Assembly: GCF_000315625.1 (NCBI RefSeq)
Contig: NW_005434623.1
Span: forward strand, 84,535-148,534
DNA length: 64,000 nucleotides
Direction: 5' to 3'
DNA from: Guillardia theta CCMP2712
Lineage: Eukaryota; Protista; Cryptophyta
The notes below the pieces were generated by a model. It worked only from the letters and a program-made list of their open reading frames with translations, made no database searches and had not been told where the DNA came from. This document shows positions 1-64,000 of the stretch, piece by piece. Made by a program: the position numbers and the translations under genes. Every line of letters starts with the position of its first letter. Position 1 is the stretch's first letter.

Positions 1-1024
1 TTTTTAAGGGGCTGCCTCAGACTCAATCGGGGGCAGAAGTCATAGATAGACAAATGAACTGTAGATCATACTCGGTGCTTTTCGGTGTCTTTCTCCCACA
101 ATGCATAGTTGCAAAGAAGTTAACATGTCATCGACAGTCACGGACGTGCGGTACTGACCCACCCCTTGTATGTGGGATGGAGGGGTACTTCCACCCAATT
201 GACTACACAAAAAAAGAATGAAGAACAAAAGATGTGTCCATTCACTTTCTGAACCGTAAGTTCTGAGGAGGGTGAAGGGATGGTATGATCTTGTACTGAA
301 AAGGTCCAGGAGAGGGGGTGGGGTCACAGCTCGTTCGTGACCGTCCATGACGTCAGCGGGGACGGAACGAGCTCAATATTTGAGTGTGTACCCGTCCTTG
401 AGGGTTTGATTGGTGGGTGGGGTACTTGAAGAGATACACCTGAGCTTGGGGTGGGAATGAATAATAAACTGGTACGCTGCTTATGAGGTCTAGGAGAGGG
501 GGTGGGTGGGTGATACAACGGGGTATTTCAAATGGGAATCGTAGGGGTACTCAAAGCGAGTCGACTTCGAGGAGGGGTACTACGTCAAAATCAATTAACC
601 TTAGACGGACAGGGGTATCCTTTGCTTTATAGATTTCAACGCACAAATGGGGGCGAGAGGGAGGGAGGGAGAGAAGAGGGGGGGGGGAGGACAACGGAAT
701 GAACAGAGAAGGAGAAAGGAATGAAACTATAGATCAAGGTTGAAGGAAAGGGGGGATACGTAGCGAGGACTGAGACCTTATGAGAGTGTGAGCTGTTGTA
801 GCCAAGGCACAATTGCGCTACAGCAACCTAACCAGAGCTGTAGCATTCGAAGCTGATTGAGACCTGTAAGACTGTATTCAGCGCTATTTGCGCAGAGAAA
901 TGCGGGTGGAGTACTCAGCTCGTCAGAAGGATGAGATGTACAACCTCATTACCTTAGACAGCAAGGACGGAAACATCCCGTATCTGTCTTTGAAGCCCCA
1001 TTGATCCTTTTGTTTCCCAGGTGA

Positions 1025-3499
1025 ATGCTAGTCACACCTACTCCTGTCAGCATCATGACCTCGTCGTCGTCGTCTCCCTCTGTCAACCTCTCAGAATCCG
1101 ATGTGCTTGAGGTCGGGACAAACTTCGGTTCACTGTCGACCCTCCAGTGGGAGCCGATCAGGGCTGAAGTAGCTGTGGGCCACCTCAGCAAGCTCTCTTT
1201 GTCCCCTGAGCCCCAGCAGAGGTCGGACAACATCAGCCGATCGGCCTCCATGGCGTCCACCTTGTTAGCGGAGGAGAAAAGCCTTGTCAGCCATATCGAG
1301 CAATCGGTGATCGGCGCCGGCATGCCCATTCACACACCATTCGGCCCGCGGAAGCTGACGTATGCCGACTACACAGCATCCGGTCGATCTCTCACCTTCA
1401 TCGAGGATGCGATCAGGAACACAGTCCTCCCGCACTACGCCAACACGCACACGACTGTGTCGCATACGGGGCGGCAGACCTCCAAGTACCGTGAAGAAGC
1501 ACGGCACATCATCCTCGAGAGCGTCAACGGGCGCAAAGACAAGGACGTCGTGGTGTTCACAGGCTCCGGCTGCACGGCTGCGATCTACAAGACTGCACAG
1601 CTCCTGATGCATCGCCAGGACTGGAAAGACTCGGCCGGCACCCCGGAGGCCCCCCTAGTCCTCATCGGGCCGTACGAGCATCACTCCAACATCCTGCCAT
1701 GGCGCGAGAGCGGCGCAGACGTGGTGGAGGTGCAGCTGAACGCAACGGGCCAGGTGGACTTGGACCATCTCAGGAGAGTCTTGCGGCAGTACCAGAACCG
1801 CCGCATCAAGGTCGGATCTTTCTCGGCTGCCTCCAACGTTACGGGGATCCTGACGGACGTGGAGGCGGTTGCGACTGTTCTCCACGAGCACGGAGCCCTC
1901 GCCTTCTTCGACTACGCGGCTGCTGGGCCCTACGTGGACATCGACATGAACCCCTCGAGGCCTCTGGCGTACAAGGACGCTGTCTTCATCTCTCCGCACA
2001 AGTTCGTGGGGGGGCCGTCGACCCCCGGGGTCCTCGTGTTCAAAAAGGACTCCCTATACGGACCCTGCAAGAATCGTGGAGCTCCGGTCACACCTGCCGG
2101 AGGGACCGTCTTGTTTGTGTCTGAGATCAGCCATCAGTACCTGGACTCGGTGGAGGAGAGGGAGGAGGGAGGGACGCCGGAGATTGTAGGAGCGATCCGG
2201 TGCGGGCTGGTGTTCCGACTGAAGATGGAGGTAGGGCCGAGCACGATTGTGGAGAGAGAGCACCACTACTGGTCTCAAGCCCTTGCTGCCTGGAAGGCGA
2301 ATAAGAGTATCATCATTCTTGGGGACACGAGCGTCGCGCGACTGAGCATCGTCTCCTTCGTTGTTGCACATGGGAACAAGCTGGTTCATCACAACTTCGT
2401 CGCTTCTCTCCTCAACGATCTCTTCGGCGTGCAAGGCCGAGCAGGCTGCTCCTGCGCTGGTCCTTACGGGCAGAAACTGTTCAACATCTCACCCGCGTCC
2501 GCGTTGTGCCTAGAGCAGACGGCACTGCAAGGAGAGGAAGGGATCAAGCCGGGCTTTATTCGCATCAATTTCAATTTCTTCATCTCTCCCCACATGGCTC
2601 GCTTCCTCATCGATGCCGTTCTGTTCGTCGCAGAGCACGGGTGGAAGCTTCTGCCCTTCTACAGGCTCGACGTGAACACGGGCGAGTGGCACTACACGGG
2701 GAGCGAGAACAAGCTGGTGAAGGAGGCAGCCTCTCTCAGAAACATCTCCTTCTTCACGAGCTACAGCCAGGGAGCTGACAAAGCGCAAGTCCTCACTCCG
2801 GAGGAGATCGACAACTACTTCGAGCAGGCCAAGTCCATCGTGAGAGACGCGGAGGCCCTGGTGCAGGCCGGAAGTGTCCAAGGGACGACCTTGGGGTTCC
2901 GAAGCCCCGAGGCCGTGTGCACCAGCTGGTTCCTCTCCTCCAAGGACGCAGTGGACGACCTGCGGGCCGGGTCCTGGCCGGCTCCAATGAAGACACTCAA
3001 CGTGTATGAGAGCAGCGAGCTCCCCTCGGAGTACTACTACATGACCCACGGGCTGTGCCTGTACGAGGTCTGGATCAACATCACCAGCCTCAAGATGCAT
3101 CGGGCGAGCCGGTACGCGAGCAGCATGCCGAGCATCGAGGGAGTGAAGAAGGAGGCAGCGCACAACTGGCGGGCGATGACCGCAGGGCAGCGAGCCGACA
3201 TGAGGAAGACCCTCCATGCCCTGGTGCACCAGGCGTACGGAAGCTGCGTGAGGAAGCAGGCGAAGGGGGAAGCTGTGGGTTGGATAGATCGGAGAGCGGA
3301 GAAGGAGGCGATGGTTCAGAAGGCTGCTGCTGCTTTCTTTGCCTCGGAGGATGACGCTGACTATGCCATGAAGCCAGGGAAGGCTGCTCCTCCCCGGGTT
3401 GGCTGCTTCAGCTTTCTGGGAGGGAAGAAGCCAACCCCCGGCTTCACGCTCACCAGCGACGTTGTGGTCTCCAACGAGCAAACGTCTCATCGCTTCTGA
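1025..3499 (+). CDS. Class-V PLP aminotransferase / cysteine-desulfurase-like protein with C-terminal extension
   Basis: 824-aa uninterrupted ORF; motifs [35 protein letters not shown] (PLP lysine), [16 protein letters not shown] (catalytic-Cys position). True start could be 1025 or a later ATG. Confidence 0.9.
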
Positions 3500-3670
3500 A
3501 GCTCTCACTACTTGATTGATTCTTTTCTTTGACTTGTAAATATACTACTACTTAAGGTCGTTCCGTGATTTATTGACGGTGGGGAGGGGGAAAAGGGAAA
3601 GCGGGGAGGGGTAACTGCCTGTGAGCAGCTGGGCTCTCAGTGGAGGGCGCCGGAAAGTCTATTGAACCAG

Positions 3671-4846
3671 TCAAGGACTAGACGAGGTTTCAGCCTCAAG
3701 CTTGTTGATCTGCAACCTGATGGGCTTGAAGATCTCCTGCACCAATGGCGGGGCGGAGGTCTTGAAGGGTTGGGGCCTGTAGGCCAGTGCCCGGAAGGGC
3801 TTCAGCATGTGATCCCCCACCCCAAGGTACTTTGCATGGTCAACAGCATGCTCGTACAGCGATCTCGTGGTCACCAGACGCAGCTCTGGCCAGTTCCGCT
3901 CTCGTGTAGCTCTCATCCAGCTAGTGATGTAGTTCGACACCCCCGTCGTGTCCTGCCGCGCACGCGCGATCTCAGCCCAGACGTCGGAGAGCCTCGTGCC
4001 CTCAGGGTAGGGGCTGCGATGTGCGATGTCCCTCCACTTGTTGAGATGGTCGACACTGTATCGCCGGTGCACGCTCTCGATCGAGTGCAGCGGGTCCCCG
4101 ACGATGATCATGGCCTTGGAAGCGCAATCGAGCCCTCTCAGTCCGATCTCGTCCTGCGTGTGACGAAACTGATCAGAGGACTTGTGCTTGAAACCGTCGG
4201 CGTCCTCGGGCGAGTTGATAGCGACGTGCGAACTCTTCAGCAAGTCCATGAAAGCGCTGGACCCCACTCCCCCCTGCGAGTTAACCAGCACGTGCCGGCA
4301 CCTTCTCCTCCGCTTCCGCCCCTGCTGCCTTCCCATGGTCTTCCTGGCAGACCCCGAGCTTAACCAGGAGTTGCTGAAAGGAAGGCTGGGCTTGTTCAGC
4401 GACTTGACGATCGTCTGTGTCACCTCTGCAGTTGGGCCCACAGGTGACCTCAAGTTCAAGCTGACGTTGGTCGTCCTGTTGGATTCATTTACATGCAATA
4501 GTCTGCTGGAGTTCAGCAGAAGAAGGTTTCCCACAGTCTGAGCAGAGACGCTCTGGTTTCCAGTTTCGTTCTTTCCGAGGGATAGCGCAGTAGGCAATAG
4601 AAATCGGATTGCCGTCTGATTATGAGACCCATAGGATTTCATGCTTGAGTTCCAGTCAGCAGTGATATTCTCTTCAAAGCTGCCCAACAATGAGTTGGTT
4701 TCCGACGGCAGTATTCGATCCGCCGCAAGAAAGAAGATTATTGAAATGGTAACAATCCCACACGCCAACCTGCAAGTTTGTATGATGAAGGATGACACAG
4801 AGACAACGTGTATTGAGATATTTGCACGTGGAAAGATGACTTCCAC
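3671..4846 (-). CDS. Membrane-anchored sulfotransferase-like protein
   Basis: 391-aa ORF; N-terminal hydrophobic anchor, N-glycosylation-site-rich stem, then VLVNSQGGVGSSAF (5'-PSB-loop-like) and IIVGDPLHSIES (3'-PB-like) motifs. Function is inferred. Confidence 0.55.
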   Translation of the reverse strand: MEVIFPRANISIHVVSVSSFIIQTCRLACGIVTISIIFFLAADRILPSETNSLLGSFEENITADWNSSMKSYGSHNQTAIRFLLPTALSLGKNETGNQSVSAQTVGNLLLLNSSRLLHVNESNRTTNVSLNLRSPVGPTAEVTQTIVKSLNKPSLPFSNSWLSSGSARKTMGRQQGRKRRRRCRHVLVNSQGGVGSSAFMDLLKSSHVAINSPEDADGFKHKSSDQFRHTQDEIGLRGLDCASKAMIIVGDPLHSIESVHRRYSVDHLNKWRDIAHRSPYPEGTRLSDVWAEIARARQDTTGVSNYITSWMRATRERNWPELRLVTTRSLYEHAVDHAKYLGVGDHMLKPFRALAYRPQPFKTSAPPLVQEIFKPIRLQINKLEAETSSSP

Positions 4847-5035
4847 TACTTCTCATCTCAAACATGAATATTCTCCGCTACTTCTACTTCTCATTTCATC
4901 ATCAATCCCTCGATTCTCAGTCCTCTCATCGTCAAGAAATTGATTCTTATCTCATCATCAATGTATGAACTCTCTTCTCATCATCAATGCACCACCTCTT
5001 ATATCATCATCATTCATGACTCAAAGTTAAGGTAT

Positions 5036-5232
5036 CGATGTATCGGCTGCCATCGTACCATCCATACACCGGCTGCAATCGTATCATCCATACATCGGCT
5101 GCAATCGTATCATCGAGTCAATGTATCAGCTGTCATCGTATTATCAATGTATCAGCTGTTATCGTATCATCAATGTATCAGCTGAATGGTTATCGTATCA
5201 TCAATCACGGTATCAGCTGTTATCTCATCATC
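5036..5232. repeat. Degenerate ~26-bp tandem repeat (about 7 copies)
   Basis: Units like AATGTATCAGCTGTCATCGTATCATC / ATACATCGGCTGCAATCGTATCATCC read directly. Confidence 0.8.
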
Positions 5233-5482
5233 GCCATCTCTTCACCTGATCTTGTTTGAGAACATGTCGCTGTCATGGTGCATCTGTTGCCCTACACTTA
5301 CCCCCCTGCTCAACTAAGTCCCCCTACCCCCACCCCTTCTTATACCAGGCAAGGGACCCTCCTTTGCAGTGCGGCGGTCTTTGGCTATGGGTAGCAACGT
5401 AGGATCATAGGACCAGTGGGGGGTACTCTGTTCGTGCCCCCTAGTAGAGTCAGCATTCAATGGTAGCCACCGTCCCTACCCA

Positions 5483-5509
5483 GTACTGATTTTTAACTTA
5501 ACTTTGAGT
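5483..5509 (+). promoter_or_regulatory. Conserved dispersed motif, copy A (GTACTGATTTTTAACTTAACTTTGAGT)
   Basis: Identical over 27 bp to the reverse complement of 28083-28109; ~130 bp upstream of ATG 5643; followed by a CCGG-rich tract. Regulatory role is inferred. Confidence 0.55.
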
Positions 5510-5642
5510 GAAGACTGTCACCGTAAGCAACGGTCCGCGCGCGGCAGCGCGTCGCCGGCCCGGCCGGCCCCCGTCGCCGTGGGCCGGCCCGCCGGGTGCT
5601 GAATCAGTGCGGGGATGTGGGTAATCCCAAGAGCGAAGAGGC

Positions 5643-8600
5643 ATGATGCCGGGGAAAGGGATGAGAGGTTGGGCATGGCTTGGCGCGGTCATGGCGTTGG
5701 CGGCGATAGCGTCGCTGATGCTTCGTCCTTACCCATCCCACATTGCTCTTGACAGCATCAGCCCGTTTGGAGGGTAAGACCTGTCCCCTCCGCCTCCCCT
5801 CCTTCATAAACTCCCTCAACATCTCTGCGTTTCTGTGATCCTCGTATGACTGTCAACTTGCCCTCCCTGTTTTCACCCCAATGTATACCTGTATTCATTG
5901 TTACTTCATACCTGTATTCATTGTTACTTCATACCTGTATTCATTGTTACTTCATACCTTGATTCATTGTTACTTCACGTTGTGCTTGCAATTCGTTGTT
6001 CTGTCTTCTCTCTCTCTTATCCCTATCCTCCCTCCCGCTCCCTCATCTCTCCTTCATCCCACCCTTACCATCATTTAGGGTTGAGGACGAAACGCTGCCG
6101 GTGCAACTGGGGTCTCCTCCTCGTCTGGGTAAGTGATCCCCATCGAAGGAGCCTGCACTCACGCATGTGGCAGAGCATCTCATGTACAGCAGTTACGGCC
6201 CAGGATACAACGACAACGGACAACTCACGTCACGGGCTGGCATGTTGGGACGTGGCAGGAGGGCCGCTTTCATGGCGTCGGCAGCGCCGAGCCATCCAGA
6301 AGCATCGCGTCAGCTCGCTCGGGGAGGAGAGAGTGAGAGGCAGGCCCCGATGCCAACATCCGCAAACAGCCGAGCGCTTGTGCTGGGCGCGAGCTTGAAG
6401 TACATGGGTGAGGGGAGGGAGGACCCTCGTCTGCTCGAGGATCGTGACGGTCGCGCAGACGCTCTCCGGCGCTTCCACGAGGCTGATCGTGATGCTGCTG
6501 TCCGTGACTGGGTGGCTACTCGCGGCCGCTGGCTGGGTTGTCGCGCGTGCGATAAGAAATGTGCGTGCTGATTGAAATTCAGAACACTCGAAAGCCAAGG
6601 GCGGCAAGGACAGCCTCCGATCTGAGCAGGTGGGTCAGGGCTCTTACCTTGCCGTGCTCCTTACATGTGCTCACTCGTTGCGATGCTGCCAGAAGCAGGT
6701 GCTGGCCGGTAGGGAGGCTGAGAGTCGGGACACGGACGCAGGGCAGAAGGACTACATGCAAGCACTTGGTCTGGCTCTGACAACCTTGACATCAACCTCT
6801 TGTGGTCTGACTTCTTTTTTTTCAGCTCTGTTTGCTGAGGCTAACGGCCAGCAAGGTCTGGCTGAGCGCTGGAACAAGGTACCTCCTCGTCGTCCTCCCT
6901 TTCTCTTTTTATCCTCATGCTCGTCCTTCTCCTCATTCGCCTCCTCCTTCTCCTCATCTGCCTCCTCCTCGCGTTGGCTCACCTTCCTCAACAGGCGCAG
7001 GCAGGCTGGGACTATTTCTATGAGACCAACCGCCTCCTCGACGCGCGACAAGTGAGATGTTAGTGACATCGAGCTGCCGTCTGATCTCTTCACGTGCAGG
7101 AGAAGCTCGATCACCAGAGAGCCGAGGTCACCGCATGCTCCCTCGCTCCTTCCCTCCCTCCCTCCCTCGCGCTCTACCCACTCTCCTGCTCCTCACTGCC
7201 TCCTTCAGATCCTCGAGAAATTTCTCCCGAGGAAGTCGCGCAAGAGCGCCATCAAGGTGGACGACTATGTTCCCATGTGGCAGCCCTTCAGGTCCAAGCT
7301 CCTTCCCCTTCTGTCATTCTCCTCCTCATCCTGCTGCTGCTGCTGCTCCTCGTCCACTCTCTCTCCTCCTCCTCGTTTTTCTCCTTCAGTTCGCTCACAT
7401 TTTTTGCTTCATGCTTCTAATGATGCTGTGCTTTTCAGTTCCTGCGCCTCGTCTCAGGATAGCGCTTTGTGCACTGCTGCTTCCAAACTGGCTCCTCCTC
7501 CTCAAGTTGTGGGATTTGTCGCCGTCAGGGTAAGTTTAGGTTGCTGCTGCCTGACAACTCCAGCTGAAGGGCTTGAGCAGAGCTTGGAGGGGCAGCAGCT
7601 GGCCTCGCAGCAGGTGAAGGTGCCGAGCTCGTCTCCTCCTCTCTCTCAGCTGACTTTCTCATTTCAGATGAGCCAGACAGGCAAGGAAGACAGCGTCCAG
7701 CAAGAGCTCGACAAGGTTCTTCCTCTACACCCCTCCCCTCCTTCTTCATGGCCTTCTACCCCTCCTCTTCCATCCCACTGGCTGCCTGCCTGCCACCCCA
7801 GCAGCTCCTACCTGACAAGTCTTCAAGGCGTTTGCGGGCTCCAACGAGCTGCAGACGAGGATCAACCGAGCTCGGTGAGGGCCTGCAGTCTTTGTGCGGC
7901 TCCTCTCATGCATCCTTGAAGGTTCTTGCTGTACCTGAGGGAGTTCGGCCCCATCCCCCAGCTCTTCGGACAGGCCAAGACCTCCTCGCTCTACTACCCT
8001 GTACGAGCCTCCGCTGCGCTGCTTCCTCACCTCCTCTCCTCTTGTCGTTTGTCTCCTCCCTCTCCTCCTCTTCTCCTTCTCTCCTTCCTCCCTTACCTCT
8101 TGCTTTGCACAGGGAGACTTCGAGATGCCGCGAGTGACCGACTGCGATGTCCCTGGCTCCTGCCATGACTGGTAAACTTTCTCCTTTCCTCTTCCTCGTC
8201 CGCTCTCCTCTTCCTCCTCTCCTCTCCTCTCCTCTCCTTCTTTCCCCCTTCAAAGCTTGCTTCAAGCTTCTTCTTCGACTGTTTCCACCTCACCGCCACC
8301 TCCCCACCTCTTCTCGCCCTCACTGCTGCTCGTCAGGGCCAACGGAGCTTACATCGACGGGTTTGCTGCTGCCACCACCAACTGGGACATGATGGGCCAG
8401 CCCACTCCGGGTTATCTCCACTGGGACAGCATAGCAGGTGTCCTGTCCTGTCTTTTCCTCTGCTCTTTTATCCTTTTCTGGTGCAGCTGCCCATCCTCTC
8501 CTCCTAGTCTCCTTCCTCCTCATCCTCCCCTTGCGTCTTGTCCTCGTTCTTGCACTCCTGCACTTGTCCATCGTTGTATCGCGATCCTCATGTTGGATGC

Positions 8601-11600
8601 CTTCACCTCACCCTTTACTTCATCCCCTCTCCGTTGCTCTCCTGCTAATCTGACTGAGATCTGCCTGTAGATGACGCATGGAAGGGAGGGTACGACACGA
8701 TGCCGGGAGGAGGAGCAGTGACGTGGCGGGCGAGGACGACTTCGGTACCTCCTCCTCATTCCTCCACTTGTTCCTCTTCTTCTTTGACTGCTGCTGCCGC
8801 AGCTGGCTGAGAGCTCGCAAGTGTTTGACTGGAAGTTGTTCAACCAGAAGGAGGTGACGAGACTCTCAAGTCCTCGTCCTCGTCCTCTCCGCCTCCCTCT
8901 CCCACTTCCTTTCCCTCGTATTTTCCTCCTCCTCCTCTTCCTCCTCTTCCTCCTCTTCCTCCCCTTCCTCCCTTCCCCTTGCTCTTCCTCATTTCCCCAT
9001 CCTGATCCTCATCACCATGCATATCCCAATCTTTGTCTGCCACTGCAACCATTTCGTCCTCGTCCTCGTCCTTGTCCTCGTCCTCGTCCTCGTCCTCGTT
9101 TTCTTCCTCCTCCTCCTCCTCCCGCTCTGATCCTTTTGTGCCCTTCAGATGCACATGGAGAAGCAGGCCAAGGAAGCAGCAGACATGCTTATGAGCACGG
9201 ACCTGCAGGACTTGCCCACCAAGCGTCTTTTCGCCACTGCAGACCCCTCCCTTCCTCAGCAGGTCCTGCCGGCTACTTCTCTTCATCGCTCCCTCTCTCC
9301 CTCCTCTTCCTGCCTCCCTTCTCCCTCCCCTGCTCCTGCTTCTGCTTCTGTTCCTCCTGTCCCTGCTCTGCCCACCAGCTTCCCACCTCCTGTCTCCTCC
9401 TCTCCTTGATCCTTCCTTCACATCTGAACTTCCTGCAGCTCCAGGACCGCAAGTCAGCGGTGGGAGGAGCAGGAACGTGGGCGGAGACGCACGGGGAAGG
9501 AGGAAGTTCAGTGCCCACTAGCCCCAGCGACTTCCTGCAGGAGTGGCACCCGCCTGCTGGCCTTCCCTTCGGTGGGAACATCGCGAGCAAGCCCGTGCCA
9601 GCGAGGAGGGAGGAAGCGAAGCAGCAGCGGCTGAGGAAGAGTCTGCGGCACGTGGAGCACCTGATGGACAAGCAGTGGGAGGGGCGCGTGGACAGCCTGA
9701 GGGCTCCGATGGAGAAGGAGGAGGAGCGAAAGGAGGCGAACGAGGCTGCGCGGGAGGTGGAGGAGGAGGCGAACAGCAAGTTCGGCCTGACCCCGTCGGG
9801 GGCCTCCGACCTTGAGAGGCTGCGAGGAAGCGCGAAGAAGACGCAGCTGGACAAGGAGCTGCACGCGGCCGTCGCCTCCATCGACTCCGCGCTGAAGCCC
9901 CCGAGCTACTCAGGGCCCTCGTCGAGGGAGGGAGGGAGGAGAGACGCGCGAGGTACTGATGCTGTGCTTGGGAGAGGAGGAGGAAGTGACTTGATGATGC
10001 AGGAAGGGAAGCGAACCGTGGGTCGAGCTCCTCCTTGTTCCGGAGGGAGAAGGTCCGACTGCCGGGAGGAGGGAGGGAGGAGAGGCCCAAGGTCGAGAGC
10101 CTTGTGGAGCAGCTGAGGAAGGAGAAGGTGAGAAACCGGCTGCTGCAGAAGAAGCTGCGGTTGGCGGAGCGGGAGGGCTTCGGAGCGAGCTACGAGCACA
10201 AGCTGAAGCAGAGCGAGCGAGGGGTGGCGGATGTGGTGGCCAGCAAGCTTGCTCCCGAGGTGGTGAAGGAGGCGGCGATGCTGGTGGCCAAGAAGATCGA
10301 GGAGGGAGGGAAGAGGCGGACGAGGAGGGAGAGATATGCTGAGAGGGCAGCTGAGTCAGCATCAGCTCGGGAGTCAGCTCGGAACGCGTACGAGGGGGTG
10401 GAAGGGGTCTACGACGACGCTCCTCGGTACAGGAGGGATATGACTGGCCGTCATTTCCCGCTGGCAGGAGGGAGGAGGCCGAGGTATCCAGCAGATCGGC
10501 TGGAGCCAGGGGACGAGGAGAAGAGGAGGAAGGCGTATCCTGCGGACGAGGACTACGACGAGGAGACGCGGGCGATCGCGAGGAGGTGCCATGAGCATCC
10601 CGAGCAGTGTGTCGGGGACGACATGGAGGTAGCGCACAGATGGGAGAGGAGGAGGGCAGGGTTCGCTCGCGGGATCTACAACGAGACGGAGGATGAGCGG
10701 GAGCAGAGGAGGAGGATGAGGAGGTACAGCAGGGGGCTGAACGTGACTGAGTACTCCGACGACGATGAGCCTTGGGACATCAGGGGAGGGCATTCGACTG
10801 TGAACAGAGGACAGAAAGAGTTTGCTCCTCACTACTTCAACCATGCCTTCTGGTCGCAGCTCGTCCACTACTTCAGCCGTGACAAGCCCACGGAGTTCTG
10901 TAATGTCTGCGTCGGCGAGTTCATGACGGGCCTGCACGACCTGAACCTCCACCACGTCCCGGCCTCGCACGTGCCCCTGATGTGCCAGGGAGTCTGCGAG
11001 TCCAACCAGGCGCTGGGCTTCAAGTTCCACCGCAAGGTGCTGAGCAAGGGGGAGGAGGAGGCGACGGAGAGGAGGAAGGAGCTTCTGCGACGCATCGCCA
11101 AGATCGTCAACAAGAGATCAGCGAGGAATGACAAGGCAGCCCTTCAGGCTCCTCCCCGGGTACCTCCTGCTCCTGCCCCTGCCCCTGCCCCTGCCCCTGC
11201 CCCTGCCCCTGCCCCTGCCCCTGCCCCTGCCCCTGCCCCTGCCCCTGCTCCTGCTCCTGCTTCTTCGTTTTCTGCTGTCCGTTCTTCCCAGCCTCCGTCC
11301 CCTCCTCCCTGAGAACCTCGCTTGTGCTTTTCTCCTTCCTCCTTCCCTCCATCAGCCTGCAGCTCTTTTCTTCTCTCGCGCTGTTCGCTCCCTTCCTCCC
11401 TCATTGATCTTTCTCCTTGCCACCTTCCCCTCCTCCTCACTTGCCCTCTCTCCTCCTCCCCTCTCTCCTTCTCCCCTCTCTCCTCCTCTCTCTCTCCTCG
11501 CTCTCCTCTCACTTCTCTTCTGCTTCATCTCATCTGATTGCAGTCGGCGGACTACCAGCCGGCGGACATTCTCCCGACTTCGAGCGCTGCTGAGGCGGAG

Positions 11601-11964
11601 GCGGTCAGGCGCGAGCTGAGAAATCAAAAGAAGATGCAGAGACGCGAAGAGCGCGAGCTGAGAAGGTCCAACGACTAAGATGCCGTCCTGTCCCATGCTG
11701 TCCTCAGTGCTTGTCCTCGGCCCTCCTTCCATCCTCCTCCTCACCCTCTCCTCTTCCTCTGCTCCCTCCCCTCCTCTCTTCTTTTTCTAACGCAACAGCA
11801 GGCAGCTGAAGCTTCATGAGAAGCTCGAGCGGGACAACGCCATCGTGGGGATGGCAGACAAGGGGAGGACGACGGAGCTTGCGGAGGGAAAGAGAGGAGG
11901 AGGAGACAAGATGAAGAAGATGGAGGCAGAGGCCAACGAAGTTTTCAACGGCGGCTTCCAGTAA
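5643..11964 (+). CDS. Large multi-exon hypothetical protein with N-terminal signal anchor (may be two genes)
   Basis: First exons splice in frame: MMPGKGMRGWAWLGAVMALAAIASLMLRP...PFGG|VEDETLPVQLGSPPRL|EHLMYSSYGPGY; large coding exons near 9438-9952 and 10050-11147; last exon ends EVFNGGFQ-TAA at 11964. Internal junctions not all resolved. Confidence 0.55.
5885..5976. repeat. 23-bp tandem repeat x4 in an intron
   Basis: ATACCTGTATTCATTGTTACTTC x3 plus one variant. Confidence 0.9.
11165..11260. repeat. (CCTGCC/CCTGCT)n hexamer microsatellite, probably intronic
   Basis: Directly visible; explains the poly-PA/LP ORFs. Confidence 0.9.
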
Positions 11965-11989
11965 AACTTTAGTGCCTTCTGCTCCTCCT

Positions 11990-14900
11990 TCACTTCCTTC
12001 CTCCTCTCCCTCCCCTTCCTTCCCTGCCACCCCTCTTGCGCTTCCCTCCTCGCTCCCCTCTTTCCCCTCCTTTCTCTGCGCTTTCTGTCTGCCTTCCCCT
12101 CCCGCTTCTGTTCTTTCGCGTTGTCTTTTCTTCCTCCTCTGAGTTGAGTTTCTCCTGCTCCTCCTTGACTGCTCTTGACCCACTCCCTCCTCCTTCCTCC
12201 TTCGCGGTCGTACCCCTGCTCGCTTTCGCTCCTCTTGATCCCCCTCCTCCTCTCCTCCCTCTTCCTCCTCCTCGCGCTCCTCCTGGCGTGCGCTCGTCGT
12301 CGCCCGCTCCTCTCTTCCTCTTCCTACTCCACATGCTGTTTCAGTCCACCGTTCAATCGTCCAGGCACAAACCTTGATATGCTGATATCTTGGTCTTCCC
12401 TCTCCTCCTCCTCCTCCTCCCCCTCCTCCTTCTTGACTGGATTGTTCTCTTCCCCTCCCTTCTTGATGCGTTTCCCGACAACTTGTTGGCCTGCTGTTGA
12501 GAGAGTAGGAGGTAAGAGAGCGAGGAGAGAGCTAGGGCCATAGAGGTGCAGGAAGACAAGAGGACAAAGCCAGGCAACCAGCAGGACGAGGAGAAAAGAG
12601 AAGAGAAGAGAAGGGGAAAGGTAGGGGAGGGGAGGGAGCGTAAGGGAGGAGGGGCGGGGGAGGGGAGCAGGACGAGGAGAGAAGAGAGGAGAAGGGGAAA
12701 GTAGGGGAGGGATGGGAGGGGAGGAGCTAAAGGGAGGAGGGGCGGGGGAGGGGAGCAGGACGAGGAGAGAAGAGAGGAGAAGGGGAAAGGTAGGGGAGGG
12801 GATGGGAGGGGAGCTAAGGGAGGAGGGGAGGGGGAGGGGAGGAGGGTGGACAGGAGAACGAGGAGTGTGCGTCTCAGCATGCGGTGCACCAGTAGTCGTT
12901 TTCTTCTGCAGCGCTGGAACCCATGCGGTCGTTCGACCACTGCAGAGAAATGAGACAGGTAGGATGAAGAGGAGGAAGAGGAGGAGGAGGAGAAGGAAGA
13001 GGAAGAGGAGAAGGAGGAGGAGAAAGAGGAGGAGGACTGAGAGATTGCAGAGGCATCGTGGATGCTGATGGGCGGAAAAACTCACGCGACAGTCAGGAAG
13101 GAAATGTTATGACCCTCGAGCGTCTGACATGAGAAGAATGACAAAGAGAAACCAAACCGAAAGAGAGCGAGTGAGGGAGTGAGGGAAGGAGGGAGCGGGA
13201 AGGAGAGGGCGGGAAAGAGGGGGAGCGGGGGCGGGGGAGAGAGAGGGAGGAAACGAGGGAGAGGGAGAGGGAGGGAGGGAGAGGGAGAGGGAGAGGGAGA
13301 GGGAGAGGGAGGGAGAGGGAGGGAGGGATTATTCAGATCCATGTTTGGATTCAACGGGTAGGAATTCGTTCAGTCGTTCTCCTCTTCATTACCTTGGACG
13401 CTTGTTTCTTGTTCCACCTGCTCTCACTCTCAATCACTTAGTCACCTTCTTGCTGCCCGATGTTCCCTTTCCATCTCCCCCGAAAACTGACTCCATTCCT
13501 CCCCCACTCCTGCTGCTGCTGCTGCTCCTCCTCCTCCTCCTCCTCCTCCTCCTCCTCCTCCTCTCGCACCGGTAATGAAACAGCCAGTCCTTAGGAAACT
13601 TGCTGCTGTCCGCCTCCTCCTCGCACGCCTTCCCGATCACCATCTGCAGACTTTGCCACACAGCCTCCACCTCCACCTTCCAGTGAGCAAGCGAAACTTC
13701 AGCTGACCTTCACCTGCTCCAACGAGAGCGAGGAGGAGGGGGTTTGAGGATGGAGGCGCGCCTAGAAAAACATGAGGAAGGAAGAGGAGGAGGTGGTGGA
13801 GAGGGAGGAGGAGAAGAGAGGTAATGAGAGGTGATAAGAGGGAGACGGAGAAAGGGAGGAGGGAAAGGAGGAAGGATGCATCTTGTCACCTGGTATAGAA
13901 CTTCATCTGCAATCCAATTTCCAACACCCGCACAGAAGGATTGATCGAGAAGAGCTCCTTTGACTGGGCTGCTCGCAGTCAGCAGAACCACAGCTGGGAT
14001 GGGAAGAAGAGCTGTGACAAGCAAGGCAAGAACAGCCAGAGGAGGCAGGATTTGAAAGAGGAGGAGGAGGAGGAGGTGGTGGTGGTGGAGGAGGAGGAGG
14101 AGGAGGTGGTGGTGGTGATCATGGCGGCAGTGGTGGTGGTGGTGGTGGTGGAGGAGGAGGAGGAGGGGAAGTGGAGGAGGTGGAGTTGGTGATGGTGGTG
14201 ATGATGGTAAGGAGGTGGAGGTGGAGGTGGAGGTGGTGGTGGAGGAGGAGGAAGATACCCTGAGCGTGATAGCAGTTCGTCCTTGAAGTCGGCAAGGGGA
14301 AGCATGTCAGTGAGAGGATCGAACCCGAGGTCTTTGACCTGCTGGCGCGTGAAAAGTAGGAGTGGAGGAGCAGAAAGAAGGAGACAAACCAAACAGGGAA
14401 TGAACAGGGCGAGGAAGGTGAAGAGGGAAGGTAGAGAAGAGCAACAGAAGCAGAACAAGGAAGAGAAGAAGGTGGTGAGTGGTGAGGGAAAGAAAAGGTA
14501 GAGGAGGAGGTAGAGGAGGTGGTGGAGGAGACAAACGAAAGGAGGGCTGCCGTCACACTCACAGGAGACTCTCTTCTAGGATCTTGCTGCATCCTCACGC
14601 GCTCAAAGCGCCGGATGGCTATGAAAGCGACATCGTTGCCGTTCTGAGAGGAAGAGACGTAAGGAGAGAGAGGAGAGCAAGGAGGGGTAAGAGAGACGAG
14701 GGGAGGAGAAGAAGAACAAGGAGGGGGTGGAGGGTGAAGGAACAGAAAGGAGAGGAAGACGAGGAAGGAGGGAGGACAGGTAGGAGGAGGGAGAACGAGG
14801 AGGAGGAGGGAGAACGAGGAGGAGGAAGAGGAAGAGGAAGAGGAAGACGAGCAGGACGAGCAGGGACAAGAGATCAACGGCAAAGATGATAACATGGTTC

Positions 14901-15309
14901 TCAAAGTAAAATTCCTATTCACCTCCATGACGAGTCGAAACTTCCAAAACTTCGGCGGCCAACTTTCCGCATCCACCTGATTCAATACTCACCTTCTCCC
15001 TACATCCTCCTTCTCCCTGATCCTCCCTTGCTCCCCCCCCCCCCCTCCTTATTCCCTCCGCTTTCCTCTTGTGTCCCCCCCTTTCTCGCCGCCCTCCGTC
15101 TGCCTGTTCATTCCCGTCCCCTTCCTCCCTCCCCTGTCTCTCTTTCCCTTTCTTCTCCACGTCATTTCTCACCCGAGAGTTGACATATTCGGCAACCTCC
15201 TTTGTGCCATCAGGGGAAACCGCAGCAAAACTCCCTGGTCGCAAAAGGAAAGGAGGAGAAGAGAACAGAAGGAAGAGGAGGAGGAGAGGAGGAGGAGGAG
15301 GAGGAGGAG

Positions 15310-15341
<32 letters not shown>

Positions 15342-16189
15342 GGAGGAGAGCAGGAGCAGGAGAGCAGGAGCAGGAGCAGGCGACACATATAGCGGGAAAG
15401 ACAATGAAGAGAGGAAGGTGTAGGAGGAGGGAAGGAGAAGAAGTCACAATCGCTCAGGACAAGGATGTTCCATTCACCAGTCATGCCGAGGTGTATCAGT
15501 GGCCAAGGACGTTCCTTGAGCTCTAGCCATAGATGTTTTCCTTTCCTCCTTGCCGCTAGGATGGTGGCCCCTGGTATGTAGCATGAGCACAGCTCCTGCC
15601 TGCAGTCAGCACAAACAACAACACACAATGATCCTTCAGCGACTTGATTGGCATCGGGGTGTATATGACATTTGAGGTCACCACACGTTTTCTGGAATCT
15701 TCACATCACATCTTGAACAATCGCGATGATCATGAGCAAACAGCAGCAACATGCGCGACAGCAGGTGCAGGAGCAGCACGCAAGGCGCCAACTGATCACC
15801 AGTCATTCTTTCTTTGAAAGTGTCGGGGGCAACTCCTTCGAAGACTTTGTTGTCTTGAACGACTTGGCAACACTGAGACACGACGAGTAATGAGTTGACA
15901 TCGAAGGAGATGACGACGAAGCAAGAAACATGAAACCAGGGAAAGGACAATGAAGACATGGTGAGGCGAGGCGAGGCGAGGGAAGGAAAAGGAGTGCGAA
16001 ACCAGGAGAAGAAAGCGGGAAGAAAGCGGGAGAGGAGGAGGAGGCAAAAATTAACTCACCTTGACGACAAACCCAACGCAGAAGCGCTCGAGTACTCTTC
16101 TCGCCCTTTCCACCTGCAGCATGACAAGCCATACCGTCAGACACAAGGAGCTGAGAGCAATAGTACTGGTAGATGATGGTGAGCAGGTG

Positions 16190-16267
<78 letters not shown>

Positions 16268-16328
16268 AGGAGGACAGGACTGTGTCACCCCACAACGTTT
16301 TCTCGATCACCTCCGGCAACTCCGGCAT
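11990..16328 (-). CDS. FPG: Formamidopyrimidine-DNA glycosylase (Fpg/MutM, plant/fungal-type), multi-exon
   Basis: Spliced exons: MPELPE|VERARRVLERFCVGFVVK; QDNKVFEG; AARRKGKHLWLEL...IHLGMT|GSF; WPPKFWKF; RRFERVR; LGFDPL; KGALLDQSFCAGVGNWIADEVLYQ (H2TH); FPKDWLFHYR; GRTTAWVPALQK; then a basic/acidic tail. 3' end approximate. Confidence 0.92.
16191..16267. repeat. (GAGGAC)n microsatellite in FPG intron 1
   Basis: Directly visible. Confidence 0.9.
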
Positions 16329-18134
16329 CGTGATCCTTGCAACAGAAAGCTGCCCTACAGGAAGCGAGCAATCATAGTCAATCCATTGGGAATAAACCGG
16401 AACAGGACGTCAAGCCGATCAAACTGTTATCGACGAGCTAAAAGATCTCTTGTGCCTTGGCTTCCCTTCAACCATCACCATCCTCCGTCAACCTGCCATT
16501 ATCGCTTCTTCTCTCGCTCCTCATCCTCGCTCCTCCTCTCCGTCTCCTCTCCGCCTCATCCCTTTCCCCTCCCCTAGCTCCTACTGTGCGCAGGAAAAGC
16601 AAGGTTGAAGAAGTTGCTGTCCTCTTATGCTCGAGCTTTATTCATTATATTGAAGTTCGAATAGACCTTGATGCCTTCAGATCAAATATCTAAAATCCCC
16701 GGGGCGAGCTTACTAGTGGTACTCGACGGTTATCACTGAAGAAACGGAACTCCGCCTCAGAGAATATCTGAGGGCGGCGACTCCTTGAGCCCACAGAGTT
16801 GACTTGACTAAACGTTTTACTTAATTACGGTACGGTATTGAAAGGAGTCGAAGGGAGTTTTTAGTCAAATCCCCTAAAGCTACCCCTACCCCCCTTTGGG
16901 CTCTCAGAAGTACAGGTACAGAGATCATGGGGCAGACACAGAAGAGAGATTTGTCTGAGATTTATTTTTGTACCAGGACATGTTGAGCTGTCCAATTTAA
17001 CCACCTGAAGGGTAGGGTGCAAGCTCAAAACTAGCAAGGGTGGGTACTTTGTTGGATTGAACGGGGGTAGGTGGTCATTTGAGGCAGGCATTGACAAGGG
17101 GTCGGATTGAAGGCGAGGGACTTCAATCGTTGTGGAACCAGAACGATCCAGGTACTTATAACGAGCATGTAAAGACTTTATCAGCTTATATTACTAATAC
17201 ACGGAACGCCCGGGTTTACATTGAAGGTGCGGACGTGCTAAGTGGAGAGTAAACATTTTAAAAGTATAACATTTAAAAAGTGAGGTGACCGCGAAAGGAT
17301 GCAATCGCTGCTCTCGAAGCTCTGCACCCCTTCCTTGCTAGATAGAGTGAAGGGGGTACTGATCGATGGAAAAAGAAGGGGTAGTGACAAGATTTTCCCG
17401 TGCCAATTTGCCTGTTAAAAAAGAATAGGTATGGTCTCTACAACATTTTTATTAAAAAAAAGTCATCAGCTTACAACCCTGATAATCACCGCATAACAAA
17501 GTTGGCCAGTTACGACCTTTTCTTTTATGTACCTGTTGAAACGAGTATAAACTTAATCAACAATATTTCAAATATGAGAGATCAAAGGGATGAAGAAATA
17601 AAATAATTTCAAATAATTTCATGTGTACTGCAACAGTACGCCAACCTTTTAAAAGAATGTGCCATTGACCTTTGACCATTAGTCTATAAAACATTATTAA
17701 ATGTCAGCAAACTGTCATCTATTTGTCATCAACAGAATCGCCATGCCGCGCGTGCCTTAGGCGGGAACAGCCTCAAAACACATTTAACTGTCGAAAAGAC
17801 GTCATTTCGAATGTGTCACAGAGCCACAAGTATGTACCCCATTATCGACTACCCCACCTCTGACCAGCTACCACCCCCCATAAGATCTTCCTTGTAGCTG
17901 CCTAAAATCAAAGGTCTATCCTCTAGCGGTGCTCCATATTTTCCTCCGGTCCATCGACGTCCTGCCCGTGCTGCTGCTCCTGCTCTCTGACTTCAAGTCG
18001 ACAGCTCCTCTCCTTCCTATCTCCCTTCTGTTCGTTACCAGGGACTGCATCCTCTACTGCCCTCATCCTTCGCCCAAGTCGAACACAAAGTTCTATCGGC
18101 TTCTCTCTCCATTCACGAACCAAACTTCCTTGCA

Positions 18135-18584
18135 ATGGCCTCCAAGGTTCCAGCCATGAATCTGAAGGCGATGAAGCAGCGAGGTGGAATGAGCCTGGTT
18201 GATGAGTACTTCTATGAGGAGCTCTTGCGTTGTGGAGGGCGAAATGAAGCTTCGGAATGGTTGAAGACAACCAAGAGCTCGTCTTCCTCGTCTTCTGCAT
18301 CTTCAGCGTCTTCCTCGCCCAGATCGTCCACTCGCTCAGCGCATGTTAAGAGCAGCGGGAATCTGGGAAACTCCATGAAGAGATCATCGAGCTCGACATA
18401 CTTGGTTCAGCTAGGACTGCTGGACGAGGAATTGAGCAGCTTCAGACGAAAATCTTTCACTCCAATCCAGCCCTGCATCGAGGCAAAGGATGCAGAGTTT
18501 GAGAAGGCCAGAGTGAACCTTGGGAACAATGCAGGCCTGCTGTACACGGATGCTGCTCATTTGCTAAGAGAGTCGCACGAATGA
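18135..18584 (+). CDS. Small Ser-rich hypothetical protein
   Basis: 149-aa ATG-initiated ORF with coding-like composition, AT-rich 3' flank; no recognisable domain. Confidence 0.45.
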   Translation: MASKVPAMNLKAMKQRGGMSLVDEYFYEELLRCGGRNEASEWLKTTKSSSSSSSASSASSSPRSSTRSAHVKSSGNLGNSMKRSSSSTYLVQLGLLDEELSSFRRKSFTPIQPCIEAKDAEFEKARVNLGNNAGLLYTDAAHLLRESHE

Positions 18585-18814
18585 GGGGGGGGAGATGCTG
18601 TACAGAGATAACTTTTTATTCTTTTTAATGAAATGTATCATGCGATGAAACAAACTGGTCTAAGTAGTGGTTGTTTGTGTAAGATGTGGGTGAGAACAAC
18701 ATGACAAAGATGTGGATATGAGCATGATGACGAGAAACAGTTGTTGAGCTGATTGGTATTTATTTCATCTTCAGTCTACTGGTAATTATTTCATTTTCAG
18801 TCTAACTTGTCCCC

Positions 18815-19300
18815 TCAGTCATGCCACTTGCATGACATGGCAAACTCAGAGACGATCGACCTGCTGTACTGAGGATATAACCCGCAGAGTCTTCCAGCCC
18901 GATATCTGCGACAAGTGTTGTTACTTAGAAGAAACCTCCACAGTTTGAACTCTCATGACAAGACAGAGGGATGGATGTGTTGTTCTTTTCATAAGCATCC
19001 ACAGGGCGGGAACAGCCAACACACAAGAATCGGCTCACTGTTTCAATCTAGCAGTGTAAGGCTTGGCTCCATAGTTGAGCATCTGGTTACGGGCAAACTA
19101 GCGAGAAGAGGTCAACTCGAGCACGAGCAAGAGAGTTCAAGACCTGAAGGCAGAGCAAGAGGAAGGACAGCTGACCGATAGGCGGCTCCATCCAATTCCA
19201 AGTCCTGCGGCTGAGATCAACATATGCAGCACCAGGGGCCCCTCCTTCTGCTACCAATATTCCTGACTTGTTACCTTGCTGCCTCCTCCCTGCCTGCCTA

Positions 19301-19332
<32 letters not shown>

Positions 19333-21280
19333 CTTCCATTCATCAAGATCTCTCTTCTCCCCCTGTTCCTTGTTTTCCTTCCTTGGACCTCCATTCTCTT
19401 GAGCTCACCATGCTCCTACTTCCAGCCAAGTCTCAAGGTCCTCTGGCTCTGCCACATCGGCCGTCACCTGCTACTGCGTGAGAACCATCGAAACACCAAG
19501 GAGGGAGCAGGCGAAAGGATAAAACAGGAAAGATCAGGTGGAGAGCATGGGAAAGAGAGAAGGAGTTGAGAAGAGATGCGATGAGATGGGAGAGAAGCTA
19601 ACAAACGACGATGAAGCTAAGGTGCTGAGCAAAGAGCAGAGGAGAGCTAGAAAGTGAAAGTGCAGAACAGGGAGACTGGAACAAACAGAGAGAGGAAACT
19701 AGACCGCAGTTGAGGAGAAGCAGAGAAGGAGAACAGGACGGGAGCAGTGAGGAGGCAGTAGCAATGTATAGTCGGAACTCGAAGAAAGGAAAGTTGAGAG
19801 ACAGGACGAGCAAGCCGCAAGAGGCAGGAGGGACTCACAAAGTACTCGTTGAACCAGAGAGCTGTATCGAGCTGAAAGACCAGCGGGACTGCAGCGATCG
19901 ATCCGACAACACCAAGTGCGATGCCTTTGAGATTAAGTCAGCGAGTAATCGAGTCCTCCCCTCCCGTCGTTTCCCCGTCTAATTCTGCATACCCCCTCCC
20001 CTTCCGCTATCGTTTCTCCTCTCCTTGCCCTTCCGCTTCCGCGTCCTCATTCTCAATCCTTCCTGATGTTGTTCCCCTTGCAACCACCCTCCGTTGCTCT
20101 ATTCCCTCTCCTTCTCGAAGAATGACGTCTCTACTTCTAGCTCTTCAATCCTACTCGTCGCTCTTATCATATCCGACTTTCTTGGGTCACCTGTCTTGAA
20201 AGGCACAGTCGCGATGAACATGCCGCGCTTGCTGGCCGCCTAATCAGACTGTCAAGAGAGACGGAACGTGACGAGGAAAGGGAAAGCAAGAGAAGAGTTT
20301 GTTCCAAGACAGGGAGAATCTACGAGGAAGAGAATACTGTATGATGGAGTAACAAGGAGAGGACAAGGGCGACGTTGAGAAAGAGGAGGGAGGGGAGGAG
20401 AGAGAGATGAGAGGAGGGGAAAGGAGAGGGGAAGGGAAGAGCAAGAAGACGAGGCGGAGGAACGAAACTGGGGAGGGAGAGGCAGATAGGATGAAGATCC
20501 CAAACCTCCATCTCGTTCAATCTCTTGTGGGCATCCTTCCAGGTGACGTTGTCTACAACCTGTCAGCCAGCGGGAGTCAACTCAGTCACACTTCCCCAGC
20601 TCGACTCGTCCGAGTTTGTTGGGCACTAACTTCTCACCATGATCTCTCGCAGAAGTCGCTCACGATGAGCATCGTGATCCCCCTGCAGATCAAAGATTAT
20701 CGTCACACCTTTCTCTCCAGCTGACCATCCTCTGTCTTCCCTCACCATCCCCGCCCCAAACCCCCAAAACACTCCCTCCCCCCCTCCCAATCCGCAGTAA
20801 GGAAGCCGCCTCCTCATCCCGCTTGCATCACCTGGGCTACATACATAAGGAGAGCGTCATTGGACATCTGGTGATATTCTCGCGCCATTTGCTGCAGGAT
20901 GACATGAGGAACAGATCTCGGGTACACAGCTGCGGCACCTGCGACAGCTCGATGGTCGGCGTCCTGGCAGAGGGAGAGTCGGAAAACATCCTGGAGCAGG
21001 GAGCCAATGCCATCCTCCCGCAGGAGAAAGCATTGGAGGAGGAGGCAGCGGGAAAGCTCTGCTGTCCAAGTCATGCATGAAGAGAGGCAGCATGGTAGCG
21101 AGAGGGTGCGAGCTTCTCAAGGCAGAAGGGGGTGATGGGGATTTGAGGATCAATGTACAATGACATGAAGACAGTTCCCTCAGAGGGACTGCGAGCATGG
21201 CATGATCGTTTTCAGATTCACCTTCATCGCCAGAGTCCCGCTCCTCCCGCTCACAATGCTAGCGCTCCTCTTGAGAGCAT
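18815..21280 (-). CDS. Uncharacterised membrane protein, multi-exon
   Basis: Exons splice to YHQMSNDALLMYVAQ|GDHDAHRERLLREIM|..DNVTWKDAHKRLNEME|AASKRGMFIATVPFKT|GIALGVVGSIAAVPLVFQLDTALWFNEYF|VTADVAEPEDLETWLEVGAW|TWNWMEPPIGQLSFLLLCLQ|FARNQMLNYGAKPYTARLKQ|YRAGRLCGLYPQYSRSIVSEFAMSCKWHD-stop(18815). Start codon uncertain. Confidence 0.75.
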
Positions 21281-22443
21281 TGAACAACCCTCCTCTCAGC
21301 CCGCCAATCATCTGCCACCATGGCAGCTTCAGGGGCACTTCTCACCATGAACATTCATGTCATCGATTCAAGACCATCATGACCGTCCATGTTTCCATCA
21401 ATCCATCGCCTTGTGCGTTACATCATCCCATAGACTGAGATCTCAATCTCCCTCTTCTGATTGTACTTCATTATGTGTTCGACTAAGCACCCAACCGTGC
21501 ATGCTCAGGCCTGCAGCTCTTGTGCTCTCTTCCTATTTATTTTAATGCCACTCGTTGAATGTACCTCTGCACGTCTCTAAGTTCCTCACAAACGTTTGAT
21601 CCATTTGCTTTCAGTTACACGCTATTGCAACATCCTATTCCCGTCTTTCAGCGCTGCTCTTGTCCTACTTGGCCTGTGGCTCCTAATCAATGCATGAGGT
21701 CACCGTTTCTCATCTTCCTGACTCTCTCGCATCCGAGCTTGACTTTCGTCGTCTCCTCCTCCCCTCTCTTCCTCTCCTCCCTCTGCTCTCCGTTCAGTCT
21801 TGAAATGCATAGGCTGGTCACTTTAGCAGATCATAGGGTAGGGGGTATGAAGGATGGGGTGGGGGGTACATGGAGGGTCATTTAGAAGAGACCAAATATC
21901 CTATCATGCAGGGGTAGTGAACAATATGAGGCTGGTAGGGGTTGTGAGCTGACCGGTCATATGACGGCAATATTGATTTTTGGAATGATGGGTAGTGGTT
22001 TCAAAATACTGGGGGTATATTGACGCAATGGTGGTGATGGTTCAAATCATTGCAGGAGGAGCTCAATAGAATGGAGATAATATAATTGAGCCAATAAGTG
22101 AAAACCAAGAAACTCAAACATACAGGATGCCCAAAGGACTTGTCAACTAACTTTCTGGGCTTTCCACCAATGTAGGGTGGGTAGTCACAAAGGCAGGGTA
22201 GTAGGTGCTTCTGTCTCCTCACAACTTGATGCGCTCACGATTGGGTAGGGGGTGGTACCCTTTCATCCAAGTACCCCTACAATATCAACAAATTTAGGAT
22301 TTATGAGGGGTGGGGTGGTGACCACAATACTGACAACCCTCTCCCTAATAGGTTCAAAAGTATCCACAGCGATATCCCAAGTATCCATAGGTATCCGCAA
22401 GTATCCGTGAGTATCCGAAACTGTGGTATCCGTGCCGGCGGCC

Positions 22444-24292
22444 ATGCAGCTCTGGATCCGCGGACTCGCCCTGCTCGTCCTGTCGCTCCATCCAGCGTCT
22501 TCCTTCCTGACTTCGTCGTCTCTCTCCCCATCATGCCTCTCCCTCCCATCAGCATCCCCGTCGTCCTGCAGGATCTCCCCCATGGTTCCACGCTCCAGCT
22601 CCTCCCGCCCGAAGGCGTTTTGACGGTTTCGTAGGGTCGTCCAGCCTCGCGCTGCGCGCACAGCAGCCTCAAGATGGCGGTGGATCGAAGAGACTTCATG
22701 CAGGTGAGCAAGATGCGCTCCCTCTCCTTCTTCCTCATCCCTTCTCCTACTGCGATCCTGCTGTCTGCCTCGCAGACCTCCAACCGCCTTTGTTGGGTCC
22801 TGCAGTTTGTCTGTTTTACCTAGACACCTCAGTGACTAGATCCCAGCAGGCTCTTGCTCTCGGTAGTCTGGCTGTGCTTGCTGCCCCTTCACAAGCCCTT
22901 GCGGACTTGTCGGCGGGGCGATCGGTCCCCCTCGGAAGCAGGGAGAGGGGTCGAGGGCCCGAGGGAGTGAACCGCCCTGACTTGCTTCCTCCTGGACCCA
23001 AAGTGAACGTGATCGACCTGGAGAAGTTCCTCACCAAAGGCCAAGTGGCGAAGATGGACAAACTGCTTGCAAAGCTTGAGGAAGACACAGGGTATAAGAT
23101 GCGCGTCCTGTGTCAGAGGTACCCGCAAACGCCAGGGCTTGCTATCAAGGACTACTGGGGGGTTGACGATAAGACGATTGTCATGGTAGTCGATCGAGGA
23201 AGCGGCAAGGCTGGTCAGGCAAACATCCTGAACTTCAACGTCGGGCAGGGGGTGGAGCTTGCCCTTCCTCCTGTGTTCTGGACGCGCCTGAGGAACTTTT
23301 TCGGGACAGTCTTCTACGTGAAGGAGAACGGCGAGGATGTCAGTGCTGCTCTTTGACCTGCTCGATTTCCTCACTGACTCTCTTTTCTTTCTCTTACTGT
23401 TCATTGTCTCTTATGATCTTTGCTTCGCTACTTCTCCTGACTCTCTTTTCTTTCTCTTACTGTTCATTGTCTCTTATGATCTTTGCTTCGCTACTTCTCC
23501 TGACTCTCTTTTCTTTCTCTTACTGTTCATTGTCTCTTATGATCTTTGCTTCGCTACTTCTCCTGACTCTCTTTTCTTTCTCTTACTGTTCATTGTCTCT
23601 TATGATCTTTGCTTCGCTACTTCTCCTGACTCTCTATTCTTTCTCTTACTGTTCATTGTCTCTTATGATCTTTGCTTCGCTACTTCTCCTGACTCTCTAT
23701 TCTTTCTCTTACTGTTCATTGTCTCTTATGATCTTTGCTTCGCTACTTCTCCTGACTCTCTTTTCTTTCTCTTACTGTTCATTGTCTCTTATGATCTTTG
23801 CTTCGCTACTTCTCCTGACTCTCTTTTCTTTCTCTTACTGTTCATTGTCTCTTATGATCTTTGCTTCGCTACTTCTCCTGACTCTCTTTTCTTTCTCTTA
23901 CTGTTCATTGTCTCTTATGATCTTTGCTTCGCTACTTCTCCTGACTCTCTATTCTTTCTCTTACTGTTCATTGTCTCTTATGATCTTTGCTTCGCTACTT
24001 CTCCTGACTCTCTTTTCTTTCTCTTACTGTTCATTGTCTCTTATGATCTTTGCTTCGCTACTTCTCCTTCCCTCTCCTCATGATGCCTCCTCCTTCCTGA
24101 CAATCTGACGATCATCTCTTCCATCCTATTCTTCCCTTCAACTGCTTCATCTTCCTCCATCTTTCTGGAATACCCTTTCCTTTGCAGGCTGCAGTCATCA
24201 ACGCGGTGGATGCAGTAGTCGGCTGCCTCCGTCAAGGTTTCTGTACTGATGTTCCCAAGGAGATGAAAGAGATTGCAAACAAGTCTTTCTAG
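22444..24292 (+). CDS. Thylakoid lumenal TPM-domain protein (15.0 kDa protein 2-like), 4 exons
   Basis: Introns 22585-22634, 22704-22849, 23339-24187. Mature part [11 protein letters not shown]...[28 protein letters not shown]...NILNFNVG...FWTRL...KENGED|[15 protein letters not shown] matches my knowledge of the plant lumenal 15-kDa protein 2 family. Confidence 0.88.
23374..24066. repeat. 63-bp minisatellite x11 inside intron 3 of the TPM gene
   Basis: Unit CTGACTCTCT(T/A)TTCTTTCTCTTACTGTTCATTGTCTCTTATGATCTTTGCTTCGCTACTTCTC; one variable site (A in copies 5, 6, 10). Confidence 0.97.
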
Positions 24293-24359
24293 AGCTTCTA
24301 ACTTCTAGACAAGCTTTTTGCCACTTGCAAATACAATCATGAGTGATCAGACTGACATG

Positions 24360-26408
24360 TCACGTATGACAATGATTGCAGCGCAGCTTCAGTCTGCGTT
24401 TGAGTCGACGCCATTTCTCATGATTCTTGCAACAATTCAGAGCAAGAGGAAGAGTATTGCTACATGTAAATGATCTTCGCCCTGTCGGGGGACGTTGCTC
24501 GATCCTTGTCATGGACCTCCTGAAACCGCTAGTCATTTTCATCTTCACCTGCAGCAAAGTACTCACCGTGTCAAGAGTCTCATCGGAGCTCTCAGAGGCA
24601 CTAGTTGTCTCGTATGCTTTCTTTGCCATTGTCATCAACCTGTTCAATTCTTTTACCTGCTCCATCACAAGCTCCTCCAAGCTGCTGTCCTGTACAACTG
24701 GTTCTCCATTCTTCGTTGAGGGTTTCTCCTCATTCGCAAAGAATTGCTGTTGCAACTCATCCATGACTTGCAAAGTGTCATCAGCTATCTCCCCGTTCTT
24801 GCGCATTCTCCTTAGAATTACATCCACGAAATCACCCGTGGGACTATCGCTGCTCTCCGTTGCAGCCGACGACTTCATGTCCTGCAATGCGTGCGCCTTC
24901 GAATCGGCTGCGACGGATTGAAGAGTCTTGATTGTCTCGTCTGACTGAACGATGCAAGCTTCGATCCGATGGTTCATCGACTCGGCCACGTTTGAACCAT
25001 GGCTGACAAACATCGCCAAGATGTCATGGTGGGAAATTCGTTTCGAGCTTTCACAACAGGAGTCAAAATAGGCCATGGACCTCTCGACGTCCTCCCCCAC
25101 ATCTGACAAGTCATCATCATCCATATCCCCCAGGTTCTGAATCTCTTGGTTGTAGTTGATGATTTCCATTCTTTCTTGCTCACGATCTCGCTCCATCTCA
25201 GAGCAACGGTTCTGAGCTTCCGCCAACTGCTCCGACATCTGTTTCAGCTGCTCTTTGAGGGCGGCCTTGTCTTTCAAGGACTCCGACAACTCTGCCTGCA
25301 GTTTGACACATTGTCTTTGCATGTGAGAGAGCGCGACTTCTTGTGTATTGCATTGGTTGACGTATGTCTCCAGCTCCCAAAGCATGTTGGATAATTGTGA
25401 TTGATTCATCTTTGATTCGCTTTTTAGAACCTCAACCTCTTTTGCGTGCGACGCTTCCTGTTGAATCATCGATGCTCTAAACTGCTCCAACTGACTGCAA
25501 GTTGTCTCCTGCTCCACCAACATACAACGGTGCAAAGATTCCATTGTCGATTCAAGCCTTTCTATGCCAATTACTACCTCTTGGTATTTCGAATCCAATT
25601 TCTCGTCGGCGTTTTCCAAGCTTTGCGCGAGTCTTGTAGTAGTGTGTTCCAAATCACTTACAATCAACTCTGTTGACTCAATTCTTTCGAAGCATTTTGA
25701 TGCCTGCGAAACTTGGCTCTCTGCCATCGCCAAACTCTCCATGCACTGCTGAAATTTGCTTTCAAGCTCAGACACTTCGCGCAGGGATGCTGAGTTCTTC
25801 TGCGCTTCAATCTTCAGTTCTTCTATTTGTTTGCTTTGCATTTTGCATTCAAGCATTTTTTCCTCCAGCTTACTTTGCAGCATTTGCAATTTGGTCTGGT
25901 GCATCACGAAACTTGGATTCTCGATGAACTCTTGTCGAAGAATCGAGTCAATAGGATTCTCATGAGCACAACAAAAGGCCTCTTGAGGCTTTTTGCCCTC
26001 CTCTGCATCCAGGGCAAGACATGGCTGCAAACTATTTAACTGTGCCCTGACATAATTCAACTCTGTTGTGAGGGAAAACACTTGATTGATGAGCTTCGAT
26101 TCTGTGCTTCCTCCAACCACATCGAACAAGGAGAACCCCTTGTTATGCAAGAACATGGGCTTGAATCGCCTTTCGTTCCTAAAGTTCCAGTACCGACCCT
26201 TCTTCTTATAGACATGATCTGTCTTGCTCTTCCGTTCTCTCCCATTCTCTTCCACCGATGCTGGCGAATGTGCAAATGCCCACAAGCCCTTGTTTTGAAC
26301 TTTCTCTTCGTTGCAGGTGCAATGATCGTTGGAGATAGATTTGCCTCGTTTGTCACGGAACAAGAGACGTGCTCCGCTGCGTTTGTCATGACACTGATCT
26401 GCTTGCAA
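24360..26408 (-). CDS. Long coiled-coil protein (core ORF; more exons likely up to ~27075)
   Basis: 682-aa ORF rich in E/Q/K/L heptads; no recognisable enzyme domain; both ends probably spliced. Confidence 0.7.
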   Translation of the reverse strand: MQADQCHDKRSGARLLFRDKRGKSISNDHCTCNEEKVQNKGLWAFAHSPASVEENGRERKSKTDHVYKKKGRYWNFRNERRFKPMFLHNKGFSLFDVVGGSTESKLINQVFSLTTELNYVRAQLNSLQPCLALDAEEGKKPQEAFCCAHENPIDSILRQEFIENPSFVMHQTKLQMLQSKLEEKMLECKMQSKQIEELKIEAQKNSASLREVSELESKFQQCMESLAMAESQVSQASKCFERIESTELIVSDLEHTTTRLAQSLENADEKLDSKYQEVVIGIERLESTMESLHRCMLVEQETTCSQLEQFRASMIQQEASHAKEVEVLKSESKMNQSQLSNMLWELETYVNQCNTQEVALSHMQRQCVKLQAELSESLKDKAALKEQLKQMSEQLAEAQNRCSEMERDREQERMEIINYNQEIQNLGDMDDDDLSDVGEDVERSMAYFDSCCESSKRISHHDILAMFVSHGSNVAESMNHRIEACIVQSDETIKTLQSVAADSKAHALQDMKSSAATESSDSPTGDFVDVILRRMRKNGEIADDTLQVMDELQQQFFANEEKPSTKNGEPVVQDSSLEELVMEQVKELNRLMTMAKKAYETTSASESSDETLDTVSTLLQVKMKMTSGFRRSMTRIEQRPPTGRRSFTCSNTLPLALNCCKNHEKWRRLKRRLKLRCNHCHT

Positions 26409-27929
26409 GGAGGGCTTTGATTTCTGCTCTTGAACACGTGGGATCTCCTTCGAACTCGCATGGTCTGCCTTTGCCTGCCACTGCGCAAGTTAGCCTGTCA
26501 CGGTCGATGGTAGGACAGCTATACACGTACCCCATGTGGAATCTTCAGCATCGTCGTCGAGCAGTCGGCTCAGAGTCCAGGTTTCCCGCTGTATGCCAGC
26601 CGCAGCTGATGTACGACAGACAACGCTGAACGTCCAACAGCTTCAATACGCACTCACCCGGTGGACACTAGCAAAGCATGCTTTGAAGATCCGGAAATAA
26701 ACTGCTCTATCAAGAGATTCCGTCGTTCAATAGCCCCTTGACAGGTATGTACATATACACCTGTAACGTTTTGTCAGAGGATGATCAGGCTTTGGTGCAA
26801 TTCGTCTCGAAGTTCTTCAAATTCTCGTATTGTCGCTTTTGCTCTTTGGAAGCATAATAATCGCAATTCCGTAAAGATCAGCTCCTTTTTTTGTTGAATT
26901 CCAGATTTCATATGGTACAATCTACTCCCCGCTCCTCTTCATCCCATCTTCTACCTTGGTCAGCTCCATCCCTGACATGCGCCTTCTGCCCTTCAAACTA
27001 CTCAGCGTATTTTAGCTGTAATTCTACTCATTCTCCCTGTAATTTCTTCTGTTCGGAGTTCACATTCATCACCATCGCACTTGTCGTGTAACTACCAGCA
27101 AAGTCTTACACTGCCTCGCACCAGCTTCCCTCCTTCCTGCCCCTCTCCATCACTTCATTTGGCGCAAGAGCGGACACACCACCCCCTCTCTCAGGACCCC
27201 TCCCCCCAAATCCCTCTCAATTCAAAAAGTAGGGTCATTGCAACAGGGGGTACTATTGGGAGGGGTAGGGTGTGGGGGGTACATCAGATAGCCAGAGGGG
27301 AGTCGGAGGGTTCAGGGCTGGGCTCAGCCGCATGGAGGCCTGGACGGCTCAATGTGATGCCAAGGGGGGTGGGGGAGGCTGGGTGCCTTTTTCAAACCGA
27401 GCAGTCATAGGTCTAAGGGGTGGGTACTTATGGAGGAAGCCGCCATTGGTGGGTCAGGGGGTAGGGCTCTTCCTGACCGTGTTTGCCGAACTCCGGGCCG
27501 ATCTCGGAAATCAGGAAGACCACCGTCTGGGGCCAGCCTGGCCGGGCCAACTTCCCTGGGGGGTGGGGGGGGCGGGGTCACTTGCCGAGTACCCCTGTCG
27601 GACAGGAGTCGGAGTAGGTCCATATGGGGTTGTCACTGCAGAGGAAGGGGGTGGGGTGCAACTGAGTGGGGTGGTACTGAGGAGGGGCGGCACCGACTGT
27701 ACGCGGCGCCACCAGGCTTTTTCGGGCCTGCCAGGGTATGACCCACCCTCCCCACCCTCAGTCGCAATAATCGATCATCGGACCGGGTACCGGCCCAGCT
27801 CAGCAAGTTGTGGGCCCGGGGGTGGTAGGCTTCCGCCAACGGTAGTACCCGGTTGTCAGAATCATGAGACTCGGAGGGTAGTCAGATACTGTGGGTAGTA
27901 GGTGACTCGGAAGTGAACTATTGCAAACT

Positions 27930-29198
27930 TGAAACTCTGACCGGGGTCATGGCCGGCGGTCATGATGGGCTGACTCAGTGAGGGGGGGTGGGGTAGTAGT
28001 GACAGGGGCCCCGAGTTCTCATCCGAGTGATCATTGGTCAACTTTAGGCAAACGGCACAACATCTGAAAGTTGTAACAGATTACTCAAAGTTAAGTTAAA
28101 AATCAGTACGAGGACCGGACACTGAATCATGGCAAGTGACACGGTGCCACGGTGACTATCACAGAGTCACGGTCAAGTGCGGCCGCCAGCCTGAGGGCGC
28201 CTCGGAGTGAGTCGGAGCCTCGGAGCCTGGATCGACCCCCCCGGGCCTTCAGCCTGGCAGTGGGCCAGTGGCATGGATGAACTTCGGAACGGCGCGGCCG
28301 TCACCCGGCGGGCCGGGCGGCCGGATTACTGAGGCTCCCCGGGCCCAGGACCGGGTGACCCGGCCGGGCGGCCCGCGGGGCCCGGCCGTACAGCCCGGCG
28401 CCGCCCCGGCCCGCCGCCGCGGCCCGGGGCCCGGGCCCGCCACTGGCATCGTGACCGTCGGACTCACCGGGGGTCCCGCGGCCGCACCCGCCGTGACCGT
28501 CCGACTGGCCGTCGGACTCCGAGCGGAGCAGTCCCGGTCCGAAGGCGCCGGACACGGTCCGTCGCCGTGGCCCGGAGGCCGCAAGTTCGGCGCGGCGCGG
28601 CCGGCGGGGCCGGCGCACGGCGCCGTGCCGCCCCCGGGCCGGCCGGGCTCCGATGACTGAGGGCCCGGCCCGACGCAAGTTGCCAGGCTGCCGCCGGCGC
28701 AGCCCGTCACCGTCGCGGCCAGTCCGATTGTCGGAGCACGGGTCTGCGGCACGCAGGCCGCCGGGGCCGGGGCAGGCTCGGAGCCTCGGCGGAGTCACCG
28801 CCGTTCGTCAAGTTAACGGTTCCGAGACTCACTCCCGGGTGTCCCGGCGATCGGAGCCGCAGTACTACGGTACCGTAGTACTACCCGCCGGCCGGGTCGG
28901 ACCGTGGCAGCCTGCCAGGGCAGTACGGTAGGCTACGGTCGGTGAACTTCAGGCTTCGGAACTGAACTTTGGAACGCACGACTGTGGCCGGGTAAAGACT
29001 CGAAGATCGGACCGGTATACTGACTCAGTGAACCGCAACTTCAAGGCTAGTACGGTAGGCTCAGTTTAGGCTCGGCGGCTGCGGGGGCAGTCACGTCGGA
29101 GTACGCCGCCGGGCCATTGGGGCGGCGGGCTCTCGGAGTCACAGCGACGGTCCCGCCGACTCAGTCCGTGACTCGTGTGATGCGGCTCAGCGGGGGGC
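27930..29198. other. GC-rich CCGG/GGCC/TGACTC intergenic island containing motif copy B
   Basis: Abrupt very high GC; reverse-orientation 27-bp motif at 28083-28109; perfect 22-bp palindrome at 28861-28882. Confidence 0.7.
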
Positions 29199-30422
29199 TC
29201 ACTTAAGGGATTGAGTCTTGGATATCTTGGGGAAGAAGCTTTTGCCTCTGCATCCAGCCTTGATCAGAGCTTCGACCCACTTGTCCCGAGACCTGCTCGT
29301 CTTGCAGAAGAAGTAGATCTCGGAATCCGTCAAGTACTCTCCTGCTGAACACAGTCCGATAGCAAACATGTGGGGTTTCTCAAGGTGGCTTGTGACATAT
29401 GCCTCCTCCAGCAAAATGTACCCCATCTCCGATGCAAGGTAGTTGCCATGGAAGATACCGAGAGTCATCTTTCCTTGATGTCTTCGGATCATGCATCGCA
29501 CCTTGACCCCCTTCTGGGAAGGCCCATTCTCGTGCATCTCTAGTATACCGTGCACACCTTCGCACTCGCATCGTAGAGACGAAGAATGACTGTGAGAAGA
29601 GTTCTTGGAGGCAACGTCACTCTTCATCGCTGAAGGGAACGACTGGTTGCACGCACAATTCTTGTTGGGGATGCTGAAGGTCTTGGGGTCACCAATCGCC
29701 TCTGAGAGATCTTTGAAGGACTCCAAAAGCTGAACATGGTTGATGTATTGCTTTGGAGTTGTGTTTGGAGATCTGTAGCTCAGAAAGGAGCTCTGGAGCA
29801 TAGTCCTAAAGCGGGAGAACTCTTCAATCTCCGAGGCTCTCGCGTCCATTGTAGCCTTGTCATGTGAAGCATGAAAGCTTTCGTTCCCATGCTCCTTGGT
29901 TGCCGTCTTCTCATCTTCCAAGTGTGAAGCATGCTCCTCGGATTCTTGCACCGTTTCTCTCTCGATTTCAAGAGAGTCTGAGCTGAGTTTGACCTCCTGA
30001 GTCGAGGGTGATCTTTGGATATCTGACATCCAAATCTTGATCATGTCTTGTACTGTACGATGTTCTCTCAGTTCCTATTCAGGCTCAACAATCTGTTGAC
30101 ACTGTTCGAGAGGCAAATCTCTGCATCAAATCCTCTTACGTCCGATCGGCAAAACTCTACGTTGTTGCAATCTCGATGCCTTTGGATCGACTGTGAAGCT
30201 TTCTGCGCAACCACACTTCAACCTAGAAAGCAGGTCATCAGCATTGCTGGATTCTCGCATCATCAAACAAAGAATTTTAGTGCAAACATTGTGGTCCTAT
30301 GCATCAGACGGCATGCTACATTCGTGTATAGCGCAATCATTCCTCAAAAACAACTTTTGTTCGATTTGATGAATCTTGCGAAGCACTACATTGTCGAGCT
30401 CTTTCGCGCACTCATCATCCAT
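29199..30422 (-). CDS. Protein with C-terminal PH-like domain
   Basis: ORF 29199-30044 ends with HMFAI...EIYFFCKTSRSRDKWVEAL, the typical last strand and Trp helix of a PH fold; upstream exon(s) and start at 30422 are tentative. Confidence 0.6.
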
Positions 30423-32403
30423 TCATCTTCTCGACTAACAACCTGATCTACTATCTCTTTCTGATTTGTCCTTAACACCTTGCTACCCTCTAGTGTGTCT
30501 CGTTGAATCGTGTAGTCCTCCCCCCTTATCGCCCTCCCTCTCCCCCTTATCTCCTCCATCCTGCCCCCGCCAAGGGCTCCTGCGCTCGGCCTTCCCTTGC
30601 GGGGAAATCCCACTGTCAATCGCATCCCTCCTAAACCCCTACCCCAAACTTTCCTCCTGTCCAATCTTTCCCCTCCAATCAAGCCCAATGCTCTGCATTC
30701 TCTCAATTGAGCTCCGATAGATTTGAGTCATCCTTCCCTCCTAACGCTCAGAGCTTCCTTTCTACCACCAGGGGTGGGTGGGCAGGGGATTTCCCTTTCT
30801 CTTTTTTTCCCTTTTTATAATTGTAGAGCACACCCTACCCCCTGTAATACCCACAGAAGTACCGGTCCTGAATTAACACCGAAAGAGATTCGAACCTGGA
30901 GCATAACCCATGTGTTGAGATTTTGCTCGCACTATCTACCACCCACCCCATTGAAAGCCCTTAGCAGTACCCCACCAACCAGATTGATCACACCCCCACC
31001 CTCTTTTCACTAGTCTGCAGTCCGGGTACTCCCCCCTATTTCAGGCTACGTCTATCGACCAGGACCCACCCCCTCTGTTTTTATTCTTTTTGCCGGACCC
31101 CTACTATCATGGTCGGGCGTGTGATGATCGTTAGCCTCCGCCAGCATCTATTGATCACCACAATGACCCCACCCCCTCCCCACCCGACCTCATAGCCTAT
31201 AAAAGCATTGAGCTCATAAGGGCGCTAACTTAAAAAGGGTTATACTTCACGAAAAAAAAAGAGGCGCATTTTATTACTGTTGTAGGACGTATTTACTGGT
31301 ACAAAAGGACTGTACCGGATATCCAGAGATTCCACTCAAGTTCCACGACAATCATGGTACACATGCCTGGTACAAATTTGTACCAGGTCTTTCACACTTA
31401 GCCATTTCGGCGTTGCTTTCATGGCGGATCGTTGCGGTTGCGCATTCGCCTTGGTCAGGTACTTGTGGGCGTCGGAACACCTCCTCACCCATCACATGAC
31501 CCCTGAATCCAGGCTCCCGATCTTCCCTCCAAGTATCAAGACGACAGCTCAAATTCAAGGTTGACTTGCCTTTGAAGTCCGATAGTGCTCAAGTCGCACA
31601 TGCTGGCTTTGCTCATGGTTTGACTGTCCCGTCTCGGACTTGCACTGAACCGTCACAGCCTTGCACTCCAGTGTGCAGACAATTCACTGATGGTGGTGGG
31701 AACGTTGTCATCACGTTGTCATCACTCATCAATATGCAGCATCTAGATGTGGTCAATGCCAAAGAAGTAACATCTCTCCAATCATGATAAACCCCTGAGC
31801 TTCAAACTCCATTTCACCCCTCATTCGCCCCCATGATCATGAATCTGTACCTCATTTGCCCCCATGATCATGAACCTGTAACACCTGACGATATGCATTA
31901 CTGTGGAATATGGTTGACACGCAACGTTCCTTTTGGAACATAACTGACCCTGAATCCAGCTTGGCATCAGTGCATGAAAATCCATAATGCCGTACATGAC
32001 AATATGCACTCCACAGATCATGTTTAGCTTGTCATCAAGACAGTGATTCATGCGAATGTCTCCTCCATCACCATCCATCACCAACATGCCAGATGGCAGC
32101 TGATGCCACGGCATCTCACAACCTCAACTCCAACAAAGCATACTCCGGCATCCCTTCCCTGTCACATTATCCACCATCCCCTTGATTTGCAGTGCAGTAT
32201 GATACCTGATCAACTGCATTGTCTGTTGCTCTCATTGTCATCATCATCCCAAAAAGTACCCTTGAGTATATCACAACCTACCATCGCTTTGGCATCGTAG
32301 CGAGACTCATTCTTTCCAACATTCCATTTCCACATGAGGGCTTAACACAGATGTATCAACTCAACAATGATTTCATTCAGGAACGAACTGTAAATTCTCT
32401 ACA

Positions 32404-35400
32404 CTACGTGCTCTGGAGAATGTCTGCATACGTCCTTTGTCCACTCTCACTATTTCTATTCGCCTCTACCTGATGGTCTTCAACTGCCAGTGACATCTCA
32501 ATACGAACCTGCTGGCGATATTCCACCAAGTGCTTGTAGTATGTGATGTATGAGTATTGCGAGTACCTCTTTCTCTGTGCCATCGCCGTCCATGCATCAT
32601 CTCCGTACGCCCTTTCCACTAGCGTACGGAAACCTGTTCTGTAACACTGACAGAAGTTGTGAGGCATAATCCCCTCATTTCCTTGCAGTACTCCTTGCTC
32701 TCGGCATATATTTTCCACCATGGTCATCACAAGATATGCTTTGTATACATTCTTCCTCGTGTTCTCATCCTTCACGTCTGCGGAGAAAGGAACCTGACTG
32801 AGGTGCTTTAAGGGCCGAATCCTCCTCACTTGTCCTTCCACGATGACATCTTGCCCCAAATTCCACCACATGAACATATTTCGAACTCTGCACCGCAAAG
32901 GAAATCGCCAAGCCAACGGGACCATGTGTCTGCCAGGCCCCCATCCTTCCCATTCGAAGTCATCCCCTCCAACTTGTATCTCACCGTTGCCATCATCCCC
33001 CAGTCCTGGTGATGAAACCAGCACCGCATTCCTCTCCGGTGTCCCCTCCCTGCTCACTTCTGCACCTTCCTCCGATTCACTCTCATTCAATCTTCCATTC
33101 GAGTCAGCATCTGCCATCACGTTGCTCACCCCATGTGCCATCATGACATGGCCTGCTCCACCCAGTACCATCTGTCGCATAGCTTCACCCACGGCGGCCT
33201 GCACCTGCTCCCCTATATTGCCCATCTGCTGCACCTGTTGTCCTATATTGGCAACCTGTTGCATGACGATGCGGAAAGCATCTGTGAAGTCCATGCTTCC
33301 AGATGTAACCTGCCCTCCACTGGGACCTCGTACATCCCTCATCCATCCAGCAACAAAACCTAAATTCGTTCGCAGTTCGTCCCTGATCACAGTTTTGAAA
33401 TCGTCAAACTTGTGGTCCAGTTCTTTCATCTTCTCCTCGATTACCTTCATCTTCTCATCCATCTTCCCCTCCATTACCTTCATCTTCTCATCCATCTTCC
33501 CCTCCATTACCTTCATCTTCTCATCCATCTTCTCCTCGATTACCTTCATCTCCTCCTTGATGGCATCTCGCACTTCAACCCTCATCTCTTTCATGCCTTT
33601 CAATATTTCTGTCTTGGTTGGAGTACCACTAGCTGACATGCCGCAATCGGTACACCTGTGCGAAGACACGATGATATGCTCTCGCAAGGACATCAGCCTT
33701 GCCATACTGCCTTGTCCAAACATTCCGAACATCGGCATGCCCCATATGTCATCGTTGCTGTGCGGAAACCATTCCTGTAGAGTTGGAAGGTGCCATAAGA
33801 TACTTGCAAGGAAGAAGCGGATACACTTTTGAAATCCTGCCGGGAAACTGCCGTAACCTGATATGAACCTCTCCCATCCGATCTCTTCTATTTGCTTCAA
33901 TCCTTCCGTTGTGAAGTGGGGTGGAAGTACAGCAAAGTCTGCCGTTCCGCTGTCGTTGCCAGCAAGAATCCTGCCTGCGAACTGGTCTCCACCCGTTCCA
34001 CCAAGGATATAGCGATCCTGCGTCTCTCCTGCCACATTTTTACTTGTTATCCCTGTTCCGCGATTTCATAGCACACATACCTATCTTCCAGTTGGCTCGG
34101 ATATACACTGTTGGAGCTCCTGGCAACAGTCCTGTCACTAACAACCGGCTGACAAACAGCACTGCAAGTCGCACCGGGACCATCCATCATACCCAGCAAA
34201 TGGGTGATTCCTCCCTTCCGCAATGAATGTGTACCAGCATTGTCCAGGTTGCCATGCTGGTCGTTTGCAGCTTGCGATGCCATGCGTTGCATGAGTTGAG
34301 CGTACCTCTGTTTCTGATCCCGCCCCATCAGCAGCTTGTTTCCCTCCCTGGCAAGGAAGACGCCTCGAGTGGCAAAGGTGTACAAAGCAAGAGTGAGGAC
34401 TGGACATATCTCTGGATTGTGGGGTGCGGCAAAAAGATGCTTGATCCTGGTGCTTTTCAAGTCAGTCCCAATCCCGGCTTGGTCAGTTTTCGTGCGCAAA
34501 AGCACTACTTTCATGTAATCATTCTCCCAATCAAAATGCTGCAGATGCAAGATGTCAAGGCTCTCACTCCTGCAGATGAGATTCCACATGAGACATGTGC
34601 ATGTCCATCCAAATATCCACGTGTCTCCGGGTGCTGTACTGCCTCGACGAGGTTTCACGTTCCTAAACATTCTGCACAGGCAGATATACTCATCCATGCT
34701 TATCCCCGTTCTGCCTTCATGAATGCGCATGACTCCTCGAGATTTCTTCTCTGTAACTACTTTCGTGTAAGACTTCATGCAACGGTCCAACACCTCGTCT
34801 ATACACATTGCTGCTTCTCCTTCTGGCATGTCCCTAGCTACAAATTCCATGTGTCTACATTGGTACAGGTACTTCAACGCGCTTTTGTACCCTCGTATCG
34901 TAGACACTGCTACTGTCGGTTTGTCCGCTGCATTGGTTACAAAATTCACGTCTTCAACGCCAGTCACTCCCACTACCAATTCAACATCATTGCTGGTGGC
35001 GCCTGCTTGTTCACCTTCAACGTCATCATCCATCTCATCATCATGTTCATCTTCATACGAAGCATGCGCCTGTGATGGACCTGCTTCCTCTTCGGCTTCA
35101 TCATCGACTTCCATGTCATCGCCATTGATCTGCATATTTGGGTGAGTGCCCTTCTTCATGCGCTTCGCTTTTGATTGCTTGATCTTGTCCCTGACCCGCT
35201 CCTTTTGCGACAAATAACCGAAGAATGCTACTAATGCATCGTATGGCAATGGCAAAATAAGGTCGTCCAAGGTTTCATTCAGAGCTGCATGATATCGTGG
35301 GTGAGACCTGAAAAAAGCTATGATAGCATGAATGCGGTATGCGTAGTTCCTCTGCGTACTAAGACTGACCACTTTTGACTGCAATTCTCGAAATGCCTGG

Positions 35401-35705
35401 ATGTTCAAATCAAGTCCCCCTGAACCAATGACTCTGCGATCCTGGAAGACACGCAATAATTCTTCGTCAGTGCGAGCACTGACCCGCCGTTTATTCGAAG
35501 GTGTTCTTTGAGTCACGGTGTTGTTATGGGCTCCTTGGTTGCATTGCCCACAATAGTTCATATCATCTGTGCCTTTCAGAGTACTAGCACAAAGATGATG
35601 AAAGGGTTTGTTGCAATACTGGCAGACTTTCAACTGAGCCTCAGGTTGCCCTCGCATAACACATGAGGCTTCATACAAGCATGTCTGCCCAGCCGGTGCC
35701 GACAT
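32404..35705 (-). CDS. Crypton tyrosine recombinase with N-terminal PHD finger (~1064 aa, 3 exons)
   Basis: Exons 35705-34175, 34119-34081, 34028-32404 (GT-AG introns of 55 and 52 nt) join in frame (3195 nt). Catalytic set: WNLICR (R), TKTD (K), GTHSLRKG (HxxR), IRANW (W), QDRY (Y); followed by GDQFAGR..LPPHF and C-terminal VP..W.FP....MF.WW..G motif, as I recall for CryptonS-type elements. Confidence 0.9.
33425..33558 (-). repeat. 33-bp coding tandem repeat (~4 copies; KMKV(M/I)E(G/E)KMDE)
   Basis: Visible in DNA and in the translation of ORF 32404..34035. Confidence 0.9.
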
Positions 35706-36405
35706 TGTTTGCCACGATGCAAACGTTCTCCGTGACTCGATATGTATACTTGCAATTGTGGTGGAATCTGTGAGATTCTGTGTCCCTGGCAGGGTTCACT
35801 CTGATGATTGTGATAGCAACGAGGAAAGATGCCCAGTCTTCCCCTTGTTTGATCGCTTCGGCTTCTACAATGGCAAGTGGGGTGCATCCACACCCGGTAG
35901 TGTGCGACCCCATGGCTTGCCGACCAGCAATATCTCCCGGCTGTACCCCTTAGTACCCTATGGGATTGAGTGTCAGTAAACGGGTGCTGTGGTACCCTAC
36001 CCATCTTGCGATGTAACGTATACCACCCCCCACCCATCTCCAGGCTTTCGTGCTCTACATTACTTCTTAAATTAAAATTGTTATGTGTCACTACTCGTAG
36101 TACTTAACGTTGTACCAAAGTCTTGCAATTTAAAATTTGAATGTAGAAGTTGTAAAAATTTCGCTCCATTGATTGGCTAAATCGTGCAGATAGCTGTGCG
36201 AAAGAATTGGGTTTTGAAGGACCGGGTCATTTGTCACATTTTAAATCTCCCCTCACCTGCGCCCTTTTTTTTGCTTGATTTTTGAGTTCAAATTTAAGGC
36301 CACCAAATAAATAACCGTTGTCTATAACATTTTTGAATAAATCAATACATGTTTTTTTTTGGGTTTTTCCTCGCGCCCTAGCGCCCAACATAAACTACTG
36401 GCACT

Positions 36406-37033
36406 AGGCGTGTTCGGTACGCCAATTACAGGTGGAATGCTGGTACATCAAAAAATTGAGTAAATCAAATATGGGACCTCGGACCCAGAATTGCAAATTC
36501 AAAAGTTGGTGGAATACACCCACAATTGCATTTCCACCGACTATTGAAACGAGAGCTTTTCGAATTAATGTACCATGAAATTGTTGTACCAGAGGCAATT
36601 TAATGTACGATGAATAATTTGTACCAGAGGCCAATTTGATGTACCGCGAGCTTACAACGCGAATTTAATTTGAATTTCTTGTATTCACCAATCGCGCGCG
36701 CATCAACCATGCAGCAACCTATGCAGGCTGAAGATCCCCACGGCGCTCCACTACGTGTTGGAGCAGGCGATGAAGAACCTAATGCAGTAGGCGTGGGAGA
36801 GCCATCTGAACTGTCCCATGCGGCCATGCAATTCAAGGGGGATGGGGAACAGCGCATGGTAGAGATCATCAAATGTGTCATGCAATACAACGATGGTGCC
36901 ATATTTGAATGGGGGAAGAAGGAGAAGACGCTGAAGGAGGCTCAGGAGGCGCTCAACGGGCATCCTGTGTTTGCAGGGCAGCTGAAGTTGAACACCTTGA
37001 AGGACAAATGTAATTGGCGTACCGAACACGCCT
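36406..37033. mobile_element. 628-bp inverted-repeat-bounded element (non-autonomous PIF/Harbinger-like, or invertible cassette)
   Basis: Perfect 25-bp inverted repeats AGGCGTGTTCGGTACGCCAATTACA at 36406-36430 and 37009-37033; ACT on both outer sides (36403-05, 37034-36); subterminal TGTACC repeats. Confidence 0.8.
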
Positions 37034-37128
37034 ACTGCGTCCCCCCACTGATTGGTCTCGGTTCCGGTCATGATTCAAAATTTCAATATTCATTGACCCT
37101 GACATCTACTGTCAAAGTTTACCCATGA
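36708..37128 (+). pseudogene. Truncated Myb/SANT(trihelix)-like ORF running into the right inverted repeat
   Basis: MVEIIKCVMQY...FEWGKKEKTLKEAQEALNGHPVFAGQLKLNTLKDK resembles a three-helix DNA-binding domain; frame continues through the repeat (CNWRTEHA). Domain call by eye only. Confidence 0.45.
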
Positions 37129-37129
37129 T

Positions 37130-37425
37130 TTCCGACCGGCGAGGCTCTGAGCCGCTGAGCCGCCCGGCCCGGCCCGGCGGTGCCACCGGCCGGGCCGGGC
37201 AGTGGGCCGCGCCGGGCCGCTGAGTGAAGTCCGAGAAAGTACTGTTACTTAACTTTGAGTAAAGTTCCAGGTTCTGGACTACCGCCGGGCTGCCCGGGGC
37301 CGGGCCGATCAGGCAAGTAACGAACTAATCTTGATTGATATCGGTAGCTCCGCCGTGACCAACGGCCGCCGACAGCCTGAGCCATCGGAGCCTCCTCATC
37401 GGCCAGGCTGAGGACCTACGGCAGC
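37130..37425. promoter_or_regulatory. GC-rich island with motif copy C (AGTACTGTTACTTAACTTTGAGTAAAG, 37238-37264)
   Basis: CCGG-rich flanks around a variant of the 27-bp motif. Confidence 0.5.
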
Positions 37426-37475
37426 ATGACGGGGATGAGGATGAGGATGAGGATGAGGATGACGATGACGATGAG

Positions 37476-37510
<35 letters not shown>

Positions 37511-39843
37511 AGCAAACAGTCATGATGAACCTGCCCGGAAGCTAACGACTGAACTTGGGAGAAGAGACTCGATCATCCGATCCGTTCGTGATAGACCTGC
37601 GATATGACAAGAGTGCGGAGGAAGCGAGAAGAGCATGTTAGAGCTCCTGTGCGGTGAGTGAAACATGCGAATCTCTTGATGGTACCCTCCTAGAGGTCCC
37701 AGCGAGAGTTGGGGACAGGGGGAAGAGCCCGGACTCTTGCTCCAGCATGTCACTGTTATTATCTCATTGCTGCTGTTGCCATCAGCAGAATGTCTCCTCA
37801 CCGTGCTCGTTGCTGTCTTTGATCGTCTTGCCGTGAGAGTTGAGGTGGTGTGTGTCTGAACGACTTGGAGCAGACCGACGACTCCCCCAGAGCTCCGACA
37901 GGCTCTGGGTGTAGGAGAGAAGGGACAGCGGGAGGAGTTTGCGAGAAAGATCCTGCAGGATGTGATGGCAGAAGAGAGCCGCCGTTCCTCTCGAAGCAGC
38001 AGGCGGGAGGTACTTGCAAACACGAGAATCACTGCAAGGATTGAACATCCTTCTACAGGACGTTCAGCGGTCAGAGTCAGCGATGAGTTACTATGGTGTT
38101 GACGATGCTTGTATCTTGGAAGCAACTGACGGCCAACGCCAGGCCATGAGCAAAGCTTGTCGATGGAGTCGTTGCATTTGAGGAATGTAAGAGTGTCTGT
38201 GACGACTTCTCTTGCTCTCTTTCTGCCGTCTGACATGGCCGCAGATCGATTCGGCTCGAAGTCACCCGGACTTCCGCTCCTCGTCTCCTCTTGCCATGTC
38301 GCAACGGGTAAGTCTTGAGGCGGTGAGCTGATGGTTGAAAGTGAGTCGCGTGCCACAGCCGCACACGTCAAGAACTGTCGCTGTCTCCTTCTACGACGAG
38401 AAGTTGGAGGTAGAAGATCAAGGTTTGCGCCTGAACGTCCTCCATTCTCATTGTCACCCTATGTGTGTTCTGCAAAGATCCAAGTCACATGGACGACGAG
38501 TTCTTCATCACCTCAACAAAGTTTCACGAGGAGCAATCGCAGCAGCCCAACTCACACCTGAGGTGGTCCTCGCCATGATCGCGTTCCACTGACTCGCTGC
38601 AAGTGCTCCGCAACATGAGCATCATGATGGCGCCAACCACCTGCAGCACCGCCCTCTCCCCTCCGTGGTGTCTTGTGTCTGCATCACGTTGTGACCGTGC
38701 AAGGCTGACCGTTGCCCTTGGACCAGGTCAAGGAGCTTCTCCCTCACTACATGGACCAGACGCCAACGGGGCGGCAGGAAGCAGCTCTTAAGGTCCTGCA
38801 GCCCCCTCCTCCCGCCTGTCTCTCACTACCCGCAGACACGAGAGATGAAAGGAGCAGAAAGGATCCTGTCATATTACGCTAAAGTCTGCTGACATGTAAG
38901 TGTTGGTCGCCTCTGACGGCCTGACTCAGCCGGGGTTGCCATGGACGGCAGCGACGAAGCAAGCAAGGTTCCTGCAGCGAGTGGAGAGAGCAAGAGAGGC
39001 AAGAGGAGCACCCGATCCCGCAGCTCCCTGCTCACCTGCTCCCAGAGTTGCTCTGAGCTCTCCAACAAGCTCGAGTCCGAAATCATCCGGTCCTCTCAGC
39101 AAGACACGCAAGAGCAGCAGAGCCTGCGCTTTCGCATCTCCAAGGTACAAGCCAGCTCCTCTTCTCTTCGTCTCCTCAGTCTCGCCAGCAACTGGACAAT
39201 GAGAGCAAGCACCTTGAGCGCAGCATCGACGTTAGCCATGGCCGGATCGCCATCTACCCTGCCTCAGCGGCAGCTTCGAGGTTTGACCAGGAGGAAGAGA
39301 GAGGAGGAGGAGAGTGGGAGGAGGAGAGAGGAGAAGGAGAAAGAGAGAGGAAGTGAGAGGAGAAGGAGAAGGAGAAGGAGAAAGAGAGAGCAGGGGGAGG
39401 AGATAAAAGAGAAGTTACAAGTAAGCAGGGTGAACTATGAGTCGGGCCTCTCATGGGCGCCAACAAGCATCCCCTGGAGGAAGGATCCCCTGTCAGGGGA
39501 ATGGATCCGGGTAGACAAGCAGAGCTTCTGGGGTGGAGGTGAGAGCTATGGCACCTGTTGCTTCCCTCTTACGCTTCTCACAGGCTACCACGTGGCTCGA
39601 CCGAGAACAACAGATGAGCCTTTTGTACAGTTGGATGCAAATTCCGTGAAGACCATCGTCAACCCGGTCTGCCTCTCCTGCTCCTGCTTCTCTTCCTACT
39701 CCTGCTTCTCTCCCTGCTCCTGCTTCTCTTCCTACTCCTGCTTCTCTCCCTGCTCCTGCTTCTCCTCGTTCCCCTCCTTCTACCCTCACAACCGTGTTTG
39801 CTGCAGGTTCTCCGCCATATCCGACCGCCCAAGTAAGGACTAG
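37426..39843 (+). CDS. Multi-exon hypothetical gene(s)
   Basis: Series of short coding-like segments flanked by GT/AG; no recognisable domain; structure unresolved. Confidence 0.3.
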
Positions 39844-40483
39844 ACAGGCATCGCTTCTTCTCGTGACGTGAAGGCAGGAGGCTCGAGGAGAAGGAGCGAT
39901 CTCTCCGCAGCAAGGTGGGCGGAGGCTTCGGCATGAGGTGATGCATCTTGCTAGTCCATCTCGTGACCTCCTGGCAGCGCCGTCGCCTCCTTGGGCGACC
40001 CGCGACCGACGCCCAGCAGGTCGCATGTCCTCGCACCTTCGCGCGACTCTGACGGTAGTGCAGGCCTGCGCTGGAACGAGGGCTCTTCTTGCTGCCACAG
40101 TGAGAACAGAACTGTCCTCCTGCTGCTGCTGCTGCTGCTGCTGCCCGTGCTCCTGTGACCCGCACGCTTGTCCTGATAGTGTCATTTATTTGATTCTCAC
40201 CTTTCCTCTGTAATTAAATCTCTACAACCATCTCCTCCTCGCCACCATGAGGACGTACTCGCCTCAGATGTCGAGCATGCTCCCTCCCTTTGGTGACTCG
40301 TCCAGCTCCGACTCATCACTTTCATCCTGCACCAGCCGCATGAGCAACAAGGGGGACGAGAAAGACAGCAGACACCTCCATGTCGTCGTCGTATAGCCCG
40401 TCTGGGATCATCCTGCAATCTCTTGTCAGCGCTAGAGGACATCGGAGCTCGGTTGTCACATGCTGTTTTTGTCGTCCAGCGAG

Positions 40484-41033
40484 TCATCGTACATCCCGCA
40501 ATTCTTGAGGTTGCTCCTTGGGAGGAGCATGAGGATACAGGACTTCACACTGACGTCTCACCTTGTCATGTCCAGCCATGAGCTGTAGTACATATGCATA
40601 TTCTCGTCGGTGACCTGAACAGCACTCCGTCAACGGTTCTCCGAGCAGCCCAGAGGCTCCTCGCACCCGCACGATCGGTCTTGAGACATCGACAGAAAGA
40701 GCAAGAAGATCCACGGGAGGCATACGGGTACGCGTTCTCCGATCGAAGAAAGTCACCTGCCCCCCACCAACTGTCAATTCGCTCCCTCCCTTTCCCTTCT
40801 TGCCCTTCCTCCCCCTTCATGTCCTTCCTTTTCCCGTCCTCCACTCACAGTGCCAAGGTTGCGCAGGGTGGCGTGTTCTCCCTCATACCTGCGTGCACGA
40901 GTGAGCACCGGGGATACATCACAGTCTCAGGAATCAAGAGCATGCGTGAGCAAACATCGCAAGGTGTCGTGACTGATCTTACCGCGCCAGGTCTTCCAGG
41001 TTCATGAAGTTGCTGTCTGACTCCTGCACGCAT
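40484..41033 (-). CDS. Multi-exon hypothetical protein fragment
   Basis: Plausible spliced chain ...PPCATLAL|VTFFDRRTRTRMPPVDLLALSVDVSRPIVRVRG...MAGHDK|; no function recognised. Confidence 0.3.
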
Positions 41034-42779
41034 TCTCAGACTTCAGCCACCATCTTCTCCTGCTCACCTCATCTGCATCGTTGTCGTAGTTGAGTAGCTG
41101 CGCGGGGGTCGGCCTTCCAAAAATGCTGCTACACAATGGTTAGACAGGACAGGCTAGTGAAGTTGCAGAGGGGCAATGTGTGGAGGGAGGAGGGAGGGAG
41201 GGAGGGAGGGAGGGGTCAGAAGATCCGGATGAGATTGGAAGGCTCGACCCTTTAAAGGAGCTAGAGGAGTAACATGCAGGATGGACTTACCCTGCCCCAA
41301 TAGTATAAGGTGCTTGTACTATAGTAGACATTGAGAAGAAGATTTGGGTTTTTGATGGAAACCTGACAGCACAGTCATTGCTTGCTCATCGGTGAGGTCT
41401 CAATGCTGTTAGAAAGCGATCATTGGCATGGAATTCTACATGAATAGAGGCAGCGTTGTTTCAGGAGTTAGCTGGCCAATGTTTCGGCAGCGAAAGACTC
41501 GACATCAGGTGTTGAAAAAGAGAATCGTCATATATAGAGCACCAAGAGCATTCGAGGTAGATGATGAACAAGGGGAGACTACAGAGCACGTTGAGTGAAA
41601 GAAGCTGGTGCATGAGCTCTCAGACAAGAAGGTCAAGAACTTTGGTTGGTTTCTGGCCTCTGGACTCCTTGAGCTGCTCGAAAAGATGGGGGAGAGGATG
41701 GAGGTTCAATGGAAGGAGGGATGGAGGGATGGAGAAGCAGAAGGAAGGAGGGAGCGGGAACGGGGATAGGAGGAGGGAGGAGGAGGGGAAAGCGGCGGAA
41801 GCAGACGAAGAGTGGCATGGGACTCTGCATGAGAGTTGTGGGTTGAAGAGTGACACCTTCATCGAAACAAAAACTAAATTTTCCTCACCCTACCCTTCCA
41901 ATTACGTTATTATACCACTTCAAAGTACCCCTCATTCAAAAACACCTCAAAAAAGAATGTTTCAATACCAGAATTTGAAACAGCTAAAATTTGTTCACTT
42001 GTCGGTTCTCTACTCCAAAATGATTCAAATTGGACGGGTGGGGACAGTGGTAGAAGGGGGGTGGTCTAGTTGGTATGGGTGTCCTAAAGATCTTTGTGCA
42101 CAAGTACCCGTGCATTTTACTTCAAAAACAATGGTCCTTTGAAGTATTGTACCTACCCCTACCCCTCTGCGTAATGGACCTGTATGTCATGTTACACCAC
42201 CCCTTCGGAGATGGAAAGACGCAAAGATACCGGTGGTTTTTCCTCCTGTAGTCATGTTGGGAGGGTAGAGGTACTTGACAAGGAACCTCATGATCCACAG
42301 GGTACTCGCCTCTCGATGATTAGTAGGGGTACTTTGAAGTCACTTGATGGGTAGTGGTCAATTTCACAGTGGTATAACCGGCTCCAATGGTGGATAGGGG
42401 TGATCAAGCACCGGTGGTACCCCGTCCCTTGGGTCAACAAAATGGATCGGCCGGGGATCCGGGGGTAGGGTACTGAGAAGGGTAGGGTAGGGATATGGGG
42501 GTGGGTCATGGTACCGCTGGCTGTGAAAAATAGACCGAGATACCAAAAAATCAGAGATGGTAGGGTGCTTGGATCTATGGTTCCTGGAAGGGGTAGTATG
42601 AACTAATGAGTGAAAGGGTGGGTATTTTACCTAGTAACATGCATAACTTAGATGGGTAGGGGGTCCTGGAAGCGTTTAATCTCAGGGTGGGGTTATTTTA
42701 TTGTGTGCAGGGGTACACCCTGACAAAAAAAACGCCGTCCTTTTACAACGGTACAGCACACAATGTGACGATTAAAATT

Positions 42780-43420
42780 ACTCAACTGTGACTCTACTGG
42801 GCCAGGCTCAGTCACCAGGCTGGCCCCGAGACGGCGGCTCGGACCGGACCGCAGCCGTGAGCGGCCGGCCGGGCCGGGCGCGGCCCGCTGCACGGTACGG
42901 CCGTCCGCCGCGGCGCGTACGGTACTACAGTAAGTTTTTGGTACTAAGCCCCTTTTACTCCGAGGCTCTGTGATCGCCGCAGTGTCAGGGTCAAGCAGCC
43001 TCCCGCAGTCTACCGTAGCAGTACCGTACTGTGAGTCGGACGCCGCCGGCGTCCGAGGGTTGTCATGACCGTCGACCGTCGGACCGTGCCCCAGGCACTC
43101 TCGAAGGCTGACACCGAGGGTCGGACCCGGCTGCAGGCGGCGGCCGGCCGGCACGCTTGCGCCGGCGGCCAGTGTGACAGTGTCGGCGCCGGGCCCGCGG
43201 CGGCCCCGGGCCGCCCGAGTCCGACGGTCCGCGGCCGGCCCGTGCCGGGCTGTGACTCCGACACTGAGTCAGGGCAGGCTCCGCCGGGTCCGGCGTGTCT
43301 GCCGAGTCCCCCGGCTCTATACTGTTGTGCAGCAACGACAGCATGTGAACAGCGGCTACGCGGCAGCCCCGCCGCCCCGCCGACCGCGAGATCGAGTCGG
43401 CTTCTTTCGGAGAGCTTTAC
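42780..43420. other. GC-rich CCGG/TGACTC intergenic island
   Basis: Same vocabulary as 27930-29198; directly 3' of the MAEA stop; no clear full copy of the 27-bp motif. Confidence 0.65.
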
Positions 43421-43471
43421 AGTGTGGGGCAAGTTGAGCCTATCTTCAGGGCGGCGATTTTTACAGTGGTG

Positions 43472-46017
43472 TCACGAGATGTATACCTTGCGGAGATCAG
43501 AGAAGTCATAAGTATCGCCAGACTTGGGGCATGTGACTTGACCCTTCCAAAGAAAGCAGTCAAACCAGAGTTAATGCAGGGGAAGAAGCAGCCAAGGAGG
43601 AGGTACCATGTTGGATGCCGCCATGTCCATAAGCGCCTGGGTGCTGTACACGTTGCCATTGGGAAGCGCCATAGGACTGCAAGCTAGCATCAGCTGAGAA
43701 GTGTAGAGACCTGGTTGGGCTGGGTTGGATGGGGACGAAGGAGGGAGGAGGGAGGAGGGAGGAGGGAGGAGGGAGGAGGGAGGAGGGAGGAGGGAGGAGG
43801 GAGGAGGGAGGGGCGATGAGGGAGGAGGGAGGAGGGGTGGGGAGTGAGGGAGAAGGGAGGAGGATAGCCGGTGATCGACTCTGACTCACGGGTTGTGCTC
43901 ATTCATGATCGCCCCGCTTATGCTGCAGACGAGAGTTGAGTGCATGTGATGCTAATTGCATTAGTCAGGACATGATGGGTACACCAGAAAGCGAGAATAG
44001 GGGAGGAGGATGAGGAGGAGGAGGAGGAGGAGGAGGAGGAGAAAGAGTGAGGACGGGTCAATAGCAAAGTATAGACGGGCGGGGGGAGAGAGGAATCTTG
44101 AAAACGAGAGCAGAGAGGGAAAGAGCTAGGGAGAGAGGCATAGAGGAGGGGAGAAAGACCGCAATAGGGAGATCCTGAGCAATCTGAGCAAGGACGGGAT
44201 GACAGACGGGGCATCCGCTGTTTGGCTCGGGGTCCTGATGAGGAGAGGTGAGCAAGAGCGATGGACGGATAGGAGAAGAGTACTTCGACACAACGAGTTG
44301 TCTTGAGACAAGTCAGACCTGCTTGGAGAGTAATCATCAGCAGGGACTGCAAGGAATGTCAGAGTGCAGGGATGAACGGGGTTGACGCAAAAGTTCCTGG
44401 GAGGATATCGCGTTGAGAAGGCAAAGCTCCTTCTTGAACTGTTTGGCAAGTTCTATCCTCCTCTCATTCTCAAACAATCCTTTGTAGGGCTGGACCTGAA
44501 CCCCAACACTCAGCTCACACTCAAATCCCAGCAACTCATCACATCTGTGTCTCTCTGGAACGCCAGGATTGCCATGTACCTTCACAACCTCTCAGATCAC
44601 AGTGGAAGGGCTGGGAGCTAGGAGATACTTCTTAATGGTCACAAAGTTTTCCTTGCAAGAAGGCCCGAGGTGCTTCCTAGCATACTGCACCGCCTCCTGT
44701 GAACAAGAGATGAGAAGAAATAGGACAAGTGGTTGACGTGAACCTGTACGGCTTCTTTACGCACCAGCTCCACAAAAGCTTGTAATCGAAGTTGAAACTC
44801 AAGGTTTGACTGTTGAAAACCAACGAGCACCCCAGATGTCAACAGGCGATTACATTTATTTCACACCATCACCTTTGATTTTTTTAGCTTCGTCTTGTTT
44901 GCTTGGCACCATTTTATGGCTAAGATCGTGTGAGATGATGGGAGACAGCAGCCTTTCACAGTCATCATCTGTGAGCTCACCTGGACTGCAGTCCCCTTCC
45001 AGGAGAGCAGCAAGAATAGGGGCTGCCTGAACAGAAGTTTTTACCAACAGCATCCAAAGTAACAAGCGCAGGACCTCCTTGTACATGTCTAGATCGACAA
45101 ATCTCTCGAGGTTCTCCTCCTGTTGCCATCATCTCAGCATCATTGTTCTGGCTCGAGCATCATAACAAAGAGATAACATGTCCACCTTGATAATCATAGA
45201 CGCAGTCTCCAGCATCCCAAACCTTGCGAGGTGATCTGCAAGAAATCTGTCCAACCGCTTGTTCTCCTTTCTACGAAGTGGGATGAGTGAAGGGAAGTCG
45301 AGCTAACGATCACGTCACATAGCGCATCGAGTATCGTCGACATGTTCTTGATTTTCTCTGCCATGAGATCATCAGCAACTTCATCACCATCCAACAGCAT
45401 TGATGAGGATGTAGGAATGAGGAAGAAGAGGGCAAAACAAAGGTAAGAGTCGCAGCCAAGTGCCGCCTCCCAATCACCTCAGCAGGTGAAGCCTCGCTTC
45501 CATATGTTCCAATTTTGTATCTTCCTCCTACAGCTCAGTCACATCCTTCCCCTACATTGCAGCACATCCTTCACCTTGTCCACGTCCTCCAGCTTCCGTT
45601 TCAAGACCTGTATCCGTCCAACCAGCCTTGAAGGCCTCAGGGCATGCGGGAGTTCAGCGTGCAAGACAGGGCACACCTTGAGAGCTCTGTGCCTGCAACG
45701 TCTTTGCTTGGCTTTCCTTTCTTCAAGTCTAGGGGAGCCCGAAAAGATGTCATTCTGATGCCATGAATGATGCTGCCGCTGCACCTGCCAAGACCGATGC
45801 GATCATTTCAAGCTCCTTGGTCACAAGCTTTTGCTGATTCTTGGCAACCCTGGAAGATTGAGAGTAAGGAGTCGAAGATGGATGAGACTTTAAACCTGTT
45901 CATATTCTCTAACGCGTTCTTGATCAAGGCATTCTCCACATAGTTGCCTGTTCACTTCTGGTCATGTGGACCTTCAACCAACAAGCATTCTGGTCAACCA
46001 TGGCTGTCGTGCGGCAT
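43472..46017 (-). CDS. MAEA: MAEA/Fyv10/Gid9 subunit of the CTLH/GID E3 ligase, multi-exon
   Basis: Exons: VAKNQQKLVTKELE; RIQVLKRKLE; KRLDRFLADHLARFGMLETA (LisH); AIKWCQANKTKLKK, SNLEFQLRLQAFVELVR, EAVQYARKHL (CTLH/CRA); LQAGLTCLKTTRC, CPVCH, MNEHNP, PMALPNGNVYS, VTCPKSGDTYDFSDLRKVYIS-stop (degenerate RING). Start tentative. Confidence 0.9.
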
Positions 46018-47045
46018 TGTCCTCCTCCAACCACACAACTCCTGCCGACCCAGCATCATGTCTTGAACGGAAACAGACCGTATCATATCAATCTATCACT
46101 TCCTCGAAATTTGCAAGAGTTGTGCCCGCAACAAGGAAAGTTTGATGGCCATGGATGTCAATGCCCATTCCTCTCCTCTCCTCTCCTCTCCTCTCCCCTC
46201 TCCTCCTCTCAGTCATCTCTCTCCTTCCTCTCTCCCTTTTCCAGATCCTTTCTGTCTCCCTCGTTCTCCCAGTCCTCGCTTCTCGATTCAGCATAATCTC
46301 TTCCCCAAAGCATCACTTCTGGACCTCCACCCCTTCAGAATGTGAAGGTGCCTTCATATCACCAGGTGTTTTCACCTATAAAGTACCGGTACTGGGACCA
46401 CCCACCCATTGCAATATTGTAATGCGTCGCCAAGGTGATCCGAGAAAGATGGTAGACCTGTTGGTCATTGAGAACCTGGAAAGATGGCAGACCTCAGATA
46501 GAAAGAGTTTGAAAGCTATTTGAAAGGTACCACCCAGAGTGAACCCAAACTTCTCTGCTATTTAGGTGGGTGGGGGTACTGACCTGTCATCCGCATGGCA
46601 GGGGTTGGTGGTAGTGATGATACCCTCATTTTCCTATTACCTTGATCAGAGAATACAGGACCATCATAGGGCAACCTTTCTAGCAAGGCTAACTTGGAAG
46701 AAGCAAGGGGGTGGGGTAGTCTCACTGAAACCTGCCAGTCTGGCGGGAGTTGGAAGACTGGGCGAAATGCTGAAAGGTAAGGAGTGCGAACGAGGAACTC
46801 AAGAAGCTATGGGAGAGTCGCCGCATGTGCGACAAGACCTTGCACTTGAGAAGACCGTGAGAATGCTCTAGAACCTCCGAGGAGAGAACTTGGGCTGAGA
46901 GAGGTGAACAAGATGACCAGCAGGAGGACTAGGAGGCAGAACCTGATAGGGCAGCGATAAAATTATGAACCTAGAGGCTTGTGGTGGAGCAGGCAAGGTG
47001 CTGACTGCGAGCTGCCTGCTGTTTGCAGCTGCCGCCAATGCGGTC

Positions 47046-48049
47046 ATGGGTGTGACTATGATGGACAAAAAGTCAGAGACTGTCCGGGTAAGACCGAGTC
47101 ACCCTTTTCGTGATAGCCTCTGCAAACTGCGAATGACGCTCGTTCAGGTTGTGGTCAGATGCCGCCCTCTCTCCTCCAAGGAGGTTGAAAACGAGAAGAC
47201 AATGATCGTAGAGATCGACGACAAGATTGGGGAGGTGCCGCTTCCTCCTTCATCCTTCCTCCTTCCTCCCCCCCTCCCCCCGTCCCCCCCTCATAATGGA
47301 AATCCCCACAGATCGCAGTGAACCCTCCCAAGGAGATCAACGAGCCCCCTAAGAGATTCACCTTCGACATGGTCGGTGCCTGAGAGGGCAAGGAGGCAGA
47401 GCTGATTCGCCGCTGGCCAGGTGTATCCTCCCAACACCAAACAGGACTACCTCTTCGAGACGACCGGACTTCCTATCTGCCAGTCTGTGATGGACGGCTA
47501 CAACGGTACAATCTTCGCCTACGGCCAGACCGGGACAGGAAAGACGCACACCATGGAGGTGAGGGAGGACGAGGGGAGCATGCCAGTGTGCCGCTGAGTT
47601 GCTCCTGCAATCAGGGAGTGTGGGAGGTCCCAGAGCTCCGAGGGATCACTCCTCGCTCCTTCTCCTTCATGTTCGAGCAGGTCGGGGACGACGGTCGACC
47701 GCCATTCTCCCAGCTGACCTGCTCCTCCTGCAGATCGATGGGATGCGGAACGTGTCGTTCCTGATCAGAGCATCGTACCTCGAGATCTACAACGAGGAGG
47801 TCCACGAGCCCTTGGCGGCTCCAGAGCTCTGCAGGGCTGACGGCTGAGACAGGTCAGAGACCTGCTTAGCAAAGATCCCAGCAGGAAGCTGGACCTGAAG
47901 GAGGTGTCGTTGGCAGCGGCCGTGAGGGGACGTGACGAGGGGGCGTGACAGGACCTGGAGAAGGGAGTCTACGTCAAGGACCTGACGCAGCACATTGTTA
48001 GGAGCCACAAGGACTGCGAGCAGGTGAAGGATTATGATGATGATGATAA

Positions 48050-48081
<32 letters not shown>

Positions 48082-48912
48082 AGGAGGAGGGAGGAGGGAG
48101 GAGGGAGGGAGGNNNNNNNNNNNNNNNNNNNNNNNNNNNNNNNNNNNNNNNNNNNNNNNNNNNNNNNNNNNNNNNNNNNNNNNNNNNNNNNNNNNNNNNN
48201 NNNNNNNNNNNNAGAGATAGTAGTAGTAGTAGGAGGAGGAGGTGGAGGAGTGTGGAATTGAACCTCCTGTCCTGCTTTAATTCGCTCAGCTCTGACCCAC
48301 CTGATTTCCTGCAGGTCATGCTGGCTGGCAAGAGGAATCGATCAGTGAGCTCGATCGGCTTCTCCTGTCAGTTCACTGAGAGCTCGTTGACCCAGATAGG
48401 CGCAACGTTGATGAACGCGGAGAGCTCTCGGTCCCACTCAGTCTTTACCATTGTGGTACGTGCGAGAGGGCGAGCAGGGGAGCAGACGAAGGGATGAGGA
48501 TGGAGTGTTGGGGTTAACGGTCATGCTGATGTCACAGTGAGGAGGAGGAGGAGGAGGAGGAGGAGGAGGAGGAGGAGGAGGAGGAGGAGGAGGAGGAGGA
48601 GGCATCTTTGTCGTCCTTGCTCCTCTTTCCTTTCCTACTCCTTAGAGCTTCGCAGGTCGAAAGCAGCAAAACTGATGATAGAGGAGAGTCCCATGTCCGG
48701 TATGGTTGCCTTCCTCACTCCTCCGCCATTTCCGCTTCCCCCTTTTCCTCCTCTCTTTGCTCTCCTCTTCTCCTCTCTCCTCTCCTTCCTTCCTTGCGCT
48801 CTCCCCTCTTCCTTCCTTTCCTGCATCTCACTGTTCTCAACTGAAATTCTCGTCAGCGTTGGGAAACTCAACCTTGTCGATCTTGCGGGATCCGAGGTTT
48901 CTTGTCCCCTTT

Positions 48913-48950
<38 letters not shown>

Positions 48951-49099
48951 TCTCGTTTCAGAATTCCCTTATATGTGAGTAACATGTTGCACAGCGTCAG
49001 GGCAAGACAGGGGCGACCGGCGAGAGGCTGAAGGAAGCAACCAAGATCAACTTGTCGCTGAGTGGTGACATGAAATTACTCTTTCTTCCTTTCCCATGC

Positions 49100-49148
<49 letters not shown>

Positions 49149-52100
49149 GCCTGCGTTGGTGGATGCTCTTGCCTTGTAGTCATTTTTGATGACAACCGAT
49201 GTGTAGCTTCGTCTCTCCTCGTCTCCTCCATCTCACGCTACTTCTCTCAGCTCTTGGAAACGTTATCAGCGCACTAGTCGATGCCAAGACAGCTCACATC
49301 CCGTACAGAGACAGCAAGTTAACGAGGCTGCTCCAGGTCCTCCTTCTCTTCCTATCTCGCCCTCCTCGACCACCACCGCCACCACCTAACAGCTCCTCCT
49401 CCTCTTGCAATCTCCACCACCTAACTCCTCCTCCTTCTCCTTCCTCCTTCCTCCTACTCTTCATCATAACTTTCATGATCCTTTTTCTTCTCCTTCTCCT
49501 GTTCTCATCATCTCATCACCTGCTTATCTTGCTCATTTTTGCGAGCGCATCTCATCTCTGTGCAGGATTCTCTGGGAGGCAATACTAGGACTGTGATGGT
49601 TGCAAACATTGGGCCGGCAGATTACAATTATGACGAGACGCTGTCGACTCTCCGGTGCATAGAGGAGGAGGAGAAGGATGAGGATGGGGAGGAGGAGGAG
49701 GAGGTGGTGGTGGAGGGCGAGGAGGAGGAGGAGGAGGAGGAGGAGGAGGAGGAGGAGGAGGAGGATTCTGAAAATCAAGTGGGGGATCGCAGGTATGCAA
49801 ACCGAGCAAAGTCTATCAAGAACAAACCGAAGGTTAGTGGTGTCATTATTCTAAAGCCTATTCTCTTCGATCTTCTCCTACCCTCCTCCACCTCGACTTA
49901 GCTCAATTGCATTGCAGATCAACGAGGACCCCAAAGATGCAATGCTGCGACAGGTCTTTCTCATTGTTGTCCCCCTGCCCTCCACACACGCACCATCTTC
50001 CTGCTGGATTGTTATTGCAACAGATTACGCCATCTTCCCTGCTCAATCGCTCTCCGTCTTTCTCCTTCTTTTCTCCTCTCCTCTCTCCCTTCTCCTCTCA
50101 TGCATGCCCACTGCTTTCCTCTGCCATCTCCCCTTCTCTCACGACTTCAACTCTCTTCTCTGGCCTCGTTTGCTCCTTCCCCTTCTCTCTCTCCTCCTCT
50201 AACCTCCTCTCCTTCAGTTCCAAGAAGAGATCGAAGCTCTCAAGGCCCAGCTAGCAACTCGAGGAGGGGCTCATCCCTCCGGCAGCCTCTCAGCCGGAGG
50301 CCACCACGAGGACGCGATTGTCTCCATGTCAACCGAAGAGCTAGAGGAAACTAAGGTGCTTTCTGCTCCTGCTCCTGCTTCTGCTCCTGCTCCTGCTTCT
50401 CTCCCTGCTCCTGCTCCTGCTCGTGCTCGTGCTCCTGCTTCTCTCCCTGCTCCTGCTCCTGCTCCTGCTTCTGCTTCTGCTTCTGCTCCTGCTCCTGCTC
50501 CTGCTCCTGCTTCTGCTCCTGCTTCTGCTCCTGCTTCTGCTTCTGCTCCTGCTTCTGCTCATGCTCCTGCACCTGCTCTTAACCTCCTCCTCCTACCCTG
50601 CTGCTGCTCCTGCTGCTGCTCCTGCACCTGCTCTTAACCTCCTGCTCCTGCTCCTGCTCCACCACCACCACCTGCTGCCTCTGGGGCTTGTTTCACTCCT
50701 TCTGCTCCTCTGATCTTGTTTCCCTCTCGATCTTCTCATTCCTCTCACGCACATGTTCTTCTCTTACACTCTGATGTTTTTTCCTCATCGTGCCCCGGCC
50801 TGCAGAGAGAGCTCGAGAAGCAGAAGCTGGCGCTCAAGGAGCAGGAGGTCAGTGAGGAAGAGGGAAAGGAAAGGAGATGAGGAGGTGAAACAGAAGGGAG
50901 AAGAGAGGAGGGAGGAGGGAGGAGGGAGGAGGGAGGAAGGAGGTGAGACGGTCCTGCAGGCGGTCGACCAGGAAGAGAAGCAACTTGAGCTGAAGAAAAG
51001 AGAGCAGGAGATCACAAGGTCACCCTCACTCCCCTTCCCGCGTTGATGAACTGAGCATACAGCATCTGAGCTCCATCTTCTCTTTCTTCCTCCTCCTGCC
51101 TCTGCTCCGTTTCCATGAAAATGTTTTATTTTTCCTGTGTCAGAGAGCAACGAGCCCGCGAACATCTCGCCAAGCAAATCGCTGCCATGCAGGTGACAAG
51201 GGCATGGGGAAGGAGAGGGGGAGAAAAGAGGAGGAAGAGATTTCGAAAGCTGAGGAAGAGGAGGAGGAGAAGGACAAGGAGGAACTCACAAACGTCAGGC
51301 ACAAATCATGCAATCCAACGCGGACGAGGAGAAAGTGAGAGCTCTTCTGCTCCTTCACTTCTGTCATGAAGAGTTCTCAGGTCCGCGAGCTGGAGGAGAA
51401 GGCTCAGGCTGCTCGGGACATGATCGAAGAGCAGCTGAAAAAGGTGGGGGAACGTGGGGCAGGTGCTCGCAGCTGCTGACCAGCTCAAGGAACGGGAGCT
51501 GAGAGAGCAGCTCAAGAGCAAGGAGGACGAACAGGTTGAGGGAGAGCTAGGGGGAGGCGCAGCGACTGACCGGGAGCTGCCTAGCTGAACATCGAGGAGG
51601 AGTTCACGTCGCTGCAAGAGGAGCTGGTGGCGAAGACGAAGAAGCTAAAGAAGCTCTTCGGCAAGTATGAGCAGGTCAAGGAGCAAGTCACGGAAGGTGA
51701 TGCGAACTCACGAGGAGGAGAAGGGAAAGGAGGAGAAAGAGGAAGAGCCTGAGAGAGGAGGAGAGGGAGAGATGGAACAACAGGAGCCTCCGAGGGCAGC
51801 TGGAGAGGAAGAGGGAGATGGGGAGGAGGGGGGAGTGGAAGAGGAGGAGGGGAGAGGAGGAGGAGGAGAAGAGAGGGAGGTGTAAGGAGTGACGTGTCTT
51901 TCCCGGCAGCCAAGGAGATGAACCAGAGGGAGAGAGAGGATCTCCTCGACATCATCCGCCAGCAGGACAAGGTGGGCGGAGGCTCTAGAGGCCCTGCAGC
52001 TGACTTCAGACCTGAGAGCTGAGAACCATGAGCTGAGAACTGAGCTGAGGTTTGATGGATGGAGGCAGGACCTGAAGCTCATGATGCTTGTGGTGAACTC

Positions 52101-53117
52101 GTTCATTCCCGAGGAGTATTTGGAGAAGGTAACCCTTGCTGTTCATTGATACATCCTCCGATCAAGTCCCTCCCTCCTGGCCTTCCGGCTCGCGTTTCCT
52201 CCTTTCTCCCAAAATTCCTGTATCATCTTTTCCTCTCTTTCTGCCCTCAATCTCCTTTTCAGTCAGTGCTTTCAAGTTTCCATCTCCATGGTTCCTTTTC
52301 TGTGTCCTCAGCCTCTGGCTATCAGTGAACCCTAACCTGTCATGCCGCGTTGTCGCAGATACAAGATGTCGCGGTCTATGACGAGCAGCAAAGTGTCTGG
52401 GATATCAGGTGAACTAAAACTTCGCTCCCCTTCCTGGCCCCCCACCCCCACACTGGGCCGACCACCCCAGCCTTCTTCCAGCCTTGCCCTTGAGAAAACA
52501 CCCTTCTGTCCCTCCGAAGGCCTACTCCTCCTGCTCCTCCTGCTCCTCCTGCTCCTCCTGCTCCTCCTGCTCCTCCTGCTCCTTCTGAAACTGATCTACC
52601 TCACAGCCACCTCGACGTGTCTGGGCGGCAAGAGGAGCAGAGGAGGAACAAGCAGTAAGGAGGAGAGGATTGTTATACCCTCTCTCATAACCTCACACAG
52701 TACGGAAGCGAAACTGAAACCGAGCTCATCGGACAGCTCTGATTCAGAGAGTGTGGGAGAAATGGCAGCTGGTTGTTCCCTCCCCTCAGCGGGGTTTCCC
52801 CTCCCCTGCCTGCCCCTCAGTGTCTTCACCCCTGTCTTCAAGCTCGCTCTCCTTCCCTCCCATCCCATCGCTTCCCATCCTCCTCTCCGTCCCTTCCTGT
52901 TGTTTCATTCCTACTCCTTACATGTCTTCAAGTCCTCGCCTTATTGAACCTTCTTCCACTGACCGCTGACCTGCCTTCAGCCATGGCTCAGAAGAACATC
53001 TTCTTCTCTTACGGCTCCAAGGCGTCTGATCGGTGAGCGGTTTCAACATACGGTTCTTCTTCTTTACTTGTCTACAGCCCCCAGAGCTCCCGCAAGGTCA
53101 GCAAGAGGAGCAAGTGA
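47046..53117 (+). CDS. KIF3: Kinesin-2 motor subunit (KIF3/FLA10/FLA8-like), many exons
   Basis: [130 protein letters not shown], coiled-coil stalk; stop 53115-53117. Confidence 0.93.
50361..50660. repeat. (CCTGCT/TCTGCT)n intronic microsatellite
   Basis: Directly visible within a kinesin intron. Confidence 0.9.
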
Positions 53118-53308
53118 CCGACGGGGACTCGGTGAAAGAAGAGTGCCGGCCGATTAGCACGCTGGGAACAGATGGCAAGTAGCGCGGCCGAGAGAGAGAG
53201 AGAGAGAGAGTAAAGGTTTGAGAGACATCAATGATTCTGCTTGCTGCTCTATTCATTGATCCCACAAAAACAAGGAAGAGAAATCCTCTTCACCACATGG
53301 CGATGCCG

Positions 53309-54810
53309 CTATCGTTTTGACCAATTCTCTCTTATCTTCATCTTCAGCGTCATCTCAACGTGTGACTGATCTTTATCTTCAGCATAGATCTGTACAGCAT
53401 CTTGAAGCATCGTTTTCATCCTTCTGTCTTGCTCTTGTTCACCCAATAGGAAGTTAGGCAAAGGAGAAATTCGGTTGGCGAGGACGGAAACGACGCCTCT
53501 CGGAGTGATCTTGCGCACCCCGTGACTGCACAAGTCAAGGATAAAGATATTGCCCTTGCTGTCAACCGAAACGCTCGAGCCGCCCAACACATCAGCTGGA
53601 TGTCCTGCTGGGCCTTGCACAGCTGTGAGGTCGGACGACATGCTGCTCATGTCAGGGCTGTCCTGACCAGCTCGGGGGGAGTTGGATGACGACTGTTCCG
53701 ACTCCGAAGGGCTCTCCTCCAGTTTGACAGCCTGCGTGTTTGCGTGGCAGCTCCTCCGATGGGTGTACTTGTTCCTCAGGCCCTCGTCCCACCAGAACGT
53801 CCTGCTGCCTTCGAAGTCAAGGCCGTGACTTGCTCTCTTCGTTCCCTGCAGGAGTCGGTCAAGAACAGAGCGGTACGCCATCACGAGCACATACCTCAGT
53901 GGGGAAGAAGCCTAGTCTACGAAGAATCTGGTACAGCGAGTTGGGTTTGTAGATCTTTCCCTCTTTTCCCGCCATGAACCATTCTCGTCTCCTCCTATGC
54001 CACTCGTCCATCATATGATCCTTCACCGTCCAGCCACAAATACCTTTTCAAGATGGTTAGCGGATGAGTGAAATACATGCAGGTGCTACAAGAAGCTTTG
54101 GGAAAAGATCAGAAAGCTCTTACCCTTGAGCCTGCTTGGAACTTTTCCAAAGTGTCTGACGACAACTCCATCAGTTTCTAGCACTTCTAGGAATTGCAAG
54201 AACGAATTCCCACTACTCAGCGTCTGCAAACAAGGTCATGCACAGAAGTGAAGTAAAAGGTTGTACACCTGCTTTGGTACTCTCTCATGCCCAGATGGCA
54301 ACGAGCTGTCACTCTCTGCTTTGCATGATGATGCTTTTTGTTCTTCAAGGAGTTTTCCAATGTTTCAAAGTTCGGGTGAGATCGTTTCCCAACATTACTG
54401 GCTGCCTCCCATGAGGCCTCCGCCCTTGTAGCAGTTTGTTGATACTCAGCTACCACGGATGAAGAACCACTAGAGATGGATGATACAGCAGATGTTTGAT
54501 CAGAACTACGTGCATCATTCGCTTTCTGAAGAGACTGCAAAAGACTGTACGCCGAGGGAATGAAATCTTCGTTTCTCAAGGTTTCGGCATGGCTCAATGT
54601 TTTGTTCGGCAGGGAACTCAGCATCACCACGTTCTGAGTATTCCAGATGCTGTTTGGAATGCTGTTGGTCGCCACTTGAGAAACAAAATCCGTCTGAGAG
54701 CCTTTCTTGTGGTCCTGCGGCGCTTTGGTGTTGACGTAAGACACCATTTCTTGCTCCGCTGCCCGGGGAAATGGGCTGTTATGCTGGATCGCGACAAATT
54801 CTGATTGCAA
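53309..54810 (-). CDS. Hypothetical protein with an NHL-like repeat, multi-exon
   Basis: SVSVDSKGNIFILDLCSHGVRKITPRGVVSVLA is an NHL beta-propeller blade signature; upstream Ser-rich exon 54217-54810; true start further upstream. Confidence 0.55.
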
Positions 54811-56461
54811 GAGATAGATCTGAGGCTTTCAAACCAAAGCAAGGAAGAGGCCGTGTATATCGAGGGCCTCGTCTGGGAACACTACAAGTAAAGCTGAAGG
54901 AAGAGTTCGCAAGAGCAAGGAGCGAGCGGCGAGGAGGAGGGGCGGATGAAGCTACTGGTTGCAGGAGAAAGACAGGTGAAGGGAGGAGCGGAGAGCGTAG
55001 GGGGTAGGACGAGGAGCTCTCTTTCCCTTGCTGAACAAGCAGCTTCTCGTGCTTCTTCCTCGGCGCCTCTATCGCCCTAACTTACTTCGACCCCTCGGAA
55101 GGTTCAGGGGGTTCTTTCATAGGGAACTGGGGTAGTAAATATAGGTGGGGGTGGTGTCCACCCAAGGGTTTTGGCGTCACGGCGCGAGTGCGTGAGGAAA
55201 AAAAAGCTAGAAAAAGGCAAAGAATGTAGTCTTAAAGGGGGTGGGGTAGGTTTGCACGTACGGAAGGGTAGTAGGGGTGGTTGAAGGTGGGCGGTGTAAA
55301 ATTAACGGAAAGGTGTGGGGGTAGGGTGGTCTTGGCTGTGATTCGTCCACCTATCATTAATCCCGGGTAGGAGGTAGGGGTCAACCTCTCCGAAGAGGGT
55401 GGGAGGGACGTAGGACAAGACCAGGAGAGCGTCTCAAACGAGGGTGGGGGTATGAGAACGTTGGGGGTACTGGTACCTTCGGGGGTCAAATACTCATCCT
55501 GTCAAGGGGTAGGTAGGTCCAGGAGGATCCCTCCGGAGCTGGGATTGCAACGAGGGCAGCCGTACCACCATGGAAAAGGGAGGGGTGGAAGAAGTAATAA
55601 GGGTGGGTAGGCGATGAGTAGTGATTCAAATGGATAACAGCCTCTTTAAAACACTTGTAACGTTGAAGTTAAAATGTTTTTGAGAGAGTGGTCACGGCAT
55701 GGACCCCACCCTGCCAGGAGTGTGGTACTAATGCTGTGTTCCCGGATCGTGCGCATGCAAATTAAAAAGTATAGTAATAATCACTTTGTATATAACTTAG
55801 TAAAAGCATCAGAATACACCGTATCAGAAACAGTACCCCCACTGACTGATCTCAAGTGGTATTGTTGTACCAGTAATCGGACCACCCCACCCACTTAGGA
55901 GCTTTCGACGAGAACTGCAAACATCCTGCTGCAGGGCACATCGTGACACAAAAGTATAGCGAGCGCTACTGTAGGGCGCTAGGGCCTCAATGTATCCCAA
56001 GTTCCTAGGACATGCTATTCCCAGTAACGCTCTATTGCAGAGGTCGTAGCATCACCGTAGGTAAGTACCCTACATGCCGTGACCAACTAAAATGTAAAAA
56101 ATCCACGTGACCTCTTCGCGTATCCGATGGGCCTAAAATGTCAGTCACGGCGCGAGGGCTAAAAGTCGACCGTCCATTGCCGAAATTGATACTTTTCGTG
56201 AGCCATGCCAAACCGGTCCTCCGTTTTCAATTGCTGCCTTTTGAGGTTCAAATGTTGACAGCTGAAAAGTTAAACATTTGATCGGCTGTCTGAAATCTTT
56301 GGTTGACTACGGATTGGTCTGGAGATATTCGGAGAGGTAAGGGAAAGGCAGGATGTAGATAGACTCACTGATAACTCTCCCTCGCTCTTGAGCCCATGGG
56401 ATCACACAGGACGCTGAACCAACTGCTGCTGGAAGTTACACATGGAAGGGAAGCTGGCGAT

Positions 56462-59400
56462 CTAGCGACAAGAAGTTGACTTTGAAGGACAAGGAGGGAT
56501 GCCCTTATACGATGAACAACATACGTCTGCTAGAGGAAGATTGGGTGTGGGATCGAAACTAAACTCGTAGAGAGGGTCAGTGTCGTAGAGAGAGTCGGTG
56601 GCGAAGGACGACAGCATTCCACTTTGTTTTCGACGAGGGGAAGACTGCAGAGCGAACACAGCAGGACGGGACGAGAAGATGAATGGTGAAGGTCTAAGAG
56701 AATCATTGCGGACACGAGGCAAGAGAATGATATGCTGGAAGCTGGAAAACGTCGAGACGAGGAGAGGGGAGAGGGAAAAATAGAGTGACGACGACAGCGA
56801 CAACTTAAAGAATACATCTGAACATAAGATAAGGCTCTGCTACAGTACACCCTCCATTCAGCGCGAAACGTCTCGTCCTATCTTGGGGAGTTGAGATCTT
56901 CCGCTCTCACTGTCTCGCAGCTTCAATCCCTCCATGTTCAGCTCGCTCAGAGAATCCTGAGAAATTATATCAGGTGCGACTGGAAGTGATCTCAAGGAAT
57001 TATGGTCGTGAAGGATCCGTGAACGCATGAGGAGCAAGGGTCATAGCAGACAAGACAGCATGCAATAGACGAGATGGAGCTGATGAAAGTTTGTGATGGG
57101 AGGAAGCGAAAGCTCCGTGAAAGTATGAGATGCTTGTCACCTGCATACTTGAATCTCTCCCGTAGGTGGAGGCGTCGAGCTGGCAGAATGAAGTTATCTC
57201 ATTTAGAGGCACAATACACAACTAGACTGTTGGTTAACATAACCCGTCCTTACCTTGTCAGTCTGTGTCATGCTGCCGTCAACAGTCGAGTTTGTATCCA
57301 TCTGCCACTCAGTCTCAACGCAGCGGCAACAAGACAGAAAGGAAAGTCGCACTTCTCTCTTGAGCCTTGGCCCTCCGAACAGCTTCATTGATGCCTACAC
57401 GAGAGGAAATCATTCAGCTTCCGCCGGTTTGGTTGCAAGAAGGAGGGGTAGACGGGGGGGGGGCAAGATCAAACATGGAGGAAGGCATCACGAACGTGTT
57501 GGGACAGCACGAGCAGAGGAGGAGATGAGATGAGGAAACAGATGAGATGAAGAGAAGAACTCACTTGATCAGGAAAGGTCTTCTCAAACAGAAGGGTGAT
57601 AACCCTCTCCTGGGACAAGAGCAGCTCCAAAACCTGCAGAAAGAAAATGACCAGCAGTTCTCAACCCTGCCCTCTCCTCCTTATACCCTGTCCCGCTCCT
57701 CTTTCTGGTCCTCCGTCTCATGCAGGGAGCTAGCGGTGTTGTGCTTCTGCTGAACTATCAGTAGCAGACAGGAAGGAGGCAGGGATGCCTCACCGTCTGT
57801 GCGATTTTGTCCAAGGACTCCATCTTGTGTCTTGTGATCTGAAGAGAGGTAAGAAGCTGCGGACAGTGCAGGATTCCTCAAGCCTGCTTCTTGACATCGG
57901 CAAGACAGTCACGAAGGAAACCTGAGGAGGAGAGGAGAAGGTCAGGAAGGAGAAGAGAGGAGGAGAGGCGTGGTCACTTTCAAGCTCTGTCCTAGACGCC
58001 AGCTCCTTCACATGCGCGGTTCGCACCTTGAGGAAGAAAGAAAGTCATGAAGCAGAAGATGTAAGGAGTGAACAAACAGGAAGATAAACGAGGAAACAGG
58101 GTAAGATGAGGTCTTGACAGGAGGGAGGGAGAAGGAAGAGGGAGGAGGANNNNNNNNNNNNNNNNNNNNNNNNNNNNNNNNNNNNNNNNNNNNNNNNNNN
58201 NNNNNNNNNNNNNNNNNNNNNNNNNNNNNNNNNNNNNNNNNNNNNNNNNCTGACTAGCCTCAGCCTTAACGTTCTTGATTCCATCTCAAGTAGCGTATGC
58301 GCAGTAGATGAATGATGTCATCACATTCACTACCTGGAGAGAAACGCAGGAGGTGAGGGTAGTCATGGCAATGAAGTAGCGTGATTCAACCGTATTCGCG
58401 AGAAAGGTCACAGTCTCTCTCTCGAGGATGAGGAACCTGATGGAGCCCACAAGTACTGAGCTCGACCCAGGGTGAAGCCAACCTCCCTTAGCCGGGCTCT
58501 CTCATCCTCTATCAGCTTCCTCATCCTCGAGATAGAGACTTTGACCTTCTCAATCTTCCATGGAGTCAGTCACAGGGGTATATCTCCTCTCTTCTTCCTC
58601 CTCTCCTCCTTTCTCTTCCCCCTCCCCCTCCCCCCCTTTCCTCCTCCTCTACCTGCGCATACGCCTCCTCCTCCATCTGCTTTGATTCCTGCGGCTGACC
58701 GAGGAAGTGAGTGAGGCTGATCGTCGACTCCTCGCCATGCTCACCTTGCTCCCATCCTCCGCCGGCGGGCGCTCCTCCTCCTGACTTCTCTGACGCTTGG
58801 AATGGTCGGTGGCGAGGAAGGCTCTGGAGGGGCAGGGGGGAGGGAGAAAGTCAGAAGAATCGGATACAGGGCCGATGGGAATCAGGATTGAAGGATGCAG
58901 AAAGGAGAAAACAAACGACAAACGAGACAACTGATATGAGGGGAGGCGGATGTAGCAAGACAGGAAACAGGATGAGTGAAAGCAGGCAAGAGGAAGAGCA
59001 AGATGGAGGAGAAGGAAACGGGAAAGGAGGGAGGGAGAGGGAGAGACGGGGGGAACAGGGGGGGGAGGAAGAAAGGGAAACGGAAAGGGTGTTGAGAGCA
59101 GAGAAAGCGTTCACAACGCGCAGTTGGAACAGAACAGGAGCATCAGAGGAGGATGTAGAGGAGAGGAGATAGAAGTAGACTTACCGCATTGAGACAGTAG
59201 CAGCGTCTTCACGATCCTGTGCAGAGCATAAGAGAGCGGGAGGGAGGGAGGGAGGGAGGGAGGGAGGGAAAGCTGAGACTAGGAGAAAGCAAGAAAGAAA
59301 GATGAGGAGTAGTGGGGTCAAGAGAAGCGAAATGAAAGAACCTTCTTGAGCTTGAGATTCTCCTTCTTGAGGGCGACCAACTGATGGAGGTGTCAGTGCA

Positions 59401-62400
59401 AAAGAATGATACTTAGCGAGGTTCATCACGATTGAAAGTTGACATCATCATTACAATCATCATCATCACCATCACCATCACCATCACCATCACCATCACC
59501 ATCACCACAATCGTCGCTTCTCTTACCTGTGACTCCAGGTATCGGACATCATCCTCGTGTGAATGATACTCCGCCTGCCAAGACTGTCAGCACCCGGCAA
59601 GACATGCGAGGAAAGAGAAGAGGGAGAGAGGGAGAGAGGGAGAGAGAGAGAGAGAGAGAGGAGGAGAGAGGGAGAGGGGCCGGATAGTGGGGAGAGAGAC
59701 AAGCAAGAAGGGGGTGGGAGGGGGAGGAAGAGGCTGGCCGTTGTTGCTGTGTTTGAGTGAAAGCGACAGGCGTGTGAGCATGTATGAGCATGTATGAGCA
59801 TGTATTGATCTACCTGCAGCCTCGTTGACTCCTTGGTCAGCCTCTCGTTCTCGGCATCTGCAGGTAAGTTAACGTCAGACATTCACACTTGTGCGCTGCA
59901 AATGAAATCTCCCTGTCATTATGAGGTGGTGGTGGAAGAGGAGGAGGAGGAGGAGGAGGAGAAGGAGGAGGAGAAGGAGGAGGAGGAGGAGGAGGAGCAG
60001 CAGCAGCAGCACTATGACTTCCACTACCTGGACTTCCTCCTCCTTCCCCCCTCCATCCATCAAGTGCCACCAAAACTTTTCTTCCCCCACCCTCCCTCTT
60101 CCCCTCCTCCTCCTCCTCCTCCACTCCTCTCACTCCCTGTGCTTACCCAGTCGGATCGATTCTTCTTTGTAGTGCTCGAGCTCCCTTGCAAGTTTCGTGG
60201 CCTGTCAAGCATGCGGCACGTCAAGTCTTGATCTAGTTCTCTCCGTGCGATGGAGACTCGTAGCTCCTCTCCTCCTTTCTCTCGCTTGTGTCCTCCCTGC
60301 TCCCGTTTCTTCTCCTCTCTTCCAGTTCCTTCCTTCAACTTCTCCTTTCACTATCCCCCGTCTTGACTCCTTCCTCCTCGCCTCCTCCTGCGCAGCAACT
60401 GCCGCCGCCGTCTCCTCCTCTCTCACCCGTTCCAGCCATGACCGCGGTATCCCTCCGACTGCTTCATTGTTTTTCTTTCCTCCCGTCTTCTTCAGTTTGT
60501 CTTCCACCTGCACCAAATGCATCAGCCTCCCTCTTGCGCCTCCCCAGCACAGCTCATCCCCCCCCNNNNNNNNNNNNNNNNNNNNNNNNNNNNNNNNNNN
60601 NNNNNNNNNNNNNNNNNNNNNNNNNNNNNNNNNNNNNNNNNNNNNNNNNNNNNNNNNNNNNNNNNNNNNNNNNNNNNNNNNNNNNNNNNNNNNNNNNNNN
60701 NNNNNNNNNNNNNNNNNNNNNNNNNNNNNNNNNNNNNNNNNNNNNNNNNNNNNNNNNNNNNNNNNNNNNNNNNNNNNNNNNNNNNNNNNNNNNNNNNNNN
60801 NNNNNNNNNGAGAGGAGAGGAGAGAGAGAGAGGAGTGGAGGAGGAGGGAGGAGGAGGAGGAGGAGGAGGAGGAGGAGGAGGAGAAGCAGAACCACTCTCT
60901 CAGCAAGCATAGCAAGCAATGAGAGAGCAGAGCGCTCATCAAACAGACAGATCAAGACCTGCTGTGAGCATCGAGAACACGACTTGTGCGGATAGGTCAG
61001 AGACATGAACAGAGAAGAGAAGAGGTCAAGGAGAGGAGTTTTTGATATGGGCAAAGGGGCAGCAGCCGCAGCAAGGGAAAGCGACGAAGGAGAGAGAGAG
61101 AAGAAAACTGAAGGATGAGGTGGCGCAAGCAATGAAACGCAATTACAAAACGATGAAGACAACGAAAGAAGGGTCAAAGACACAAGAAAAACAGCAGAGC
61201 GAGGTGATCTTTCATCTCAACTCATCTCATCTCATCTCATCTCATCTCATCTCATCTCATCTCATCTCATCTCATCTCATCTCATCTCATCTGTACATCA
61301 TGTACCGTGGCATCCCGTTGTTTTCGTTGCCTCGCGAGGAGATCGCCTGCAGAATATTTCAAACCCCTTCCCCTTCCCCGTTCCCTTCCCCCTCTCAACT
61401 TCGTCTTCCTCGCTTCCCGTCTCCTCCCCCTTTGGCTCCCTCTAGCGCCTCCTCACCTTCTCCAGCAGCTCCTTCATCCTCTTAATCTGTGACTGGTACT
61501 GGACCTCCCTCCGGATGAAGGCCTGTCCAATGTTAGCTCCTCCTCTCCCCTCCCTTCCCTGTACTCCCTCTCCCTCTCTTCCCCTCCCTGCACTCCCTCC
61601 CTCCATTCTCCTCCTCCCTCAGCCCTTCCTGCCCCCTCCCCCTCTGCTTACTCCATCCCTTCCTTGCTCCTCACTGCACAGACCTGCTGCTGTTCTTTCC
61701 CCTCCGCAATCATTCTGTCATGCTCCACCGAGAGCTCCTGTAGCTTCGCCTCCGTCTGCTTCACCATGGCCTGCAGACTCTCCACCTCCATTGCTCCCAG
61801 CTGCGACTGCATCCCCTGATCCATCGCCACCTGACGTTTCCTGCTCCTGTCCTGCCTCGACCTGACGCCTCGTCAGCGGTGAGGGAGGAGCAGCGAAAAG
61901 AGCAGAGGGGAGAAGAGAGGTCGATGCATCTGCAGATAAAGAGCAGCAGAGCCTGGGTAGGAGAGAAGAAGAGAATATGAGAGTTGAGAGCAGGACAAGG
62001 AGGACGGGAGATCGTAGCAGAGTACGGGATGAACGGGAAATAGTCCAACCTGCCCTTCCTCCCGACCCTCGAAGGGGAAGGGGAGCCGACGTTGTTCTCC
62101 TCTGGCATGGAGGATCGAAGGCTGTCGGCCAACTCGCGGAGCTTCTGGAGGGACAGAGGAACGACCTGAGACGCGAGCAGAGATGAGAAGATGGAGAAAG
62201 GGGAGGAGGGAGAGGGAGGGGGGGAGAGGGGAGGAGGGAGGAGGGGAGGGAGGGAGGAGGGGAGGAGGGGANNNNNNNNNNNNNNNNNNNNNNNNNNNNN
62301 NNNNNNNNNNNNNNNNNNNNNNNNNNNNNNNNNNNNNNNNNNNNNNNNNNNNNNNNNNNNNNNNNNNNNNNGGGGGGGGGATAGGGGAGGGAGCGGACTA

Positions 62401-62900
62401 CACTCAACGATGGGGTGCAGAAGGGCGGGAGAATGAAATGGGAAAAGAAAAAGAGGAGCGAAGGTGGAAAGTAGACCAACGAGTGGAGAGGACAGAGAGG
62501 TTCAGGGAGAAGGAAGGAGGGAGGGGGAGGGCAGCAGGAAGTAGGAAGGAGCGGTAAGACCTCCTGGATCCCGTCGTCAGCATTCATCACTTTCCCGCTG
62601 GGGTTTGAACCCTTTGTGCCAGGACGAGACATGCTGCTAAGTTCGCTAGTTCCTGCTCTTCAAACTAGTTCCCGACTATCTCACTCACGGGGAAAGCATC
62701 GCCAAGACATCTGTCAATTATGCAGTTAACCAATTGAAACTAAGGTCATGAAAGCACAAAGATCATCGAGCAGTAATCATGACAACAACAAAGATTCGAA
62801 GTATTCCAATGAGGATTCAGACTTCCCTTGTCTGTATACTGCATCGATGTACGACTGACCTTTGTCAGATCGTCACAACCTGACCCCGTGATAACCTCCC
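56462..62900 (-). CDS. Multi-exon coiled-coil hypothetical protein
   Basis: Short exons such as VAMDQGMQSQLGAMEVESLQAMVKQTEAKLQELSVEHDRMIAEGKEQQQ and DAENERLTKESTRLQ separated by pyrimidine-rich introns; three N-gaps; ends approximate. Confidence 0.5.
61215..61291. repeat. (CTCAT)n pentamer microsatellite
   Basis: Directly visible. Confidence 0.9.
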
Positions 62901-63339
62901 ACCCGCTATCATTTGCATCTTGACCTCAGATTCTTTCGTGTACCTTCTCCCTGCTTCTGCAATCGCCGCATACTCCTCTGATCCTGCTGATGTACCTCCT
63001 TTGACCTAATTCTGTTCATATCGCATGTTGTTGATGCTTTCACTTGGCCGAAGCTTTCGGGCATACCATCTTCCAATCAACCGCATCGTCTTCTTCTTTC
63101 CATCTCGCTCTCCCTCCCCCTCCTCTTGCTCTTGCTCTTGCTCTTGCTCTTGCTCCTCCTCGTCCTCGTCCTCTTCCTCTTCTTCTTCCTCTTCCTCCTC
63201 CTCCTTATCGGCTGTTGTGCCGGCCAGATGTTCATGATTTTCATTCTTTCATGCTCATTTCGCGCTTTCCGGCCGTTGCCGTTACTAAGTTATTCAGCCG
63301 TTTCAAAGTCGTTTCAGCCATTCCCCGGTGCGGCCTTGA

Positions 63340-63475
63340 CTAAAAGCCTCACCGGGCCCGGGCCGGCTCGGGCGACGGTTAGTACTGATCTTTAACTTAA
63401 CTTTGAGTAAACTTTAGAAAGAGCAGCCCGGGTAGCTGAGTGACGGGCCGGGCCGGGCCCGGCAGTGACTCAGCA
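63340..63475 (+). promoter_or_regulatory. GC-rich island with motif copy D (AGTACTGATCTTTAACTTAACTTTGAGTAA, 63381-63410)
   Basis: One mismatch to copies A/B; ~400 bp upstream of the TM9SF ATG. Confidence 0.55.
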
Positions 63476-63810
63476 AACTGGTGGAGCATTTCAAGCCTGC
63501 CTCAGGGACAGAGACAGCAAAAGACGCACGGGGAGGCATAGGATGGGAGGCTAGAGGACAAGTGACGTGGGAGCCATGGCGGCAGCGAGGCAGGCAGAGG
63601 CGGGGGAGCGGAGGAGGAGGAGGAGAGGGAGGAGATGAGGGATGGAATGAAACTTGTTTGATGAGGAAGGAGAGCGGGTTGAGAGACGCTGAGCTCCATG
63701 GCGATGGCTGTTTGGCTGTGCTGGGCGAGGAGAGAGGGAAGAGAGGTCCAGCTGTAGTCGTGTGTGAGCGAGGGAGGAGGAGGAGAGGGGTTGATGGGGA
63801 GGTTTGCAGG

Positions 63811-64000
63811 ATGAAACTCCGTGTGCTCCTGCTGCTTTGCTTCCTGGTATCTGTCGTCCAGCCCTTCTACCTTCCCGGTTCCTCCCTGCTGAGCTGTCAT
63901 GCGCCGCTAACGAGGGGGCAGGGGTCAGCCCGAGGACGTTCAAGGATGGCGAGCAGGTGAACATCAAAGTGCAGACGCTCTTCTCGAGGCAAGTAGAGGA
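63811..64000 (+). CDS. TM9SF: Transmembrane 9 superfamily (TM9SF/EMP70) protein, 5' part
   Basis: Signal peptide MKLRVLLLLCFLVSVVQP then FYLP|GVSPRTFKDGEQVNIKVQTLFS after removing a 44-nt intron (63878-63921); FYLPGVxP is the family's N-terminal signature. Confidence 0.85.

Follow-up and report, generated by a model that had tools for sequence, protein, structure and literature searches.

Within the genome of the cryptophyte Guillardia theta CCMP2712, a segment of about 0.6 kb is bounded by perfect inverted repeats and lies close to a gene for a tyrosine recombinase, and the question that this arrangement raises is whether the segment is a small transposon or a piece of DNA that the recombinase inverts. 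The locus is part of a stretch of 64,000 nucleotides that was analysed as a whole (contig NW_005434623.1, positions 84,535 to 148,534 of the forward strand), which we refer to as the window; coordinates are those of the window unless another contig or locus is named. A preliminary description of this DNA had put forward both readings. We consider it about 93% probable that the segment, here called the cassette, is a non-autonomous derivative that arose by internal deletion from a low-copy, recently active PIF/Harbinger transposon of G. theta.

The cassette proper occupies positions 36406–37033 (628 bp). A repeat search of the window recovers its ends as an inverted pair of 30 nt (36401–36430 and 37009–37038) that is 97% complementary with a single mismatch, and the core of this pair is a perfect 25-bp repeat (36406–36430 and 37009–37033), in agreement with the preliminary description. 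The triplet ACT is present on both sides, at 36403–36405 and again at 37034–37036, as had likewise been noted, and these are assigned as the left and right target-site duplications. The left terminal inverted repeat (36406–36430, plus strand) contains the dyad GGCGT-N7-ACGCC, corresponds to the end of the element with the probable Myb-type gene, and is the same sequence that forms termini on contigs C13, C16, C276, C127 and C137; the right terminal repeat (37009–37033, minus strand) corresponds to the transposase end, of which nothing more is retained. Between them, 36431–37008 is interior kept from a larger parent element, made up of a subterminal region and the 5′ part of the parent's second (probably Myb-type) gene on the plus strand, and it is 100% identical to the copy on C13. 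The repeat searches also show that this interior includes two tandem 35-bp subterminal repeats rich in the motif GGTACA (36565–36634, plus strand), which are probably protein-binding sites, as predicted from their sequence.

A plus-strand open reading frame of 152 amino acids (36670–37128, with its first ATG at 36709) enters the right repeat, crosses it into the flanking DNA and ends ...VYP, as previously described. From the ATG onwards (36709–37128) it is a truncated version of the second gene of the parent (ORF2), consisting of residues 14–113 of a 359-residue protein followed by read-through of the repeat and the flank. The minus-strand reading frame at 36404–36634 ends ...CNWRTEHA-stop, also as reported. 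The cassette locus occurs once in the assembly. Nested CCGGGCCGGGC palindromes make up a G+C-rich stretch immediately beyond the right end of the cassette (37140–37320), and after these comes a run of GAT-GAG/GAC triplets (37416–37522) that would be an Asp/Glu-rich coding run if translated; a search of the genome found no other copies of either.

A DNA search of the whole genome using the cassette as query returned several partial and longer copies and located the autonomous parent, a 2,859 bp (2.86 kb) element on C13 (L021:1004–3862) with perfect 29-bp terminal inverted repeats and two convergent ORFs. The first of these (1156–2502) matches the Pfam family DDE_Tnp_4 (PF13359) with an E value of 9.4e-18 and a score of 64.8 bits, the curated cut-off being 24.8, and the ORF is open both on C13 and on C16. 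Its translation in the C13 copy contains the motifs FDGH, GDSAY and IENCFG, which we take, from general knowledge of the family, to be the DDE triad. The second ORF (2518–3597) is on the opposite strand and encodes 359 amino acids, and its first part is the ORF of the cassette. With a parent that encodes a DDE_Tnp_4 transposase, contains a probably Myb-type ORF and has the same termini and the same type of duplication, the first of the two earlier readings, in which the cassette is a PIF/Harbinger-like deletion derivative, non-autonomous and flanked by a 3-bp duplication, holds up well.

Alignment of the cassette with the parent places the deletion precisely. The first 606 bp of the cassette (36406 to 37010 or 37011) are 100% identical to the ORF2 end of the C13 element, within L021:3254–3862, and in the genome search positions 2–610 of the cassette query match at 100%. 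Past the 606 bp the cassette jumps to the terminal 25–27 bp of the parent's transposase end, such that 2.2 kb of internal sequence is missing. In the parent the two sides of the deletion read ...GGACAAATGGCGC... and ...GACCTGTAATTGG..., and the cassette junction reads ...GGACAAATGTAATTGG..., so that a TG dinucleotide (37009–37010) connects the interior of ORF2 with the inner boundary of the opposite terminal repeat; this 2-bp microhomology is all that the two parental sequences share. It could be argued that a full-length copy occupies this site and that the 2.2-kb gap reflects collapse during assembly, since the near-identical copies on C13, C16 and C276 could mislead an assembler. Such collapse normally takes place across long repeats, whereas the junction here lies in unique ORF2 sequence and reaches the inner edge of the repeat through just two shared base pairs, with no run of N at the locus, and we regard an artefact as having almost no chance of being the explanation.

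The parent also bears on the role of the dyad in the terminal repeats. A near copy of the terminal-repeat core, sharing 16 of 19 bases, is found at L021:1090–1108, 86 bp inside the parent's transposase end, and is probably a protein-binding site, again as a prediction from sequence. Because a near copy in this position is what would be expected for such sites, the dyad itself is most likely a binding site for the Harbinger element's own proteins.

The preliminary description had proposed a search for dispersed copies of the repeat and for a DDE transposase partner, and both were found: besides the DDE_Tnp_4 parent on C13, there are 12 matches to the 25-mer terminal repeat in the 87-Mb genome when up to 3 mismatches are allowed, against 0 for a reversed control. 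The 12 repeats are spread over ~8 loci, six of which have no recombinase match near them (C13 (54–57 kb), C127, C137, C12, C98 and C28 (37 kb)). Near-identical copies of the Harbinger element are present on C13, C16 and C276. On C127 there is a second, older derivative, 1.5 kb long and internally deleted at several places; it is 96.8–98.7% identical across its segments (90% by the genome search) and has a mutated terminal repeat, and the copies on C137, C12, C98 and C28 are decayed or truncated. The whole-genome search found no second locus that matches the entire 638-bp query across the deletion junction; as this exact deletion form is found nowhere else, the cassette stands alone as a derivative and does not belong to an amplified MITE family. 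That the parent is active and that the cassette may itself be mobile is suggested only by sequence identity and open reading frames.

The copies on C13 and C16 share 627 bp of flanking sequence on the transposase side (L021:377–1003 and C16:257518–258144) that is 100% identical, and the whole shared block, element included, is 99.9% identical; the flanks at the other end differ. For the most part this shared flank is repetitive in its own right and recurs on C11 and C322.

Two complete elements bear on the nature of the target-site duplication. Reading outward from the repeats, the window element has ACT at its ORF2 end and AGT at its transposase end, and the C13 element has the reverse. On the plus strand both are flanked by direct ACT...ACT, but in opposite sense relative to the element, and the triplet is therefore a direct repeat rather than an extension of the inverted repeats. 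ACT or AGT borders nine of the 12 terminal-repeat ends, and TAA or TTA borders none of them (0/12). The two complete young elements thus point to A[C/G]T as the target and to a duplication of 3 bp. PIF/Harbinger elements have 25–50 bp repeats, a 3-bp duplication, and two genes, one for the transposase and one for a Myb-like protein (PMC9179366), and their usual target consensus is TWA (bioRxiv 10.64898/2026.05.26.728016). A[C/G]T does not match TWA, which is the usual target but not a defining one.

A somewhat different account would keep the same deletion derivative and give it a 2-bp TA duplication, with termini starting at GGCG as in ISL2EU-like or Tc1/mariner-like elements. TA does flank every terminal-repeat end too, and the old C127 copy, which has AGT at one end and AGA at the opposite end, is easier to reconcile with TA than with a duplication of 3 bp. 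The C127 copy, however, is diverged and mutated in its terminal repeat, and a TA model requires that the two young complete elements, both of which have full direct triplets, inserted by coincidence into ACTACT and AGTAGT targets. Moreover, a DDE_Tnp_4-type transposase together with a probably Myb-type partner gene is the layout of Harbinger, and we consider the TA model very unlikely. CACTA-type ends with a 3-bp duplication were ruled out, as the flanks outside CAC/CTG do not repeat.

Empty sites of the Harbinger element were sought at several places, and none was found. The predicted empty allele of the cassette site is absent from the assembly at up to 3 mismatches; the right flank of the cassette is unique in the genome, and the left flank of the neighbouring recombinase element is unique as well. 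As for a paralogous empty site reached through the flank shared by C13 and C16, the C11 copy of that flank ends 33 bp short of the junction, and the other flank of the C13 element is unique.

The protein encoded by ORF2 has no Pfam match even at an E value of 10, and nor have about 24–25 of its relatives. A word-based protein search with ORF2 found two Guillardia proteins only, and an exhaustive HMMER search found 52 relatives, the named members of which are all from the cryptophytes Guillardia and Hanusia phi, the remainder being from short environmental contigs. The family has a conserved domain at approximately residues 57–140 in which L95, N96, F101, L105, K106 and W114 are nearly invariant. 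Homologues of ORF2 are arranged tail-to-tail with DDE_Tnp_4 genes at six loci in the Guillardia genome (C13, C16/C276, C206, C12, C70 and C88) that span at least three divergent transposase lineages, and this recurrent arrangement identifies ORF2 as the Harbinger partner gene. In addition, there are ORF2 homologues with no adjacent DDE_Tnp_4 match (C57:105728, C78:227178, C48:401396, C14:845802, C23:798829 and C358:6895), and these could be domesticated copies or the partners of transposases too divergent to detect. No description of Harbinger elements from Guillardia was found in the literature searched.

The AlphaFold model of ORF2 has pLDDT values above 90 over residues 60–200. Foldseek comparisons of the whole-protein and domain models with the PDB gave no match at an E value of 0.001 or better. 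With VIA-align, and at Z scores that are middling throughout, the domain model is closest to the Arabidopsis GT-1 trihelix domain (Z 8.0, rmsd 4.4, 78/86 residues), next to the DNA-binding domain of Sap1 (Z 7.0) and to Zeste (Z 6.6), and then to PHR2, ISWI SANT/SLIDE, DMAP1, ARR1, LUX, Tbf1, ZZZ3, Cdc5 and RAD; the whole-protein model places Sap1 first (Z 7.2, a middling value, over 103/105 residues). The top atlas cluster for ORF2 is named Myb/SANT-like, with a score of 0.92. The Sap1 domain is described as a helix-turn-helix of the Myb type that has a fourth helix (PMC6053445), and the notion that it might be recombinase-like was dropped on these grounds. Because a single fold class dominates the list of structural matches, albeit at middling Z scores, Myb-like is the best reading of the modelled ORF2 domain, one that is supported rather than proven.

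The deletion in the cassette cuts ORF2 between K113 and the nearly invariant W114, inside a predicted helix at residues 107–127, which in the model is the third (recognition) helix of the domain. The cassette ORF is thus the dead stump of a probable DNA-binding protein, whichever way the cassette is oriented.

The recombinase ORF starts at 35705, to the left of the cassette and ~700 bp from it, as the preliminary description had stated, and it belongs to a Crypton. The limits of this 5.2-kb element (31199–36394, minus strand, with ATAAA at both ends) were set by a genome search with positions 30500–36404, in which other copies match that span only; it contains the recombinase ORF (34047–35705) and a second ORF (32404–34035). 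The ten bases from its right end at 36394 (36395–36404, including the first two of the left ACT) precede T 36405, at which the strict inverted match begins, with the 25-bp terminal repeat beginning at 36406, 11 bases beyond the end of the Crypton. With the Crypton ending at 36394, the 700 bp that separate the recombinase ORF from the cassette are the Crypton's own upstream region, and the Crypton is a separate element that is not part of the cassette.

Copies of this Crypton are present on six other contigs (C168, C59, C170, C22, C36 and C94). At C168:96153–107354 several copies and part-copies stand head to tail and are joined through a single ATAAA, an array that would be expected if circles had integrated into resident copies. 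The circle junction of the window Crypton consists of GCGCCCTAGCGCCCAAC, ATAAA, 16 bases, and GGGCGCT. The Harbinger copy on C276/C16 contains, ~280 bp inside its ORF2 end, a nested Crypton of a second family (L022 1760–6392 on C276); the recombinase of this Crypton is 53–60% identical, ATACAAG bounds it, and the C13 element is an exact empty site for it (L021:3576–3589). Both families have GCGCCCTA before the joint and GGGCGCT 14–16 bp after it, and these are candidate recombinase-binding arms. Neither GGCGT nor ACGCC is found at the joints of either family, where ATAAA or ATACAAG lies between GCGCCC and GGGCGC. Altogether there are ~60–70 recombinase loci in the 87-Mb genome. In the literature searched, one paper mentions Crypton and Guillardia theta together, in another context.

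These data allow the second reading of the preliminary description to be assessed, namely that the neighbouring Crypton recombinase uses the dyads of the two repeats as core sites and flips the 628 bp between them, thereby turning the internal ORF round and altering its end. A recombinase gene that appears intact does lie ~700 bp from the cassette, each repeat does contain a dyad of 5 bp around a 7-bp spacer, and the Crypton arm CTAGGGCG resembles the end of the repeat together with its flank, CTAGGCG, over 7–8 bases. The dyad was thus correctly described, but its geometry is not rare: a 5-bp dyad with a 7-bp spacer is present in 1.9% of random 25-mers from the window, and one with a spacer of 3–10 bp in 7%. 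The joints of the Crypton, unlike the cassette repeats, are without GGCGT and ACGCC, the element ends outside the cassette, and its copies on the six other contigs are not accompanied by the repeats. The repeats in turn mark the ends of a DDE transposon that is present at ~8 loci, six of them with no recombinase match on the same stretch, and it is on this dispersal away from recombinase genes, one of two signs named beforehand as evidence against a switch, that the inversion reading fails. Inversion would also act on an internal ORF that is a truncated stump in either orientation. We therefore do not retain the second reading, which we judge to be extremely improbable.

There remains the closeness of the two kinds of element. 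Two of the ~8 loci of the Harbinger family touch a Crypton, in both cases near the ORF2 (Myb-gene) end, with the Crypton 11 bp outside the Harbinger end in the window and ~280 bp inside it on C16/C276. Two different Crypton families are involved; relative to the Harbinger gene the two Cryptons face opposite ways, and they occupy different targets. A neighbour at 11 bp would rarely be expected under random placement, given the number of recombinase loci in the genome. Where genes are densely packed, the insertions that persist are mostly those in repeats already present, which argues for ordinary nesting, and we conclude that the Crypton beside the cassette reflects nesting of mobile elements without functional coupling. 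The contacts may alternatively be other than chance if Harbinger ends, or proteins bound at them, attract Crypton integration, in the strongest form of which the recombinase would act on the terminal repeats; we give this idea only a slim likelihood.

As to how a PIF/Harbinger deletion derivative came to be at this site, a full-length copy would have inserted at an ACT target by DDE cut-and-paste transposition, and the inserted copy would then have lost 2.2 kb, most likely through interrupted gap repair after excision, with the ends rejoined at the TG microhomology. Alternatively, the deletion may have formed elsewhere and the short copy may have moved to the window site afterwards. Internal deletion, or abortive gap repair, is a commonly proposed source of short non-autonomous DNA transposons (bioRxiv 10.64898/2026.05.26.728016).

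It was tempting to see here a eukaryotic chromosomal inversion switch driven by a recombinase, but that claim is unsupported and has been removed. What the locus documents instead is a young and probably still active PIF/Harbinger family in a cryptophyte, to judge from an intact parent and a derivative that is 100% identical to it. The family is characterised by an unusual A[C/G]T target and by a lineage-restricted family of partner proteins that Pfam models do not recognise. The elements should be of use in repeat annotation of Guillardia theta, and they would offer a natural pair of donor and helper if a transposon tool for cryptophytes is wanted.

Comparison with known systems places the cassette among the DNA transposons. 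The resemblance to the yeast 2-micron plasmid FLP/FRT system and to the Escherichia coli fim switch is one of geometry only, that is, inverted repeats containing a short dyad near a recombinase gene; unlike in those systems, the cassette repeats form the ends of a transposon and are accompanied by a target duplication, their inheritance is separate from that of the recombinase gene, and the neighbouring recombinase's own joints look different from them. The neighbour itself is like other Cryptons in having a tyrosine recombinase, no terminal inverted repeats, a short direct repeat (ATAAA), and head-to-tail arrays, and the cassette shares nothing with it, as the ends differ, Crypton-free copies of the repeats exist elsewhere, and the enzyme is a different one. 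With PIF/Harbinger elements, by contrast, the Guillardia family shares a DDE_Tnp_4 transposase, a second gene that is probably of Myb/trihelix type, terminal inverted repeats of 25–29 bp and a 3-bp duplication (PMC9179366), differing in its A[C/G]T rather than TWA target and in a second protein without a Pfam Myb or MADF match. The cassette resembles Tourist-like MITEs, and Harbinger-1M_cIno of C. inopinata, in being a short derivative that keeps the ends of its parent after an internal deletion (bioRxiv 10.64898/2026.05.26.728016), and it is unlike MITEs in being present as a single copy that has not been amplified.
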